A stretch of 64,000 bases of DNA from the NCBI GenBank assembly GCA_048938855.1, contig JBHLLT010000002.1, positions 288,001 to 352,000 on the forward strand, read 5' to 3'. Position numbers and translations under genes: made by a program. Shown here one piece after another: positions 1 to 64,000 of this stretch (position 1 is its first letter; the number at the start of each line of letters is the position of its first letter). This DNA is from Promethearchaeota archaeon. GTDB taxonomy: Archaea; Asgardarchaeota; Lokiarchaeia; Sigyniarchaeales; SOKP01. The notes under the pieces were generated by a model that ran no database searches, was not told the origin of the DNA, and was given only the letters and a program-made list of their open reading frames with translations.

Positions 1-19
1 AGAAATTTAAAAAGTTATT

Positions 20-1054
20 TTAATATCGTTTCATTTTTTTTGGATATGCTTGAAAAGGAGTACGTGGTTCTTCAGAAATCCATTCTACATCTTTGTTTAT
101 CTTGGAGAGTGATCTTAATAAATCAAAAGTTAACCAACGTGTAACTTGAGGGTGTTTTAAATAGTCCCATAACCCATATTTTCCTTGTTCAGATTTTATA
201 AATGTAATAAGTTCATAAATCCTTTCATCATCAGTACTAACTCCGACTCTCCAACATAGATTTAATATGTGAGCAATATCAAATTTTGCCATAAAAGTTA
301 TTCGTCCGATAGAACTTTCTAACCCAATAAGACGCGCAATCATAAAACCAAGATCAATTCTTATTTTAGATGTTGTCCCAAGTATGAGATCTAGAGCTCG
401 TTTTGCCTCATTACTTTGACAACGCTTGGGATGATAAACAAAACAGCTAAGAACAGCTGTTGTACTTGATCGACAACCCCACCTTGAATGTGCAAGACGA
501 CGATAACCTGCTATTCCTCCATAATTTCCTGCAGATATCCCTACAGGCCATGCGCCATCATCTAAGCGCTGCTCCAATAACCATTCAAATGCATTCTCAG
601 TTCTATCATCCTTAGAATATCCACACATAACCAATCCTAAGAGTGGAATAGCGGTTTGAATAGGCATGATTTGGTATCCAATTTCTTCATCAGTTAACTC
701 TTTCTTACCAGGCATTGGCCAAGAGCCATCTTCTTGCTGTTTTGAGAAAATAAATTCTGCTGCATTTTGCACCAATAAATAAGAAGAATCAAATCCGAGG
801 TAACCAAGTCTTTGTAAAGCCATAGACGTTAATTGAATATTATCTTCATAAGTTATTTGAGTATTACCAAGAGAATCCCATGCTCCATTAGGTTTTTGAA
901 GCTCGGATAAATTCTTTACAAGTTGATCTGATTCTCTAATTTCTGATAATTCTTGAACTTCTTCATCGTTCTTTTTAAGATTTAACAATTCAGTTAGAAC
1001 TAAATACCTTAAACAAGGTGAAGGATCAGTTAATAATAGTGGAATCCATGTCAC
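20..1054 (-). CDS. Prenyltransferase/squalene-oxidase-repeat (alpha/alpha toroid) protein of unknown function
   Basis: QW-like repeats LQKPNGAW, KQQEDGSW, QRLDDGAW, EQGKYGLW; no DxDD cyclase motif; start overlaps the stop of the upstream uvrA-like gene by 4 bp. Confidence 0.75.
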   Translation of the reverse strand: MTWIPLLLTDPSPCLRYLVLTELLNLKKNDEEVQELSEIRESDQLVKNLSELQKPNGAWDSLGNTQITYEDNIQLTSMALQRLGYLGFDSSYLLVQNAAEFIFSKQQEDGSWPMPGKKELTDEEIGYQIMPIQTAIPLLGLVMCGYSKDDRTENAFEWLLEQRLDDGAWPVGISAGNYGGIAGYRRLAHSRWGCRSSTTAVLSCFVYHPKRCQSNEAKRALDLILGTTSKIRIDLGFMIARLIGLESSIGRITFMAKFDIAHILNLCWRVGVSTDDERIYELITFIKSEQGKYGLWDYLKHPQVTRWLTFDLLRSLSKINKDVEWISEEPRTPFQAYPKKMKRY

Positions 1055-4000
1055 ATTTCTCCCTCCAAAACTTTTTTAATATATGGTGCTATTGGTGTAT
1101 TTCGTTTCGCTATTTCTTCAGGAGGCCCTTTTGAAATAACCCGACCTCCTTTTGGTCCTGCACCAGGCCCTAGCTCTATAATCCAATCACATGATGCCAA
1201 GACATGAGGATGATGCTCAATAACTAATACTGTATGACCATTGTCAACCAAAAGTTGAAGAACATTAATTAAATTAGATATATCTTCTAAATGCTGACCA
1301 ATAGTTGGTTCATCTAAGATGTACAAGGTTTTTTTAATGGAGCTCTTAGATAATTCTTTTACTATCTTAAGTCTTTGAGCTTCACCACCAGAAAGTGTTC
1401 GGGCAGGTTGATTAAATCGCAAATATCCTAAACCTACTTTTTTAGCATAATCTAATTTTAATGAGATTGTCTTGAATTCTCTAAAAACATCATATGCTTC
1501 TTCTATTGTTAAATTATTTACTTGAGGTAAGGATACATCTTTAAAGTAAACTTGCCAAGCTTCAGCTTGATAACCCGATCCCTTGCAAATCTCACATGTT
1601 TCAATGATATCAGGAAGAAATCTCATATCAATTTTAATATAACCACGTCCCTTACAGATAGAGCATCTTTTAGCTAACTTCTTATAATCTAAACCTAGAT
1701 TTATAGCATCTTCAGTTCCTGCAAAGAGTTGTGTAATTAAACGATCTAATCCTAAAAATTTTAAAGGACTTCCTATCTTTTTTTTTGTTTGATCTATAAT
1801 TATAGTTTTAGACATTGCATTTTCAATTTTTTCGTATTTCCCAGGATCAACAGGTTCACGAGATACCGAGGTAGTATGCTTTATAGGAACTAATGCTCTA
1901 CCCAGTGTATCAATAATTAGTGTACTTTTTCCTGAACCTGAAACACCACATAGTCCTACCAATAAGCCATGAGGGATTTCAATTAGATCTCCTTTCAAAT
2001 TATTTTCTGTAGCACCATAGATTTTTAGCCATCTTTTTGGTTTTCGAGCTTTTCTAGATAATTTAAATTTCTTTTTTCCATTTAACCAATTTCCAGTTAT
2101 AGTATTAGATTTCTTTATTTCTTCTATAGTGCCTTTTGCTACTATTTTACCCCCATTTATTCCCGCTCCAGGGCCCATATCAATAATATAATCAGCTAAT
2201 TCCATAAACAATGGATCATGCTCAATAATGATAATATTATTACCCATATCACGTAATTTCATTAATATATCTAATAATGCTTGAAGTTCAGATGGATGTA
2301 AACCTCTTGAGGGTTCATCAAGTAAAACTGTTAATGATGATAATTCACTACCTAATAGTCCGGCCAATCGAATTCTTTGAGCCTCTCCAGCAGAAAGGCT
2401 TTCAGCAACACGATTTAAATTTATATATCCTAATCCTGTTTTAATTAAAAACTCCAATCGAACTAATATGATCTTTAGACTATTTTTTACAAACTGAGGA
2501 ACGTCATCCTCCATCCTAATATCCTTCAATAATGCATAGAGTTCATTTAGTGGTAGTTCACTCATTTGAAATATATTATATCCACCTATAGAAATCGCTA
2601 AATATTGATGACGCAATTTTGTTCCATTACATTGATCGCATATTTTTTTATCTGTATAAGTACCTCCCACATCCCAATCTCTTAACCAATGTTCATAAAA
2701 GCCTTGATATACAATTGTTCTTCTCGTAACTTGTCCCTTTTTATTCTCAAATTCTACATGCAATGGATTTTTATCTCCAAATAAAAATGCTTTTTGTGCT
2801 TCTTCTGTCATATTATTCCAAGCTGTAGAAAAAGGATCAAAAGAATAACGAGCGGCTAATGCTTGAACTATATAATAACCACCATTATGTGGTTTACATA
2901 GAAAACCTTTTGGAAAAAATCCTGGAGAATACATAGCGCCACTGCATAAAGGTTTTTCAGGATAAATTATTAGTTTTTTAGGATTGGGTACTTGAAATGA
3001 GCCTACTCCATGACATTTAAGGCAAGCTGCAGAATAATTGGTAGAAATGAAATGTCTTGGTTTCGCAAGAGGCGATTCAAAATTGCAATTGCTACAATAC
3101 CACCTTTCTTTCCGCTCCATAATCTGGTTACATTTAGGACAAAACTTATCTCCCATATAAGAAAATATATTGGCTAAATGAAGGGTCATATCAGTGATTC
3201 GTCCTATATTATTTCGAACGTTGAAAAACCACCCTTGGATAATTTTTTCTGGGATAATTAATGCGGTAATACCTAAACCTTGAATATTTTCTACTAATGC
3301 TTCAGTGCTTTCTTTTGTACTTTGTCTCTCATACATTGATAATGTTTCTAAATATCTACGTCTAGCTTCTGTTTCAAGAGTATCTATAATCAAACTTGAT
3401 TTACCTGAGCCAGAGACTCCTGTAATTACGATAAATTTATTCTTTGGTATTTTAACACTCACATTCTTTAAGTTATGGATATGAGCGTTTTGAATAATTA
3501 TACTTTCTGAACTTTTAGGCTTTATTCTTTCTTTTTTAGTAGAAGGAAAAAATTTCTCTTCAGATTTTAAAGCTTGAGCTGTAAGAGATTCGTCTATATT
3601 TATAAATTCATTTAAAGGACCTTGATACATTATATTTCCGCCATTAGGTCCTGACCCTGGACCAAGATCTACAACCCAATCAGCAGCTTTAATTATATCT
3701 ATATTATGTTCTATTATAACAATGGTCGCTCCAGCTTGAATCAATTTATTTAAGATTATTAATAAACCGGCCAAATCTTGAGGGTGTAATCCTGTCGAAG
3801 GCTCATCAAGTATAATTAATTGATCTTTCAGAGAATTCTTACCAAGATATTTGGTTAGTTTAATTCGTTGAGCTTCGCCCCCCGATAATGTTGGAGAGGG
3901 TTGGCCCAAAGAAAGATATCCTAATCCGATCTCATTAAGTGTGTTTAACATATGCTTTACAGAATTAAGATCTCCAACAGATAATCTCGTTTCAGTTTCA

Positions 4001-5922
4001 AATATTTTTCCAATATCTGAAATTGGAAGATCATAGAATTCAGCAATAGAAAGGTTTTTATCTCCAAATTTAACCTTTTCAGCAAGTATCTCTTCAGAAA
4101 ATCTTTGACCATTACAATCTGGACAAATAATCCAATTAGATGGTAAAAATCTCATTTTGATCTCAAGAGCACCCATTCCATTACACGTGGGACATTGTCC
4201 TTCTGGTGTATTGAATGAATAATAGGTAGGTTTAAATCTAGTAGCTTTACCAAACAATTTTCTGATATTATCAGCAAGCTTAGTATAAGTAGCAGGATTT
4301 GATCTGGGATTTTTCCCTATAGGTCCTTGATCTACTATAATGGACTTCACATTTGGATTATTAATTTTATCACAACCTATAGGTTTTTTCTGTTTTAGTG
4401 TAGCAAATAATACTTCTTCTAGTAATGTACTCTTACCTGAGCCAGATACGCCTGTAATAACAGTTAAATGGTTTAAAGGAATTTTAACGTTAATATTTTT
4501 CAAGTTATGCATGTGGGCATTTTCAATTGTTATAAATGATTGAGGCGCAGTTCTATGTTTAGGTATTTTCACTTTTTCTCTTAGACTAAAGAATTTACCT
4601 GTAGGCGTATCTGCTTTCCATAACTCCGCGGGGTTTCCTGTAAAAATAATTCTACCTCCCTCGTTTCCTGCACCCGGGCCAATATCAATAGCAAAATCTG
4701 CATGCATAGCAGCTTGACGGTCATGTTCAATATAAATTACTGGACCAACAAAGTTCTGAAGTACAGGTAATAATCTTGCAACATCAGCGGGATGTTGACC
4801 TATTGTGGGTTCATCAAGTATGTGAGTAATATCTTCTAATTCACTCAGTAAAGCAATAGCGAGCTGGACTCTTTGAGATTCACCTCTTGATAAAGTTGGA
4901 GACACTCGATCTAGTGTTAAGTAATCCAACCCTACCGAATTTAATGCTATTAGACGTCTCTTTATTTCATGTAATATTCTAATTGTAATAGGTAATTCTT
5001 CATTTGAAAAATAAGCGATTAATTCACCTACAGATTTCTTGAGTATTTCAGGAAATAACAATCCCTCCCAAGTAACATTAGATGCAATTGGATAATACCC
5101 TGTTTCATTACAAATCTTACACCCCTTTCCATTACAATGTGGGCAATTCTTATTAAAATACTTAGGTTCTAGCTCCCCAAACCAAGTACCACATTCAACA
5201 CATGCAGGTATCCGAGAGATGAGAGAATTTATCGGCTTACCTTCAATTATTAATGAATTCGCATTTAAAGAAGAAGCATATTGAACAATAGCTCTAATCT
5301 CATCAATATTACTATCTTTATTTACTTGTCCAATTTGAATTTGAATATCATGTGATTCTTTTGAATTTAATTCCTTCGATAATGATTTTCCATCGACAGT
5401 TATGGCTTCAGGGCCAAACTCTTTTTTTAAAAGCTTAATCAAGGTTCGATGACTCCCTTGTACTTTTTTCATCAATAAAGCAGATATTTTCAATGGCTCT
5501 TTTTTCTTTAAAGCATCTAATTTAGCAACAATTTCATCTTCTTTTAAGAAAGTAAGCTTATTCCCGCAAATATGACATTTTCTTTCACCAAATCTAGAAT
5601 ACAAGATTTTCAATAGAGGAATAAGACCAACCGCAGATGCTAAAATGGAATTAGGGTTTCGGTTTAATACATTCTGACTAAGTGCTACTGTAGGTCCTAA
5701 ACCTGAGATGGAATTAATTTTAGCAGGATTCAATTTCAGATCATCTTTGCTGACTGAAAATGCTTCTAAAAATCTACGTCGCGCTTCCTTGTATAATGTG
5801 TCAAAAATAAGAGAAGTTTTTCCTGATCCAGAAACTCCCGTAACTACTGTGAGTCCATCCTTTATATCTACATCGATGTTTTTTAAATTATTTTCCTGTG
5901 CTCCACGAATTTTAATTTGCAT
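1051..5922 (-). CDS. uvrA: Tandem-duplicated UvrA-family ABC ATPase (four nucleotide-binding domains)
   Basis: Four GVSGSGK Walker A motifs, four LS[R/G/A]GE[S/A]QR signatures, four DEP[T/S] Walker B motifs, repeated xNLKN(I/V)xVxIP starts, CxxC zinc motifs. Confidence 0.9.
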   Translation of the reverse strand: MQIKIRGAQENNLKNIDVDIKDGLTVVTGVSGSGKTSLIFDTLYKEARRRFLEAFSVSKDDLKLNPAKINSISGLGPTVALSQNVLNRNPNSILASAVGLIPLLKILYSRFGERKCHICGNKLTFLKEDEIVAKLDALKKKEPLKISALLMKKVQGSHRTLIKLLKKEFGPEAITVDGKSLSKELNSKESHDIQIQIGQVNKDSNIDEIRAIVQYASSLNANSLIIEGKPINSLISRIPACVECGTWFGELEPKYFNKNCPHCNGKGCKICNETGYYPIASNVTWEGLLFPEILKKSVGELIAYFSNEELPITIRILHEIKRRLIALNSVGLDYLTLDRVSPTLSRGESQRVQLAIALLSELEDITHILDEPTIGQHPADVARLLPVLQNFVGPVIYIEHDRQAAMHADFAIDIGPGAGNEGGRIIFTGNPAELWKADTPTGKFFSLREKVKIPKHRTAPQSFITIENAHMHNLKNINVKIPLNHLTVITGVSGSGKSTLLEEVLFATLKQKKPIGCDKINNPNVKSIIVDQGPIGKNPRSNPATYTKLADNIRKLFGKATRFKPTYYSFNTPEGQCPTCNGMGALEIKMRFLPSNWIICPDCNGQRFSEEILAEKVKFGDKNLSIAEFYDLPISDIGKIFETETRLSVGDLNSVKHMLNTLNEIGLGYLSLGQPSPTLSGGEAQRIKLTKYLGKNSLKDQLIILDEPSTGLHPQDLAGLLIILNKLIQAGATIVIIEHNIDIIKAADWVVDLGPGSGPNGGNIMYQGPLNEFINIDESLTAQALKSEEKFFPSTKKERIKPKSSESIIIQNAHIHNLKNVSVKIPKNKFIVITGVSGSGKSSLIIDTLETEARRRYLETLSMYERQSTKESTEALVENIQGLGITALIIPEKIIQGWFFNVRNNIGRITDMTLHLANIFSYMGDKFCPKCNQIMERKERWYCSNCNFESPLAKPRHFISTNYSAACLKCHGVGSFQVPNPKKLIIYPEKPLCSGAMYSPGFFPKGFLCKPHNGGYYIVQALAARYSFDPFSTAWNNMTEEAQKAFLFGDKNPLHVEFENKKGQVTRRTIVYQGFYEHWLRDWDVGGTYTDKKICDQCNGTKLRHQYLAISIGGYNIFQMSELPLNELYALLKDIRMEDDVPQFVKNSLKIILVRLEFLIKTGLGYINLNRVAESLSAGEAQRIRLAGLLGSELSSLTVLLDEPSRGLHPSELQALLDILMKLRDMGNNIIIIEHDPLFMELADYIIDMGPGAGINGGKIVAKGTIEEIKKSNTITGNWLNGKKKFKLSRKARKPKRWLKIYGATENNLKGDLIEIPHGLLVGLCGVSGSGKSTLIIDTLGRALVPIKHTTSVSREPVDPGKYEKIENAMSKTIIIDQTKKKIGSPLKFLGLDRLITQLFAGTEDAINLGLDYKKLAKRCSICKGRGYIKIDMRFLPDIIETCEICKGSGYQAEAWQVYFKDVSLPQVNNLTIEEAYDVFREFKTISLKLDYAKKVGLGYLRFNQPARTLSGGEAQRLKIVKELSKSSIKKTLYILDEPTIGQHLEDISNLINVLQLLVDNGHTVLVIEHHPHVLASCDWIIELGPGAGPKGGRVISKGPPEEIAKRNTPIAPYIKKVLEGEM

Positions 5923-5934
5923 ATTTTAACAATA

Positions 5935-8442
5935 CTATTTAATTAAGTATGGGCCCGTATTGGATCCTTTATTTAACATTATTTCTTCAGGATTACCATA
6001 TGCAATTATTTTTCCTCCTTTAGGACCACCCTCAGGACCCAATTCGATGATATAATCACAATATGATAAAATTTCAGGATCATGTTCAATAATTAGAACT
6101 GAATTTCCCTCTTGAACCAATTTTTCTAGTAGCTCTATTAGTTTTATTGCATCATAAAATGACAGACCAACTGTAGGTTCATCTAAAATGTAAAGAACTT
6201 TGCCTTTTCTAATTTTACCTAATTCTTTAGCTAATTTTATTCGTTGGGCTTCCCCTCCACTTAAAGTAGGAGCAGGTTGTCCAAGTTCGATATAACCCAT
6301 TCCAATTTCATCTAAAATTTTTAATACTTTCGAGATATTTTCTTGTGTTTTAAATAATTCTTTAGCTTCGTTAACAGTCATCCCTAGCACATCAGATATT
6401 GATTTCCCTTTATATTTAACTTCTAAAATTTCTGGTTTATATCTTAATCCTTTACATTCTTTACAAGGTATTTCAAAGCTGGTGAGGAATGATACTTGCA
6501 GGTCTTGAACGCCTTGACCTTTACAAGCTGGACAACGACCTCGGTCTGAATTGTAAGAAAAATGTCCAGCAGTAAACTTTCGTTTTTTAGCTTCTACAGT
6601 CTTGGCAAATAAATTTCTAATTTTATCCCATATTCCTATAAATGAACTTGGAGTAGAAGTTCGAACTCGAGATATAGGTTTTTGATTGACAACAATGACA
6701 CCGCTAATTTTTTCCCAACCTTCCACTCGTCCAGAATAATCCAAAAAATCCTCATTATTTTCTTCTTCTTCTTCACCGTTTTCTTCCTTCTTCTCCTTCT
6801 GTATTTTTGTTCCTCTTTTAAAGAACGGTTTTACTAAAGGTACTAATGTATCTAAAACGAGAGAACTTTTACCAGAACCAGAAACTCCAGCAATACCCAC
6901 CATTAGACCTAAAGGAAATTTAACACTTACATCTTTTAAATTGTTAGTATTTGCATTTTTTAGAATTAGATATTTTGTGTTCTCATCTATATCCCTTCTT
7001 GATTCTGTAGATTTTTTCGGTAATTGAATGCTTCCTGCAAGAAATTGGCCTGTATAAGATTTTTTAGTTTTGACAATTCCTTCTAAAGTACCTTGATATA
7101 CGATTTCTCCACCATCTATTCCTGCCCCTGGGCCGATATCAATTATTTCATCAGCAATATCAATAAACCTCTTATCATGTTCAACAACAATAATAGTATT
7201 TCCTAAATCTTTTAATTGTTTCAAAATTTCAATTAACGAATCCTTTTCACGTTCATGCAAACTCATACTAGGTTCGTCTAAAATATAAATTAAAGAATCA
7301 AGCCCACCATCTAGATGAGTCATTAGTGATAATCTTTGAAGCTCACCACCACTTAGTGTTGGTAATGTTCTGTGTAAATGCAAGTAATTTAATCCAACAT
7401 TAACCATTCGTTTTAGGCTTTGCAAAATACTTTTCCTAATCGATTTTCCCTGAGGATTTTTAACATCTTGATTAGTAAGGTTTTCTAGAAATAAAATTAA
7501 ATCATCAACTGGCATCATTGCTAATTCTCCTATATGTTTTCCTCCAATTTTTATTTCACGAGCTTGCTCATTAATTTTATATCCATTACACTCCTCACAT
7601 TTCTTTTTTGTCATAAAATTATTATGAATCTTGTGCCTCCTATAAGCACTCTTACTTTCTGTTAAAGCTCTTTTTATATGAGGAATCACACCCTCAAAGA
7701 CACGTTCTAACTCACCAGTAAAAGTCTTAGATTCCCATTGAAATCTGAGTTTCTTCCCACTGCCATATAGAAATACCTGCTTTACTTCATCTGGCAAATC
7801 CTTAAAGGGCGTATTTATGTCAAAATTGTAAAATTTAGGTAATTGTTCTACAAATCTAATTTGATCTGCAAAAACAGCAGAACCTGCTTTTGTAATTTGT
7901 ATAAGATTTTTATTGTAGTCTTGAACAATCATTTCTTCAGTAAGGAGCATTTTATAACCTCTTCCTTTACATTCTAAACACATCCCCGAAGGTTCATTAA
8001 AAGAAAAATGCTTGATTTGCTTACGTTCTACCACCATTCCACAAATATCGCACTCTAAAGTGCTTTGATTTACAGGTTCCTTACAAATTGGACAGATTAA
8101 GATTCCTTCGGTAACATATAGCATCCGTAATAAACCATATATTCCTGTTTTAGTTCCCACAGTTGATCGCGGATTAAAAACACGAGTTGTTCTTTGCTCA
8201 ACTGCAACAGTTGGGCTTAATCCATCAATCAAATCGAAAGGTTTTTCATCATCAAATTTAGGTGGAAAACCAATTGATTGAAGATATCTATTCATACCCT
8301 CATCAAAGATAATATCAAAAGCTAAACTTGACTTTCCTGATCCAGAAACTCCTGTTATAAGAATTAATTTCCCTTTGGGAATATCTACATTGATATTCTT
8401 TAAATTATGTATTCTAGCCCCTCTAACTTTTATAACATCCAT
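5935..8442 (-). CDS. uvrA: Class II UvrA-like (UvrA2/DrrC-type) ATPase lacking the UvrB-binding domain
   Basis: RGARIHNLKNI, GVSGSGKSSLAFD, NPRSTVGT, FSFN, LSGGEAQRIKLAKEL; CPIC is followed almost directly by CDICG, with no UvrB-binding insert. Confidence 0.88.
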   Translation of the reverse strand: MDVIKVRGARIHNLKNINVDIPKGKLILITGVSGSGKSSLAFDIIFDEGMNRYLQSIGFPPKFDDEKPFDLIDGLSPTVAVEQRTTRVFNPRSTVGTKTGIYGLLRMLYVTEGILICPICKEPVNQSTLECDICGMVVERKQIKHFSFNEPSGMCLECKGRGYKMLLTEEMIVQDYNKNLIQITKAGSAVFADQIRFVEQLPKFYNFDINTPFKDLPDEVKQVFLYGSGKKLRFQWESKTFTGELERVFEGVIPHIKRALTESKSAYRRHKIHNNFMTKKKCEECNGYKINEQAREIKIGGKHIGELAMMPVDDLILFLENLTNQDVKNPQGKSIRKSILQSLKRMVNVGLNYLHLHRTLPTLSGGELQRLSLMTHLDGGLDSLIYILDEPSMSLHEREKDSLIEILKQLKDLGNTIIVVEHDKRFIDIADEIIDIGPGAGIDGGEIVYQGTLEGIVKTKKSYTGQFLAGSIQLPKKSTESRRDIDENTKYLILKNANTNNLKDVSVKFPLGLMVGIAGVSGSGKSSLVLDTLVPLVKPFFKRGTKIQKEKKEENGEEEEENNEDFLDYSGRVEGWEKISGVIVVNQKPISRVRTSTPSSFIGIWDKIRNLFAKTVEAKKRKFTAGHFSYNSDRGRCPACKGQGVQDLQVSFLTSFEIPCKECKGLRYKPEILEVKYKGKSISDVLGMTVNEAKELFKTQENISKVLKILDEIGMGYIELGQPAPTLSGGEAQRIKLAKELGKIRKGKVLYILDEPTVGLSFYDAIKLIELLEKLVQEGNSVLIIEHDPEILSYCDYIIELGPEGGPKGGKIIAYGNPEEIMLNKGSNTGPYLIK

Positions 8443-8455
8443 TATGAGACTCCTC

Positions 8456-9127
8456 CTATTTTATTTTTTGTAAAATATAAGTTGTACATTCAAATCCAGT
8501 TGGATTTTTCTTTAACATTTCTATTTCATTTATAAATTGTTTGATTTGTTTAATCTTATCAATATTATCATACTTCTTACGTAAAACATTGATCCTTTTT
8601 TCTAATGGGGCATAATATTCATTCCACCAGCATTGGTAAGCCCATGGTATTTGATTCATTAGTTTAAAACCAAAATTTGGGAAGTGTTTAAGTTTCCTAT
8701 TTGCCCAGTCATTAGCTTCTCCCGAAATCAAATAACCATCTATTTTAAGTAGCCTATTACATTCAATTAAAGCCCTCTTGAGATCAAGAAGATGTATAAC
8801 CCCCATATCCCATATAATATCGAACATTTCATCTTCAAACTTTGTATCATATACAGAGCGATTAAAAATTTTAATTCTATCTGAAAGACCTTTTTGGTTA
8901 ATCTTATTCTCTAACTTATTTAACGCAACCTGGTCAATATCAATCCCGGTTATTTTTCCATTAGTTAATCTGGCTAATTCTAGGGTAGGTAAACCAGTAC
9001 CGCATCCAATGTCCAGAATGCGAGGATTATCTAGTTTTGGGATGATTTCAAATACTTTTTTGGTATATCTAAGAAAAACGGCTCGAAGACCTTCAGCATC
9101 TAATTCTTGTAATATTTCTACTTCCAT
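8456..9127 (-). CDS. Class I SAM-dependent methyltransferase
   Basis: ILDIGCGTG motif I, GIDID motif II, FDIIW. Confidence 0.9.
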   Translation of the reverse strand: MEVEILQELDAEGLRAVFLRYTKKVFEIIPKLDNPRILDIGCGTGLPTLELARLTNGKITGIDIDQVALNKLENKINQKGLSDRIKIFNRSVYDTKFEDEMFDIIWDMGVIHLLDLKRALIECNRLLKIDGYLISGEANDWANRKLKHFPNFGFKLMNQIPWAYQCWWNEYYAPLEKRINVLRKKYDNIDKIKQIKQFINEIEMLKKNPTGFECTTYILQKIK

Positions 9128-9155
9128 TTATAATTCAAACCTCCATTAAAATTTC

Positions 9156-9584
9156 CTATTTTATATTTGGATTGATTATATTACCACAATCAATGCATTC
9201 CGAATCGTGAACACAAATTTCACCGCCACATTCTGGGCAAGTATACAGTTTAACTTGCTCTTGAAGCCAATTATCAACCCCTATAGCTTCAATTCTTCTC
9301 AAATTATCGATCAGATTTACAGAATACCGTTCTTGATATGTATGATCAAGCTTTTCTAATTTATCACACGGAAATGTATCACACTCATAACAAAATTCTA
9401 ACTTGTTTTTTAATAGTGCTGGACAATCTCGTCTTATGAAGGCACATTTCTTATTCCTAATTCTACACCCTTCACAACCTTGTGTATAACCTCTTTTGGC
9501 TAATAAACCTTTTTTTCTTAATATATACTGCCGACAGGTTCCACAGTATAGGCCACACGGTGCAGCTAAACTTTTATCTACCAT
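9156..9584 (-). CDS. DUF3795-family Cys-rich protein
   Basis: APCGLYCGTC, CEGCR, FCYECDTFPC, C-terminal CPECGG. Confidence 0.8.
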   Translation of the reverse strand: MVDKSLAAPCGLYCGTCRQYILRKKGLLAKRGYTQGCEGCRIRNKKCAFIRRDCPALLKNKLEFCYECDTFPCDKLEKLDHTYQERYSVNLIDNLRRIEAIGVDNWLQEQVKLYTCPECGGEICVHDSECIDCGNIINPNIK

Positions 9585-9594
9585 TTTTTACAAC

Positions 9595-10731
9595 CTAATT
9601 TTTGATTTTTGATAATTTTTTAAATGCTTCCTCTTCTAGGGTAAGAATATTAAGCACAATATTATGCAGCTCCCCAAAATCCACATGATTTAAACAATCA
9701 TTTTTATATTCATCACCCGCATTTTTCAACATTTCTGCAATATGAGTCCAACTTTGAGCAGATTTACTAATTAATGGAATACATTCTTCGAGTATGCTAA
9801 ATTCAATTGAATTCCATGCTCTAGGACCATTTTTTAATTCAGGATGTACTAATAATTCCTCTAAGAAATCTTTATACAGCTTTCGGAATGAACCACCTCC
9901 CGTTCCCCATGTTTCTATGTATCCATGTGTAAGCTCAAACATCAATCGCGCTAGAGAAATTTCTTTTCCTTTAGAGTTTGTAATAGTTTTATTTAACTTT
10001 TCTTCCCATTTGAACAAAGAATATGCAAATTGTTTTAACCCTTGAATACCATTAGTGTTCATCGAGGGGCGCAACATGTTACTTACTACTTTTTGAATTG
10101 CTAACTTAACGCCTGCAGCTAAGGGGGGATGTTTTCCATTCGGTCTACGTGTCATAGAGAATTGAACATTTGCAGGGTGCATAAATTTAGGACCATAGGT
10201 CGAACTCCTCGCATTCTTAAGTATATCAATACGAACCTCTTGAAAACCTTCAAACTCAGTATCACCAATGAATGCGGATCCCTTCTCATCATTATATCCT
10301 CCCAGAACTACTGTATGCCCTCCAAAATGAGCCTTATCCATATTCTCATCGAAACCTTCATAAGGCATATAAGCAATATCCACTCTTAATAATAATGGAA
10401 TATCTTGATCTACCATGTTTTTAGACTCCTCCCAGGCTTTATCTGCACTCGTGAAGGCTTGTTTTCTTAATGTAATACCTAACAATCGGCATGCCAAACT
10501 ATTTGGTTCAATAGTTCCTTGCTTACCTCCTAAGAAGAATGGGATATCAGATTCAGGTATAAAGGAAGTCTGACCCGAAGTATCATAAAATCCAAATCCC
10601 ATCGTCGCATCTAAACCAAAAGCCATAGGTTCAGACATCGGAAATCCATAATACTCGAATAAATCCCGCATTGATGAGGATTCACAATGATGGCCTATGC
10701 GATGAATAAAATCTTTAACCATGTGTTTCAT
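9595..10731 (-). CDS. BtrH N-terminal domain / DUF4872 protein (papain/transglutaminase-like)
   Basis: HCESSSMRDL, SEPMAFGL, HFGGHTVVLGGY, IGDT, GTGGGSFRKLY. Confidence 0.75.
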   Translation of the reverse strand: MKHMVKDFIHRIGHHCESSSMRDLFEYYGFPMSEPMAFGLDATMGFGFYDTSGQTSFIPESDIPFFLGGKQGTIEPNSLACRLLGITLRKQAFTSADKAWEESKNMVDQDIPLLLRVDIAYMPYEGFDENMDKAHFGGHTVVLGGYNDEKGSAFIGDTEFEGFQEVRIDILKNARSSTYGPKFMHPANVQFSMTRRPNGKHPPLAAGVKLAIQKVVSNMLRPSMNTNGIQGLKQFAYSLFKWEEKLNKTITNSKGKEISLARLMFELTHGYIETWGTGGGSFRKLYKDFLEELLVHPELKNGPRAWNSIEFSILEECIPLISKSAQSWTHIAEMLKNAGDEYKNDCLNHVDFGELHNIVLNILTLEEEAFKKLSKIKN

Positions 10732-10749
10732 TTCATAATTACCTCATTT

Positions 10750-11358
10750 TTAATTATAATCGTCAGGACCAATATTTCCCTCAACTTTTTTCACTTCATT
10801 CAATACCATTTCAAAGAATTCCTCATCAGTTTCTAGAATCTTAATTGGATGTATGAAAAGTCCTGTTACATTAATTGACATGCCTGAAAAATTCGATAAC
10901 ATATCATCTAACATATTTTTCAATTCACTTCTATGTGTTTTTATAACTTTTAATGCATGAGAAAAAGCTTCAATTTGCTCTTCAAGACTGAGAATTGGAA
11001 ACATTGAAAAAGCAACATAAAAATCCTCATCCATTTTCCCAACATAATTATATAAAACATCATAAACCTTCTTTTTTAATACATCATAACCAAATTTAGT
11101 TATTATATAATTTTTTCTTGTCCTATTATCGATTTCTTCTTCAAAACTCTCTACTAGATCATCATTTTCTAATCTATCTAAGGTTCTGTATATAGTGGAG
11201 AAGGAAAAATCCACACCGATATTTGTCCAATCTCTCATTCCTCGTTCTTCAATTCTTTTGTTAATATCATAAGCATGGCATCCTCCTTCATGCATTTTTT
11301 CATTAATTAATCCCAAAATAACAAATGCTCGATGTTTTAAAGTATAATTTTCAGCCAT
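10750..11358 (-). CDS. PadR-family transcriptional regulator
   Basis: ILGLI...HAYDI...STIYRTLDRLE...RKNYIITKFG winged helix; first gene of a tight operon. Confidence 0.88.
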   Translation of the reverse strand: MAENYTLKHRAFVILGLINEKMHEGGCHAYDINKRIEERGMRDWTNIGVDFSFSTIYRTLDRLENDDLVESFEEEIDNRTRKNYIITKFGYDVLKKKVYDVLYNYVGKMDEDFYVAFSMFPILSLEEQIEAFSHALKVIKTHRSELKNMLDDMLSNFSGMSINVTGLFIHPIKILETDEEFFEMVLNEVKKVEGNIGPDDYN

Positions 11359-11371
11359 GGTAATTCATTAT

Positions 11372-11460
11372 TATTTGCATTTTTTAAAAAATGACAATAT
11401 AAGAACAAATATGTAAACACCATATTTAAATATTTGCAAAAAATAAAAAATGACAATATA
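11372..11460. promoter_or_regulatory. Two 30-bp direct repeats TATTTGCA-N12-TGACAATATA; candidate PadR operators
   Basis: Copies at 11372-11401 and 11431-11460, each an imperfect inverted repeat, flanking a TATTTAAATA TATA-like element (~11423-11432) upstream of padR. Confidence 0.65.
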
Positions 11461-11520
11461 TAAAAAATTTCGAAAATCGAGAGATTAAGTAGATTTATCT
11501 TTTTTTGTTCATTTTATCAA

Positions 11521-11880
11521 ATGAAGGTTAAAATAAGTGAGAAATTTATGGATATGAAAGAAATTCTAAAACTATGCAAATTAACTGAGGAAGAAATAAC
11601 AGAATATTTACAATTAACTAAAAATGTTGACCATAAAGAGGATCATTCAAGAGCATACAGAACAATGATGAATCAAACGCGGAGGGGACTATTAAAATTC
11701 ATAGGAACTAATATAAGAACATTTGAAGAGATTGAAAATAATTTTGAGGAAGAATCTGATACTTTAATTTATCACTTATCAATGTTAGAACAGTTGTATT
11801 ATGTTATGAATACAAAAACGGGATGGAAAGCAACCCCAAGAGGCATTGGATTTCTGAATAATGCTATAATGGGAGATTAA
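11521..11880 (+). CDS. ArsR-like winged-helix protein
   Basis: NQTRRGLLKFI...TLIYHLSMLE...WKATPRG pattern. Confidence 0.7.
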   Translation: MKVKISEKFMDMKEILKLCKLTEEEITEYLQLTKNVDHKEDHSRAYRTMMNQTRRGLLKFIGTNIRTFEEIENNFEEESDTLIYHLSMLEQLYYVMNTKTGWKATPRGIGFLNNAIMGD

Positions 11881-12048
11881 AATTGTAAAAGTAAATATTT
11901 CAAATTAAAATTTAATACTTACTTAATATATAATCTTAAAAATAAAATTATTTCAAATTAACTAAATGGCACAATTATCTCTTAATCTCATCCTCTGTCA
12001 TTGGCCTTGATAAATCTCATTTTTTGATATTTATGATCTTCCGAAATA

Positions 12049-13191
12049 TCATATGTTTATATGAATGACTTTTGCTGGAGGAAAACCGTTAAAATGGGTC
12101 GCAGAAGCATTAGTATAAGCCCCAACATTTTCAGAATACAGTAGATCTTCAACATCTAAATCGGGTAACCATTCATTGAGTGAAATTTTATCTAGTGCAT
12201 CACATGTTGGGCCTACAACTGCAGATTCTTTAAGTACACCTTCCTTAAATGCTTTGAAATGATATTGAATATGGTCGAAAATTGTACCTGAAAAAGTATT
12301 ATATACACCATCGTTAACATAATAATATGTTTTATCATTTCTAATTGCTTTACCATTAATTTCAACTATTGCTACAGCACCAGTTGCAACGAAGAAACGT
12401 CCTGGCTCTGCTATTATTTTCATATTGGAGGAATTAAAATATTGTGAAATTTTATTGTTAATTATTTCAGCTAAGGATTCAAAAGATGGAACATTTTCAT
12501 CATAAGGGGCGGGAAATCCTCCACCTATATCTAAAAAAGTTAATTTTTGATCTATCTCTTTTGCCTGTTCAAAAATGTTATAAGCAATTTGAAATGCTTG
12601 GTTATAATTATCAAGATTACTACATTGACTACCAACATGAAAACTTAATCCTTCAACGTCAAATCCTGCCTTTTTAGCATACTTTATTAAGTCTATACAA
12701 ATCTTAGGGTTTGCCCCAAACTTAGTAGAGAGTTCCACAACTGAACCAGTGTTAGGAACATCAACTCTTAATATTAAACGGTTATTTTTGCAATATTTAG
12801 CAATCTTATCAATTTCTATATAGTTATCAAAAGTCATCCGGATAGAATATTCATTAAGTTTTTTTAATGAGTCAATTCTCTTTACAGGATTAGCATAAAT
12901 TACCTTTTCATTGATAAAAGCTTTTTTATCCTCATGATTTCCTTTAATAGTATCATATACAATCATAAGTTCTTCCCAAGAAGCAACATCAAATCCAGCA
13001 CCTTCTTTATAGAGAGTTTCTACTATTTTTAACTCAGGATTAGCTTTAATCGCATAAAATGGTTTTACACGAGAAAGATATTTACAGAATTTGTGATAGT
13101 TTGATCTTATTAAATTATGATCGATAACAATCAAAGGAGTACCATTTTTATTTACCATATCTAACAAAGTTGATTTATCAATCATTTTCAT
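12049..13191 (-). CDS. Ornithine (lysine/ornithine) decarboxylase, PLP fold type III
   Basis: PFYAIKANP (PLP Lys), GFDVAS, SFHVGSQC, LDIGGGFP, IIAEPGRFFV, YVNDGVY, GPTCDALD, GAYT. Confidence 0.9.
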   Translation of the reverse strand: MKMIDKSTLLDMVNKNGTPLIVIDHNLIRSNYHKFCKYLSRVKPFYAIKANPELKIVETLYKEGAGFDVASWEELMIVYDTIKGNHEDKKAFINEKVIYANPVKRIDSLKKLNEYSIRMTFDNYIEIDKIAKYCKNNRLILRVDVPNTGSVVELSTKFGANPKICIDLIKYAKKAGFDVEGLSFHVGSQCSNLDNYNQAFQIAYNIFEQAKEIDQKLTFLDIGGGFPAPYDENVPSFESLAEIINNKISQYFNSSNMKIIAEPGRFFVATGAVAIVEINGKAIRNDKTYYYVNDGVYNTFSGTIFDHIQYHFKAFKEGVLKESAVVGPTCDALDKISLNEWLPDLDVEDLLYSENVGAYTNASATHFNGFPPAKVIHINI

Positions 13192-13481
13192 TTAATTTTG
13201 ATTTTTAATGAATTTAATATGGCATAGTTAAAATCTTTTTTATACAAATACGTCTGAATCCAAGTAAGTAAACATCTAAAAATCTAGAGAAGCATTATAT
13301 TTAAAGAAGCATCTTTTTCATAGTTCTTTTAACATTCCTTGGTAACAAACCTTCAGCCATTTAATCTATTTTTATAAATAATCTAAAAATAAGAGTGTAT
13401 GAGAGAAAAATTTTCTCAACTTCCTCGATAATATGTATTATAGGAACGAATTTGAGTCCACAAATCAGTATTCTGTATTCA

Positions 13482-14282
13482 CTATCCACGGAATCTTCTT
13501 TCTAACGTTTTAGTATGCAATATGATAGCTAAAAATAAAAAACCAAAACCGAAAACTATCAAGATACCAACATCAAATAGTACTCCTAATGGTCCAAATA
13601 CACTAGTACTTCCCAAACCAATATTTATAATATCAATGAAATATGTTAATGGAGATATGAAAACTATTGGTGATAAAGTTATTGGCATGAATAAGGGACT
13701 TATAAACACTAATGGAAATTTAATGAGAACTGTAAATACCATTGTGTTCCCAGGGGTATCTGTGGAAGGAACTGACAATATAAGACTAAAGCACGCGAAA
13801 GCTAAACCAGCGATTACCATACCAGTTATAACATAGAAAAGATTTATTGTTAATTCCGCTGACAGAAAAATCATCCCAATTATTAATGGAATTGATGAAA
13901 ATATAATTCCATAAATAAAAGTACTCCAAACACTCCCGATTAATATCGTCTTTATCGATATAGGGCATGTTACTAATCTTTCGAATGTTCTCCTCATTGT
14001 CTCCCAAGGAAATACTATAGGTCCAATTGAAGTTGATGTTAAAAATGTGATCATTGCCATTAGACCAGAAATTAAATAGATTGGTTGTACACTCCTCCCC
14101 AGAGTCAGAGCTATGAAAAGTATTATTGGAAAAAGAATTCCTTGAATTAAAACAGGAGGTTTATTGTAATAGATTTTTAAGTCTTTTTTTGTAATTACAA
14201 ATGATCTCTTTAACTGAATGATAAAAGTGCTCATCTTGTTACGTTCTAAAATCATCTCACTCAATTTTAACACCTCTCTCAA
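13482..14282 (-). CDS. ABC-2 type exporter permease (true start probably slightly downstream of the ORF-track start)
   Basis: About six hydrophobic segments, WETMRRTFERLVTCP, ISPLTY; adjacent to an ABC ATPase. Confidence 0.85.
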   Translation of the reverse strand: MREVLKLSEMILERNKMSTFIIQLKRSFVITKKDLKIYYNKPPVLIQGILFPIILFIALTLGRSVQPIYLISGLMAMITFLTSTSIGPIVFPWETMRRTFERLVTCPISIKTILIGSVWSTFIYGIIFSSIPLIIGMIFLSAELTINLFYVITGMVIAGLAFACFSLILSVPSTDTPGNTMVFTVLIKFPLVFISPLFMPITLSPIVFISPLTYFIDIINIGLGSTSVFGPLGVLFDVGILIVFGFGFLFLAIILHTKTLERRFRG

Positions 14283-15249
14283 TAATTTTTAAAAATGCTT
14301 CCTCTAATTTAGGTTCATGAGTACTAAGATGTTTTATCTTTATATTTTTGGATTTAATATAATCAATTAATTCGAAGATGGAATTATGGATATCTTCGAC
14401 GATAATATGTACACCTTCTTGAGTCTTTTGAACCTCGCTAACACTATGGAGATTTTTGATTTCTCCTAAATTTACTCCATTTTCAAAATTTAAATCTATT
14501 GCTTGATAATCCTGTGTTATTTTCCTTATATTTTCTGGCGTGTCTAGACTAATTATCCTTCCATGATTGATTATTGCAATTCTATCACATAATTCATTAG
14601 CAACTTCCATATCATGCGTCGTCAAAAAGATTGTCATCCCGTTTTCGTTGTATTCTTTTATCAATTGTTTTATTATCTTTGCAGATTGAACATCAAGACC
14701 AGATGTAGGTTCATCAAGGAAGAGTATTTTTGGATTAGTCATCAAAGCCATACACAATAGCAATCGCTGTTTCATCCCTTTTGAGTATTTTTTTGCTTTA
14801 AGAGTTCGTTTCTCATACAAATCAAATTGTTTCAGTAAACTCTCTGCCTTTATAATCCGTTCTTTTTTAGGTATACCATAAATTTCTCCAATAAACATTA
14901 AATTATCCCATCCTGAAAAGGAAATGTATACATTTGCCATTTCAGGTACATTTCCAGTAACTTGTTTGACAGTGATTTGACTTTTCCATGCATTTAAACC
15001 AAAAATTTTTATTTCTCCTTGAGTTGGTTTTAAAACGCCAGTCATCATCCGAATTGTAGTAGTTTTACCGGCACCATTTGGCCCCAAAAATCCAAATATT
15101 TCTCCCTCTTTCACTTCAAAGCTAATATTATCGACAGCCCGGATGATACTTATTTTCATTTGAGGACCATTTGGCCCCAATTTTCCATGCTTTGCCCTTC
15201 TAGGCGGTTCAAAATGCTTAGATAAATTACTTACAACAATAGCACTCAA
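14257..15249 (-). CDS. ABC-2 exporter ATP-binding subunit (DrrA-like)
   Basis: GPNGAGKTT, YSKGMKQR, LFLDEPTSGLD, LTTH; TTG start. Confidence 0.92.
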   Translation of the reverse strand: MSAIVVSNLSKHFEPPRRAKHGKLGPNGPQMKISIIRAVDNISFEVKEGEIFGFLGPNGAGKTTTIRMMTGVLKPTQGEIKIFGLNAWKSQITVKQVTGNVPEMANVYISFSGWDNLMFIGEIYGIPKKERIIKAESLLKQFDLYEKRTLKAKKYSKGMKQRLLLCMALMTNPKILFLDEPTSGLDVQSAKIIKQLIKEYNENGMTIFLTTHDMEVANELCDRIAIINHGRIISLDTPENIRKITQDYQAIDLNFENGVNLGEIKNLHSVSEVQKTQEGVHIIVEDIHNSIFELIDYIKSKNIKIKHLSTHEPKLEEAFLKIIERGVKIE

Positions 15250-15271
15250 TATAGCACCTCTTTAAAAAAAA

Positions 15272-15430
15272 TTATTTATCTTCTTCTTCTACTTGAATGT
15301 GCTTTAATAACTCATTAATCGGTTGATCCCCATGACACTTGATTATTTGGTTTAAAGTACATCCTAGGGGATGTTTTTCTTTTATTTCCGGTTTATCGCA
15401 AGCACATTCTTCTGTTTCTTTAATTTTCAT
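15272..15430 (-). CDS. 52-aa Cys/His microprotein MKIKETEECACDKPEIKEKHPLGCTLNQIIKCHGDQPINELLKHIQVEEEDK (absent from ORF track)
   Basis: Hand translation ATG 15430 to TAA 15272; GAGG upstream; four Cys with a CHG motif; ends 22 bp before the ABC ATPase start. Confidence 0.7.
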   Translation of the reverse strand: MKIKETEECACDKPEIKEKHPLGCTLNQIIKCHGDQPINELLKHIQVEEEDK

Positions 15431-15465
15431 TTTATATTTTCCTCATCATTTTAACTTTAATTTTA

Positions 15466-15492
15466 ATTAGTTAAGTGACAGATTAAACTAAT
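15466..15492. promoter_or_regulatory. Inverted repeat ATTAGTT-N13-AACTAAT; candidate ArsR operator
   Basis: Perfect 7-bp arms in the divergent intergenic region between the microprotein/ABC operon and the ArsR gene; AT-rich, so could be chance. Confidence 0.4.
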
Positions 15493-15537
15493 CAAACCCA
15501 ATATTTAAATCTTTTTTTTTTTTAATTTTTATTAGAT

Positions 15538-15885
15538 ATGACAAAAGAAATAGATCTTGAAAATATTGGTACTTACATAAAAGCTTTGCATTGTCAAATT
15601 CGATGGGTTATAATAGATATTTTAAGAGATGGGCCAAAATCTTCAGATGAACTTTATACTCATCTCAAAAGTGTAAGTGAGAATTTAAATGGTAATAACC
15701 AGTGCCATGGATTGTGTGGTAAAGGAGATTTTAAGGATTTAAAAAAACCATCATTGTACTATCATCTTAGAGAGTTAGAAAGTGTTGATATAATTACGGC
15801 AGATTATAGACCTAGCGAGAGTAAAAGAGCTCCAGAAAAAGTATGGAAGCTAAACATGGAAAAACTAACAATAAATTTGAAATAA
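15538..15885 (+). CDS. ArsR/SmtB-like regulator with a Cys/His insertion
   Basis: KALHCQIRWVIIDILRDGPKS...SLYYHLRELE; extra QCHGLCGKG loop inside the HTH. Confidence 0.8.
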   Translation: MTKEIDLENIGTYIKALHCQIRWVIIDILRDGPKSSDELYTHLKSVSENLNGNNQCHGLCGKGDFKDLKKPSLYYHLRELESVDIITADYRPSESKRAPEKVWKLNMEKLTINLK

Positions 15886-16060
15886 TCTTAATCTTATAAC
15901 ATTTCAGTATTAAATATCGTATCAACCATTTCTATAATTATTTTATTTATCTTCCGGCATCAAATTAAAAATTTTATCCTTTTTTTTAAGGTCATCTTTT
16001 AGAAGTAAATGTTATTAACGATTTTGTATTAAGTTCTTTAGCGATTTTGGAGTTTTAGTT

Positions 16061-17485
16061 ATGAGTGATAATACTGAAGAGATATTAACATTAATTGCTG
16101 AAAAAGCAAAGTTAGCTGAAGGTTCTGAAGGTGTACGCTCTATTCTATTAACCATGTATCGCTTTCCTTCCTTAAAAAATAAAAAAGTATCCCAAAAAAC
16201 AGGGATTGCAGTCCCTTCCCTAGCAGCAGTTAGAGGTGAATTAGTTAAAGCAGGAATTATTGAAAAAAAGAATTTTCTTGGAGAATTAGGGAGAGATTGG
16301 ATAAAAAAACGCCTCAAATTACAATTTAATTATGATCCTCTTCCTGAAAGTTTCAATAGCATAATAAAAGAAGTACCAGAAGAATTCACATACTTGAATT
16401 CTATTAAAGATTTGCTTAATAACCGACCAGATCCAGAATTTTCACTTGATCAATCTCATGCAGATTTCTCAACTATCGTAAAGAAAGTTCTCTATTTATT
16501 GAAAAAAGGAGAGATCGAGGGAAGAAAAATAATATTCCTTGGAGATGATGATGTAATATCCTTAGCTTTAGGGTTAACAAAACTAGCTGATCAAATAACT
16601 GTAGTAGATATTGATAATCGCGTTTTAGATTTTATCTATCAATCAGCACAGGACCGCAATTTAAAGAATTTTGAAGTAATAAACCACGATTTAAGAAAAT
16701 CATGCCCAAAAACAATAATGAATAAATTTGACGTAGTTATCATGGATCCGCCTTATACTATCGAAGGTTTGAGATTATTTTTAAAAAGAGCAAGGCAAAT
16801 TATAAAGTCAAATTTAAAAATCAATGATAAAATATACCCTATTGTTGGAAAAAAGTGCCTTCTTAGTTTTGGAAATAAACCACCAGTACAAATGCAAAAA
16901 TTGCAATTAGCAATATTGGATCATGGATTTATAATTAACGAGATGCTACCTGATTTTAATCATTACGAAGGTGCTAGTATAATCGGGAAATTCAGTCATC
17001 TTTACTTCTTACAATCTGTAATAAATCCAAACGATAAATACAATCTTAACTTTTTTTCACAACCTATATACACTTCTGAAGTAAAATTAATACCTGATTA
17101 TTCATTTCGACCAGTTGGATTTCATTTTGTTGGTGAAATGCATTTTAAAAATCAAGATTATTTATTAGAAAATGAAGTAATCCATAAGATTTTTATAGAC
17201 TCCCTTATAAATGCCGATTTAACAATTCTCGATGTTTATCATCATAATTATCATCCATATGGATATAGTGCTATTGCTATATTGAAAACTAGTCATGCAG
17301 CAATTCATACATGGCCTGAGCATGGATATATTAGTATTGATATCTTTATTTGTGAAGGATATGAAAAAGGCTTAAGTGTAATTAAATTTTTGAAAGATAA
17401 GTTAATTCCATTAGAATCTGAATTTTACTATGCTGAACGCGGAAAAAAAGGTATAATAGAATATAAAATACTTGAATTAAAATGA
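16061..17485 (+). CDS. Fusion: wHTH + BpsA-like (DUF43, bis-aminopropyl spermidine synthase family) aminopropyltransferase + C-terminal pyruvoyl S-adenosylmethionine decarboxylase (SpeD/SpeH-like) domain
   Basis: RP...LDQSH, IFLGDDD, VVDIDNR, HDLR, DPPYT (BpsA family); from ~17117 GFHFVGE...PYGYSAIAILKT-SHAAIHTWPEHGYISIDIFIC (AdoMetDC proenzyme). Confidence 0.85.
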   Translation: MSDNTEEILTLIAEKAKLAEGSEGVRSILLTMYRFPSLKNKKVSQKTGIAVPSLAAVRGELVKAGIIEKKNFLGELGRDWIKKRLKLQFNYDPLPESFNSIIKEVPEEFTYLNSIKDLLNNRPDPEFSLDQSHADFSTIVKKVLYLLKKGEIEGRKIIFLGDDDVISLALGLTKLADQITVVDIDNRVLDFIYQSAQDRNLKNFEVINHDLRKSCPKTIMNKFDVVIMDPPYTIEGLRLFLKRARQIIKSNLKINDKIYPIVGKKCLLSFGNKPPVQMQKLQLAILDHGFIINEMLPDFNHYEGASIIGKFSHLYFLQSVINPNDKYNLNFFSQPIYTSEVKLIPDYSFRPVGFHFVGEMHFKNQDYLLENEVIHKIFIDSLINADLTILDVYHHNYHPYGYSAIAILKTSHAAIHTWPEHGYISIDIFICEGYEKGLSVIKFLKDKLIPLESEFYYAERGKKGIIEYKILELK

Positions 17486-17543
17486 ATTAAATCTTAAATC
17501 ATCAATTATTTGACTTTATTATAATTAAAAACTTTCAGAAAGA

Positions 17544-17930
17544 ATGGTTATAAATATGGATAAAAAAATAGTTTTTATTAGATTTATTTATTGGTATGGT
17601 GCTCTTTTGGATTTCTTAGTCTTTCTTGATATGATTATATCAATTATCTTTGAATTTTCCCTAACTATACCAAATGTGAGTACAGAAATTTCATATAAAT
17701 ACCAAACTGGTACTGGAGCATTTTTAATGCTCGGATGGACTTTTCTCTTAATTTGGGCGGACCGTAAACCTATAGAACGTAAAGATATATTACTTCTGAC
17801 AGCAATTCCCGTAGTTCTTGGGATAATGGTGATAAATATGCTTTATACTCCACTCTGGTTTCTTTCTGTTATTACACTAATTATCTTCCTAATCGCGTAT
17901 TGGATTGCTAAATCTGTAGATAAAGCTTAA
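17544..17930 (+). CDS. Small membrane protein
   Basis: Four hydrophobic segments; LMLGWTFLLIWADRKPIERK motif. Confidence 0.7.
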   Translation: MVINMDKKIVFIRFIYWYGALLDFLVFLDMIISIIFEFSLTIPNVSTEISYKYQTGTGAFLMLGWTFLLIWADRKPIERKDILLLTAIPVVLGIMVINMLYTPLWFLSVITLIIFLIAYWIAKSVDKA

Positions 17931-18140
17931 ATAAACACATGTGTATAACACTTAAGCTAGCTAAGAAAAATCCAAACAAAAAATGCTTTAAAATAATCTA
18001 GTTAAAGATAATATAAAAAAAGCTGATTACTATAGTATACTATTCTACTTTAAAAATATTGAATTAAATTTATATAAGACGGTTGTGTCTTAATGTTTAA
18101 CCTTTAATTTATCTAGAAAAATCAAAAGGTTGAATTAAAA

Positions 18141-18575
18141 ATGACTGAAGAAAAAAAAAAAGATTCAAATGAATTATTGAACTTCTTGATGATAATTATT
18201 GGTGGTCTTTTTATATTCAAAGCCATTACTGACTTCTTAGCTTGGGCTAATGTTATACCCCTCCCATCATGGTTGACTCTAGGAGACGAAGCATTATCTA
18301 TGTTTGGAGGACAAGGTATAATTTCAATACTTTTAGGTTTCTGGTGTCTTGTATCAGGTATAGGTATGTTCAGAGAAGAAGAGTATGCAATGGGAATAGG
18401 ACTGGTTGTTCTAAGTATCATGGCAGCAGTAGGAATTACTGCTATTGTAGGTTGGATAACAAGTCCTGGTTCATTCGATGCAGCATATTGGCCAAATTAT
18501 GTTACAATTGCAGCAACAGCGATAGGAGTATTAGGTTTTATCTGGTTACTCTTTACATACAAGAGATATGATTAA
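18141..18575 (+). CDS. Four-TM membrane protein
   Basis: Hydrophobic helices; T-tract downstream. Confidence 0.7.
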   Translation: MTEEKKKDSNELLNFLMIIIGGLFIFKAITDFLAWANVIPLPSWLTLGDEALSMFGGQGIISILLGFWCLVSGIGMFREEEYAMGIGLVVLSIMAAVGITAIVGWITSPGSFDAAYWPNYVTIAATAIGVLGFIWLLFTYKRYD

Positions 18576-18717
18576 ATAGAGTAGTCTTTTATAAATCTAA
18601 AATTAAATCTTTTTTTTTAATTATTTCTAATAAAATAGATATTTAGATTAAAATGAAAAAACATAATTAGATTTAAAAATTAAACAGTTAATTGATTTTC
18701 ATTAGTAATAAGTATAA

Positions 18718-19389
18718 GTGAATATTTTGAAATTATCCCAGTTTCTTAAGAAAATTGATTGGTTAAAAACTGATCATCCTTATGGAAGTGCTTGCATAAG
18801 GATAAGCATTGAGATTACTATTTACATTGATCCTGTCAATTTATCAGAAGAAAATATGTTAAAAAAGGCTGATCTTATCCTATTAACTCATTCACATGAT
18901 GATCACTTTTCTGTTGAAACTTTAGAGAAGATTGTAAAACCAACAACAATTATTGTCTGTCCTTCTGATTGTGAAAAATCTCTCATCCAAGAACAATATG
19001 AATTCAATATTTATGTGGTAAGTCCCGGAGAAAATATTACATTGAACCATACCAAAATAAATGCAATTCCAGCATACTCAACTGTTGTGCATCCAAATTC
19101 TGAAGGGTGGTTAGGATATGTTATTGAAATTAATGATTTTCGATTATACCTTTCAGGAGATTCAGCTTATATTCCAGAGATGAATAATTTAAAAAATATT
19201 GACATTGCTTTTTTCAATATAAGAGAACCATATCAGATGAGTCCAAAGGAAGTAATTCAAGCTATAAAAGCATTTAAACCAAATATTGCAATACCTATAC
19301 ATTGGATAGAGGAAGAGAAAGAAAACATAGACTATATTATAGAACATTCTCCAAAATCCACAGAAATATTAATTCTTAAAACTAAATAA
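18718..19389 (+). CDS. Metallo-beta-lactamase-fold hydrolase
   Basis: IYIDP, LTHSHDDHF, YLSGDS, AIPIHW. Confidence 0.88.
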   Translation: MNILKLSQFLKKIDWLKTDHPYGSACIRISIEITIYIDPVNLSEENMLKKADLILLTHSHDDHFSVETLEKIVKPTTIIVCPSDCEKSLIQEQYEFNIYVVSPGENITLNHTKINAIPAYSTVVHPNSEGWLGYVIEINDFRLYLSGDSAYIPEMNNLKNIDIAFFNIREPYQMSPKEVIQAIKAFKPNIAIPIHWIEEEKENIDYIIEHSPKSTEILILKTK

Positions 19390-19407
19390 AATTTTACCTA
19401 TTCTAAA

Positions 19408-21039
19408 ATGAAAGATTTATTTCTTGGATTAGATTGCTCGACTCAGAGTCTAACAGGTTTAATTATTGATTTCAAGTCCAGAAAAGTAATTTATCGAGAT
19501 GTGGTAAATTTTGATGAAGAATTACCTCATTATCGAACACTAAATGGAGTAATTTATTTGGATAATAATAATACCATTCATTCATATCCACTTATGTGGA
19601 TAGAAGCATTAGAATTGTTATTTACTAAATTTTGTAATGATGATATTCCACTATTTGAAATTAAGTCATTTTCAGGATCTGCACAACAACATGGTACAGT
19701 TTATTTAAACGCTAAGTTTGAATCCGTTCTTCTCAATTTAGATATAAAAAAATCTCTTGTCTCCCAATTAAAGCCTACGTTATCCGAGTTAACAAGTCCT
19801 ATTTGGATGGATTCTAGCACTTCTAAACAATGTGAAGAAATACGTGATAAATTGGGTGGTTTAAAATCATCAGTCTCATTATTAGGTTCAGATATCGTAG
19901 AACGTTTCTCTGGGCCACAAATAAGAAAGTTTTTTCAAGAAAATCTTCAAAAATATAATCATACTACTATTATTCATCTAGTAAGCTCTTTCTTAGCTTC
20001 AATATTATTAGGAAAAAATGCACCTATTGATCATGGAGATGGAGCAGGAATGAATTTAATGAATATTATGACAAAAGAATGGGATGATCGTGCTTTAGAA
20101 GCAACTGCTCCTAGCTTGAAAAATAAATTACCTTCTCTCTCTTTCTCTCAAGCTATTATCGGAAATATTTCCACATACTTTGTAAAAAAATATGGCTTTA
20201 ATCCGGATACAAATCTTATAGTATGGTCTGGTGATAACCCTAGTAGTCTTATCGGGGTTGGATTAATTAAGAAAGGCATGGCTACAATAAGTTTAGGTAC
20301 AAGTGATACTTATTTCAGCTATTTACAAAATTTACATCTTGACTATAATGGAGAAGGTCATGTTTTTGGAGCACCAACAGGGGATTATATGAGCTTGATT
20401 TGCTTTAAAAATGGTTCTTTAGCTAGGGAAAAGGTCAAAAATAAATTCAAATTGAATTGGGAAAGCTTTACTAAAATTTTGAATAAAACACCTCCGGGAA
20501 ATAATGGAAAAATAATGTTACCATATTTTTTTCCTGAGATTGTTCCTAAAGTATTAAAACCCAAAGTATATCGATTCGGTTTTGATGAAAAAGATATATA
20601 TGGTAATATAAGGGGGATTATTGAAGCTCAATTTTTAGCTATGAGACTCCATTCAAAGTGGATCGGTGAAAAGCCTACAGAAATTTATACTACGGGAGGT
20701 GCTTCTGTAAATGAAGAAATTCTCCAAGTACTAGCAAATATATTTAATGCAAAGGTCCGTATGTTTGAAAATACTGATTCAGCGGCTTTAGGTGCTGCTC
20801 TCAGAGCAATAAAAACATATTATGATACTAAAAATGAAAAAAAAAGTTGGAATGAAATAATTGAGAAATTCATCAATTTTCAAAATAGTATCATTATAGA
20901 ACCAAATACTAAATGTATTGAATTATATGATGATATGATTAATCTCTATGATAAATATGAAAGATTTATACTCCAAAATGGAGAAAATCCTGAATCTGCT
21001 CGCTTGCAGTTTATTAAAAGATATTATAAACTGTTCTAA
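19408..21039 (+). CDS. xylB: Xylulokinase (FGGY family, eukaryote-like XKS1/XYLB subtype)
   Basis: LGLDCSTQS, SGSAQQHGTVY, PIWMDSST, ERFSGPQIRK, LVSSFLAS, GMNLM, GDNPSS, SLGTSDT, CFKNGSLARE. Confidence 0.82.
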   Translation: MKDLFLGLDCSTQSLTGLIIDFKSRKVIYRDVVNFDEELPHYRTLNGVIYLDNNNTIHSYPLMWIEALELLFTKFCNDDIPLFEIKSFSGSAQQHGTVYLNAKFESVLLNLDIKKSLVSQLKPTLSELTSPIWMDSSTSKQCEEIRDKLGGLKSSVSLLGSDIVERFSGPQIRKFFQENLQKYNHTTIIHLVSSFLASILLGKNAPIDHGDGAGMNLMNIMTKEWDDRALEATAPSLKNKLPSLSFSQAIIGNISTYFVKKYGFNPDTNLIVWSGDNPSSLIGVGLIKKGMATISLGTSDTYFSYLQNLHLDYNGEGHVFGAPTGDYMSLICFKNGSLAREKVKNKFKLNWESFTKILNKTPPGNNGKIMLPYFFPEIVPKVLKPKVYRFGFDEKDIYGNIRGIIEAQFLAMRLHSKWIGEKPTEIYTTGGASVNEEILQVLANIFNAKVRMFENTDSAALGAALRAIKTYYDTKNEKKSWNEIIEKFINFQNSIIIEPNTKCIELYDDMINLYDKYERFILQNGENPESARLQFIKRYYKLF

Positions 21040-21166
21040 TAAATATTTTTGTCAAAAACTAAATTTATAATACATCTTAATAGGAGATTATAATTAAAAT
21101 ATAATCGAATCAATAATAAATCACTATTAATTATCCTCAACAATCATTTTATAAATTGAAAAAACC

Positions 21167-21661
21167 ATGGCAATTAAGACTGGCGATATAATAAAAGTAG
21201 AGTATATAGGTACTTTTGATGATGGTACAGTATTTGACAGTACCGAGTTAAACGACGGGATTCCCCTAAAATTTGAGGTTGGTGCGGGGCAAATAATTCC
21301 GGGATTTGAAAAATCCGTTATTGGCAAATCTGTTGGGGAAGAATATGATATCAGATTAGAGCCTTCTGAAGCATATGGTGATTATAAGGAAGGAATGACT
21401 CAATCTATTTCAAAAGATCAATTTCCTATAGAACAAGAACCAGAACCAGGATTAATGATTTTATTACTTGGTCCTCAAGGTCAACCAGTTCCCGCAACAA
21501 TAAAAGAAGTTAATGATGATATAGTCACTATAGATTTAAATCATCCTATGGCTGGGAAAGTTTTAAACTTTAATATAAAAATTAAAGAAACAGGTTGTGA
21601 ACCTGATCCTCCACTTGTTTGTGGTTGTGGAGATGATCACCACCATAATCACGAGCACTAA
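21167..21661 (+). CDS. slyD: FKBP-type peptidyl-prolyl isomerase, SlyD-like
   Basis: DGTVFDST, GAGQIIPGFE, EAYG, DLNHPMAGKVLNF; CGCGDDHHHNHEH tail. Confidence 0.9.
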   Translation: MAIKTGDIIKVEYIGTFDDGTVFDSTELNDGIPLKFEVGAGQIIPGFEKSVIGKSVGEEYDIRLEPSEAYGDYKEGMTQSISKDQFPIEQEPEPGLMILLLGPQGQPVPATIKEVNDDIVTIDLNHPMAGKVLNFNIKIKETGCEPDPPLVCGCGDDHHHNHEH

Positions 21662-21870
21662 TATCTCGATTTATTGAATAAGTGTAATTTTCCCTCTATA
21701 ATATCAAATTCTTTTTCTTTTCATATTTATTGTAAATAGAATTAGATTAATTGAGAAGGATTTTTTAAAATTTTGTAATAAAAGAACATAAAAACGCTTT
21801 CTCAATAAATTAAAATTTTAAACCTCATTTTAGAAAACATTATATAACTTTAGATTAATGAGTTACCAAG

Positions 21871-23292
21871 ATGGCTAAGGGGACCAAAACAAATTCAGTA
21901 AGATCCTATAACAGCATCTTTTGGCCTCTTTATATACTAAATGGGCTTCAAAGTATAGCATACGGCGCGATGATAATACTTGTTGTTCCTCTGGCTCTTA
22001 TTATTTGGCCTAATGATCCAGCAGATATACATGCATTGGAAATGGGAATATTATATACAACTTTATCTTGGAGTGGCTCTATTGCAGGTTTAATTTTTGG
22101 AAGACTTATTGATAAATACTCTCGAAAAAAAATTATTATTATTATTTCTCTATTCAGAGGATCTTCAATGTTTCTTTTAGGATTTGCTGTCTATGGTGGC
22201 GAAGATAGCACTTGGTGGTATTTTTTTACTCTCATTGCTATTTTTGGTTTTTTTGCTGGAGGTTCATGGCCCGCTATAAATTCTTTATCTAATGACATTG
22301 TCCCAAAGGATCACCGGTCTCGTTTTTTTGGTGTTTATCAGATTGTACTTAATACAACAAATATAATAGGTTGGCTAATAGCTGCAATCCTCGTACAATT
22401 TGGTTTTTGGAGGATCTTTTTCTGGGGTATAGGAGTTTATATTCTACTTGCAGGATTAATTTTTGCTATTATTAATGAAGAGCCAAAAAGAGGAGCTCAA
22501 CAAGAAGAACTATATCAAATCCTTCAAGATAATTCAATTGAATATGATTTTCAAATTAATAAAGAAATGATGCGAAAAACCATGCTCAGTAAAACTAATA
22601 TTGTAGCACTAGTTGAAGGTATATTTACTTGTATTCTAATGAGCAGTCTTAATTTCTTAATTTTAAATTATGTTCAAAATCCACCCATTAATTTAGCACC
22701 TCTTTCAATTGGAGTTTTTATGGTTTTTTTTGGCTTAACAGGAGGATTAGTTGGACAAATTGTACTATCAAGAATAAGTGACAAGATAGCTATTAAAGAT
22801 CCTGTAAAACGATTACCCATTATTGTTATTGCAATAATAGGGGGATTAATCACTTTCGCTCTTTTCTTTTTTCTCCCATGGACGCCATTAACTCCAGAAT
22901 TAGGTATGAATATTATATACCTTATGACAATACCAACTATTTGGATTATGGGAGCACTATTTTTTATTTCAAGAAGTATTTTTTCTCTTTATATCGTAAA
23001 CCAAAGTCCTGTAATTCAACAAATTAATTTACCTGAGGCTCAGGGGCAAATAGTATCTTGGAATCAATTTTTAGAACAATTTGGTAGAGGAATTGGGCCA
23101 CTTTTATGTGGAGTTTTACTATTTTTCACAAGCACTAATTATCAAATTACAGTTTTATTAGTATGCTTATGTATTGTTCCAGGTGCAATCCTATGGATGG
23201 TTGCAATAAGATGGTTTCCAGCTGACAGAATGAACATAAAATCTATTTTGACAGAAAGAGCAGAAATTCTAAACTCTAGAAAAGAGTATTAA
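21871..23292 (+). CDS. MFS transporter
   Basis: GRLIDKYSRK motif A; about 12 TM. Confidence 0.9.
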   Translation: MAKGTKTNSVRSYNSIFWPLYILNGLQSIAYGAMIILVVPLALIIWPNDPADIHALEMGILYTTLSWSGSIAGLIFGRLIDKYSRKKIIIIISLFRGSSMFLLGFAVYGGEDSTWWYFFTLIAIFGFFAGGSWPAINSLSNDIVPKDHRSRFFGVYQIVLNTTNIIGWLIAAILVQFGFWRIFFWGIGVYILLAGLIFAIINEEPKRGAQQEELYQILQDNSIEYDFQINKEMMRKTMLSKTNIVALVEGIFTCILMSSLNFLILNYVQNPPINLAPLSIGVFMVFFGLTGGLVGQIVLSRISDKIAIKDPVKRLPIIVIAIIGGLITFALFFFLPWTPLTPELGMNIIYLMTIPTIWIMGALFFISRSIFSLYIVNQSPVIQQINLPEAQGQIVSWNQFLEQFGRGIGPLLCGVLLFFTSTNYQITVLLVCLCIVPGAILWMVAIRWFPADRMNIKSILTERAEILNSRKEY

Positions 23293-23464
23293 AATCTAAA
23301 AGACTTATATTTTAACGAAGGGAGAGTTAATTTTTCATGTATATATTTCTATTGAGTTTATAGTTAAGTACAAGCAAAGCCTTAAAAATATTAAAATAAA
23401 ATTAATCATAATAGATTTTTAATCAATATATATAATTTAAAATTACAAATAAATTGAATTTCCA

Positions 23465-24256
23465 ATGTTTGAATTTATAATCAGTTTCGCAATTTTTGGG
23501 GTTTTATTAATTTGGTGTTTATTATGGAGATCTAAGGAAAATGGAAGAGTGGAGGGAGAACCTCTGGGCATGCCACGAGGGACAGTTAGGGCTTTGATTA
23601 CTATTATGCTTGTAGCATTTCCTTTTGGATATATATTATCAAGAAGAGATATCGATGGGTTGGTAGTGAATGTCATTTTTATTGCGGTTGCTTTCTATTT
23701 TGAAGCTAGAACAAGTGAACGAGAAAAATTACAGCAAATTGTAGGTGAACTAAAGAGTACCGATTTAGTTATAAGAGATGTGAAGAAGGAGAAAAAACCA
23801 TTATATTTACCAAAATATTCAGTAAGAATTCTTCTAACCGTATTGCTAATTACTTTCCTCACGATTAATTGGTATGGAGGTAATATAGTTACATTTGAAG
23901 TTACAAACACACTACTCGATTTAATGATTATTGTAGCTTTTTTTTATGTAGGAGTAATTTTCAGATCCATTTTTAAAGCGAGAGAAAGGAAGAGAATTAA
24001 AGAAGAAATTGCAGAGATGGACGCATCGCTCAGTGAAGCTCAAATCATTGAAAAATTGATGTTAGAACCCAGTTGGTGGATGCGAATAGGGAAAAATGTC
24101 CTTTCAATTATAATGCTGATTGTGGTTGTTGTAGCATTAACTTGCTACTCAATTGATTTTAATTATACAATAATAACCCTTGTTGGTACAAATGATATAA
24201 CAGTTGTTGGAATCTTATTGCTGCTTATCAACGCGTATTACGGTTTCAGAGATTAA
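23465..24256 (+). CDS. Internally duplicated membrane protein
   Basis: PLGMPRGTVRALITIML and PLYLPKYSVRILLTVLL, each followed by an AFY/FFY helix. Confidence 0.7.
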   Translation: MFEFIISFAIFGVLLIWCLLWRSKENGRVEGEPLGMPRGTVRALITIMLVAFPFGYILSRRDIDGLVVNVIFIAVAFYFEARTSEREKLQQIVGELKSTDLVIRDVKKEKKPLYLPKYSVRILLTVLLITFLTINWYGGNIVTFEVTNTLLDLMIIVAFFYVGVIFRSIFKARERKRIKEEIAEMDASLSEAQIIEKLMLEPSWWMRIGKNVLSIIMLIVVVVALTCYSIDFNYTIITLVGTNDITVVGILLLLINAYYGFRD

Positions 24257-24392
24257 ACATAATATTTTTTTATCTATTTTACTCATTTTTTTATAAATAA
24301 TACAATACAACTGGGATGTAAAGTTATAAATATCTTTATCTGGGAAAAAAATAATAATTACTATCAATTAAATTATATTAAGGTGAAATAAA

Positions 24393-25514
24393 ATGGAAAA
24401 GAATTCTGAAGATAAGTATTTTGAAATTTATAGGGAATTGCAAGTACACCTTGATAAAATGCCAATTGGGTTCCCTCAGGCAGAATCTGGTTCGGATATA
24501 AGATTATTAAGACTTCTCTTTACTCCTGAAGAAGCAAAAATAGCTACATATTTAAAATTTGGCTGGTATAGGGATCTTGAGCCGTTAGATAAAATTTATA
24601 AACGAATTAAGCATACTGGGATTCCTTTAATAGAATTAGAAACACAATTAGATAATATGGTAAAAAAAGGTTCAATTACATATAAAAAAGAAGGGAATAA
24701 GAAATTTTATGGTAATACTACACTAATAATAGGAATGTATGAAAATCAAGTGGATAAACTTACAACAGACTTTTTAGATGCATTTCATAAATATTTAAAT
24801 GAAATTTGGGAAGAAAAAGCTAATCCAACACATTATAATCAAATCCGTATTATACCTGTTGATATTGATGTGATTCCAGAGAATTTTATTGCCCCTTTTG
24901 ATAATGTAAGAAAATCTATAGAAGAAAGTCAAGGTCCGTTTGTTAAAATTAATTGTATTTGTCGTCAAGAAATGGAATTCGGAGGGGAACCATGTAAAAT
25001 GACTAAGCATAAAGATAATTGCCTAGGAATTGGAGATATTGCTAAATCCGCTATTGATCTAAACTGGGGAACACAAATTAGTAAAGAAGAAGCTATTCAA
25101 TTACTGCGCCAAAATCAAGAAGAGGGTCTGATTTTTCGACCGAATAATGCTCAAACTTTTGATTTTATATGCAGTTGTTGCTACTGTTGTGATGGAGGTA
25201 TCGGTAACCTGTTACGCTTACCAGATCCATACAATTATGCAATTTCAAATTATTATGCTGAAATAGATCCCGATTTATGTACTGGATGCGGAACGTGTAT
25301 AGATCGCTGTCAAATGAAAGCTATTACTCAATTAAACAACGTCTCCTCAATTGAAAAAATTAGATGCATAGGTTGTGGTAATTGTATTGCCAAATGCCCT
25401 TCTGAAGCTATTATGCTCCGAAAAAAAGAAAAGCAATATATTCCTCCTCAAACAATGGAAGAACTTTACGAAAAAATTCTTGAGGAAAGGATTAGATTAA
25501 AAGAACAAGGATAA
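24393..25514 (+). CDS. 4Fe-4S binding protein with N-terminal wHTH-like domain
   Basis: CICR, ICSCCYCC, CTGCGTCIDRC, CIGCGNCIAKCP. Confidence 0.85.
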   Translation: MEKNSEDKYFEIYRELQVHLDKMPIGFPQAESGSDIRLLRLLFTPEEAKIATYLKFGWYRDLEPLDKIYKRIKHTGIPLIELETQLDNMVKKGSITYKKEGNKKFYGNTTLIIGMYENQVDKLTTDFLDAFHKYLNEIWEEKANPTHYNQIRIIPVDIDVIPENFIAPFDNVRKSIEESQGPFVKINCICRQEMEFGGEPCKMTKHKDNCLGIGDIAKSAIDLNWGTQISKEEAIQLLRQNQEEGLIFRPNNAQTFDFICSCCYCCDGGIGNLLRLPDPYNYAISNYYAEIDPDLCTGCGTCIDRCQMKAITQLNNVSSIEKIRCIGCGNCIAKCPSEAIMLRKKEKQYIPPQTMEELYEKILEERIRLKEQG

Positions 25515-25521
25515 ACCAAGA

Positions 25522-26328
25522 TTACTGTTTAGAGCTTATTGCTTTTCGGATAAACGGTCGTAAACTCTTTCCTTTTTCCCAATACCATTTAAATATTTCT
25601 TTTGTCCATTTTATAAAACTTTCATGATTATCTATTAAGCACTGACTATAATCAATTTCACCATCTTTACTTAAGAAAAGTATGGCACCTTTATCTGAAA
25701 CTATTATCGAGATTTTAATTTCATCAAGAATTCTAATATTTTCTAACATTTCCTGGAAAAAGATTTTTGGATCTTTAAACAATTTGGACCAACCATCCGG
25801 AATATTATAAGATTTTAATAAATTGCTGTCTACGAGAGCTTTTATCTTGAGTGGTTGATCTCTCATTTTCTTCTCAACTTCCTTTAATAAAGATTTTTGA
25901 TATTGATCTGTTATCGCATAAAGAAATCTTTCGGAATTTTTCACAAGGTTTTCAAAAATTTCCATATTTTCCATAGTTTTATTGCCAAATTCAACGTTTT
26001 TAAGTTTTCCTAATTGAAATATGAGATGGACAGGAATAGAGGTAATTTCATGACTATTGAAAAAATTTCTATGAATTAATGAAACTTCAAAAATATCCAT
26101 CATCCTTATGAAGATTTTACCGATATTTGTTATATGATATTTATTGTTTACATCTTTAGTGACAAGATCCTTCTCACTTAGTCTTCTTAAATGACGAGAG
26201 ATTTCTGATCCTGGGATTTCTAACTCCTTTTGAAGGTCTGTGTGTCTTTTCCCATCATAATATAGACATTTGAGGACCTTAAACCTTTCTTTATGGGAAA
26301 ATTCGAATAATAAATCATATAAATCCAA
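25522..26328 (-). CDS. Archaeal HTH transcriptional regulator (ArsR-type HTH plus DUF1724/FilR1-like C-terminal domain)
   Basis: LFEFSHKERFKVL...EISRHLRRL...YHITNIG; C-terminal WTKEIFKWYW; divergent from the acyl-CoA operon. Confidence 0.8.
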   Translation of the reverse strand: MDLYDLLFEFSHKERFKVLKCLYYDGKRHTDLQKELEIPGSEISRHLRRLSEKDLVTKDVNNKYHITNIGKIFIRMMDIFEVSLIHRNFFNSHEITSIPVHLIFQLGKLKNVEFGNKTMENMEIFENLVKNSERFLYAITDQYQKSLLKEVEKKMRDQPLKIKALVDSNLLKSYNIPDGWSKLFKDPKIFFQEMLENIRILDEIKISIIVSDKGAILFLSKDGEIDYSQCLIDNHESFIKWTKEIFKWYWEKGKSLRPFIRKAISSKQ

Positions 26329-26397
26329 ATTTACTCAACTTGATTATTTTTGGTTCTCTATAATATCAAAAGAATTCTCAAATAAAAATTTAAATTG

Positions 26398-26538
26398 ATT
26401 TAAATAATTTAGAAAAAATTAAACTTAATTTAAAAATCTTTAAAATAGTTATAGGGTTCATTTTTTAATTTTCTCTGGATAATAGAATCAAAGAATATAT
26501 TTAAAAAAGATAAATATTCATAATTCAAATGAAATCTA
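26398..26538 (+). repeat. Dispersed non-coding repeat, copy A (promoter/leader of the acyl-CoA operon)
   Basis: 26398-26530 aligns without gaps to 33581-33713, 107/133 identical by hand count; contains TATAGGGTT; can fold 26452-26538. Confidence 0.85.
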
Positions 26539-26588
26539 ATTTAAATAAAAATTTAAGACATTAGAATAAAGAAAATTGGAGAATAAAT

Positions 26589-26888
26589 ATGTATGAAGAA
26601 TTAGAGTTAAGAGCGTTAAAATTGTTAGCAAAAAATTACGAATATAACCAAGCATTACATATGGAAGCTGATTTGATGGCAGGATTACTTGGTGTAAAGA
26701 AGAAAGACATCCAACCAGTACTTAGAGCTTTAAGTGATGCAAAACTGGCAAATCTCTATGTAGAAGGTGAAAAAATCAAATTGGCAAAAATTTCATGGCA
26801 AGGATTAAATGAAATTGGTGATGTCGACTTAAAATTCGGTATGGGAAAAGATGCATACGATAATTATAATGCGGAGGGGTACCGATAG
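26589..26888 (+). CDS. Small winged-helix-like protein
   Basis: LKLLAKNY...LMAGLLGV...VLRALSDAKLA...AKISWQG; in frame with and abutting the acyl-CoA dehydrogenase. Confidence 0.65.
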   Translation: MYEELELRALKLLAKNYEYNQALHMEADLMAGLLGVKKKDIQPVLRALSDAKLANLYVEGEKIKLAKISWQGLNEIGDVDLKFGMGKDAYDNYNAEGYR

Positions 26889-28136
26889 ATGCCTTTTGAT
26901 TATATGCCTTGGTGGGATAAGGAAACTAAGCAATTTGCTGATGAAGTCGAGAATTTCTGTGACACTGAATTAGTGCCACGAACCACTAAACTCCTTGAAC
27001 AAAATAAAGATCCGATGGAAATTCAATGGAGTGCATCAAAACTTTGTGTAGAAAAAGGATTTCATCCTTTAATGGTGTTAGCAGAGGAGGAATATGGTGG
27101 AAGAGATAAAGGATATGCAGGATACACTATTTTGAATGAAGAAATAGGACGATCTAACTTGAACATAAATCCTTTATTAACAAGTGTTTTTGGGGCAGGA
27201 CCAGTGCATTTATTTGGAACAGAAGCACAAAAAAAGAAACTTTTAGAGCCTATAGTGAAGGGAGAAAAATGGGCTTCTATAACTGTAACAGAACCTGATG
27301 TGGGTAATGATGCTGCTGGTGTTCAACTCCATGCTGAAGAAGATGGAGATGAATGGGTTTTGAATGGTTGGAAACGCTTTATTACTTTAGGAGCGATTTC
27401 TGATTATCACATGCTTTATGCAAACACCGATCCTGAAATGAAAAGAATATACAGACATCTTACTGCATTTCTTGTCCCTACTGATATTCCTGGAATAACA
27501 ATAGAAAAGATAAATGATTTAATTGGAGATGTTGAAATGGCCAATTCTGTGATAAGGTATCGAGATGTTCGGGTTCCAAAACAAAATATGATATTAGATC
27601 CAGGAGATGGTTGGACAGTAATGACAAGCGCACTCAATATAGAACGATTAGGAATTGCTAGTGTGGTAGGATCATCAAAAAACTTGATAGAGACAGCACG
27701 GGCTTATGGTCGGAGAAGAGTTCAATTTGGAAGTCCTATTTCACGATATAACGCTGTTCAATTAAGAATGGCCAATATCAGCATGAAAATGCATCTAATT
27801 AGGGTTTATATCTATTATCTAGCACATTTGCTTGATACAGGTGAGGCCGATATGTTTACTTTTGCATTAAAATCATCTACTGCTAAGATTTTTGGAACTC
27901 AATCTTTAACAGAGATGGCTTTGGACGCACTCTATATTGTAGGTGGTGACGGCTATCTTCAAGAAACTGGCATTGGAGGCATATTAAAAAATGCTGCTTT
28001 AATGCAAATTGCTGGGGGTTCAAATGATATTCTCAAATTATTCATTGGTAGACAAGAATTTAAACAAGATGTAGATGAACGTATGTTAACTCCCTCAGTA
28101 CGAGGTCCAACAAAAGAAGAAGTTGACAAATTGTAA
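26889..28136 (+). CDS. Acyl-CoA dehydrogenase (isovaleryl/LCAD-type catalytic Glu position)
   Basis: ITVTEPDVGND, LNGWKRFIT, LNIERL, RVQFGSPI, GGDGY, QIAGGSNDI. Confidence 0.92.
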   Translation: MPFDYMPWWDKETKQFADEVENFCDTELVPRTTKLLEQNKDPMEIQWSASKLCVEKGFHPLMVLAEEEYGGRDKGYAGYTILNEEIGRSNLNINPLLTSVFGAGPVHLFGTEAQKKKLLEPIVKGEKWASITVTEPDVGNDAAGVQLHAEEDGDEWVLNGWKRFITLGAISDYHMLYANTDPEMKRIYRHLTAFLVPTDIPGITIEKINDLIGDVEMANSVIRYRDVRVPKQNMILDPGDGWTVMTSALNIERLGIASVVGSSKNLIETARAYGRRRVQFGSPISRYNAVQLRMANISMKMHLIRVYIYYLAHLLDTGEADMFTFALKSSTAKIFGTQSLTEMALDALYIVGGDGYLQETGIGGILKNAALMQIAGGSNDILKLFIGRQEFKQDVDERMLTPSVRGPTKEEVDKL

Positions 28137-28158
28137 AAAAATTAGGAGGTATATATAA

Positions 28159-28959
28159 ATGGCTAAGTATAAAGAAGTAAAATTTGAAGTAAAGGAAGAG
28201 ATTGGAATAATTACTATAGACAGACCAGAAAGAAGAAACACATTATCTAGAGATGTTTGGGCAAGTATTGGACAAGTTTTATCAGATACTTGGGATGATA
28301 TAAATGTGAGAGTGATTATTCTTACAGGAAACGATGAAGAATATAAAGGTGGGCGTGCCTTTTCAGCAGGACTTGATATTAAAGAAATGTCCACTACAGG
28401 ATTTAAGAATCTTGGAGATTTTCTTGGAATCTTGCTTGATCCTTGTGAATTAATGGCACGATATCCAAAACCTATAATCGCAGCGATAAATGGTTATGCA
28501 TATGCAGGAGGACTTGAACTTACATTATGGTGTGATTGTGCAATTGCTGCTGATGATGCAAAAATGGGTTTCTGGGAGAATAGAAGAGGTTTAGCAAGTG
28601 GTGTTGCATTCTTATTGCTACCTGAATTAATTGGAATGCGTTATACTAAAGAATTATTACTAACTGGTAAAATTATAAACGCTGAGGAAGCCTATAGAAT
28701 AGGTTTAGTAAACCGAGTTGTCCCTCACAATGACTTAATGAACACTACGATGGAAATGGCATCAGAAATGAAAAAAGTTGCCCCAATAAGCCATAAATGG
28801 ACAAAAAAATGGTTCCAACAAGGATATCATTATACACGAACTAGAGCGATTGGGAGTTTATGGGAACCATTCCAAGAATTATTTCATAGTGAAGATGTTA
28901 TAGAAGGATTTACCGCTTTCATGGAGGGAAATAGAGAACCAAAATGGAAGGGAAAATAA
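28159..28959 (+). CDS. Enoyl-CoA hydratase (crotonase family)
   Basis: AFSAGLDI, IAAINGYAYAGGLEL, FWENRRG (both catalytic Glu present). Confidence 0.9.
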   Translation: MAKYKEVKFEVKEEIGIITIDRPERRNTLSRDVWASIGQVLSDTWDDINVRVIILTGNDEEYKGGRAFSAGLDIKEMSTTGFKNLGDFLGILLDPCELMARYPKPIIAAINGYAYAGGLELTLWCDCAIAADDAKMGFWENRRGLASGVAFLLLPELIGMRYTKELLLTGKIINAEEAYRIGLVNRVVPHNDLMNTTMEMASEMKKVAPISHKWTKKWFQQGYHYTRTRAIGSLWEPFQELFHSEDVIEGFTAFMEGNREPKWKGK

Positions 28960-29000
28960 TTATTTTTTTTATTTAAAATTATAAATTAAGAGGTTATAAT

Positions 29001-29330
29001 ATGGCAAATCAAGAATTAGTTGAAGGAATTAAAAAAATGGTAAGTAAATTGGACGACCCTTCTTATGCTGAAAGATTCCAGAATTTTGATAGAAAATTAC
29101 AGTTTAACTTTACCGACACAGATAACTATTATCTCGTTTTTAAGGATGCTAAATGTGAAATTTTTGACGGGGAAGTCGAAGAACCAGATATAACTATTAC
29201 GACTACAAGCGATGTAATCATTGATATAATGGACGGAGAACTAAGCCCTACAAAAGCTTTTATGGGTGGTAAACTTAAAGCAAAAGGTCCAATGAAAGAC
29301 ATGCTAAAAATGCAAATGTTAATGAAATAA
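29001..29330 (+). CDS. SCP2 sterol/lipid-binding domain protein
   Basis: PDITITT...GELSPTKAFMGGKLKAKG. Confidence 0.88.
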   Translation: MANQELVEGIKKMVSKLDDPSYAERFQNFDRKLQFNFTDTDNYYLVFKDAKCEIFDGEVEEPDITITTTSDVIIDIMDGELSPTKAFMGGKLKAKGPMKDMLKMQMLMK

Positions 29331-29392
29331 TTTATTCAAATTTTAAATTTTTTTTAATATGTTTTTGAATAGTATAAGAAAAACAACAAGAT

Positions 29393-30226
29393 TTGATGAG
29401 ACATAAAATGGAATTTAAATATCTCTTATTTGAAATAAAAAATAATGTTGCTATTATTACATTCAATAGAGAATATAAATTGAATGCTATAAATGGCAAG
29501 ATGTTTGATGAAATTTATGAAGCTTTAGAGGAAGCTTCAAACAATAAGGATATCCGTGCTATAATTATAACAGGAAACGGCCGTGCTTTTTCAACGGGAG
29601 GAGACTTTGATCAAGCAAGCCAGGGGATGGCAGGAGATGTAGATAATGTGGAAAACGGAGGAAAAATGCAATCTGGGGAATTAGAAATTGATCTTTCTCA
29701 AAAAAGAACAGTATTAAAGCTACAGAAAACACCTAAACCTATCATTGCTGCTATAAATGGTTTAGCATTAGGAGGCGGATTAAATATTGCCTTAAATTGT
29801 GATTTAATTTATGCGGCTGATAATGCTGAGCTTGGTACTTTCTTTATGAAGAGAGCTATTATTCCGGAAATGTCTTCCACATATCTCCTGCCTAGAATAA
29901 TAGGGATACACAAAGCAAAAGAATTAATCTTTTTTGGTGATAAATTTAGTGCTCAGGAGGCTTTTAAAATGGGGCTCATTAATGGAGTATTTCCTGCCGA
30001 TGAATTCATGAATAAAGTAATGAACATTGCTGAAAAGTTAGCAAAGGGACCAACTTATTCAATAGGGTTAGCAAAACTTGCGATTAATGAAATACTTGAG
30101 GATAAAACAATACAAGCACTTGAGAAGGAAGCTGATGCTTTATTTAAAGCATTTGATTCAGAAGATTTTACTGAAGGTTTATTAGCTTTTTTTGAAAAAA
30201 GAGATCCTAAATTTTTAGGACGATAA
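29393..30226 (+). CDS. Enoyl-CoA hydratase/isomerase family protein (PaaG-like; start probably ATG 29408)
   Basis: AFSTGGD, AAINGLALGGGLNIALNCD, IIPEMSSTYLLPR; lacks the two canonical hydratase Glu. Confidence 0.88.
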   Translation: MMRHKMEFKYLLFEIKNNVAIITFNREYKLNAINGKMFDEIYEALEEASNNKDIRAIIITGNGRAFSTGGDFDQASQGMAGDVDNVENGGKMQSGELEIDLSQKRTVLKLQKTPKPIIAAINGLALGGGLNIALNCDLIYAADNAELGTFFMKRAIIPEMSSTYLLPRIIGIHKAKELIFFGDKFSAQEAFKMGLINGVFPADEFMNKVMNIAEKLAKGPTYSIGLAKLAINEILEDKTIQALEKEADALFKAFDSEDFTEGLLAFFEKRDPKFLGR

Positions 30227-30248
30227 TTAAAAAATTTGTGAATAATCC

Positions 30249-30677
30249 ATGGATGAGAGTAAAGCTAAAAGAATATTAAAGATAATATCCTTAATCGGAG
30301 GGATATATGAGATTATTTTTGGGATTATAATGATATTTTTTATTGTACCACTATTAAACTTGATAGGAGCAAGTATTATCCAATTGGACTATCCAATTTT
30401 TGCTCATACTGGAGGACTATTGGCCATAATATTGGGTTTAATTTTATCTTTTTCATCTTTTAATGTTGAAAAATATACGTTAAATATCATATTAATTATT
30501 TTATTGCGTTTTTTAATACAAATTGTCATCATTTATAATATAATAATGCTCCCTGAGATTTCACTAGCTTTACTATTATTTGGTTTAATAGATTTGATTT
30601 TTGCAATTATCACAATATATTTATTGAAAATATCAAATCTTTCATTTAATATATTTAAAGCAGTACATCAACAATGA
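30249..30677 (+). CDS. Four-TM membrane protein
   Basis: Strongly hydrophobic; overlaps the next gene by 4 bp. Confidence 0.7.
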   Translation: MDESKAKRILKIISLIGGIYEIIFGIIMIFFIVPLLNLIGASIIQLDYPIFAHTGGLLAIILGLILSFSSFNVEKYTLNIILIILLRFLIQIVIIYNIIMLPEISLALLLFGLIDLIFAIITIYLLKISNLSFNIFKAVHQQ

Positions 30678-31402
30678 GGTTAATCAAAATGATCCAATCA
30701 AACAAAATTATTCTTAATGTGTTAGCAGAAAATCGTAATATTCTAATGGAACATGAAAGTAAAGATCTAATTTCTATTTATGATATTCCAGTTGGAGAAT
30801 ACAAGCTAGTTAAGACAAAAAGTGAAGCAATAGAATTTGCGAATAAAATTGGATATCCTGTTGTAGCTAAATTAATGAGTCCGCATATCTTCCATAAAAC
30901 AGATGCTAAAGTAATTAAATTAGATATAAGATCGGATGATGAATTGATCAATGCTTATGAAGAAATTCTTACAAATGGTAAATCTTTCAAACCAAACGCA
31001 AGTATTACTGGCGTGAATATTCAAAAAATGGTAAAAGGCGGTGTTGCAGAAATTATTATAGGTGCTGTTCGGGACAAGAATTTCGGACCAGTTCTAATGT
31101 TTGGTTTTGGAGGAATTTTTGTTGAAATTTTTAAAGATGTATCATATAGAATATGTCCAATTAATAAAGAAGAAGCAGAAAGAATGATTCGAAGTATAAA
31201 GGCATTTCCCTTATTGAATGGATATCGTGGACAAAAAAAAGGAGATATCGATCAACTTACTGATGTTATGCTGAAATGCTGTACTCTCTTATCAGAAAAT
31301 CCACAAATTTGTGAATTTGATTTGAATCCTGTTATTGTATTTGAAACAGGTAAGGGAATAATGGTTGTAGATGCTCGAATTATTTTAAAGGAGGAAGATT
31401 AA
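30674..31402 (+). CDS. acdB: ADP-forming acyl-CoA synthetase beta subunit (ATP-grasp)
   Basis: IGYPVVAK, HKTD, FGPVLMFGFGGIFVE, FDLNP, VVDARI. Confidence 0.9.
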   Translation: MRLIKMIQSNKIILNVLAENRNILMEHESKDLISIYDIPVGEYKLVKTKSEAIEFANKIGYPVVAKLMSPHIFHKTDAKVIKLDIRSDDELINAYEEILTNGKSFKPNASITGVNIQKMVKGGVAEIIIGAVRDKNFGPVLMFGFGGIFVEIFKDVSYRICPINKEEAERMIRSIKAFPLLNGYRGQKKGDIDQLTDVMLKCCTLLSENPQICEFDLNPVIVFETGKGIMVVDARIILKEED

Positions 31403-31403
31403 A

Positions 31404-32864
31404 ATTTCAAAATTAAAAGATTTTGATGGCTTTTTTAATCCAAAGACAGTCGCTTTTTATGGTGCTTCAAATGTGATGCAAAAATTTGGTAGCATCCATC
31501 TCACTAATTTATTATCTGCTGGATTTCAAGGAAAAGTTATTCCAATACATCCAAAAGCGGAGGAGATCTTAGGATTTAAAGCTTATAAAAATATAAAAGA
31601 TGTTCCAGAAAAAGTTGATTTAGTTGTAATGGCAATTAATCCTAAATTAATTAATCAATTCTTAGAAGAATGTGGCCAGAAAGGGGTAACACATGTGATA
31701 ATTTTATCAGGAGGGTTTTTAGAGGTAGGAAATAAAGAAGCACAAGATAAAATGAAGAATATCGCTGAAAAATATAATATTAAAATTATGGGTCCAAATT
31801 GTTCGGGTGAGGTAGTTACTCCTTCTATAAATATAACTCATGTACCCTGGCCTCCAAGAAAGGGGGGAGTTTCAATCGTTTCTCAATCCGGAACTTACGC
31901 AGTTCAACCTCTAATTGCCATAAGCTCAAAGATTGGATTAGGAATCTCAAAAATAATTTCTGTAGGAAATGAAGTGAATACTGATTTAGTAGATTATTTA
32001 GAAGCATTTGAAGAAGATAATGATACGACAACAATTGGAATCTATTTTGAAGCAGTAAGAAGAGGTAAAGAATTTATCGAAACTGTTGATAGAATAAACA
32101 AAAAGAAACCAATAGTAATAATTCCAATCGGTCAGACAGAAGCAGGTACTAGATCCGCAAAATCCCATACAGCAGCTATAACCTCACCCGGTTATGTGAT
32201 TGATTCTGTTTGTGAGCAAACAGGGGCTATAAAAGTAAAAAATAGTATAGATATGTTAAATTTACTGAATGCCTTTGATTCAATACCCCTTCCCAAAGGA
32301 AATCGAGTAGCGATTCTTACATTAGGAGGAGGTCCAGGGACTTTAATGTCAGATTTATTTGAAAGTAATGGAATGAAAGTTCCTATATTAAGTAATAAAT
32401 TACGGGATAAATTGAAACCTTGGATGCCAGAAACCGCGTCAACAATAAATCCAATAGATTTAACCTATTCAGATGATATGCAAAATTTCCTTAATGTTTT
32501 ACCAGAAATTTTATTAAAAAGTGATGAGATTGATTCACTAATTTTTTATGGGTTAATGGGTACTGAATATTTTAAAAATCTTGTAAATGTTCCTGAGTAT
32601 ATGAAAAATCATGAAAGTGTTGTAACAATGAGGAATTTTGGTGAAATGATGGAGGATTTTTTCATTGCTCTCTTTGATGAAATTATAGAATTTAGAGAAA
32701 AATATCAAAAACCAATTATTTTAACGTGTTATAATACAAGAGAAGAAAAATTTGTGGCATACTTGCAAGATAATGGGATTCCTGTTTGTTATCCTGAAGA
32801 AGGAGTATGGACTCTAATAAGAATGTGGCAATACAGTAAATTTTTACAATCAAAAAATCAATAA
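31404..32864 (+). CDS. acdA: ADP-forming acyl-CoA synthetase alpha subunit; probable ATT start upstream of the ORF-track start (31473)
   Basis: The frame upstream of 31473 encodes the conserved ISKLKDFDGFFNPKTVAFYGASN; MGPNCSG, VSQSG, SVGNE, phospho-His SHT, NPIDL. Confidence 0.88.
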   Translation: MSKLKDFDGFFNPKTVAFYGASNVMQKFGSIHLTNLLSAGFQGKVIPIHPKAEEILGFKAYKNIKDVPEKVDLVVMAINPKLINQFLEECGQKGVTHVIILSGGFLEVGNKEAQDKMKNIAEKYNIKIMGPNCSGEVVTPSINITHVPWPPRKGGVSIVSQSGTYAVQPLIAISSKIGLGISKIISVGNEVNTDLVDYLEAFEEDNDTTTIGIYFEAVRRGKEFIETVDRINKKKPIVIIPIGQTEAGTRSAKSHTAAITSPGYVIDSVCEQTGAIKVKNSIDMLNLLNAFDSIPLPKGNRVAILTLGGGPGTLMSDLFESNGMKVPILSNKLRDKLKPWMPETASTINPIDLTYSDDMQNFLNVLPEILLKSDEIDSLIFYGLMGTEYFKNLVNVPEYMKNHESVVTMRNFGEMMEDFFIALFDEIIEFREKYQKPIILTCYNTREEKFVAYLQDNGIPVCYPEEGVWTLIRMWQYSKFLQSKNQ

Positions 32865-32891
32865 GTTTAGCAACTTTATTCTTTTTAATTT

Positions 32892-33026
32892 ATGTTGAAA
32901 AAATGCAATAAATGCGGAATGATTCGATCAACCAAAGATCTAGTTCTAAAAAAGGATGGAAAATATATTTGCTTCTCTTGCTGGAATGTTATCAATAGAG
33001 AAGAATCCAAGAAAAAAGAAAACTAA
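32892..33026 (+). CDS. 44-aa zinc-finger microprotein MLKKCNKCGMIRSTKDLVLKKDGKYICFSCWNVINREESKKKEN (absent from ORF track)
   Basis: Hand translation; CxxCG...CxxC pairs typical of archaeal one-domain zinc fingers. Confidence 0.7.
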   Translation: MLKKCNKCGMIRSTKDLVLKKDGKYICFSCWNVINREESKKKEN

Positions 33027-33035
33027 AATACTTGA

Positions 33036-33284
33036 TTAATCATAGGACACTAAAAAAGTGTATTTTTCAAGATCAAATTTCTTTATTTTAATATCGTCTT
33101 TTTTTCTTCTTCTTGGAGTAAGAGGTATTTTAATTACCATTTTATAATCTTGTAAATAAAAATTATTATAAAAAACATTCTTGAACTTATCCCAATCAAT
33201 AAATTTTTGAATTTCAAGTCCTTTATCTTCAATAACAGGGATCAGAGACATGTTTTTATATTTTATAATTTTAAATGATGGCAT
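33036..33284 (-). CDS. Hypothetical basic protein (probable ATG at 33284)
   Basis: Open frame; a TATAGGGTTAG motif sits 22 bp upstream in the correct orientation. Confidence 0.5.
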   Translation of the reverse strand: MPSFKIIKYKNMSLIPVIEDKGLEIQKFIDWDKFKNVFYNNFYLQDYKMVIKIPLTPRRRKKDDIKIKKFDLEKYTFLVSYD

Positions 33285-33305
33285 AAATTGCAAAAATTTT
33301 TTCGG

Positions 33306-33343
33306 CTAACCCTATAGTGATTATGGATTAATTCTAAAATAAC
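33306..33343 (-). promoter_or_regulatory. Partial third copy of the TATAGGGTT element, inverted
   Basis: CTAACCCTATA at 33306-33316 is the exact reverse complement of TATAGGGTTAG at 33633-33643; similarity extends about 38 bp. Confidence 0.6.
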
Positions 33344-33580
33344 AAATAACTAGTTATTTCTGAACAATCGCTTAATATTGGTCCCATTATAATATAACAG
33401 ATTGTATATTTAAATGTTTCTTTAATGCTTTTTAAAGCAAAATTTACATTTTACATTCATTTTATACATTACCTACAAAGAACCGCTGTACTCTACCCAA
33501 ACGTGTGATTAAATAAAGAATTGAATTTTATTAGTATTTAAGAATTGAAAGAAAAGCTATTTGTTAGGGAATTAAAATTA

Positions 33581-33723
33581 ATTTAAATAATTTAAAAAAA
33601 GTTAAACTTAATTTAAAATTCTTTATATTCATTATAGGGTTAGTTTTTTAATTCTCTATTGATATTAGATTAAGAGAATATAACTAGAATTGGGAAATAT
33701 CCAGAATTCAATTAGTCTATAAT
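33581..33723 (+). repeat. Dispersed non-coding repeat, copy B (promoter/leader of aor)
   Basis: Ungapped ~80% match to 26398-26530; can fold 33631-33723. Confidence 0.85.
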
Positions 33724-33752
33724 TTTATTTAAAAGAAATCTCAAAGTTAAAA

Positions 33753-35717
33753 ATGGCGAAAGGTTATTTTGGAAAAATTTTATGGGTTGACCTCACTGAA
33801 GAAGAATTTAAAGTGGAGACCCTTTCAGAAGAATATTATCATCATTATCTTGGAGGTTATGGATTAGCTGTAAAACTACTTTACGAAAACATGGCAGGCA
33901 AAGTAGATCCTTTAAGTTCTGAATCCATTTTTGGTTTTTTTCCAGGATTGTTGACAGGGACTCCTGCTCCATTTTCAGGGAGATATATGGTTGCTGGGAA
34001 ATCTCCCTTAACAGGAACATGGGGTGATTCTAATAGTGGAGGATCCTTTGGTCCAGAAATAAAAAAATGTGGATATGATGCAATTATTCTTAAGGGAGCT
34101 GCAAATGAACCAAAATATATCTCTATAATTGAAGATAAAAAGGAGATTCTAGATGCTTCAAGCATTTGGGGTTTAGACATAGTCCATGCTGAATTAAAAT
34201 TGAAAGAAAAGCATGGCAAATTTGTTAAAACAGCAGGAATTGGAAAGGCTGGCGAAAATATATCAAAAATTTCTGGAATTGCTAATGATAAGGGAAGAAT
34301 TGCCGCAAGATCCGGATTAGGAGCCGTTATGGGGGCAAAAAAAGTTAAAATGCTTGTTCTAAAGGGCACTAAAAAAATTAATATATATAATAGGGACAGA
34401 TTTTTGGAATTAGTAAAAATATACAATGAAAGTGGTACTCATGACGACGTAAGTAAATTTATCCGTTCAATTTTAAAAAATGTCCCAAATTTGGCAAAAA
34501 CTATTCGTAGATTTAGAATAGGGTTTACGGGGCCTCCTAAAATGATTAGAGAGATTTATAAATCTTTTGGAACTAGCGTAGCAAACACAATTTCTACAGA
34601 AACTAACGATTCTCCAATTAAAAATTGGGGTGGGATTGGTATGTATGATTTTCCATTTAAAAATTCCAAAAATTTGTCTGCAGTCAATATCCAAAAATAT
34701 AAAATTCGAGATTACGGGTGTTTTAGTTGTCCAGTTCAATGTGGTGGAATATTAAAAGTTCCTGAATTAAATTTAGAAGAAACTCATTTACCTGAATATG
34801 AAACTTGCTGTTCTTTTGGTGCTCTCTTACTTAATGATGATTTACTATCTATAATTGAAATTAATGAATTATGCAACCAAGCAGCTATAGATACAATATC
34901 CACAGGAGCTACAATCGCATTTGCTATAGAATGTTATGAGAACGGGTTATTAACTGAAGAAGAAACAAATGGCCTAGAATTAACGTGGAGTAATTCAAAA
35001 GCTATTATTGAATTAGTAAAAAAGATAATTAATAGAGAAGGGATTGGAGATCTTTTAGCTGATGGTAGTAAAATTGCAGCAAGCAAAATAGGCAAAGGAT
35101 CCGATAAATTTGTTATGACTTCATTAGGTTCTGAAATTGCTATGCATAATCCACGTATATTTCCCTCATTAGCTTTTACATATGCTTATGATCCAACACC
35201 AGGAAGACATACCGCGGCTAGTATTGATTTTATTGATATAGGCCCCATAAACAGGTTTCAGAAAGGCTTTAAGCTACCTAGAGAATGGAAAAGAAATGAG
35301 AATAGGAAAATAGAAGGGCAGAAATTAGTTTCGGCTTTTCATCAAGTCTTAAACAGTGTTGGTTTATGCCTTTTTTCAACATTATTTGGATCTTATCCTT
35401 TTATCGATTTGATAAATAATTGTATTGGATGTAATATCAATGTTGATGAATTATTAAAAATCGGATTACGAATTCAAACTTTGCGACAAGCATTCACATT
35501 GCGTGAAGAGATCGATATTGCAAATAATAAGTTGCCGGGAAGAGTTACTGGTCATCCTCCAGATAAAAGAGGCCCCACTAAAGGTATATCAGTTGAGTAT
35601 GAAGAGTTTTATAGAGGTTATTGTAAAGAAATGGGTTGGAATCCTGAAAACGGATACCCTTTAAAAAAAACTCTAAAAGATCTAAACTTGGAGTTTGTTA
35701 TAAAGGATTTATATTAA
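33753..35717 (+). CDS. aor: Tungsten-containing aldehyde:ferredoxin oxidoreductase family protein
   Basis: GYFGKILWVDLT, KSPLTG, AARSGLGAVMGAK, CFSCPVQCG, PEYET, DTISTG, GLCLF. Confidence 0.92.
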   Translation: MAKGYFGKILWVDLTEEEFKVETLSEEYYHHYLGGYGLAVKLLYENMAGKVDPLSSESIFGFFPGLLTGTPAPFSGRYMVAGKSPLTGTWGDSNSGGSFGPEIKKCGYDAIILKGAANEPKYISIIEDKKEILDASSIWGLDIVHAELKLKEKHGKFVKTAGIGKAGENISKISGIANDKGRIAARSGLGAVMGAKKVKMLVLKGTKKINIYNRDRFLELVKIYNESGTHDDVSKFIRSILKNVPNLAKTIRRFRIGFTGPPKMIREIYKSFGTSVANTISTETNDSPIKNWGGIGMYDFPFKNSKNLSAVNIQKYKIRDYGCFSCPVQCGGILKVPELNLEETHLPEYETCCSFGALLLNDDLLSIIEINELCNQAAIDTISTGATIAFAIECYENGLLTEEETNGLELTWSNSKAIIELVKKIINREGIGDLLADGSKIAASKIGKGSDKFVMTSLGSEIAMHNPRIFPSLAFTYAYDPTPGRHTAASIDFIDIGPINRFQKGFKLPREWKRNENRKIEGQKLVSAFHQVLNSVGLCLFSTLFGSYPFIDLINNCIGCNINVDELLKIGLRIQTLRQAFTLREEIDIANNKLPGRVTGHPPDKRGPTKGISVEYEEFYRGYCKEMGWNPENGYPLKKTLKDLNLEFVIKDLY

Positions 35718-35783
35718 AGCTATATTTCTTTTACAATACATTCTTATTGTTCTAAAAGAATAAAATTTAATAAAATTCAAAAA

Positions 35784-36254
35784 ATGTTAAAATCAGACTT
35801 GACCGATTTAAAATCTTTTGTTAAACGTGAATTTATGAAGGAAGCTAAAAAAGTAAGAGGAAAACATTCTCCAATTTCTGAACGTGTTGATAATGTACCT
35901 CAATCTTTAAAAGTGAAGAAAATATATGATCTGAATAAAAAGGAAAGATACTCCTTCTTACTTATTACTAGAAATTATAATAAAAAGCCTAAATTAAGGT
36001 ACTTTTTAGCGATCTCATTAGCATATAATAGCTCTGATTTGTTAGTTCAGTTTGCGAGAGATTTTGCTCTTAAAGATGACTTAAAATTAATCCAATATTC
36101 AATATTTCCGAAAACCTTAAGAATTCAATTATTATTATTAAAGGAACTGAAAAAGGTTGAAGACTATGCTAATAGTATAAACATTTTGAAATCAAATAGA
36201 AAGCTTTTTCGTAGCACTTTATTAAAAGCGAAGACTATTATAGAAAATAAATAA
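35784..36254 (+). CDS. Hypothetical basic protein
   Basis: 156-aa ORF filling the gap between aor and pyk; no motif recognised. Confidence 0.6.
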   Translation: MLKSDLTDLKSFVKREFMKEAKKVRGKHSPISERVDNVPQSLKVKKIYDLNKKERYSFLLITRNYNKKPKLRYFLAISLAYNSSDLLVQFARDFALKDDLKLIQYSIFPKTLRIQLLLLKELKKVEDYANSINILKSNRKLFRSTLLKAKTIIENK

Positions 36255-36347
36255 TTTTTAAGAAGAACTATAATAAATAATATTATTATTCATAATTTTG
36301 ATCATAAAATCGCAATTATTTTGAGAATAAAATATGGTTTTTAAAAA

Positions 36348-37820
36348 ATGTCATTTAGAGAAAATACTGTTAAAATTGTATCGACCATAGGTCCAGCTTC
36401 GAGTTCAAAAGAAATGTTGGAAAAACTGATTAATACTGGAGTTGATATTTTCAGATTAAATTTCTCACATGGAACTCATCAAGAAAAAAAAGAATTAACA
36501 GAAAGAATTCGCGAAATAAGTAAATTAACAAAACACACAGGAATTTTAGCTGACATTCAAGGTCCAAAAATTAGAGTTGGAGAATTTAAGGATGATGAGT
36601 CTTATAGTTTAGCAATCGGTCAAGAAGTTAGAGTCTTTGAAAAAGAAGTGTTAGGAGATCAAGATCAATTTTCAATTCCCTTGCCTGGTTTTCTTAAATC
36701 AATTCGAATTGGGGATGTGTTCTTTGTAAATGATGGAATAATAAAGATAAAAGTCATCAAAAAGGAGCAAGATCACATATTAGGAGAAGTTCTTGCAGGA
36801 GGAATGATTAGTAATAGGAAAGGAGTTAATATTCCTACTGGTGAATTAACTCAAAAAGTCCCTACTGAAAAGGATGTAAAAGATCTTGAATTTATCGCAA
36901 AAATTGATCCAGAATATGTAGCTATCTCATTTGTCGCAGGAGGAGATGATGTCTTACATGTAAGAAGAATCCTAGAGAATTATGGAAATTCTGAAATTAA
37001 ATTGATTTCAAAGATAGAACGTCCTGTTGCTCTTAATAATTTTGATCAAATATTGGATGTGAGTGATGGTGTCATGGTCGCCAGGGGAGACCTAGGGGTG
37101 GAAATAGATCCTGATAAAGTACCCTTGTGGCAAAAAGAAATGATTTATAAATGCAATCGTGAAGGAAAACCAGTTATTGTGGCTACTCAAATGCTTGAAT
37201 CAATGGTCACCAACCCCATTCCTACAAGAGCCGAGGCTAATGATGTATATAATGCTGTTATGGATGGGACTGATGCAGTTATGCTTTCAGCAGAAACCGC
37301 AGTAGGAAAATACCCAATTAATGCGGTCCAATATATGAATCAAATAGCAAAAACTGCAACGGAAAATATGCCTAAAAGGATTCCAGATGAATATGATTCA
37401 GATAGACTTACTCATACTCAAACTTTAGGACATGCTATACATTCGTTGGCAACAGAAATGCAAGATTTAAATTTTAGAGGTAAAATTCTTGTAATTACAA
37501 GGAAAGGATATGGTGCTCGAATGATTGCAAAATACCGCCCTCCCCTACCGATAATTGCGATGACACCATTTGAAAAAACTGCTAGAGAATTAAGTTTGGT
37601 GTGGGGAGTACAGCCAGTCCATATAGATAATATTGATTTCTTTAATATGGATGCTGAAGCGATTATCGAACAATCCGTAAAATTTGCTGTTGAAAACGAA
37701 CTATTAGATGAGAATGAACATGTTATTATTTTGCTAGTTTCAAGAAAATTTGAACTCAGAGGAAACTTAGTAGGGCTCTATTACGTGGGTGAGATTCTCG
37801 AATCCGAATCCAAAAAATAA
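36348..37820 (+). CDS. pyk: Pyruvate kinase
   Basis: KIVSTIGPAS, RLNFSHG, DIQGPKIR, ISKIE, MVARGDLGVE, ATQMLESM, PTRAE, VMLSAETAVG. Confidence 0.97.
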   Translation: MSFRENTVKIVSTIGPASSSKEMLEKLINTGVDIFRLNFSHGTHQEKKELTERIREISKLTKHTGILADIQGPKIRVGEFKDDESYSLAIGQEVRVFEKEVLGDQDQFSIPLPGFLKSIRIGDVFFVNDGIIKIKVIKKEQDHILGEVLAGGMISNRKGVNIPTGELTQKVPTEKDVKDLEFIAKIDPEYVAISFVAGGDDVLHVRRILENYGNSEIKLISKIERPVALNNFDQILDVSDGVMVARGDLGVEIDPDKVPLWQKEMIYKCNREGKPVIVATQMLESMVTNPIPTRAEANDVYNAVMDGTDAVMLSAETAVGKYPINAVQYMNQIAKTATENMPKRIPDEYDSDRLTHTQTLGHAIHSLATEMQDLNFRGKILVITRKGYGARMIAKYRPPLPIIAMTPFEKTARELSLVWGVQPVHIDNIDFFNMDAEAIIEQSVKFAVENELLDENEHVIILLVSRKFELRGNLVGLYYVGEILESESKK

Positions 37821-37979
37821 GTTATTTTCTAAAATATATTATTTTCTATACTATTAAATAATAAATAATTTAAATTGGCATTATTTAAAAAACTTTAAAC
37901 ATAAATAGTTTAAAGCATTTTTTATAAAACAAAAATATTAAAAACTTAACCATACACAGAAAAGTTTAAGGTAAGATAT

Positions 37980-38420
37980 ATGAGTGATGAAATTAAAGAA
38001 GCTGGAGAATGGAAACATGCATCTTGGGTATCAACTCTAGGAAAATGGGCATGGGTTATAGGAATTGTAAGCGGAATTATCGATATTATAATAGTACTCC
38101 CTTCTCTTCTTTTAATACTAGCAAGTCTTCCGCTCAGTGCATTTCTTTTAGGATATCCAATATGGTGGATTATTAGTGGAGTGATAGTTATACTTCTCTC
38201 TTTTGTAATTATAAAACCTAAATTCTCAGACAGATGTGCCAATAAAGATTGGGATGGTCTACTTAATTGGGTGATGTCGGACAGTTTTAGATTCCCATGG
38301 ATGCTTTTTTGGGGTATAATAGTAGAAATTTTTGGTTATGGTTGGGGAGGATTTGCAATCATAATCCCTGCCTTAGTACTAATATTCGCTGGCCCTAAAA
38401 AATATGAGTGGAAAAAATAG
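37980..38420 (+). CDS. Trp-rich membrane protein
   Basis: Hydrophobic segments; T-tract after the stop. Confidence 0.7.
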   Translation: MSDEIKEAGEWKHASWVSTLGKWAWVIGIVSGIIDIIIVLPSLLLILASLPLSAFLLGYPIWWIISGVIVILLSFVIIKPKFSDRCANKDWDGLLNWVMSDSFRFPWMLFWGIIVEIFGYGWGGFAIIIPALVLIFAGPKKYEWKK

Positions 38421-38540
38421 ATTTTAAATCATTTAACTTCTTTTTTTTTTAATTATACAGAAAATTTTGAGACCTTAATTGTATTTAAATTATCCTAATT
38501 TTTCGAAATATGACATATCACCTTATTATAGATAATTTGT

Positions 38541-38945
38541 ATGTACAATTCTCTCAAGAAATTTAACAATAAAGTATATACTGGTATGAGAGTAGGACTC
38601 TCTCATAAATGGCATTATACAAATAGTAAATGGTTTGAAACTAAACAAGAGCCTGATAAATGGAGTTTTAAATTTGAGAGCTTAAAAACTAGAATCAACA
38701 GTGCACCTATTAATACTGGGGCTAGTACCTACACAAAATTTCATTGGTATATCATAGCAGATCAAATTGCTACTAAAATTAATGAGAACGCTTATCTGAC
38801 TTCTATGACAGGAGTCAAGTTTAAGATTGGTCATAAACGACCTTATTGGAAAACTTTTAGTTATAATTATCCAGAACAACTCTCATATAAAGAAAAAGTA
38901 ATAAAAATATTAGAACAAACTTTACTAGAATTAAAGAAAGAGTAA
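38541..38945 (+). CDS. Conserved hypothetical protein (YTGM-x-VG-x-SHKW family)
   Basis: YTGMRVGLSHKWHY, FHWYIIADQ, MTGVKFKIGHKR; aromatic/basic, beta-rich. Confidence 0.7.
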   Translation: MYNSLKKFNNKVYTGMRVGLSHKWHYTNSKWFETKQEPDKWSFKFESLKTRINSAPINTGASTYTKFHWYIIADQIATKINENAYLTSMTGVKFKIGHKRPYWKTFSYNYPEQLSYKEKVIKILEQTLLELKKE

Positions 38946-39042
38946 ATTCTAACTTATCTTCTCTGCTATTCTACTGGTCATATAAAATTTCAGTTGCTTT
39001 ATTCATCAAATGCATTCTAGTCAAGAAAATTCAAAGAAAAAG

Positions 39043-39582
39043 TTAAAAATGTTCATAATGAACAAAATCATTGAGAGGTTTTCTATCTTTTACTTCACCC
39101 TTAGGTCTAATTGGATATCCTAAAGGTGTCAAACCCATTACTTTATACTTTTTTGGGATGTTCAATATATTTTTAATTTTTTCCTCATTAAACATGCCAA
39201 TCCAACATGTTGCCAAACCCTCAGCAGCGGCAGCTAGAATTAAATGTTCGAAACAAATTCCAAAGTCAACACCATAATATTTCTCACCACTTTTGTTTGT
39301 TCCAGATCCCAATGGAGAGATTAATCCTACAATAAACATTGGTGCATCTGTGAACTTAATTTCCTGTCCAATTGCTTTCCACACAGCTGTTACATTTTCA
39401 GGCTCTTTAACAATAATATATTGTACTCCTTGCATATTTGCCCATGTTGGAGCCAACCGAGCAGCTTCCAAAATTCTTTGAACTTTCTCTTCTTCAGGCA
39501 TATCAGGTTTATATACTCTAAAGCTTCTTCTTTTTTTTACTACTTCGTAAAATTCCATACTAAACTCCAATAATTTGTGCAT
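39043..39582 (-). CDS. Nitroreductase family protein
   Basis: RRSFRVY, ARLAPTWANMQ, LAAAAEGLATCWIG, LGYP, RKPL. Confidence 0.92.
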   Translation of the reverse strand: MHKLLEFSMEFYEVVKKRRSFRVYKPDMPEEEKVQRILEAARLAPTWANMQGVQYIIVKEPENVTAVWKAIGQEIKFTDAPMFIVGLISPLGSGTNKSGEKYYGVDFGICFEHLILAAAAEGLATCWIGMFNEEKIKNILNIPKKYKVMGLTPLGYPIRPKGEVKDRKPLNDFVHYEHF

Positions 39583-39666
39583 TTTTTCTTAAACCAAATA
39601 TTGCTTGAATATTGAAATTTTCCATTTTTAAATATAAGTTATAGTAATCTTTGAGTTTAACTTAAA

Positions 39667-40446
39667 TTAATCATCTATCATTCTTTTATGCCCTTTTGGG
39701 CAAATTCCATATGTGCAATCATAAAAACCATCATCATACTCTTCTCTAGCATCATAATGCTCCCAACAATAAATTTTATCACATTCAGGGCAATAAGCAT
39801 CCAACCCTTCATATCCATGGTGTTTTTTCATAAAATTATGAACACCTAATAAATCTCTTTTAAGTAGGATTTCAAATAATTCATACGCTAATTTAATACT
39901 CATCGATCGTTCATGAGTAATCCCTCGAAAAACTAATGCTTCTTTTTCATCAAATCTTCCATAACCAATCTTAAATTCAACAGCAACTTTACCACACTCA
40001 GAACAGGGGAGATGATATTCTAAGTCAGAGATTGTGATAACTTTCTCGATTTTCTTTACAGTTTCTTTTTGAATTAATAGATTTTCAAATACATACCAAA
40101 ATGCATCCCAAGAATCCTTAAAAGCCTTTTCGATTTTAATTATAAGATCTAATGATTTGTTATTGTCGAAAATTTTAAGCTCACTTATTATTTTCGACAG
40201 TATATTTCTAGTAGCATATAAGTAATTTTTTGAACTGGCAATCTCATTTTTGCTTAATTTAACATTCGGGTTTAATATTTCTAAAGCAGTAAAAATATTA
40301 TAATAAAATTCTTTTACATCTGATATCCATAAATTTTTGGTTGTATCATCTAATTCTTTGAGATAATTAAAATAGTTAATAATTTCTTCTTTAATTTCTT
40401 TAATCTCAATAAGATGATTTCTAATATTCAATATTGGTTCTTTCAT
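39667..40446 (-). CDS. Hypothetical protein with C-terminal Cys/His metal-binding domain
   Basis: Helical N-half; CSECG, YCPECDKIYCWEH, CTYGICPKGH. Confidence 0.7.
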   Translation of the reverse strand: MKEPILNIRNHLIEIKEIKEEIINYFNYLKELDDTTKNLWISDVKEFYYNIFTALEILNPNVKLSKNEIASSKNYLYATRNILSKIISELKIFDNNKSLDLIIKIEKAFKDSWDAFWYVFENLLIQKETVKKIEKVITISDLEYHLPCSECGKVAVEFKIGYGRFDEKEALVFRGITHERSMSIKLAYELFEILLKRDLLGVHNFMKKHHGYEGLDAYCPECDKIYCWEHYDAREEYDDGFYDCTYGICPKGHKRMIDD

Positions 40447-40487
40447 AAGGATTATAATTAAATCCTTTTTATTTAACTAAGGTATTT

Positions 40488-40955
40488 TTATAGAATTTTA
40501 TTCTCATCTATACTATTAAATAATTCTGTCCCACAACGAACACAATTTTTTTCGTACCATGAAAATGGATAATTACATTTGGAGCACAGCCATCGATCTT
40601 TCTGCTTAAATAACCACTCTTGAACCCCAATTTCCTTTATTATATCTAAACTATGAATTGCGACTTTAAGATGAGCTAAGTTAGTATTTTCGAGTCTCTT
40701 TATATTCTCACAAGGAAATTCGGGACAATTATTGCAGAAATCGATATCTTTAGATTGAGCACAACTTCGAATTCGACATCCACGACAATTTTCAAATACT
40801 AATTCACTTTTACAACCATAGCACTTGATTTCCTTACCATCAAGTGGGTCAATCCAATCTTCTGGTAAACAATCATCACGGTTTTGTGTATAAGCATTCA
40901 TAATGAAACAAGCACCACAATAAAGTCCGCAATAGGCATCAAATCGAAATTTCAT
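40488..40955 (-). CDS. DUF3795-family Cys-rich protein
   Basis: AYCGLYCGAC, CYGCK, CRIRSCA, FCNNCPEFPC, CSKC...CVRCG. Confidence 0.82.
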   Translation of the reverse strand: MKFRFDAYCGLYCGACFIMNAYTQNRDDCLPEDWIDPLDGKEIKCYGCKSELVFENCRGCRIRSCAQSKDIDFCNNCPEFPCENIKRLENTNLAHLKVAIHSLDIIKEIGVQEWLFKQKDRWLCSKCNYPFSWYEKNCVRCGTELFNSIDENKIL

Positions 40956-41208
40956 TATATTTTATGTTTTATTTTTATAAAAATAAATACAAAATAATTA
41001 GATAGTCTTTTAATTAATTTATTGAGACATTTTTATTTCATAATATTTTGATTTTTTGAAATATAAAATTATAATATAAATTCCTTATTTCTTAAATTCC
41101 GAATATTATATTTACTAATGATTAATAGAACTAATTAATAAATTCAATGTATAGAATTTATTAAAATAGAACTTATTTAAATATCAAATAAATAAAACAT
41201 ATGATAAA

Positions 41209-41985
41209 ATGAACAAAAAAGAATATTTACAGGTATTTAATCTGCTAGGTTTTATTGCAACAGTGATTGTTAACTTTTTGGCTATATTATTACCAATTGG
41301 GGGGATGACTACTCAAGAATTATCTGATGCCATACCTAACTTATTTGTACCAGCGGGGATTACTTTTTCAATTTGGAGTTTAATTTATATCTTTTTAGGA
41401 ATATTTTCTGTTTATCAAATTAGAGATATAACTAAAGAAGATAAAATTGAAATGAAATTTGTCGATAATATCGGATATTTTTTCATTATTGGAAGTTTAG
41501 CTAATATAGTGTGGATATTTGTATGGCATTATCAATTAGTTCCAATATCTCTAATCTTTATGATAATTCTATTGATTTCTTTATTATTTATATATCTGAA
41601 ATTAGATATAGGGAAATCAGAAGTTCGTAGAATCGAAAAAGTTGCTGTACATGTTCCATTCAGCATATATTTAGGCTGGATAACTGTTGCAACAATAGCT
41701 AATGTTACAGCAGTTTTAGTTGTCTTCGGTGTAGAAGGTTTTGGCTTAGTAGCAGAAATTCTAACTATTCTAGTAATTGCAGTTGCTTTAATCATTACAT
41801 TTGCGATGTTATTGATAAGAAAAGATTATGCTTACAGTCTAGTTATAGTATGGGCCTTATTAGGGATCTTTATAAAACAAAGTATTGCTGATCCTGCAAT
41901 CGCTATAACTGCTTTGATTTCGGGGATTTTAATACTAGTAGGAATTGTATATATTATTATTCGAGAAAAAGTATTGCGTAAATAA
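41209..41985 (+). CDS. TspO/MBR-related tryptophan-rich membrane protein
   Basis: FVPAGITFSIWSLIY, NIVWIFVWH, FSIYLGWITVATIAN, LVIVWALLGI. Confidence 0.82.
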   Translation: MNKKEYLQVFNLLGFIATVIVNFLAILLPIGGMTTQELSDAIPNLFVPAGITFSIWSLIYIFLGIFSVYQIRDITKEDKIEMKFVDNIGYFFIIGSLANIVWIFVWHYQLVPISLIFMIILLISLLFIYLKLDIGKSEVRRIEKVAVHVPFSIYLGWITVATIANVTAVLVVFGVEGFGLVAEILTILVIAVALIITFAMLLIRKDYAYSLVIVWALLGIFIKQSIADPAIAITALISGILILVGIVYIIIREKVLRK

Positions 41986-42004
41986 TTTTTTTCTTTTCTT
42001 TTTT
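41986..42004 (+). terminator. Oligo-T tract, candidate archaeal terminator between convergent genes
   Basis: T-rich run immediately after the 41985 stop. Confidence 0.45.
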
Positions 42005-43027
42005 TTAACAATAATCAGAGACTTTGACTCTAATTTTTTCATTAATGTCATACTCTTCATCAAAAGTTTTTTCTATATTCATTTTCTTTATGTTCTGAGA
42101 TTTTTTAAGTAATAAATATGGTAAATGAAAACCATAACGATCTTTTAATTGAGAAATGATTATTCTTAAAGGAATTTTAATTATCTCCGGAACACCACTT
42201 CCTTCAGTTAAAACAGTTTTACAATGCGTTGTAATAATGGAATTAATTTCTTCTGTGCACAAAACGCTTAAGTGTTTATCTGTGAAACGTGCTAATTTAT
42301 ATCCATTAATGTCTACACACAAAATTTTATAATTAGGTATTCTGCTAAGAATAGCACTTCTTTTATCTTTATAATACTTCTTATACCCAATATAATTATA
42401 ATTAGACTTTTTATGCTCAAAGAAAGGTGCAAAATGAAGTCCGTATGGTGGATCAATTATTTTCCTTCCTAAAACATTCATATAATAGATTCGCCCCCCA
42501 TATAAAGAATGAACGCGTTTCTCCATTCCTAACACCCCTAGTCCTTCTTCATTTTGAGGATTCTTTTTATACGAAACACATGTTCCATAGCCATTAAAGA
42601 TCCATAATGTATATATATCTTTATAAGAATAGCTATGTGTTCGTTCAATTAATTTTCTTTTACTAATTTGAGAGTTTTGACATTCAATAACAACCTTCTT
42701 TCCATTTTTTAATTCGAAATATACATCTGCGATTTGATCTCCAACCCTTAATTCAATTTTTTTTGAAGAAATTTGATTAAATTTTGGAAACATCATATAC
42801 CAGTATGCTTTCATGGTTTTGTGTTCTATAGTTTCTGGTTCAAAACAATAATTCCTACCTCCTTTATGCAAAAAGCAACCCAAGTCTGAATTATAAAATA
42901 AGGGCTTTTTACAAACTGTACAAAGCCAAGTATAATTTTGAGGATCAGAAGGTAAACCATCTAATATATTGAAAACATTTCCTAACTCAAAATTAAAAGC
43001 ATGAATTATTCTCTTTTCTTTTTCCAT
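42005..43027 (-). CDS. CoiA-like PD-(D/E)XK nuclease with N-terminal Zn motif
   Basis: CTVC...FLH...C..ETIEH; E...IADV...VIECQNSQIS...ERT..Y...LWIF. Confidence 0.8.
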   Translation of the reverse strand: MEKEKRIIHAFNFELGNVFNILDGLPSDPQNYTWLCTVCKKPLFYNSDLGCFLHKGGRNYCFEPETIEHKTMKAYWYMMFPKFNQISSKKIELRVGDQIADVYFELKNGKKVVIECQNSQISKRKLIERTHSYSYKDIYTLWIFNGYGTCVSYKKNPQNEEGLGVLGMEKRVHSLYGGRIYYMNVLGRKIIDPPYGLHFAPFFEHKKSNYNYIGYKKYYKDKRSAILSRIPNYKILCVDINGYKLARFTDKHLSVLCTEEINSIITTHCKTVLTEGSGVPEIIKIPLRIIISQLKDRYGFHLPYLLLKKSQNIKKMNIEKTFDEEYDINEKIRVKVSDYC

Positions 43028-43206
43028 TTCTCATTAACAATAATTAAAATGTAAAGGATTTTTACCTAGATATCACAAATTTACTATTTAAACCTAAAAC
43101 TTATTAGTTATTCCACAAAATCTACACCCATTATAAGAAGAGTAAATATGACTAGAAATTTTTTGCACTGTAGTAGTTTAAAAATAACTTTGATTTTTTT
43201 AGTTTT

Positions 43207-43647
43207 ATGACAGAAATTCAAAAAAATCAGCTAAAAAAAATAATTTCTAATTCTTCAAAAGATAATCCATTGAAATATATCGATGGTCCTAAGGAAAAAA
43301 CGCATACCCAAAACAGTAAAATAAAAATTAATTACCAGCATGGACCCAAAATTTACAGACAAGGTGACATTTTATTCAAGAAAATAGAAAATTTCCCCAG
43401 TCAGTTAAAGCAAAAACCTGATAGAGTAGTTGCTGAAGGAGAAGAAACAGAACATGCTCATGTTCTTGTTAATGGTGCTCTATTCGAAGTATTAAATTCA
43501 GAGAAACTATATATAAAATCAGAACAAAATACGAGAATCATTCATGAGGAGCACCTACCAATCAAATTAGAATCTGGAAATTACCAAGTAATTAGACAGA
43601 GAGAATATTTAGGACCGGGATTAGAAACTCGAATTGTAAGAGACTAA
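43207..43647 (+). CDS. RQGD-motif His-rich beta protein of unknown function
   Basis: YRQGDILF, VAEGEETEHAH, IHEEHLPIKLESGNYQVIRQREY. Confidence 0.75.
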   Translation: MTEIQKNQLKKIISNSSKDNPLKYIDGPKEKTHTQNSKIKINYQHGPKIYRQGDILFKKIENFPSQLKQKPDRVVAEGEETEHAHVLVNGALFEVLNSEKLYIKSEQNTRIIHEEHLPIKLESGNYQVIRQREYLGPGLETRIVRD

Positions 43648-43674
43648 GTTTATAAAAAAGATAGGATAATTGAA

Positions 43675-43983
43675 ATGACAGATGCAGATTATTATATAAG
43701 CTTACATGAAAAAAACAAGAATTATTTAGAGAGCTTAAACTTAGATTTTGGAGCAAGAGGGTCTACTAGAATTATAGATAGAGATGGGGAGAATTTATTG
43801 GTTGAACTAACCAAGAGAGGTTCAAATACAATTACTAGTTATCGATATATAAGAGTTAAAGATTCTTCAACTGGAAAAAATATTTTTTTAAGTGTGCCTA
43901 ATAGAATAAGTTCATGTCGAGAAGCAGTCTCATGGACTTTTGGTCTTAAGCCTTCAGAATACGATTTATTATTTGAAACATAG
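43675..43983 (+). CDS. Short protein resembling the C-terminus of DUF6745-type proteins
   Basis: YIRVKDSSTG..IFLSVP....CREAVSWTFGL...EY. Confidence 0.65.
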   Translation: MTDADYYISLHEKNKNYLESLNLDFGARGSTRIIDRDGENLLVELTKRGSNTITSYRYIRVKDSSTGKNIFLSVPNRISSCREAVSWTFGLKPSEYDLLFET

Positions 43984-44028
43984 TTCTTTTATAATTTTTT
44001 TAATTTTTTTGGAAGTTTTTAAACGATC

Positions 44029-45759
44029 ATGGTTGAAACAGCTTCTATTGTTGATTATTTTTACCAAAATGGTTATATAGATAACAAAAATTCATCTAAT
44101 TATGTTGAACTATTTCATGATCTTGTTATCCAATTGATTAATGAGGAGAAATACGAAGAATTAGTAGATTTATGTTATGATGTGTTTTCTTTTGATCCTA
44201 ATATAAAACTCATTCAAAAATTAATTTATACTTTAGTAAATCTTGAAGCAAACAAGAGTGTTGTTGATTTATGTGAACTATATATTAAAAATAAAAAAGA
44301 CGATGAAATATTCTATGATGCTATCAATGAATTTTTAAAATATGATAATTTTCTGGGAGCAATTGATTTATGCCGGATGTATATAAGAGTTAATCCAAAG
44401 GGCAATCTAGGATTTATTCGTACTATGATCTTGGCTTCACTTAAAAAAAATATTAAATACCCTAATGTTTTTGAATTGATTGAAGAACTCTTAGAACTGA
44501 ACCATGGAATCAACTTTATATATAATTTAATTTATTCGATGTTAGAGGTACAGAATTACGATACAATAATTAATATTATTAAGTTAGTTTTGAAATCTAA
44601 CTCTGAAGAAAAGCTTTCTTTATTGCATATTGTAAATATTCTATTTGAAAATGGAAAACATGGAAGCGCTTGGGAGCTGTGTAAGAAATTTCTGATATTA
44701 TATCCTTCTTCTGTAGATGTATTAACTTTATATGGGAGAATCCTTACAAAAAGAGGGGAATTTCAACAATCACAAATTCTCTTTAATTCAATATTAGAGC
44801 AAATTCCATCTTCTAAACCAAGATTAAAAAGCAGAATGCTTAATTTTATAGGTTGGAATTATATCCAACAAGGAGATTGGAAAAAAGCTACTAATCATTG
44901 TATCAAATCCACGAAGTTAAACCCACAATATCCAGAATCTCTAAATAATCTAGGTCTTATTTACTATAAAAAAGGTTATGTTGAAAAAGGAATAAAACTC
45001 GTTAAGAGAGCATTAAAATTAAACCCGAATCTATGTCAAACATGGGTTAATCTAGGAAAAATCAATCTTGAATTAAGAAATTATTATGATGCTTTTACAG
45101 CAAGTTACAATTGCCTTTCTATTAATAATCAAAATCAAGAAGGGATTTCACTATATAAAAACCTGTCAAATAATCCAGATATAAAAATACTTAGTTTTCT
45201 TATACCAAAATTGATAAAATTGGGGTATAGGTGTGTATTTGATTATTTGAATGAAACAATATTCCCACATAAATTGCTAAAAAATAATAGATATATAGTT
45301 TATTCCAGAGAATTCTTAAATTTCTTGAAAAAAGTAAGATTAGCACAGATGTACTTAAACGATTTTGTTGCTATTTATTGTTGGCTTCCAAAGTGCGAAA
45401 AGTGTGAAAGCTTGTTGAAAATTTATGGCGAAAGAATTAATTATAAAGATGGTTCTAAAACAAAAATGTATCGTTGTGAGAATTGCGGAAAAGAAAAAAG
45501 AAGTGTTGAACAGTTAGATAATGAAAACATACCTTACTTAAAATTACGAGTTATTTTACACTCTCCTTTACAAATCCCTAATAAAAGTACCCAATTCTAT
45601 TCTAAATTAGACTATGAAAGCATTTTTATAACCTATTCCAACTTAGATGTAATTCAGAACATTTCAAACTCCAAAACTGCAGAACTAATTGATAATTTAA
45701 AAAATGCAGTACGAATATATGGGGAAGACATTCAAAAAAGACTTTTAGAAATCTCTTAA
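44029..45759 (+). CDS. Tetratricopeptide-repeat protein with C-terminal zinc ribbon
   Basis: TPR units (SLNNLGLIYYKKG...ALKLNP, TWVNLG); CEKC...CENCG. Confidence 0.8.
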   Translation: MVETASIVDYFYQNGYIDNKNSSNYVELFHDLVIQLINEEKYEELVDLCYDVFSFDPNIKLIQKLIYTLVNLEANKSVVDLCELYIKNKKDDEIFYDAINEFLKYDNFLGAIDLCRMYIRVNPKGNLGFIRTMILASLKKNIKYPNVFELIEELLELNHGINFIYNLIYSMLEVQNYDTIINIIKLVLKSNSEEKLSLLHIVNILFENGKHGSAWELCKKFLILYPSSVDVLTLYGRILTKRGEFQQSQILFNSILEQIPSSKPRLKSRMLNFIGWNYIQQGDWKKATNHCIKSTKLNPQYPESLNNLGLIYYKKGYVEKGIKLVKRALKLNPNLCQTWVNLGKINLELRNYYDAFTASYNCLSINNQNQEGISLYKNLSNNPDIKILSFLIPKLIKLGYRCVFDYLNETIFPHKLLKNNRYIVYSREFLNFLKKVRLAQMYLNDFVAIYCWLPKCEKCESLLKIYGERINYKDGSKTKMYRCENCGKEKRSVEQLDNENIPYLKLRVILHSPLQIPNKSTQFYSKLDYESIFITYSNLDVIQNISNSKTAELIDNLKNAVRIYGEDIQKRLLEIS

Positions 45760-45864
45760 AATATTAAAAATATTCACTCTGTCCGATTTAATAATCAAAG
45801 ATTATATCATATTGTATTGTAGTACTTAAATCCATTCTACTAATATAGTTAAAACAAATCTATC

Positions 45865-47793
45865 TTGATTAATATGGTAACTAGCCTCTCGTATATGGAT
45901 TTTTTTCCATACCATTCATATCGTCCAGAACAACAGGAAATTATTCGCGAAATAGAATTAGGTGTTCGATTAAAAAAAAATATATTATTAGTTGCCCCTA
46001 GTGGAGCAGGAAAGACTGTCACTGCTCTAAGTGCAATTCTCCCTCAAGCCTATGAAAATGAATTAAAGATTATTTATTTATGTAGGACTCATACTCAATC
46101 TGATAGAGTTATTAATGAATTAAAAAAAATTCATTCCTCAAAATTAAAAATAATAGGGTTGTCTTTAAGAGGAAGAAGTGAAATGTGTTTAAATTCTTCC
46201 CTGTTTATTTCAAAACTCACACCTATGGATGCAATGTTGACATGTTCAGATTTAAGAATTAGTGAATCGTGTAAATATTTTAATAAATTCCATAATAGTA
46301 AAAATCCTGAAGATATTTCCCATTTTACAAGTCCACGAGATGCCCAAGAACTAATTGAATATTGTAAGGAAAAAGAATATTGTCCTTATTATTTTTGTAA
46401 ATATATTTTGAATAAAGCTCTAATCATTGTTTGTAACTTCCAATGGATGTTTAATCCCAGTATTCGCTTCCAAATTTTAAATTTATTAGCAACTTCTTTG
46501 GAGGACTGCATAGTAGTCATAGACGAATGCCACAATGTTGCAGATATGGCAACTAAAGTCAAATCTCATAGATTAACACTATCCTTTCTTGAGTCATGCT
46601 TTCAAGACCTAAAGAAAAGCGTACTTCCTCCTCAGTATTCCCAGGTTGTATACTTCTTGATAAATCTCCTCAAAAATAAATGCAATAGATATACAAATAC
46701 AATTAGTATTAAACTAGATCCATTCAAGTTATTTACCAAAATGTCTCAATCTTTAGAGATGAATATAGCTAACGAGTTTGAGAAATTAGATTTTTATTTT
46801 CAAAATCTACCGATAAAAACTCGAATCGAATTAAATAGAGTGCGGATATTAGCAAGGTTTTGGCAAAACTGGATTGAAAAATGCAAATCTGATAGATATT
46901 TCTTCTGTTACCATATAATTCGAAAAAGTAATGAAAAAGCAATTTCTTTAGAAGTAGTAGCATTGGAACCACGTGAAGTTACAATACCTCTCTTTAGGCA
47001 CACCCATGCCTGTATTAATCTTACTGGAACGGTTAATCCTTATATCTTTAAAACTTTAACTGGTTTAGATAGAAAGTATTCTGGATATAAAGAAATAATC
47101 GCTAATTCTCCCTTTCATAGTAAAAACATCAAAGCTTTAATAACTGAGGGAGTAAGTACTAAATTGAAAAAAAGAACACCAATGATGTACAATAAAATGA
47201 TTCAAAAAATCGAAGAAGTTATTGATGGTACTCCCGCTAATGTCGCTATATTCTGCGCGTCATACGAAATTCTTAAAGATTTAATCTTAAACGGTCTTGA
47301 AGAAACTGTTAGAATTTATGGAAAAAAACTCTTCATTGAAGAATCAGAAATGTCAGGATCTATGAACGCCACACTGATAAAGAAATATAAAAATTTTGGC
47401 AAATCCGGGAATGGTGCGGTATTACTTGGTGTATGTGGTGGTAGGAACTCAGAAGGGGAAGATTTCCCCGGCAATGATATGAATTCTGTAATAATAGCTG
47501 GTATCCCATACCATCTCATTACTCCCCAAGCAGAAGCTCGGATAAACTATTATAATAAAGCCTTCTTTGGTCAAGGATGGCTTCTAGGATATTTATACCC
47601 CGCTATGCAACGAGCAAACCAAGCAGCAGGAAGACCAATACGAAAAGAAAAAGACAAAGGCGCTATAATCTTTTTAGATTCTAGGTTTAAAACCAAAAAA
47701 AAATGGATTTCAGATTGGATAAGAAAGGAAATTGAAGTAGTACCAGATGAAATTAATGGTATTACTCGGCGATTAAAAGGATTTTGGCTATAA
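45865..47793 (+). CDS. XPD/Rad3/DinG-family Fe-S 5'-3' DNA helicase
   Basis: Q-motif YRPEQ, APSGAGKT, RTHTQ, four Fe-S Cys (MCLN, TCSD, SCKY, YCPYY), DECH, SEGEDF, QAAGRPIR, LDSRF. Confidence 0.92.
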   Translation: MINMVTSLSYMDFFPYHSYRPEQQEIIREIELGVRLKKNILLVAPSGAGKTVTALSAILPQAYENELKIIYLCRTHTQSDRVINELKKIHSSKLKIIGLSLRGRSEMCLNSSLFISKLTPMDAMLTCSDLRISESCKYFNKFHNSKNPEDISHFTSPRDAQELIEYCKEKEYCPYYFCKYILNKALIIVCNFQWMFNPSIRFQILNLLATSLEDCIVVIDECHNVADMATKVKSHRLTLSFLESCFQDLKKSVLPPQYSQVVYFLINLLKNKCNRYTNTISIKLDPFKLFTKMSQSLEMNIANEFEKLDFYFQNLPIKTRIELNRVRILARFWQNWIEKCKSDRYFFCYHIIRKSNEKAISLEVVALEPREVTIPLFRHTHACINLTGTVNPYIFKTLTGLDRKYSGYKEIIANSPFHSKNIKALITEGVSTKLKKRTPMMYNKMIQKIEEVIDGTPANVAIFCASYEILKDLILNGLEETVRIYGKKLFIEESEMSGSMNATLIKKYKNFGKSGNGAVLLGVCGGRNSEGEDFPGNDMNSVIIAGIPYHLITPQAEARINYYNKAFFGQGWLLGYLYPAMQRANQAAGRPIRKEKDKGAIIFLDSRFKTKKKWISDWIRKEIEVVPDEINGITRRLKGFWL

Positions 47794-47944
47794 ACACCCT
47801 CCAATAGAGAATTCTCTTTTAAAGTATCATTATTTGGAAAAAGTCTATTCATTTGCTTTAAAAGATTAATTTAATAAATAAAATTTATTATAAAAGACAA
47901 TTCAAATAATATTATAATACGAGATTCTTTAGGTGCTATAAATT

Positions 47945-48169
47945 ATGAAAAAAAGAAATATTGGATTTATTTTGTTTGGCGTAGCAGGTGTTAATCTTAT
48001 CACACTCGCAATATCCCTACTAGTCTTTCCGAGATTATATACTCAACTGGGAATGCCCTTAGCAGCGGTTAGAATTGCAATGGCCACAATTCTAATAACT
48101 AGTCTAGTAGTAATATCTGTCTTAGTATGTGCTGGAATTATCGTACTTATAAAATTTTGGAATAGGTAA
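47945..48169 (+). CDS. Two-TM small membrane protein
   Basis: Two hydrophobic helices; 12 bp upstream of the GGR-family gene. Confidence 0.6.
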   Translation: MKKRNIGFILFGVAGVNLITLAISLLVFPRLYTQLGMPLAAVRIAMATILITSLVVISVLVCAGIIVLIKFWNR

Positions 48170-48181
48170 TTATTTTTAGTC

Positions 48182-49351
48182 ATGTATGATGTCATAATTA
48201 GTGGTGCTGGCCCCTCAGGTTCTCAATGTGCTAAAGTAATCGCTGAGGCAGGATATAAGGTTGCTTTGGTTGAAAAAGATGTGAACTGGAGGAAACCATG
48301 TGGAGGTGCTGTTCATTCTAGTGTTATAGATGTATATCCTCAGTTGAAAAAACTTATTAGCTCTAAAATACGGGGAGTTGTAATATATTCAGCAGATTAT
48401 CATAAGCTTGAATTTAAAGGAGTAAGTAGTGAGTATTCTGTAATTATGGATAGAATAGAACTTGATAACATAATGAGAGATAGTGCTGTTGATGCTGGAG
48501 CTGAACTTTTTGATAACCATATATCATTTGATTATCTCATGAAAAATCAAAAAAAAATTGGAATAAAAACAAAAATAAAAACTAACACTGAAGAGTTTCA
48601 TGGAAATATTATCATAGTAGCGGATGGTATGAGTTCTAAATTAGCTGTAAAATCAGGAATAAGGTCAAAATGGAATGTTAATGAACTGGCTATTGGAAAA
48701 TGTTCAATTATGGAGGGAAATCATGGATTAGATCCGGAAAGTGTTTATATCTACTTTAAACCTTTTCAAGGGTATGCTTGGATATTTCCAATAAACAATA
48801 AAAGATACAATATTGGTATTTTTACATTTGGTATAGATAATTCAAAATATAATATACATAAAATATACCACGAGTTTGTAAATAATTTAAATGTTAAACA
48901 ATATGTTTCCAAATCAAATAATAAAACCATATGGTCAAGTTCATATTCATTTCCCGCAGAAGGAGTATTGGAAAAAAGCCTTTATGATGATAATTTAATG
49001 CTTATAGGCGATGCTGGAGGATTTGTTTCTCCTATAAGTGGTGAAGGAATTCAAACTGCCGTCCTCTCTGGCAAAATTGCAGCAGAAACTGCTATAAAAT
49101 CTTTGCAAGATGAAGATTATTCACGAACATGTCTTAAAACGTATAGAACTAACCGAGAAATAAAAACAATTATTAGGAATTTCAAACAAAAATCTTCGAT
49201 GATCCATTTCTTCTATGAGAATGAAGGCAAAAATCTAAATAAAATGCTTGGATTGGCTGAGATAGATCCAGTATTTAGGGAACAAGTAGTAAACATGTTT
49301 GCTTTTGGAGAAATGCCTTCAAAAGATTTTATTTCAAAAATTAATGAATAA
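48182..49351 (+). CDS. Geranylgeranyl reductase family flavoprotein
   Basis: GAGPSG, KPCGG, VADG, GYAWIFP, GDAGGFVSPISGEGI. Confidence 0.9.
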   Translation: MYDVIISGAGPSGSQCAKVIAEAGYKVALVEKDVNWRKPCGGAVHSSVIDVYPQLKKLISSKIRGVVIYSADYHKLEFKGVSSEYSVIMDRIELDNIMRDSAVDAGAELFDNHISFDYLMKNQKKIGIKTKIKTNTEEFHGNIIIVADGMSSKLAVKSGIRSKWNVNELAIGKCSIMEGNHGLDPESVYIYFKPFQGYAWIFPINNKRYNIGIFTFGIDNSKYNIHKIYHEFVNNLNVKQYVSKSNNKTIWSSSYSFPAEGVLEKSLYDDNLMLIGDAGGFVSPISGEGIQTAVLSGKIAAETAIKSLQDEDYSRTCLKTYRTNREIKTIIRNFKQKSSMIHFFYENEGKNLNKMLGLAEIDPVFREQVVNMFAFGEMPSKDFISKINE

Positions 49352-49633
49352 ATTTCTATTATCAATTACTTTTGATAGATATGACATCCTTGGAGTATTT
49401 TATAAATAATATTTAAGAAAAAAATAATTTAGCTTCCAATAGAGCTATGTTTTAACTTTTCACCTTTCAAATATGGTTTTATTTATAATTTATTTATAAA
49501 CAAATAGTAATATTTATTTTAAAAAAAAATTCTATTCTTTGTTAATTTATCACTCCTCTCCCTCTGTACTCCTTTATTTCGTAAAAACACAACCTTTAAA
49601 TATGTCAGTTAATACTTATATAATAACGTATTG

Positions 49634-49667
49634 ATGTAAACCTTTGATTGACAACCAAAGTTTACAT
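49634..49667. promoter_or_regulatory. Strong inverted repeat upstream of grpE-dnaK-dnaJ (operator or leader hairpin)
   Basis: ATGTAAAC(C)TTTG-ATTGACAAC-CAAAGTTTACAT, downstream of TATA-like TTTAAATA (~49595) and TTATATAA (~49617). Confidence 0.65.
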
Positions 49668-49674
49668 TTGAAAA

Positions 49675-50415
49675 TTGGGGTTTAAAACTCAAAAAATTAA
49701 AAATATGACATATAATATTAGAAAAGAAATGGGAGATATAAGACCTATGGCATTTGAAGACTATTTTGACAGATTTATAGGTGATCGCGGTTCTCCTCGT
49801 ACAGGATCAAATCAAATTTTAGTTTCGCGGACTGAGTTTGAGAAGCTTAAAGCGAAAGCTGACAAGTATGAAGCGTTAGTGGAGGAGCATAAGAAAATTA
49901 AGACGCAAAATGATCGACTTCTTAAAGAACTCGATGATATGAAAGAGGATGGTCGCAAATTCAAAGAACTAATGGAAGAAAAGGAGAAATTTATGAATTC
50001 ACTTTTGCGAGTCCGTGCTGATTTCGAAAACTATAAAAAACGTTCGGAGCGTGAAAACAGCAGGTATCGAGCATATGTAATGGAGGGTATTTTAAAGAAA
50101 TTAATCGATCATTATGATGATTTAATTAGGGCTTTAAATTTATTAAAAGTCCTTGAGAATATGGATGGGATTAAGAATGGTTTTGAAATAATCGTTAATA
50201 AATTTGAAAAATTACTTGATGAGGAAGGTGTCAAGCCAATGAACTCGGAAGGAGAGAAATTTGATCCATATAAACATGAAGTAGTAATAGTAGAAGAAGG
50301 TCGAGATGATCTCCCTGAAAATACTATATTGGAAGAAATAGCTAAGGGTTATTACTTTAAAGATAAAGTATTACGGCCAGCAATGGTCAAAATCTCAAAA
50401 AACTCAAAGTTATAA
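49675..50415 (+). CDS. grpE: Nucleotide exchange factor GrpE with N-terminal coiled-coil extension (start uncertain)
   Basis: LRVRADFENYKKR, GEKFDPYKHE, KGYYFKDKVLRPAMVKIS. Confidence 0.93.
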   Translation: MGFKTQKIKNMTYNIRKEMGDIRPMAFEDYFDRFIGDRGSPRTGSNQILVSRTEFEKLKAKADKYEALVEEHKKIKTQNDRLLKELDDMKEDGRKFKELMEEKEKFMNSLLRVRADFENYKKRSERENSRYRAYVMEGILKKLIDHYDDLIRALNLLKVLENMDGIKNGFEIIVNKFEKLLDEEGVKPMNSEGEKFDPYKHEVVIVEEGRDDLPENTILEEIAKGYYFKDKVLRPAMVKISKNSKL

Positions 50416-50471
50416 AATTTAAAATGAAAAATCAAAAATATTAAAATAACAATAAAAAAGAGTGATGAAAT

Positions 50472-52379
50472 ATGGCGAAAATTATAGGTATTGACTTAGG
50501 AACATCAAATTCAGCAGCAGCTGTTTTAATTGGCGGTAACCCAACAATTATTCCAAGTGCCGAAGGACTAACCTTAGGAGGAAAAGCTTTTCCTTCAGTG
50601 GTCGCCTTTACGAAAGATGGACAGAGATTAGTTGGAGAACCGGCACGAAGACAAGCTATATCAAATCCAGACCGTACAATTACAGCAATTAAGAGAAAGA
50701 TGGGGACTTCCTATAAAGTAACAATTGACGGGAAAGAATATTCTCCACAAGAGATTTCTGCCCTGATTCTTAGAAAAATCAAAGAAGATGCTAGTGCATA
50801 TTTAGGAGAAGAAGTTACTGATGCAATTATTACTGTCCCAGCTTATTTTAACGATAATCAAAGACAAGCTACAAAAGACGCGGGAAGGATCGCGGGATTA
50901 AATGTTAAACGTTTAATTAACGAACCCACTGCCGCAGCTGTAGCTTATGGGTTAGACAAAAAAAATATTCGACTAAAAATTGCAGTGTTGGATCTTGGTG
51001 GAGGTACTTTTGATGTCACTATAATGGAAATGGATAATCAAGTTTTTGAAGTGATATCTACTGCAGGTGATACTCAATTAGGAGGGACAGATATGGATAG
51101 GATACTTGTTGACTATATTATTTCAGAATTTCAGAAATCTGAGGGAGTAGATTTAAGGGGAGACTCAATGGCTATGCAAAGAGTAAAAGAAGCAGCAGAA
51201 AAAGCTAAAATTGAATTATCTACATCGATTACCACTGATATAAATTTACCTTATATAACTGCTACTAATGCAGGACCTAAACATCTTAATATGACACTTA
51301 CGAGAGCTAAATTAGAACAATTAATCGATCCTGTGTTGAAGAAATTAGATACTTCAATATTAAAAGCTTTAAAGGATGCAGGTATGGCGCGAGGAGAAAT
51401 CGATAAGATCATTTTAGTCGGAGGACCTACAAGGATGCCTGTAGTTCAAAAGAAATTCGAGGACTTATTAGGTAAAGCTCCAGAACGTAGTATTGATCCA
51501 ATGGAATGTGTTGCTATGGGTGCTGCTATTCAAGGTGGTATATTAACAGGAGAAGTTGAAGATCTTTTATTACTTGATGTAACTCCTTTATCATTAGGAG
51601 TTGAGACTTTAGGTGGAGTTTTTACCAAACTAATTGAAAGAAACACCACAATTCCTACAAAGAAGGCTGAGATTTTCTCAACAGCAGCAGATAATCAACC
51701 AGCAGTAGAAATTCATGTATTACAAGGTGAAAGACCAAGAGCAGCTGATAATATAACATTAGGTAAGTTTCATTTAACAGGTATTCCTCCAGCACCAAGG
51801 GGTATGCCACAGATAGAAGTAACATTTGATATTGATCAGAATGGAATTTTAAATGTTTCAGCGAAAGATAAAGGTACTGGAAAAAGTCAATCAATAACAA
51901 TCACGGCATCCACAAAGATGTCTGATGATGATATCGAACAAAAAATCAGAGAAGCTGAGAGAAATGCTGAAGAGGATAAAAAATTCAAAGAATTAACTGA
52001 GGCAAAAAATCAGGGAGAGTCATTAATTTATCAGACTGAGAAACTTTTAAAAGACAATGAAGCGGTAATTGGCGATTTAAAATCGAATATTCTTAACAAG
52101 ATCTCTGATTTAAGAAGTGCAATGGAATCTGATGATGTGAGTAGAATTAAAACCGCATCAGAAGCATTACAGAACTCATTACACGAAGTCTCATCTCGAA
52201 TGTATGGACAACAACCTGGACAAGGAGCTTACCAAGGTGCACCACCTGGAGGGATGGGGGATGTGCCACCAGGAACCACATATGGATATCAAGGAAAATC
52301 TCAAGATGAAATTGAAGAAGAGAAATTCAGAAAAGCCACAGGTCAAGATGATAATGTAGTCGATGCAGAATATGATTAA
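50472..52379 (+). CDS. dnaK: Molecular chaperone DnaK (Hsp70)
   Basis: [45 protein letters not shown]-terminal VVDAEY. Confidence 0.98.
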
Positions 52380-52393
52380 TTTTTTTTTTTTTT
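52380..52393 (+). terminator. T14 tract after dnaK; candidate intra-operon terminator
   Basis: Fourteen consecutive T directly after the TAA. Confidence 0.5.
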
Positions 52394-52452
52394 AAATTAA
52401 TTTTTTTTATTCTTTACTTAAAGATTATTATTACATAAAGGGGTTGTAAAAT

Positions 52453-53463
52453 ATGGCAAAAGATTATTATCAAAGTTTAGGAATTAACAAAGGAGCTTCA
52501 AAAGAAGAAATTAAAAGAGCATTTCGTAAAATGGCTCGTAAATATCATCCTGATGTAAATCCAGATGAACCAAAATCAGGAGAAAAATTTAAGGAAATAA
52601 ACGAAGCGTATAGTATTTTAAGTGATGATAAAAAGAGAGAAATGTATGATAAATTTGGTGTTGTAGAAGGAGACTCTTCCACATATCAGAATTGGGGAGG
52701 TGCTCCAGGAGGCGCCAGAGTTCATAGAAGTCCAGATGGTACAACCTATTATTATTCCAGTTCAGGTTCTCCAGGAGGGTTCGATTTCGGCGATATTTTT
52801 GGAAATCGAAATAATTCTAGGAATGGTTCTGGGGGATTTGACTTTTTTAATGATTTGGGAGATATATTTGACGTATTTAATAAAAGAGGGGGAGGTAGCA
52901 CACGAGCGAGATCTCCCAATTTTAATAATCTCCCGAGAGAAGGAGACGATTTAAGATATGATATGGAAATAGATTTTATGGATGCGTTTTATGGAGGGAA
53001 GAAAAAAGTTCAATATAAAGATCCCACTACTGGTCAAATGAAGACTCTAAATGTAAATATTCCAAGAGGAATTAAGGATGACCAAAAATTACGTCTAAAG
53101 GGGAAAGGCATGTCAGGAGAAAATGGAGGGGTTCCTGGAGATCTATATATAGCAATACATATAAGAAAGCATCCAAAATTTGAAAGAAGGGATGATGATA
53201 TTTATATAGAACAAGAAGTTCCTTATACAACTGCTACACTCGGTGGAAAAATTCAAGTACAAGGGATTGAAAAAATATTGAATGTAAATGTTCCCGCGGG
53301 AACAAATGATTCATCATTATTAAGATTAAAAAATCAAGGATTTTATAAAATTAATTCAGATCAAAGAGGAAATTTATTAGTTAAAATCAAAATTAAAATT
53401 CCTGGTAAATTGAACAAGAATCAAAAAAATTTATTAGAAAAATTACAAACTGTGGGTTTATAA
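52453..53463 (+). CDS. dnaJ: Class B (zinc-finger-less, CbpA-like) DnaJ co-chaperone
   Basis: J domain with HPD, G/F-rich region, C-terminal domain; no CxxCxGxG repeats. Confidence 0.93.
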
Positions 53464-53579
53464 ATAAATATGGAGAAATTGCATAAAATAGAAAATCAAG
53501 AACTTGAGGGGAATGAAGAATTGGTCTCCATATGATTTATTATTTGTAAAAAAAAATAAGTTAATGAGGATATTAGAAA

Positions 53580-54479
53580 ATGGTAGTAAAAACACAAAGT
53601 AATGAATATGCAAATTTATGCCCAGAATGTGGGGGTTCAGTGATTACATTAATTAATACTGGAGATGTAGTATGTAATCAATGTGGATTAGTGATTAATG
53701 AAAAAAGTGTTGATTTCTCACATAATGGTAGGAGAGCATATACTAATCAAGAAAAAACAAATAGAGAGCAAACGGGGGCTCCAGTTTCTATATTACTACC
53801 TGACATGGGGTTAAGTACAGTTATAGATAAAAGTAAAATTAGCAATCCTGATTTAAAAAGGGCTGCTAAATGGAATACACGCATAACATGGCAGAAAAGA
53901 AATTTATTGATTGCCTCTACAGAATTAAAAAGAATTAGCACTATTTTAAACTTACCCAATTATGTAAAAGAAGATGCTATGCGTCTTTATATCGAAGCTT
54001 TTAAAAAGAAATTGTTAAGAGGAAGATCAATTAACGCTATGGTTGCGGCGTGTTTATATCTCGCATGTAGGAGGAAAAAACTTCCTAGGACTCTACAAGA
54101 AATTTTAAATGAAGCATCAGTAAATGCTAAAGACGTCAGAAGATGTTATACCACATTAGTTAGAGAAATGAAATTAAATCCGCCATCTACGGATCCAATA
54201 TCCCTTATTCCAAAATATATGACAGATTTAGGGTTAAATTCAGATATTGAACAACTAACAACTAAAATTCTTAATGCTTATAGAGGCAAATTCTCTATTA
54301 GTGGTAAAGATCCAAAAGGTTTATGTGCCGGAGCAATATATTTAGCCTGTCGACTTAAAAATAAGGAAATTACCCAACAACAAATTGTACAAGCGATTGG
54401 AGTTACCGAAGTTACACTTCGCTCACGATACAAAGAATTAAAAATTAAATTGAACGTTAAAGTGCCAATGAAAATTTAG
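53580..54479 (+). CDS. tfb: Transcription initiation factor IIB (TFB) paralogue
   Basis: CPECG...CNQCG zinc ribbon, LRGRS, PRTL, GKDPKGL, VTEVTLRSRYKEL. Confidence 0.95.
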   Translation: MVVKTQSNEYANLCPECGGSVITLINTGDVVCNQCGLVINEKSVDFSHNGRRAYTNQEKTNREQTGAPVSILLPDMGLSTVIDKSKISNPDLKRAAKWNTRITWQKRNLLIASTELKRISTILNLPNYVKEDAMRLYIEAFKKKLLRGRSINAMVAACLYLACRRKKLPRTLQEILNEASVNAKDVRRCYTTLVREMKLNPPSTDPISLIPKYMTDLGLNSDIEQLTTKILNAYRGKFSISGKDPKGLCAGAIYLACRLKNKEITQQQIVQAIGVTEVTLRSRYKELKIKLNVKVPMKI

Positions 54480-54579
54480 AATTTAGTTTAAGTTTGAATA
54501 TAATAAAACTCTATTCTTTTTTTTAAAATTAAATTTAAATATATTTTGTCATCTTTATTAATATTACAATAGATTTTAT

Positions 54580-55569
54580 TTGATACATATGGTATCTTAT
54601 AAAGAGTTGGGTTTATCCAATACAAAACGAATGTTTGAAGTTGCCTTAGAAAGAAAATTTGCGATTCCAGGTTATAATTTCAGCAATTTAGAACAATTAC
54701 AAGCGATAATCATCGGTTGCGGAGAGAGTAAATCACCAGTTATACTTCAAAATAGCCCTAGTGCTGGAAAGTATGCGAATCCTATTATGGTCCGATATAT
54801 GGCTCAAGGAGCTGTAGAATTGGCAAAAAATTTAGACTATGATATTCCAATAGCTCTGCATTTAGATCATGGAAATTCTTTTGAGTTGTCAAAAAATTGT
54901 ATAGATAATGGATTTTCAAGCGTTATGTTTGATGGAAGTCATCTTAAATATGATGAAAATGTAAGTATCACAAAGAAAATTGTTCAATATGCTCATGAAA
55001 AAGATATAACTGTAGAAGCTGAATTAGGAGTCATTGCGGGCGTTGAAGATCATGTTAAGTCAACTAAACAATACTATACTGACCCAGAACAAGTTGAAGA
55101 TTTTGTAACCAAGACAAATTGTGATTCTTTAGCCATTGCTATCGGTACATCACATGGAGCTTATAAATTCAAAGTTGAAAAGGAGGACGACATACCTGAA
55201 TTACGTTTTGATATACTTGAAGAGGTAAGAGAACGATTAGGCAAATTTCCAATAGTATTACATGGTTCATCCTCTATTCCTAAGAAATATGTAAAGATTA
55301 TTAATGATTACGGTGGAAAAGTAGAGAAAGCGTTTGGAATTCCTGAGGTTCAACTTAAAAAAGCAACTCAGTATGGAGTATGTAAAATAAATATTGCAAC
55401 TGATTTCAGAATTGTATTTACCGCTATAATACGAAAATATTTAGTTGAACATCCAGATCATATTGGTCCAAGGCAATATTTGGGTTTAGCGCGTCAAGAG
55501 TCAATTGAAATGATTAAACAAAGAAATACAGAAGTACTTGGTTCTGCCAACCAAGCTCGATTCATTTAA
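54580..55569 (+). CDS. fba: Class II fructose-1,6-bisphosphate aldolase
   Basis: ALHLDHG, SVMFDGS, VEAELG, IGTSHGAYK, VLHGSS, KINI. Confidence 0.95.
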   Translation: MIHMVSYKELGLSNTKRMFEVALERKFAIPGYNFSNLEQLQAIIIGCGESKSPVILQNSPSAGKYANPIMVRYMAQGAVELAKNLDYDIPIALHLDHGNSFELSKNCIDNGFSSVMFDGSHLKYDENVSITKKIVQYAHEKDITVEAELGVIAGVEDHVKSTKQYYTDPEQVEDFVTKTNCDSLAIAIGTSHGAYKFKVEKEDDIPELRFDILEEVRERLGKFPIVLHGSSSIPKKYVKIINDYGGKVEKAFGIPEVQLKKATQYGVCKINIATDFRIVFTAIIRKYLVEHPDHIGPRQYLGLARQESIEMIKQRNTEVLGSANQARFI

Positions 55570-55735
55570 ACCATTTATATTTAAATTAAAACAACTTCAT
55601 ATAGTCAAAGATTATACAGTTTCATTTAACCTAAATCAATCACTTTTAAAAATGTGAATTATATAATGGAATTCCAAATTCTTTATCATCTGTATGAGGG
55701 TTGATATTCAGTTTTTTTGAGTATTTAAGAATTAT

Positions 55736-56680
55736 CTATATAGTAGATTTGAATTGTGGAAAAAGCAATAATGCATTTTTCCTCTCAATATCTAAGAATT
55801 TTTGTTTATCAACCATACTGTAGTTTACAATTTCTCGAATCATTTTTTTTACAGCAATTTCATGAACGAATGGAAAATCACTCCCAAAGAGGATATGGGA
55901 ATGATCTACTAATTCCATCAAAGAATGAAAAACATTCCTTGTAGCTGACAGTGCTGTACCATAGTAAAGATTTTTAAATTGTTTAATTAATTTCTTGTTT
56001 CCAAAGGAAATCCTCCATGCAATATAAGGTGCTGTTCCTCCGGCATGTGCGAAAATAAATTTGATATTAGGATACCTTTTAAAAATACCATGATGCATGA
56101 GATTTGCTATTGCTCGTGTTGTATCAAAAACAAATTCTAAAATAGCGGAAGGAAAATTAAGATTAGGTAAATTCTCTTCGGGGGGAATATCTGGATGGAT
56201 GAAAACTGTTGTATTTCGCTGATTAAGTTCAAAAAAAAGATTTTCAAATTCTGGATCGCCGATATATTTACCTTTATAATTGGTTAACATTCCCACACCA
56301 TTTAATTCTAATATATCCAATGCGTACTCTAATTCAAGCAGTGATGCTTTAATACCAGGAAGAGGCAAAATAGCAAATCCTCCAAAACGTTTTGGATAGT
56401 GACTTATTAAATTAGCAGAAAATTCATTACAAAGACGTGCGAGTTTTTTTGTGAATTTGAGATCTCCAAAATAAATTCCTGGAGAAGATATTGAGGTTAT
56501 AGCTGTTGCAATGCTTTGTCGATCCATAAACTCAAGGCTATATTCTGGATCCCATTTTGGGAAAGGTGCATTAGTAACAGTAGTAATACCAATCTTTGCT
56601 AATAATGATAGATAGTTAGGAGGGAGAATATGATGATGAATATCAATTCGATGTGGTTTAGTTATCAAATTTAAACTCAC
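55736..56680 (-). CDS. Amidohydrolase-2 family protein (ACMSD/aromatic-acid decarboxylase-like)
   Basis: IDIHHH, VFIHP, FDTTRA, AHAGG, ILFGSDFPF. Confidence 0.88.
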   Translation of the reverse strand: MSLNLITKPHRIDIHHHILPPNYLSLLAKIGITTVTNAPFPKWDPEYSLEFMDRQSIATAITSISSPGIYFGDLKFTKKLARLCNEFSANLISHYPKRFGGFAILPLPGIKASLLELEYALDILELNGVGMLTNYKGKYIGDPEFENLFFELNQRNTTVFIHPDIPPEENLPNLNFPSAILEFVFDTTRAIANLMHHGIFKRYPNIKFIFAHAGGTAPYIAWRISFGNKKLIKQFKNLYYGTALSATRNVFHSLMELVDHSHILFGSDFPFVHEIAVKKMIREIVNYSMVDKQKFLDIERKNALLLFPQFKSTI

Positions 56681-56719
56681 TTTTATGAGATTGGTAATAT
56701 TTAGGCTTTCAAATTTAAT

Positions 56720-57001
56720 TTACCCTTTTTCAATGACTATTCCTGTACCACCTTTAGGATATTGAAATATAATTGCACCAGCATCACAAACTTGGTAACA
56801 AGCAGCACATTCTAAACATTTTGATTGATAATCTTCACTAATATAGATTTTTCCTTCTTTTTTGCGCCATAAACTCATAACACATATAATTAAACAACGT
56901 CCACAATTATTACATTTATTAAAATCTATTGAAATAAAGTTACCTGTACCTGGAATTCGTTTGGTTAATCCTTCTAGTTCTATATTCATTTTTTTAAACA
57001 C
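56720..57001 (-). CDS. FixX-like 2x[4Fe-4S] ferredoxin
   Basis: CNNCGRCLIIC, CLECAACYQVC, YPKGGTG. Confidence 0.88.
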   Translation of the reverse strand: MFKKMNIELEGLTKRIPGTGNFISIDFNKCNNCGRCLIICVMSLWRKKEGKIYISEDYQSKCLECAACYQVCDAGAIIFQYPKGGTGIVIEKG

Positions 57002-58394
57002 CTCTCTTCTTCTTTTTCTGTGGCAGTAAATCTAAAAGTTTAGGTAAAGCTTTCATAATCTTCTTCGGATCCATTAATTTATCTAAATCATCTTCAAAAA
57101 CCTTGGTCAATAAAGGAATTACGTATGCCATTATAAATGGCGTTGCTTTAGGCAAATATGATCTTATGTGCCCTATAATTTGACGTACTCTTAAAGCATG
57201 AGGTTGTGACCAATCAAATATTCCTCCAATGATTTCCATTATCATTGGTACAAACCATGACATAGTTTCTTTTGGGCTAAATGGCAAAGCTTTCCATATA
57301 TTCCATAATTCAAAACCCGCCTCAAACTCTTTTCCAATACTAGTTTTTTGCCATTTTTCATCAAATTTATTAAGGTTTACCCTCGACACATCTCCATAAG
57401 GTATTACATTAGATGCGACCTCTGCCGCTATTTTTCCTGTTACCATAGCAGGATATATCCCTTCTGCTTCGAGTGGACATGGAAACCCACCAGCATCACC
57501 AATCAATATAACTCCATCGGTATGAGTATTATGAGGATAATCTAACCAAGGAAGAAGGTGTGCTTGAAGCTCACGTGGTTTTGCATTAAGTATTTTTAAC
57601 AATCTTTGATAATATTTGAGATTAACAACACGATTTAAATAATATAATGGATTTTTATCCCACCAATTCATCCAGTTGCCCAATCCCTGATGAAAACCAT
57701 CGTTAAAAAAAACTTGATATGATGCAGGAAAGGTTGATCCCCACCATATACCTAATGTCTCATCACCCATAATATCATCAATTCTTTCTGAAGGCGCTTG
57801 AAAATCATACTGTGGTACTAATGTAACTTGATTTTGTGGCCATTTTGTTCTTAATCCAGATTTTTGTGCTACAATCGATATAACACCATCTGCCCCAATG
57901 ACAATTGGAGCCCTATATTTATCTCCTTTTTCATCAATAACACCACACACATTGCCATTTTCTTTTAATAAATCGACAATTAAAGTTGAAGTCTTTAACT
58001 CAGCACCAGCTTCAATAGCAAATTGAGCAATCCAAGGATCAAACTCGCTACGATATATATTCATAGTAATCCATGATTTTGCGGGTTCATATGAAACAGA
58101 TTCTGTCGGTCGAGCCATAATATAACCTGCCACAATGTCATCTTCATTTATAAAGTAATTACGAGAGGCAGTTCCTGCTCGCATAGAAGGACATTTATCA
58201 GGAGTTAAACTTTTCATCATCTTAGGAAAATCTCTGAACATTCGGGGTCCTAATCCACATCCTGAAGAATTTTTTTGACCTGGTTTACCACTACGTTCAA
58301 AAAAAATAGTCTTTAAACCATTTTCTGCTGCTGTTTTAGCTGCGACAGAACCTCCGGGTCCAGCACCCACTATTATAAGATCATAATTTTTCAT
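56994..58394 (-). CDS. FixC/geranylgeranyl-reductase-like FAD oxidoreductase
   Basis: GAGPGG, PGQKNSSG, RSEFDPW, GADG, GDAGG.PCPLEAEGI. Confidence 0.85.
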   Translation of the reverse strand: MKNYDLIIVGAGPGGSVAAKTAAENGLKTIFFERSGKPGQKNSSGCGLGPRMFRDFPKMMKSLTPDKCPSMRAGTASRNYFINEDDIVAGYIMARPTESVSYEPAKSWITMNIYRSEFDPWIAQFAIEAGAELKTSTLIVDLLKENGNVCGVIDEKGDKYRAPIVIGADGVISIVAQKSGLRTKWPQNQVTLVPQYDFQAPSERIDDIMGDETLGIWWGSTFPASYQVFFNDGFHQGLGNWMNWWDKNPLYYLNRVVNLKYYQRLLKILNAKPRELQAHLLPWLDYPHNTHTDGVILIGDAGGFPCPLEAEGIYPAMVTGKIAAEVASNVIPYGDVSRVNLNKFDEKWQKTSIGKEFEAGFELWNIWKALPFSPKETMSWFVPMIMEIIGGIFDWSQPHALRVRQIIGHIRSYLPKATPFIMAYVIPLLTKVFEDDLDKLMDPKKIMKALPKLLDLLPQKKKKRGV

Positions 58395-58542
58395 TAGAAT
58401 TCCCTTTTACTTGCTCTTTCATTAAATATAATTGTTTAATAATACTTATCTATTAAATAAAGTTTTATTTTTTTGAATGAAAATATCTTAATAGATGCTA
58501 ATATTTTAAAAAGAAAGGAACATCTTAATTTTCTTATCAAGT

Positions 58543-60003
58543 ATGAGCGAAGAACAAATTTATACCGAATTAATTAAAATTTGCGGTTCAAAAAATATTT
58601 CAAACGATTCTAATTTACTTAAAAAATACTCAGAAGATTTAAGCATCTTTCCCAAAAATGAACCAAAATATATCATCTGGCCTGAGAATAGAAAGCAAAT
58701 TCAACAAATATTGAGATTAGCGAATACTTTTAAATTTGCAATTGTTCCAGTTAGCTCTCCAACAGGGCCTAGGCACCATGGTGATACAATACCACGTAAT
58801 AACAATACAATTATATTAAACCTTTCCAAATTGAATAAAATAATTAGTATTGATAAGAAAAATAGAGTAGTTATGATTGAACCGGGAGTTACCTTTGCTG
58901 ATTTAATCCCACTCTTACGGAAGAGAGGTTTAAAGCTATTAATGCCGTTATTCCCACGAGCCTCAAAGTCTGTTCTTACTTCGGCACTCGAGCGTGAACC
59001 TATTACAATCCCTCGATATATGTGGGATAGTTCAGATCCATTATTATGTACTGAAGTTTTCTTTGGAAATGGTGAAATGTTTAGAACAGGAACAGCAGCA
59101 GGTCCAGGTAGTATTAAACAACAAAAAAAATCAGGACAAGCACAAGTAAATCCGATGGGACCTACTCAATTTAGTCCATTCAGGGTTATACAAGGAGCAC
59201 AAGGGAGTATTGGAATAGTTACATGGGTAACGCTAAAATTAGAATTGCTTCCCTCAGCGCATAAGATTTATCATTTACAATCAGAAAACATTGAACAACT
59301 CTTAGAGTTTCAACATGAATTATTAAAATATCGTTTATGTGATGAATTACTCATTTTGAATAATCTTAACTTAGCCTGTTTAATTGAAGAAGATCCAAAC
59401 AATATTTTAGAATTAGCTAAGGAAATGCTTGAATGGAATTTAATATTTGTTATCTCTGGAAAAGGGACATTAGCAAATGATAGAATAACATATTTAGAAG
59501 GCGACATTCATGATATTAGTAAGGAAAAAAAGCTCACACTAACAGAAAGTAGCTTAATACCCGAAAATGATATCTTACGCTTTTTATATCAAGCTAATAA
59601 AAATCCATGGAGGTTACGATTGAGCGGAGGATATCAAGATATCTTTTTTATTTCTAACTATGAAAAGATTCCGAATTTCATTGAATTAGTCAAGAAGCAA
59701 ATCTCAAACAATTTGGGAATATATATTCAAGCAATTAATCAAGGAACATCTTATCACTGTGAATTTGACATATTTTATAATCCCAAAAATGAAAGAGAAA
59801 CATTAGATGTTAAAAATAAATTTATAGAGACTAGTACTAATTTGATGGATTCAGGAGCTTTTTTTAATCGTCCATATGGTCTTTGGGCTAAAGAGGTTTA
59901 TAAGAGACATGAAAATTCGACACAGAAAGCATTAAAAAAAATTAAACAGATTTTTGATCCTAATAATGTATTAAACCCTGGCGTATTATGTTTTGATGAT
60001 TAA
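58543..60003 (+). CDS. FAD-binding oxidoreductase (VAO/PCMH, GlcD-like family)
   Basis: LNLSKLNKII, IEPGVTF, GAQGSIGIVT, IKQIFDPNNVLNPG. Confidence 0.88.
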   Translation: MSEEQIYTELIKICGSKNISNDSNLLKKYSEDLSIFPKNEPKYIIWPENRKQIQQILRLANTFKFAIVPVSSPTGPRHHGDTIPRNNNTIILNLSKLNKIISIDKKNRVVMIEPGVTFADLIPLLRKRGLKLLMPLFPRASKSVLTSALEREPITIPRYMWDSSDPLLCTEVFFGNGEMFRTGTAAGPGSIKQQKKSGQAQVNPMGPTQFSPFRVIQGAQGSIGIVTWVTLKLELLPSAHKIYHLQSENIEQLLEFQHELLKYRLCDELLILNNLNLACLIEEDPNNILELAKEMLEWNLIFVISGKGTLANDRITYLEGDIHDISKEKKLTLTESSLIPENDILRFLYQANKNPWRLRLSGGYQDIFFISNYEKIPNFIELVKKQISNNLGIYIQAINQGTSYHCEFDIFYNPKNERETLDVKNKFIETSTNLMDSGAFFNRPYGLWAKEVYKRHENSTQKALKKIKQIFDPNNVLNPGVLCFDD

Positions 60004-60146
60004 AGTTATTTTGAATTGATCAAAAAACATAATTTTGAATAAATTGGAAGGATTTAAGACTCTTTTTCGATTTCATAAATATTAAATATTTCTATTTTTA
60101 TTATAGGTGAGAATAATAATTTCAAAATCAAGTAATTGAATGAGTA

Positions 60147-61034
60147 ATGATGAAACCACTAGTATTTTTAGTTGAAGATGATGAAGTTCTTGTAAAAAAT
60201 TTTAAGATCTTCTTAGAAATGAATGATTATGATTTTATATCCGCTCTAAACGGAAAACAGGGGCTAGAAATTCTCTCAAATCTCGAGAATCCACCCGATA
60301 TTATAATTTCAGATATTCTAATGCCGATCTTAGATGGATACGATTTCTATATGAAAGTTTCAGAAAAAGCTGAGTGGTCAAGAATTCCTTTTTTCTTTCT
60401 CTCAGGAAAAACCCAACCTGATGATGTGAGATTTGGAAAAATGCTTGGCGCTGATGATTACATCACTAAACCATTTAGTCCAATGGCATTATTAGAAAAA
60501 ATCTCAAAAAAAATCAAAGAGAGTAGAGAAATTAAAAAAAGCTCGAAAATACTTGAGGAAAAGCTAAAAGACATTTTAAAGTATGAAGAACCTTCTCTAG
60601 GAACTCTTAGTAAAGCAGATTTTTACTATATATTTCATATGAGCTGGGATGATGAAAAGGGGCCAATCATCTTAGATTATTTCCCTAAAAACCTAATTCC
60701 ATCACTTAATCTTGAAGAACTTACAACTCAATTGTATTCTACTTTAATAAAAATATATGAGTTTGAACAAGTGCTTGAAAAAAATCAATTTATTATGAGA
60801 ATCGTAAAAGATTTAATTGATGCTTATGGCTTAATTGATAAAATTGAAGAAAATTCAGTTATCGCTCCTAAAAGTGGAAAAGGAACATTTATGGTTTGTG
60901 CTATAACTCCAAATTTTCATTATCTAAATTCTGAAAGAATTAGAGATATCTTAAAGAAGATCGCGTTTAATATAAAAGCAAAAAGAGATTGGAATATTAA
61001 AGAATATTGGGAAAAACTTTCTCAAATTGTTTAA
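60147..61034 (+). CDS. Response regulator: receiver domain fused to a probable longin/uDENN-like domain
   Basis: LVEDD, IISDILMP (phospho-Asp), FLSG, YITKPF; C-terminal YIFHMSWDDEKGPIILDYFP. Confidence 0.8.
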   Translation: MMKPLVFLVEDDEVLVKNFKIFLEMNDYDFISALNGKQGLEILSNLENPPDIIISDILMPILDGYDFYMKVSEKAEWSRIPFFFLSGKTQPDDVRFGKMLGADDYITKPFSPMALLEKISKKIKESREIKKSSKILEEKLKDILKYEEPSLGTLSKADFYYIFHMSWDDEKGPIILDYFPKNLIPSLNLEELTTQLYSTLIKIYEFEQVLEKNQFIMRIVKDLIDAYGLIDKIEENSVIAPKSGKGTFMVCAITPNFHYLNSERIRDILKKIAFNIKAKRDWNIKEYWEKLSQIV

Positions 61035-61196
61035 AGCTTTCTTTATGATCAAACTTTTTTTATTTAACTTATTTCAATATTTAAACTAAAAGGTACAATT
61101 TCTTAATAGATATCATTTTATGTGATTCATCACTGTTGAATTAAAAGATTTAGTTTTCGTCCGCAATATATTATAAAAAGGGGATTTTATACTTTA

Positions 61197-62501
61197 TTGA
61201 ATGAGCAAGAATATAACCAGATGATAAAACGCTGCTTACGTTGTTCTATTTGCAAGTGGATACCACAATTGCAAATTAAAAGCCAAAAATTTGCAACTAT
61301 TTGTCCCTCAATTGATATGTTTAATTTTCATGCATATAGTGGAGGTGGACGTATAATTATCGCTTTAGCACTAGAAATGGGAAGACTTAAACCGTCAAGA
61401 GAACTAATAGAGATCGTTTATAAGTGTACCGAATGTGGTGGATGTGCCATCGCTTGTAAATTTCTAAATACTTTAGAACCATTAGAGATCATTGTTAAAC
61501 TTCGAGAAAAATTAGTGTCTTTGGGGTATGGACCAATGCCAAAGCAGCAACAGTATATTGAATCTATAAAAAAAAACAATAATCCATATAATGAACCACA
61601 CGAACAAAGACTCGATTGGTTACCTGATGATATTAAAATTGATCCAAATGCAAAGACGCTTTATTTTGTAGGATGCACCTCATCTTATAGAAGAAAAGAA
61701 ATAGCGATTGCTACTGCTCGAGTGATGAATGCTGCAAATTATCCATTCAAAATTCTTAGTGAGAATGAGTATTGCTGTGGAAGCCCTATCCTAAGAATTG
61801 GAGATAAAGAATCATTTATAGCACAGTTGAACAAAAATCTTGATACAATTGAAAAAGAAGGAATAGAAACTGTTGTTTTTAGTTGTGCTGGATGCTATGA
61901 TACTTTTAAAGTTGATTATCCACTAGAAAGAGACTATAACTTTAAAACACTACATACTACAGAATTATTCAATGAATTAATCGATAATGGACAATTGAAT
62001 TTAGAACATGAAATACTACATACAGTAACTTATCATGATCCTTGTCATTTAGGGCGAAATTCTGAGCCATATGAAGAATGGGAAGGTGATGCCTTACAAA
62101 TGATGCCTCTCGTATCTATTAATATGCCTGAAAAGCCAAAAAGATGTGGACAATATGGAATTTATGATTCTCCACGTAATTTGCTAAACAAGATTCCTGG
62201 ACTAAATTTTGTAGAAATGGAAAGGATTAAAGAATATTCCTATTGTTGTGGTGCTGGAGGAGGTGTAAAATCAGCCTTTCCTGAATTTGCTCTTAGAACA
62301 GCTAAAACTCGGATTGAAGAAGCTGAATCTACTGGTGCTGAAATAATCGTATCCGCGTGTCCCTTTTGTTCTACGAATTTAAATGATGGAATAATTGAAA
62401 AAGATTCCAATCTTAAATTTTTTGATATAAGTGAACTTTTATTACTGGCACTCTCCCCAAAACATAAAACTATTAAAGAATCGTCAACGGAGGTCTCATA
62501 A
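61197..62501 (+). CDS. Fe-S oxidoreductase subunit (GlcF/HdrD-like, CCG domains)
   Basis: CLRCSIC, CTECGGCAIAC, YFVGC, CCG twice, YHDPCHLGR, ACPFC. Confidence 0.9.
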   Translation: MNEQEYNQMIKRCLRCSICKWIPQLQIKSQKFATICPSIDMFNFHAYSGGGRIIIALALEMGRLKPSRELIEIVYKCTECGGCAIACKFLNTLEPLEIIVKLREKLVSLGYGPMPKQQQYIESIKKNNNPYNEPHEQRLDWLPDDIKIDPNAKTLYFVGCTSSYRRKEIAIATARVMNAANYPFKILSENEYCCGSPILRIGDKESFIAQLNKNLDTIEKEGIETVVFSCAGCYDTFKVDYPLERDYNFKTLHTTELFNELIDNGQLNLEHEILHTVTYHDPCHLGRNSEPYEEWEGDALQMMPLVSINMPEKPKRCGQYGIYDSPRNLLNKIPGLNFVEMERIKEYSYCCGAGGGVKSAFPEFALRTAKTRIEEAESTGAEIIVSACPFCSTNLNDGIIEKDSNLKFFDISELLLLALSPKHKTIKESSTEVS

Positions 62502-64000
62502 ATGGTTTTGGAGAAAAGTGTGTTTAAAGAATTTGAAGATATTGTTGGTGTTGGAAACATTGATGATGGCGAAGTTATAACAAATATTTATGCTTATAAC
62601 TGGTGCATGGAAATTTTTAATTACATGGAAGGCAAAGATCCTATTCCGTTTTCTCCAATTCCTAAAGCAGTCATATTACCCTCATCTACTGAACAGGTTC
62701 AGCAAATAGTAAAATTATGCAATAAATATGGGATTGTATTTAAAGCCCAAAGTACCGGACTTGGTCCTTGGAACCAACCTTCGGTTGATAATTCAATAAT
62801 TATAGATCTTCGTAAAATGAATAGGATTATTAAAATTGATGAGAAGAATCTTTATGCTGTTGTTGAACCATATGTTAGTGGGGCACAATTACAGTCAGAG
62901 ACTATGAAATATGATCTTAACTGTCATATGCCGGGAGCAGGTCCTCAAGTATCCCCATTAGCAAGCGCTACAAGCATGAATGGTCCTGGATTTACTTCTC
63001 CTTCTACGGGTCATAGTGCTCGAAATGTTTTAGGAGTAGAATGGGTATTACCAGATGGAGAGATTATGAAATTAGGATCTTATGGTTTAAAAAATAATCC
63101 AGACTGGTTTCATGGTGATGGACCAGGACCAAGTTTAAGAGGTATCATGAGAGGTTGGGCAGGTACAAAGTCAGGATTAGGTATTTTTACGAAGGTTGCT
63201 GTAAAATTATTTCCCTATCCATGTAATACGGACTTTAAGGTTAAAGGAAATTCTCCCAATTATGATTTCGATATTCCTGATTTTATGAAATTATACGTTA
63301 TGGATTGTGGAAGTTTTAAAAGACTCGAGAATATTATGTTGACCATTGAAAAGGAAGAAATATCTTTTATGTGCAGTTTTTTATCTGGATTTGCTGTCAT
63401 GGCTATTTTTTCCAATTCAATCGAAAGTTTAATGGATAAGATACCTATTGGACAATTAAAAGCTCCCTTAGTGGTATTAATCGTTGGTCGTACAAAACGA
63501 GAATTTGAATACAAACAAAAAGTAATGAATCTTATCCTTAAGAATTTCAAATTAAAAAACATAATTGGAAAGATTTACAGACCTAATCCAATTTTTTATG
63601 CTGAGGCTCTTCGTTCAAACTTAGGTCTACATGGATTTATTGCCACAGGAGGATTTCAATCTTCTAAAGGAGTTGCTGACACTGCTGCCGTATGTCTTCG
63701 GAGTACTAAATCCAATATTCAATTAAAACAGAATTTCATTAAGAAAGGAGCAATTGCTAACGATTTTGGCGAGGGTACATGGATGTCCTCATATGAATCA
63801 GGTCACTATTATCATATGGAATCCCCCACCATGTTTGATCAAACTGAAGAAAATAGTGTAAAAGGAATGGCCGAATATATGGAGAATAGTAATCAGTTAG
63901 ATTTATTAAAACATCTTGGAGCTCCATTTTTCGTAGAAGGCACACGTTTGCATGAATTATTTGGACCTCATATGTCCAACTATCACATATGGCTAAGAAA
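62502..64000 (+). CDS. FAD-binding oxidoreductase (VAO/PCMH family), truncated by the window end; absent from ORF track
   Basis: ATG directly after the 62501 stop, preceded by GGAGGT; MVLEKSVF...AVILPSSTEQVQQIVKLCN...DLRKMNRIIKID...VEPYV...GDGPGPSLRG. Confidence 0.9.
   Translation, partial: MVLEKSVFKEFEDIVGVGNIDDGEVITNIYAYNWCMEIFNYMEGKDPIPFSPIPKAVILPSSTEQVQQIVKLCNKYGIVFKAQSTGLGPWNQPSVDNSIIIDLRKMNRIIKIDEKNLYAVVEPYVSGAQLQSETMKYDLNCHMPGAGPQVSPLASATSMNGPGFTSPSTGHSARNVLGVEWVLPDGEIMKLGSYGLKNNPDWFHGDGPGPSLRGIMRGWAGTKSGLGIFTKVAVKLFPYPCNTDFKVKGNSPNYDFDIPDFMKLYVMDCGSFKRLENIMLTIEKEEISFMCSFLSGFAVMAIFSNSIESLMDKIPIGQLKAPLVVLIVGRTKREFEYKQKVMNLILKNFKLKNIIGKIYRPNPIFYAEALRSNLGLHGFIATGGFQSSKGVADTAAVCLRSTKSNIQLKQNFIKKGAIANDFGEGTWMSSYESGHYYHMESPTMFDQTEENSVKGMAEYMENSNQLDLLKHLGAPFFVEGTRLHELFGPHMSNYHIWLR

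Follow-up and report, generated by a model that had tools for sequence, protein, structure and literature searches.

An open reading frame of 474 residues plus stop at positions 16061-17485 of the window (the whole 64,000-nucleotide stretch of Promethearchaeota DNA that was analysed; all coordinates are window positions on the + strand) encodes what is, as judged from its sequence, a genuine single-chain fusion of an aminopropyltransferase of the BpsA superfamily with a complete and apparently competent AdoMetDC (SpeD). The product is probably a bifunctional proenzyme whose SpeD domain self-cleaves and makes dcSAM, and whose transferase, of a "DPPYT type" that is not a BpsA ortholog, aminopropylates an amine acceptor. 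In the proposed mechanism the class 1b AdoMetDC domain would cleave itself between Thr410 and Ser411, Ser411 becoming the pyruvoyl group. The beta chain of ~410 residues would consist of the N-domain, the transferase and the first half of SpeD, and the 64-residue alpha chain would remain non-covalently bound. The SpeD domain would then decarboxylate SAM to dcSAM, and the BpsA-superfamily Rossmann domain would hold the dcSAM via its GDDD motif and pass the aminopropyl group to the acceptor. A flexible IYTxE segment situated ~13 residues upstream of the SpeD domain may act as does the mobile acidic C-terminal tail of BpsA.

The fusion proposed in an earlier, sequence-only reading is confirmed in the sequence, and both of its enzymatic domains score above curated Pfam cut-offs: BpsA_C (PF01861) matches residues 112-327 with 151 bits against a cut-off of 27, and AdoMet_dc (PF02675) matches residues 355-461 with 85 bits against 25. 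An N-terminal helical, wHTH-like domain (~residues 1-105; 16061-16375) containing a conserved EGSEGV motif (16118-16135) is followed by the Rossmann-fold aminopropyltransferase core (~residues 106-320; 16376-17020), a flexible linker (~residues 321-350; 17021-17110) and the class 1b AdoMetDC domain (residues 351-474; 17111-17482), whose start had been placed at ~17117, the position of G353, and is borne out. The AF2 model of the fusion has a mean pLDDT of 88, with values below 50 at residues 324-331 and 339-346 of the linker. In Foldseek comparisons the transferase module matches BpsA 5xnc with E = 3e-21, and the SpeD module, which has a complete alpha/beta sandwich fold, superposes on T. maritima AdoMetDC (1tmi/1tlu/1vr7) with TM 0.84-0.86 and rmsd 1.8-1.9 A over ~114 residues.

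Full-length relatives without stops are found in at least 120 clusters from Asgard archaea at 62-93% identity, and conservation of the fusion is far beyond chance. A missed stop codon or assembly artefact, which had been raised as what would undo the reading if relatives kept the domains as separate genes, is ruled out by these relatives together with whole-genome matches that lack internal stops; in distant relatives, it is true, the two domains are encoded by separate neighbouring genes. Within the host's own family (71 genomes), AdoMet_dc gives 18 matches in 17 genomes, of which 16 are open frames of 474-502 residues, one ends at a contig end and one is a short second match (genome G104). 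Further fused lineages include Odin-, Heimdall- and Hodarchaeia, Xenorhabdus and Erysipelothrix, and across distant fused lineages GDDD, D130, D229, Y302, Ser411, His416 and Cys431 are invariant. Fusion of the two genes is seen in at least three separate lineages, with additional Zn-ribbon-plus-SpeD and N-terminal-SpeD forms; several Asgard families, Archaeoglobaceae, C. faecium and a Spirochaetales MAG have them as unfused neighbours. A C-terminal CxxC...CPxC ribbon is present in the closest unfused relatives. The subfamily of the fusion also includes unfused DPPYT-type PF01861 proteins (Methanocaldococcus L109, Bathyarchaeia, C. faecium, Streptosporangiaceae), which share DPPYT, FNxY-G-x-I-G and IYTxE but have a Zn ribbon where the fusion has SpeD, often with a speD gene adjacent. 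In the DPPYT-type family, a C-terminal Zn ribbon and a SpeD domain occur either singly or together.

The transferase core carries D130-Q131, GDDD (161-164; 16541-16552; present in 120/120 relatives), DPPYT (229-233; 16745-16759, coordinates checked directly) and FNHY (299-302). Its best sequence and fold matches are the BpsA enzymes (EC 2.5.1.128; T. kodakarensis 5xnc, P. furiosus 2qm3, T. thermophilus 6j27), with which it shares the wHTH-like N-domain and Rossmann core, GDDD, the equivalents of D126, D225 and Y290 (D229 and Y302 corresponding to the latter two), and, after the core, a flexible stretch that holds a conserved Tyr and an acidic residue. PMC12979288 describes GDDD as positioning the aminopropyl group of dcSAM in Tk-BpsA. 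These likenesses would fit a true branched-chain polyamine synthase with its own dcSAM supply, converting spermidine to N4-aminopropylspermidine and N4-bis(aminopropyl)spermidine, and the host's SpeE could supply the spermidine. Such an enzyme is nevertheless unlikely, since the features that set BpsA apart are missing. The fusion reads DPPYT where BpsA has DPPET or DPVE-, has NKPP at the place of Tk Glu259 and the 2-residue insert carrying it, lacks the ~21-residue insert after FNxY, and continues into SpeD (in relatives, the Zn ribbon). Its PF01861 match spans model positions 3-208 of 243 only, as compared to 1-243, at 330-412 bits, for BpsA-type proteins.

The acidic C-terminal tail of BpsA, an aminopropyl carrier and specificity determinant according to a 2026 BCPA review, has only a partial counterpart. 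The low-pLDDT linker of the fusion holds an invariant IYTSE motif (17066-17080; Y337 and T338 invariant, E340 at least 90% conserved) that aligns with the C-terminal acidic "LYNDAE"-type tails of BpsA-type enzymes and is the only part that aligns, whereas the acidic cluster itself is missing: the last 45 transferase residues contain 3 D/E versus 9-12 in the BpsA type. As only one conserved acidic residue (Glu or Asp) is left of the carrier cluster, the ping-pong mechanism of BpsA may not apply. In a quick IQ-TREE phylogeny (SH-aLRT support only, root uncertain) the BpsA-type proteins form a clade with 100% support and the Asgard fused proteins a separate one with 99%; one Methanocaldococcus genome carries both types, which are therefore paralogs. 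BpsA orthologs are reported as restricted to thermophiles, whereas the fusion family includes the cultured mesophiles Xenorhabdus and Erysipelothrix and occurs also in genomes in which SpeE was not found, among them most carriers. On these alignments and trees the transferase is a "DPPYT-type" sister family of BpsA and not an N4-bis(aminopropyl)spermidine synthase ortholog, and the "branched polyamine synthase" label first given to it is left unproven.

The SpeD domain resembles class 1b AdoMetDCs (T. maritima TM0655, 1tlu/1tmi; Aquifex 2iii; the B. subtilis type) in fold, in its SH...HTWPE...C motif and in length, and its NCBIfam TIGR03330 score of 82.5 exceeds the equivalog cut-off of 75.65. 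It differs from them in being tethered behind a 350-residue transferase, in lacking a standalone gene in the window's clade and in having Thr rather than Glu at position -1 of the predicted cleavage site. A search for close standalone relatives of the domain gave almost only fusion fragments, mostly on short contigs. The site T410|S411-H412 (17288-17296), in which Ser411 is the predicted pyruvoyl precursor, aligns with the "aeSH" of Aquifex and Thermotoga AdoMetDC. The non-canonical KT-SH site pointed out earlier exists, but the range 17288-17296 quoted for it encodes T-S-H, with the Lys one codon upstream (K409-T410-S411-H412; 17285-17296, checked directly). The class 1b residue set is otherwise present: S411, H412, the processing His416 at +5 (17306-17308), TWPE (417-420) and the proton donor Cys431 at +20 (17351-17353), His416 and Cys431 presumably being, from their spacing, the T. 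maritima residues His68 and Cys83. Among the close relatives T-S-H and Cys at +20 occur in 120/120, and His416 in 119/120. The transferase is expected to stay on the beta chain after cleavage, as had been proposed, the predicted large chain 1-410 bearing the transferase and the 64-residue alpha chain the pyruvoyl.

The absence of the usual Glu before the cleaved Ser, a feature that is usual but not strictly defining for class 1b, is as real and unusual as the sequence-only reading supposed. Thr occupies -1 in 120/120 close relatives and Ser does so in their sister group (f9); Thr or Ser is confined to the window's Asgard clade among the lineages checked, and all other fused lineages checked have Glu, save for a divergent Ser-Asn group. 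Glu is likewise found in 73/73 standalone SpeDs, a set that was drawn by a pattern restricted to [ET]SH and so is not an unbiased frequency. The E. coli AdoMetDC is cleaved at Lys-Ser, and other pyruvoyl enzymes at Ser-Ser. The literature searched gave no support for tolerance of a non-Glu residue at -1 in AdoMetDC processing. Thr at -1 is without precedent in the sampled SpeDs, and processing may be slower or altered. The conservation of Ser411, His416 and Cys431 leads one to expect normal self-processing, and with every catalytic residue retained, a Thr or Ser in that position gives no evidence for new chemistry; as far as the compared sequences tell, it is clade-specific drift. The conserved Thr-Ser site constitutes a natural experiment on which residues a pyruvoyl enzyme tolerates at -1.

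The same substitution could instead be a mark of decay in an inactive SpeD-like domain that serves a structural or dimerisation role like that of the N-terminal domain of animal spermine synthase, and the long stem of the window clade's SpeD domain in the SpeD tree would agree with this. Inactivated AdoMetDC domains in fusions have precedent in PMC12803844 and PMC10407285. Yet Ser411, His416, TWPE, Cys431, G353 and R460 vary little or not at all, the equivalog cut-off is exceeded, the host genome retains SpeE but has no AdoMetDC besides this domain, and in relatives the domain is the only possible source of dcSAM for their own transferase, so that an inactive domain is very improbable. Still less credit can be given to the idea, allowed for in the sequence-only reading, that the domain has become a pyruvoyl enzyme acting on L-arginine or L-ornithine and so provides the acceptor instead of the donor. 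Such neofunctionalisation is widespread among SpeD homologs according to PMC10407285, but here it would leave the transferase with no dcSAM source anywhere in the genome. PvlArgDC, agmatinase and a PLP decarboxylase of the Orn/DAP/Arg fold are already encoded by the host, and in the SpeD tree the fused domains of bacteria fall among ordinary standalone AdoMetDCs.

The remaining polyamine genes of the carriers bear on the acceptor. The domain of the fusion is the sole AdoMet_dc match in the 97%-complete host genome, in which SpeE is encoded apart from it, on a different contig; the fusion would thus be the only dcSAM source for that SpeE also. No CASDH or CASDC of the carboxyspermidine route scored above cut-off in the host genome. 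SpeE was found in four of the 71 genomes of the family and was not found in 14 of the 17 with an AdoMetDC match; AdoMetDC is absent from 54 of the 71, so that the module is dispensable. C. faecium and a Dysgonamonadaceae MAG have only the SpeD of the module, and no SpeE was found in them. The rarity of SpeE among carriers suggests that the enzyme is probably not confined to SpeE-derived spermidine as acceptor; a diamine or agmatine appears more likely, possibly with iterative action. Being the sole dcSAM-making and dcSAM-using machinery in many carriers, the module may provide a SpeE-independent route to spermidine or another polyamine, which bears on the source of the polyamine for hypusine-type modification of aIF5A in Asgard archaea.

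A conserved polyamine operon around the gene was considered and rejected, as three relatives have different flanking genes; the PLP decarboxylase at 12049-13191 is not retained beside the fusion, and the bacterial contexts (TetR, IS1, Ddl) offer no clue. The neighbourhoods showed no conserved partner gene and gave no pointer to the acceptor.

The N-terminal domain had been taken as a wHTH through which a macromolecule might be modified. Its HTH_24 match lies below cut-off (17 bits against 21.9), and the family profile weakly matches the regulators ScaR and SloR (E = 1e-5 to 1e-4). The same region, modelled at a pLDDT of ~90, aligns with the N-domain of the solved Tk-, Pf- and Tth-BpsA structures and so is BpsA's own N-domain. 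There is accordingly no particular reason to expect a macromolecular target, and the earlier suggestion finds no particular support. A target other than a free polyamine (a protein, nucleic acid or natural-product precursor), to which the enzyme would be guided by the wHTH-like N-domain and in relatives by the Zn ribbon, is quite unlikely. The resemblance to wHTH regulators and the ribbon of the closest unfused relatives can be cited for it, as can Xenorhabdus and Paenibacillus, which keep the module in addition to canonical SpeE and SpeD, an arrangement that argues that its product is not simply spermidine. The same N-domain, however, is found in bona fide BpsA, which acts on small polyamines, the Zn ribbon is lost in the window's clade, and a conserved partner gene is lacking. 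Comparably improbable is the boldest extension, in which DPPYT-type PF01861 proteins with a private SpeD, fused or encoded next door, would form a distinct, uncharacterised aminopropyltransferase family whose real acceptor is not free spermidine and, at its furthest, is a macromolecule or non-polyamine metabolite recognised via the wHTH-like N-domain and, in relatives, the Zn ribbon. Were this furthest reading to prove true, it would amount to a novel dcSAM-dependent aminopropyl modification, occurring in mesophilic archaea as well as bacteria.

As a bifunctional proenzyme the fusion would have parallels in the SpeD-SpeE fusions (Ca. Pelagibacter, delta-proteobacteria, the ancestor of animal spermine synthase), which likewise join a class 1b AdoMetDC to a dcSAM-using enzyme in one chain and which, according to PMC11107197 and PMC12803844, are experimentally bifunctional. 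The domain order is reversed, however, SpeD being C-terminal here, and the transferase belongs to PF01861 rather than to the SpeE family PF01564, of which the fusion ORF contains no match. The BpsA-like/SpeD fusion is independent of the SpeD-SpeE fusions; i.e. the theme of joining AdoMetDC to a transferase, known with the SpeE type, has been realised again, separately and in several lineages, with another transferase family. The literature searched outside subscription journals, a 2026 BCPA review and papers from the Michael laboratory included, contained no account of a BpsA-type/AdoMetDC fusion. BpsA-superfamily enzymes have been described as confined to thermophiles, and the DPPYT-type sister family extends them to mesophiles: it is common in Asgard lineages of several classes and is found in the cultured mesophiles Xenorhabdus, Erysipelothrix, Clostridium faecium and Paenibacillus, the presence of the family in cultured mesophilic bacteria making it directly testable.

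The single 474-residue open reading frame at window 16061-17485 (+) joins a BpsA-type aminopropyltransferase (Pfam BpsA_C, residues 112-327, 151 bits) to a C-terminal AdoMetDC, or SpeD, domain (AdoMet_dc, residues 355-461, 85 bits), and it scores above the cut-off of the NCBIfam AdoMetDC equivalog TIGR03330 (82.5; cut-off 75.65). Its motifs, confirmed directly on the DNA, are EGSEGV (residues 20-25), D130-Q131, GDDD (161-164), DPPYT (229-233), FNHY (299-302), IYTSE (336-340), the predicted cleavage site K409-T410/S411-H412, and H416, TWPE (417-420) and C431. The N-terminal region, taken for a winged helix-turn-helix in the sequence-only reading, does resemble HTH_24, but below cut-off, and is an ordinary BpsA N-domain, since a family profile aligns it with the N-domains of all three solved BpsA proteins. 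The AlphaFold2 model, made from 75 homologs (mean pLDDT 88.4), consists of two well-folded modules and a low-confidence linker (pLDDT <50 at residues 324-331 and 339-346); Foldseek matches the first module to BpsA structures (5xnc, E = 3e-21) and the second to T. maritima AdoMetDC (TM 0.86, rmsd 1.9 A, ~114 residues).

That the two domains share one frame is borne out by full-length relatives without stops across Asgard families and bacteria. Among the best 120 of 298 matches from a word-indexed search (464-482 aa, 62-93% identity; sources named Prometh-/Loki-, Thor-, Hermod- and Hodarchaeota), every one has both domains. Across 301 sampled genomes of the phylum, stop-free full-length matches occur in the window's own family (16 of 22 genomes of genus g1, 13 of 27 of g4), in one genome of family f9 (51% identity) and in 20 of the 21 genomes of family f24 (33-38%); in other families the protein is unfused and ~390 aa long, and in several cases speD is a gene of its own close by. 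When 1.84 billion representatives were searched exhaustively and the hits named by cluster look-up, further fused lineages emerged in Odin-, Heimdall- and Hodarchaeales, Xenorhabdus spp. (501 aa) and Erysipelothrix spp. (436 aa), and a scan of named genomes found fused genes in a Dysgonamonadaceae and Paenibacillus motobuensis, as well as, in Clostridium faecium and a Spirochaetales MAG, a bps-like gene lying next to an unfused speD. Judged by sequence, the range of the fusion extends beyond Asgard. No description of a PF01861/AdoMetDC fusion or of the DPPYT-type subfamily was found in the literature; database labels for the relatives read only "adenosylmethionine decarboxylase" or "bis-aminopropyl spermidine synthase family protein".

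Presence is patchy even inside genus g1 and family f1, where several 96-99% complete same-genus genomes lack the fusion and have no AdoMetDC at all; the pattern within g1 implies repeated loss or transfer. Three-part forms of 500-560 aa (P0137, P0140, P0154, P0157, P0172), in which a Zn ribbon separates transferase and SpeD, look like intermediates between Zn-ribbon and directly fused forms. The Xenorhabdus hominickii gene (L029:6992-8515) is of this three-part type, overlaps a TetR regulator upstream and has an IS1 transposase downstream. Elsewhere in X. hominickii (G326:C79:106975-107516) a canonical SpeE match next to a class 1a SpeD is broken over two frames, a sign of a frameshift or assembly error.

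A 2026 review (PMC12979288) gives GDDD, Asp225, Glu259, Tyr290 and Tyr316 as BpsA determinants, describes a flexible C-terminal acidic cluster that acts as aminopropyl carrier and tunes specificity, and confines BpsA orthologs to thermophiles. The fusion transferase conserves GDDD and equivalents of D126, D225 and Y290. However, DPPYT stands in place of the BpsA DPPET, the two-residue insert with Glu259 is missing (NKPP there), as is the ~21-residue insert after FNxY, and the acidic cluster is shrunk to an invariant IYTxE that aligns with the "LYNDAE"-type tail of BpsA-type proteins; Tk-BpsA entered this comparison via PDB alignments only. BpsA-type genes from thermophiles match the whole BpsA_C model at 330-412 bits, whereas the fusion covers positions 3-208 at 151 bits. 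In a transferase tree (quick IQ-TREE, SH-aLRT support only, root uncertain because a long-branch paralog was used) one clade (100%) unites the BpsA-type proteins and another (99%) all Asgard fused forms, and bacterial fused forms lie elsewhere, intermingled with unfused ones. A Methanocaldococcus MAG (G321) carries both types, i.e. a 352-aa BpsA-type gene with DPPET and acidic tail (L106) and a 390-aa DPPYT-type gene (L109) whose product bears a Zn ribbon at its C-terminus. PF01861, GDDD and the fold tie the transferase to BpsA, but the missing Glu259, inserts and acidic tail, the separate clade and the G321 paralogs speak against orthology; the transferase is BpsA-like, yet no BpsA ortholog.

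The KT-SH cleavage motif is present, although the range 17288-17296 assigned to it encodes T-S-H alone. Among the best 120 of 298 matches, T-S-H is kept in all 120, residue -2 relative to the cleaved Ser411 is K, E or Q, His occurs at +5 in 119 and Cys at +20 in 120. The f9 sister fusion reads ES/SH, and E/SH is found in the f24, Odin, Heimdall, Hod, Xenorhabdus and Erysipelothrix fusions and in six standalone Asgard SpeDs retrieved; Glu occupies -1 in 73 of 73 standalone SpeDs, a sample biased by a retrieval pattern that allowed E or T. The fused clade with Thr/Ser at -1 has a long stem (99% support) in a SpeD tree from a quick search on a short alignment. The unusual -1 residue is real (T410), other fused lineages sampled having mostly Glu, and by comparison with the E/SH of other fusions and standalone SpeDs, Thr/Ser is a derived trait limited to one fused clade. 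In serine self-cleavage, attack on the preceding carbonyl needs no -1 side chain, and self-processing of the fusion is to be expected with Ser411, His416 and Cys431 retained. One close relative among the 120, P0005 from a MAG named Thorarchaeota, has the processing His416 replaced by Leu, perhaps through an error, perhaps as a genuine variant. A divergent fused group of roughly 330-445 aa (P0186, P0204, P0216, P0227, P0242, P0246, P0263, P0264) has mostly Ser-Asn sites (N/Q/T at -1, with one Q/SH); four members fall on an extremely long branch of the SpeD tree, and in this group the function of the decarboxylase domain may have been altered or lost.

Cleavage at T410/S411 would yield a beta chain of 410 residues and a pyruvoyl alpha chain of 64 that would remain associated, as with other AdoMetDCs. 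The IYTxE segment, predicted to be flexible, would be the positional equivalent of BpsA's mobile catalytic tail, and since it lies only ~13 residues ahead of the first SpeD strand, the site producing decarboxylated SAM (dcSAM) would be tethered beside the element that closes over the transferase site. As precedent, SpeD-SpeE fusions are bifunctional by experiment (PMC11107197, PMC12803844).

Repurposing of the SpeD domain as an arginine or ornithine decarboxylase, raised from the sequence alone, is disfavoured: the domain is the sole AdoMet_dc match in the window's own 97%-complete genome, which also encodes its own pyruvoyl arginine decarboxylase and agmatinase, in addition to SpeE. There is no evident need for the domain to produce putrescine or agmatine, and no other source of dcSAM is visible; nothing for a carboxyspermidine route exceeds profile cut-offs in this genome. 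Fused bacterial SpeD domains nest within ordinary standalone bacterial AdoMetDCs, and a true AdoMetDC is the likeliest identity of the C-terminal domain.

Within 71 genomes of the window's family, 17 have AdoMet_dc (18 matches: 16 in open frames of 474-502 aa, one ended by a contig edge and one short second match, in G104), and because no AdoMetDC was found in the other 54 the module is accessory. SpeE occurs in four of the 71, three of which also have AdoMet_dc, and was not detected in 14 of the 17 AdoMet_dc genomes. Nor was it found in C. faecium or the Dysgonamonadaceae MAG, where the module's SpeD is the sole SpeD and spermidine could come from the carboxyspermidine route; Xenorhabdus and Paenibacillus have the module in addition to SpeE and SpeD. 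With SpeE missing and the module's SpeD alone in many carriers, the module would supply its own donor and could not generally depend on SpeE-made spermidine. The most economical acceptor would be a diamine or agmatine, possibly extended iteratively.

A 380-aa PLP-dependent decarboxylase of the Orn/DAP/Arg fold (12049-13191, minus strand; no nspC profile match, lysA 176 bits, below the cut-off of 298) does not recur beside the fusion in relatives. Relatives likewise showed no tie between the fusion and the region directly upstream (13482-15885), which holds an ABC-2 exporter permease (13482-14282) and ATPase (14257-15249), a 52-aa Cys/His-rich ORF (15272-15430) and a divergent ArsR-like HTH gene (15538-15885). 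Three deoxyhypusine-synthase homologs in the genome (loci L007-L011; C1:25888-27677, C34:311215-313050, C39:7953-8795), one adjoining agmatinase and one pyruvoyl arginine decarboxylase, suggest that, in addition to the modification of aIF5A, there is a DHS-like route to polyamines based on homospermidine or agmatine. Outside the window, three minus-strand genes on contig C91 (L012:6237-8981) form an operon-like group: one for a HAD hydrolase, one for a second and very divergent PF01861 paralog on a very long branch (364 aa, GDDD and "DPPYE", 25% identity to the fusion) and one for a canonical SpeE of 301 aa.
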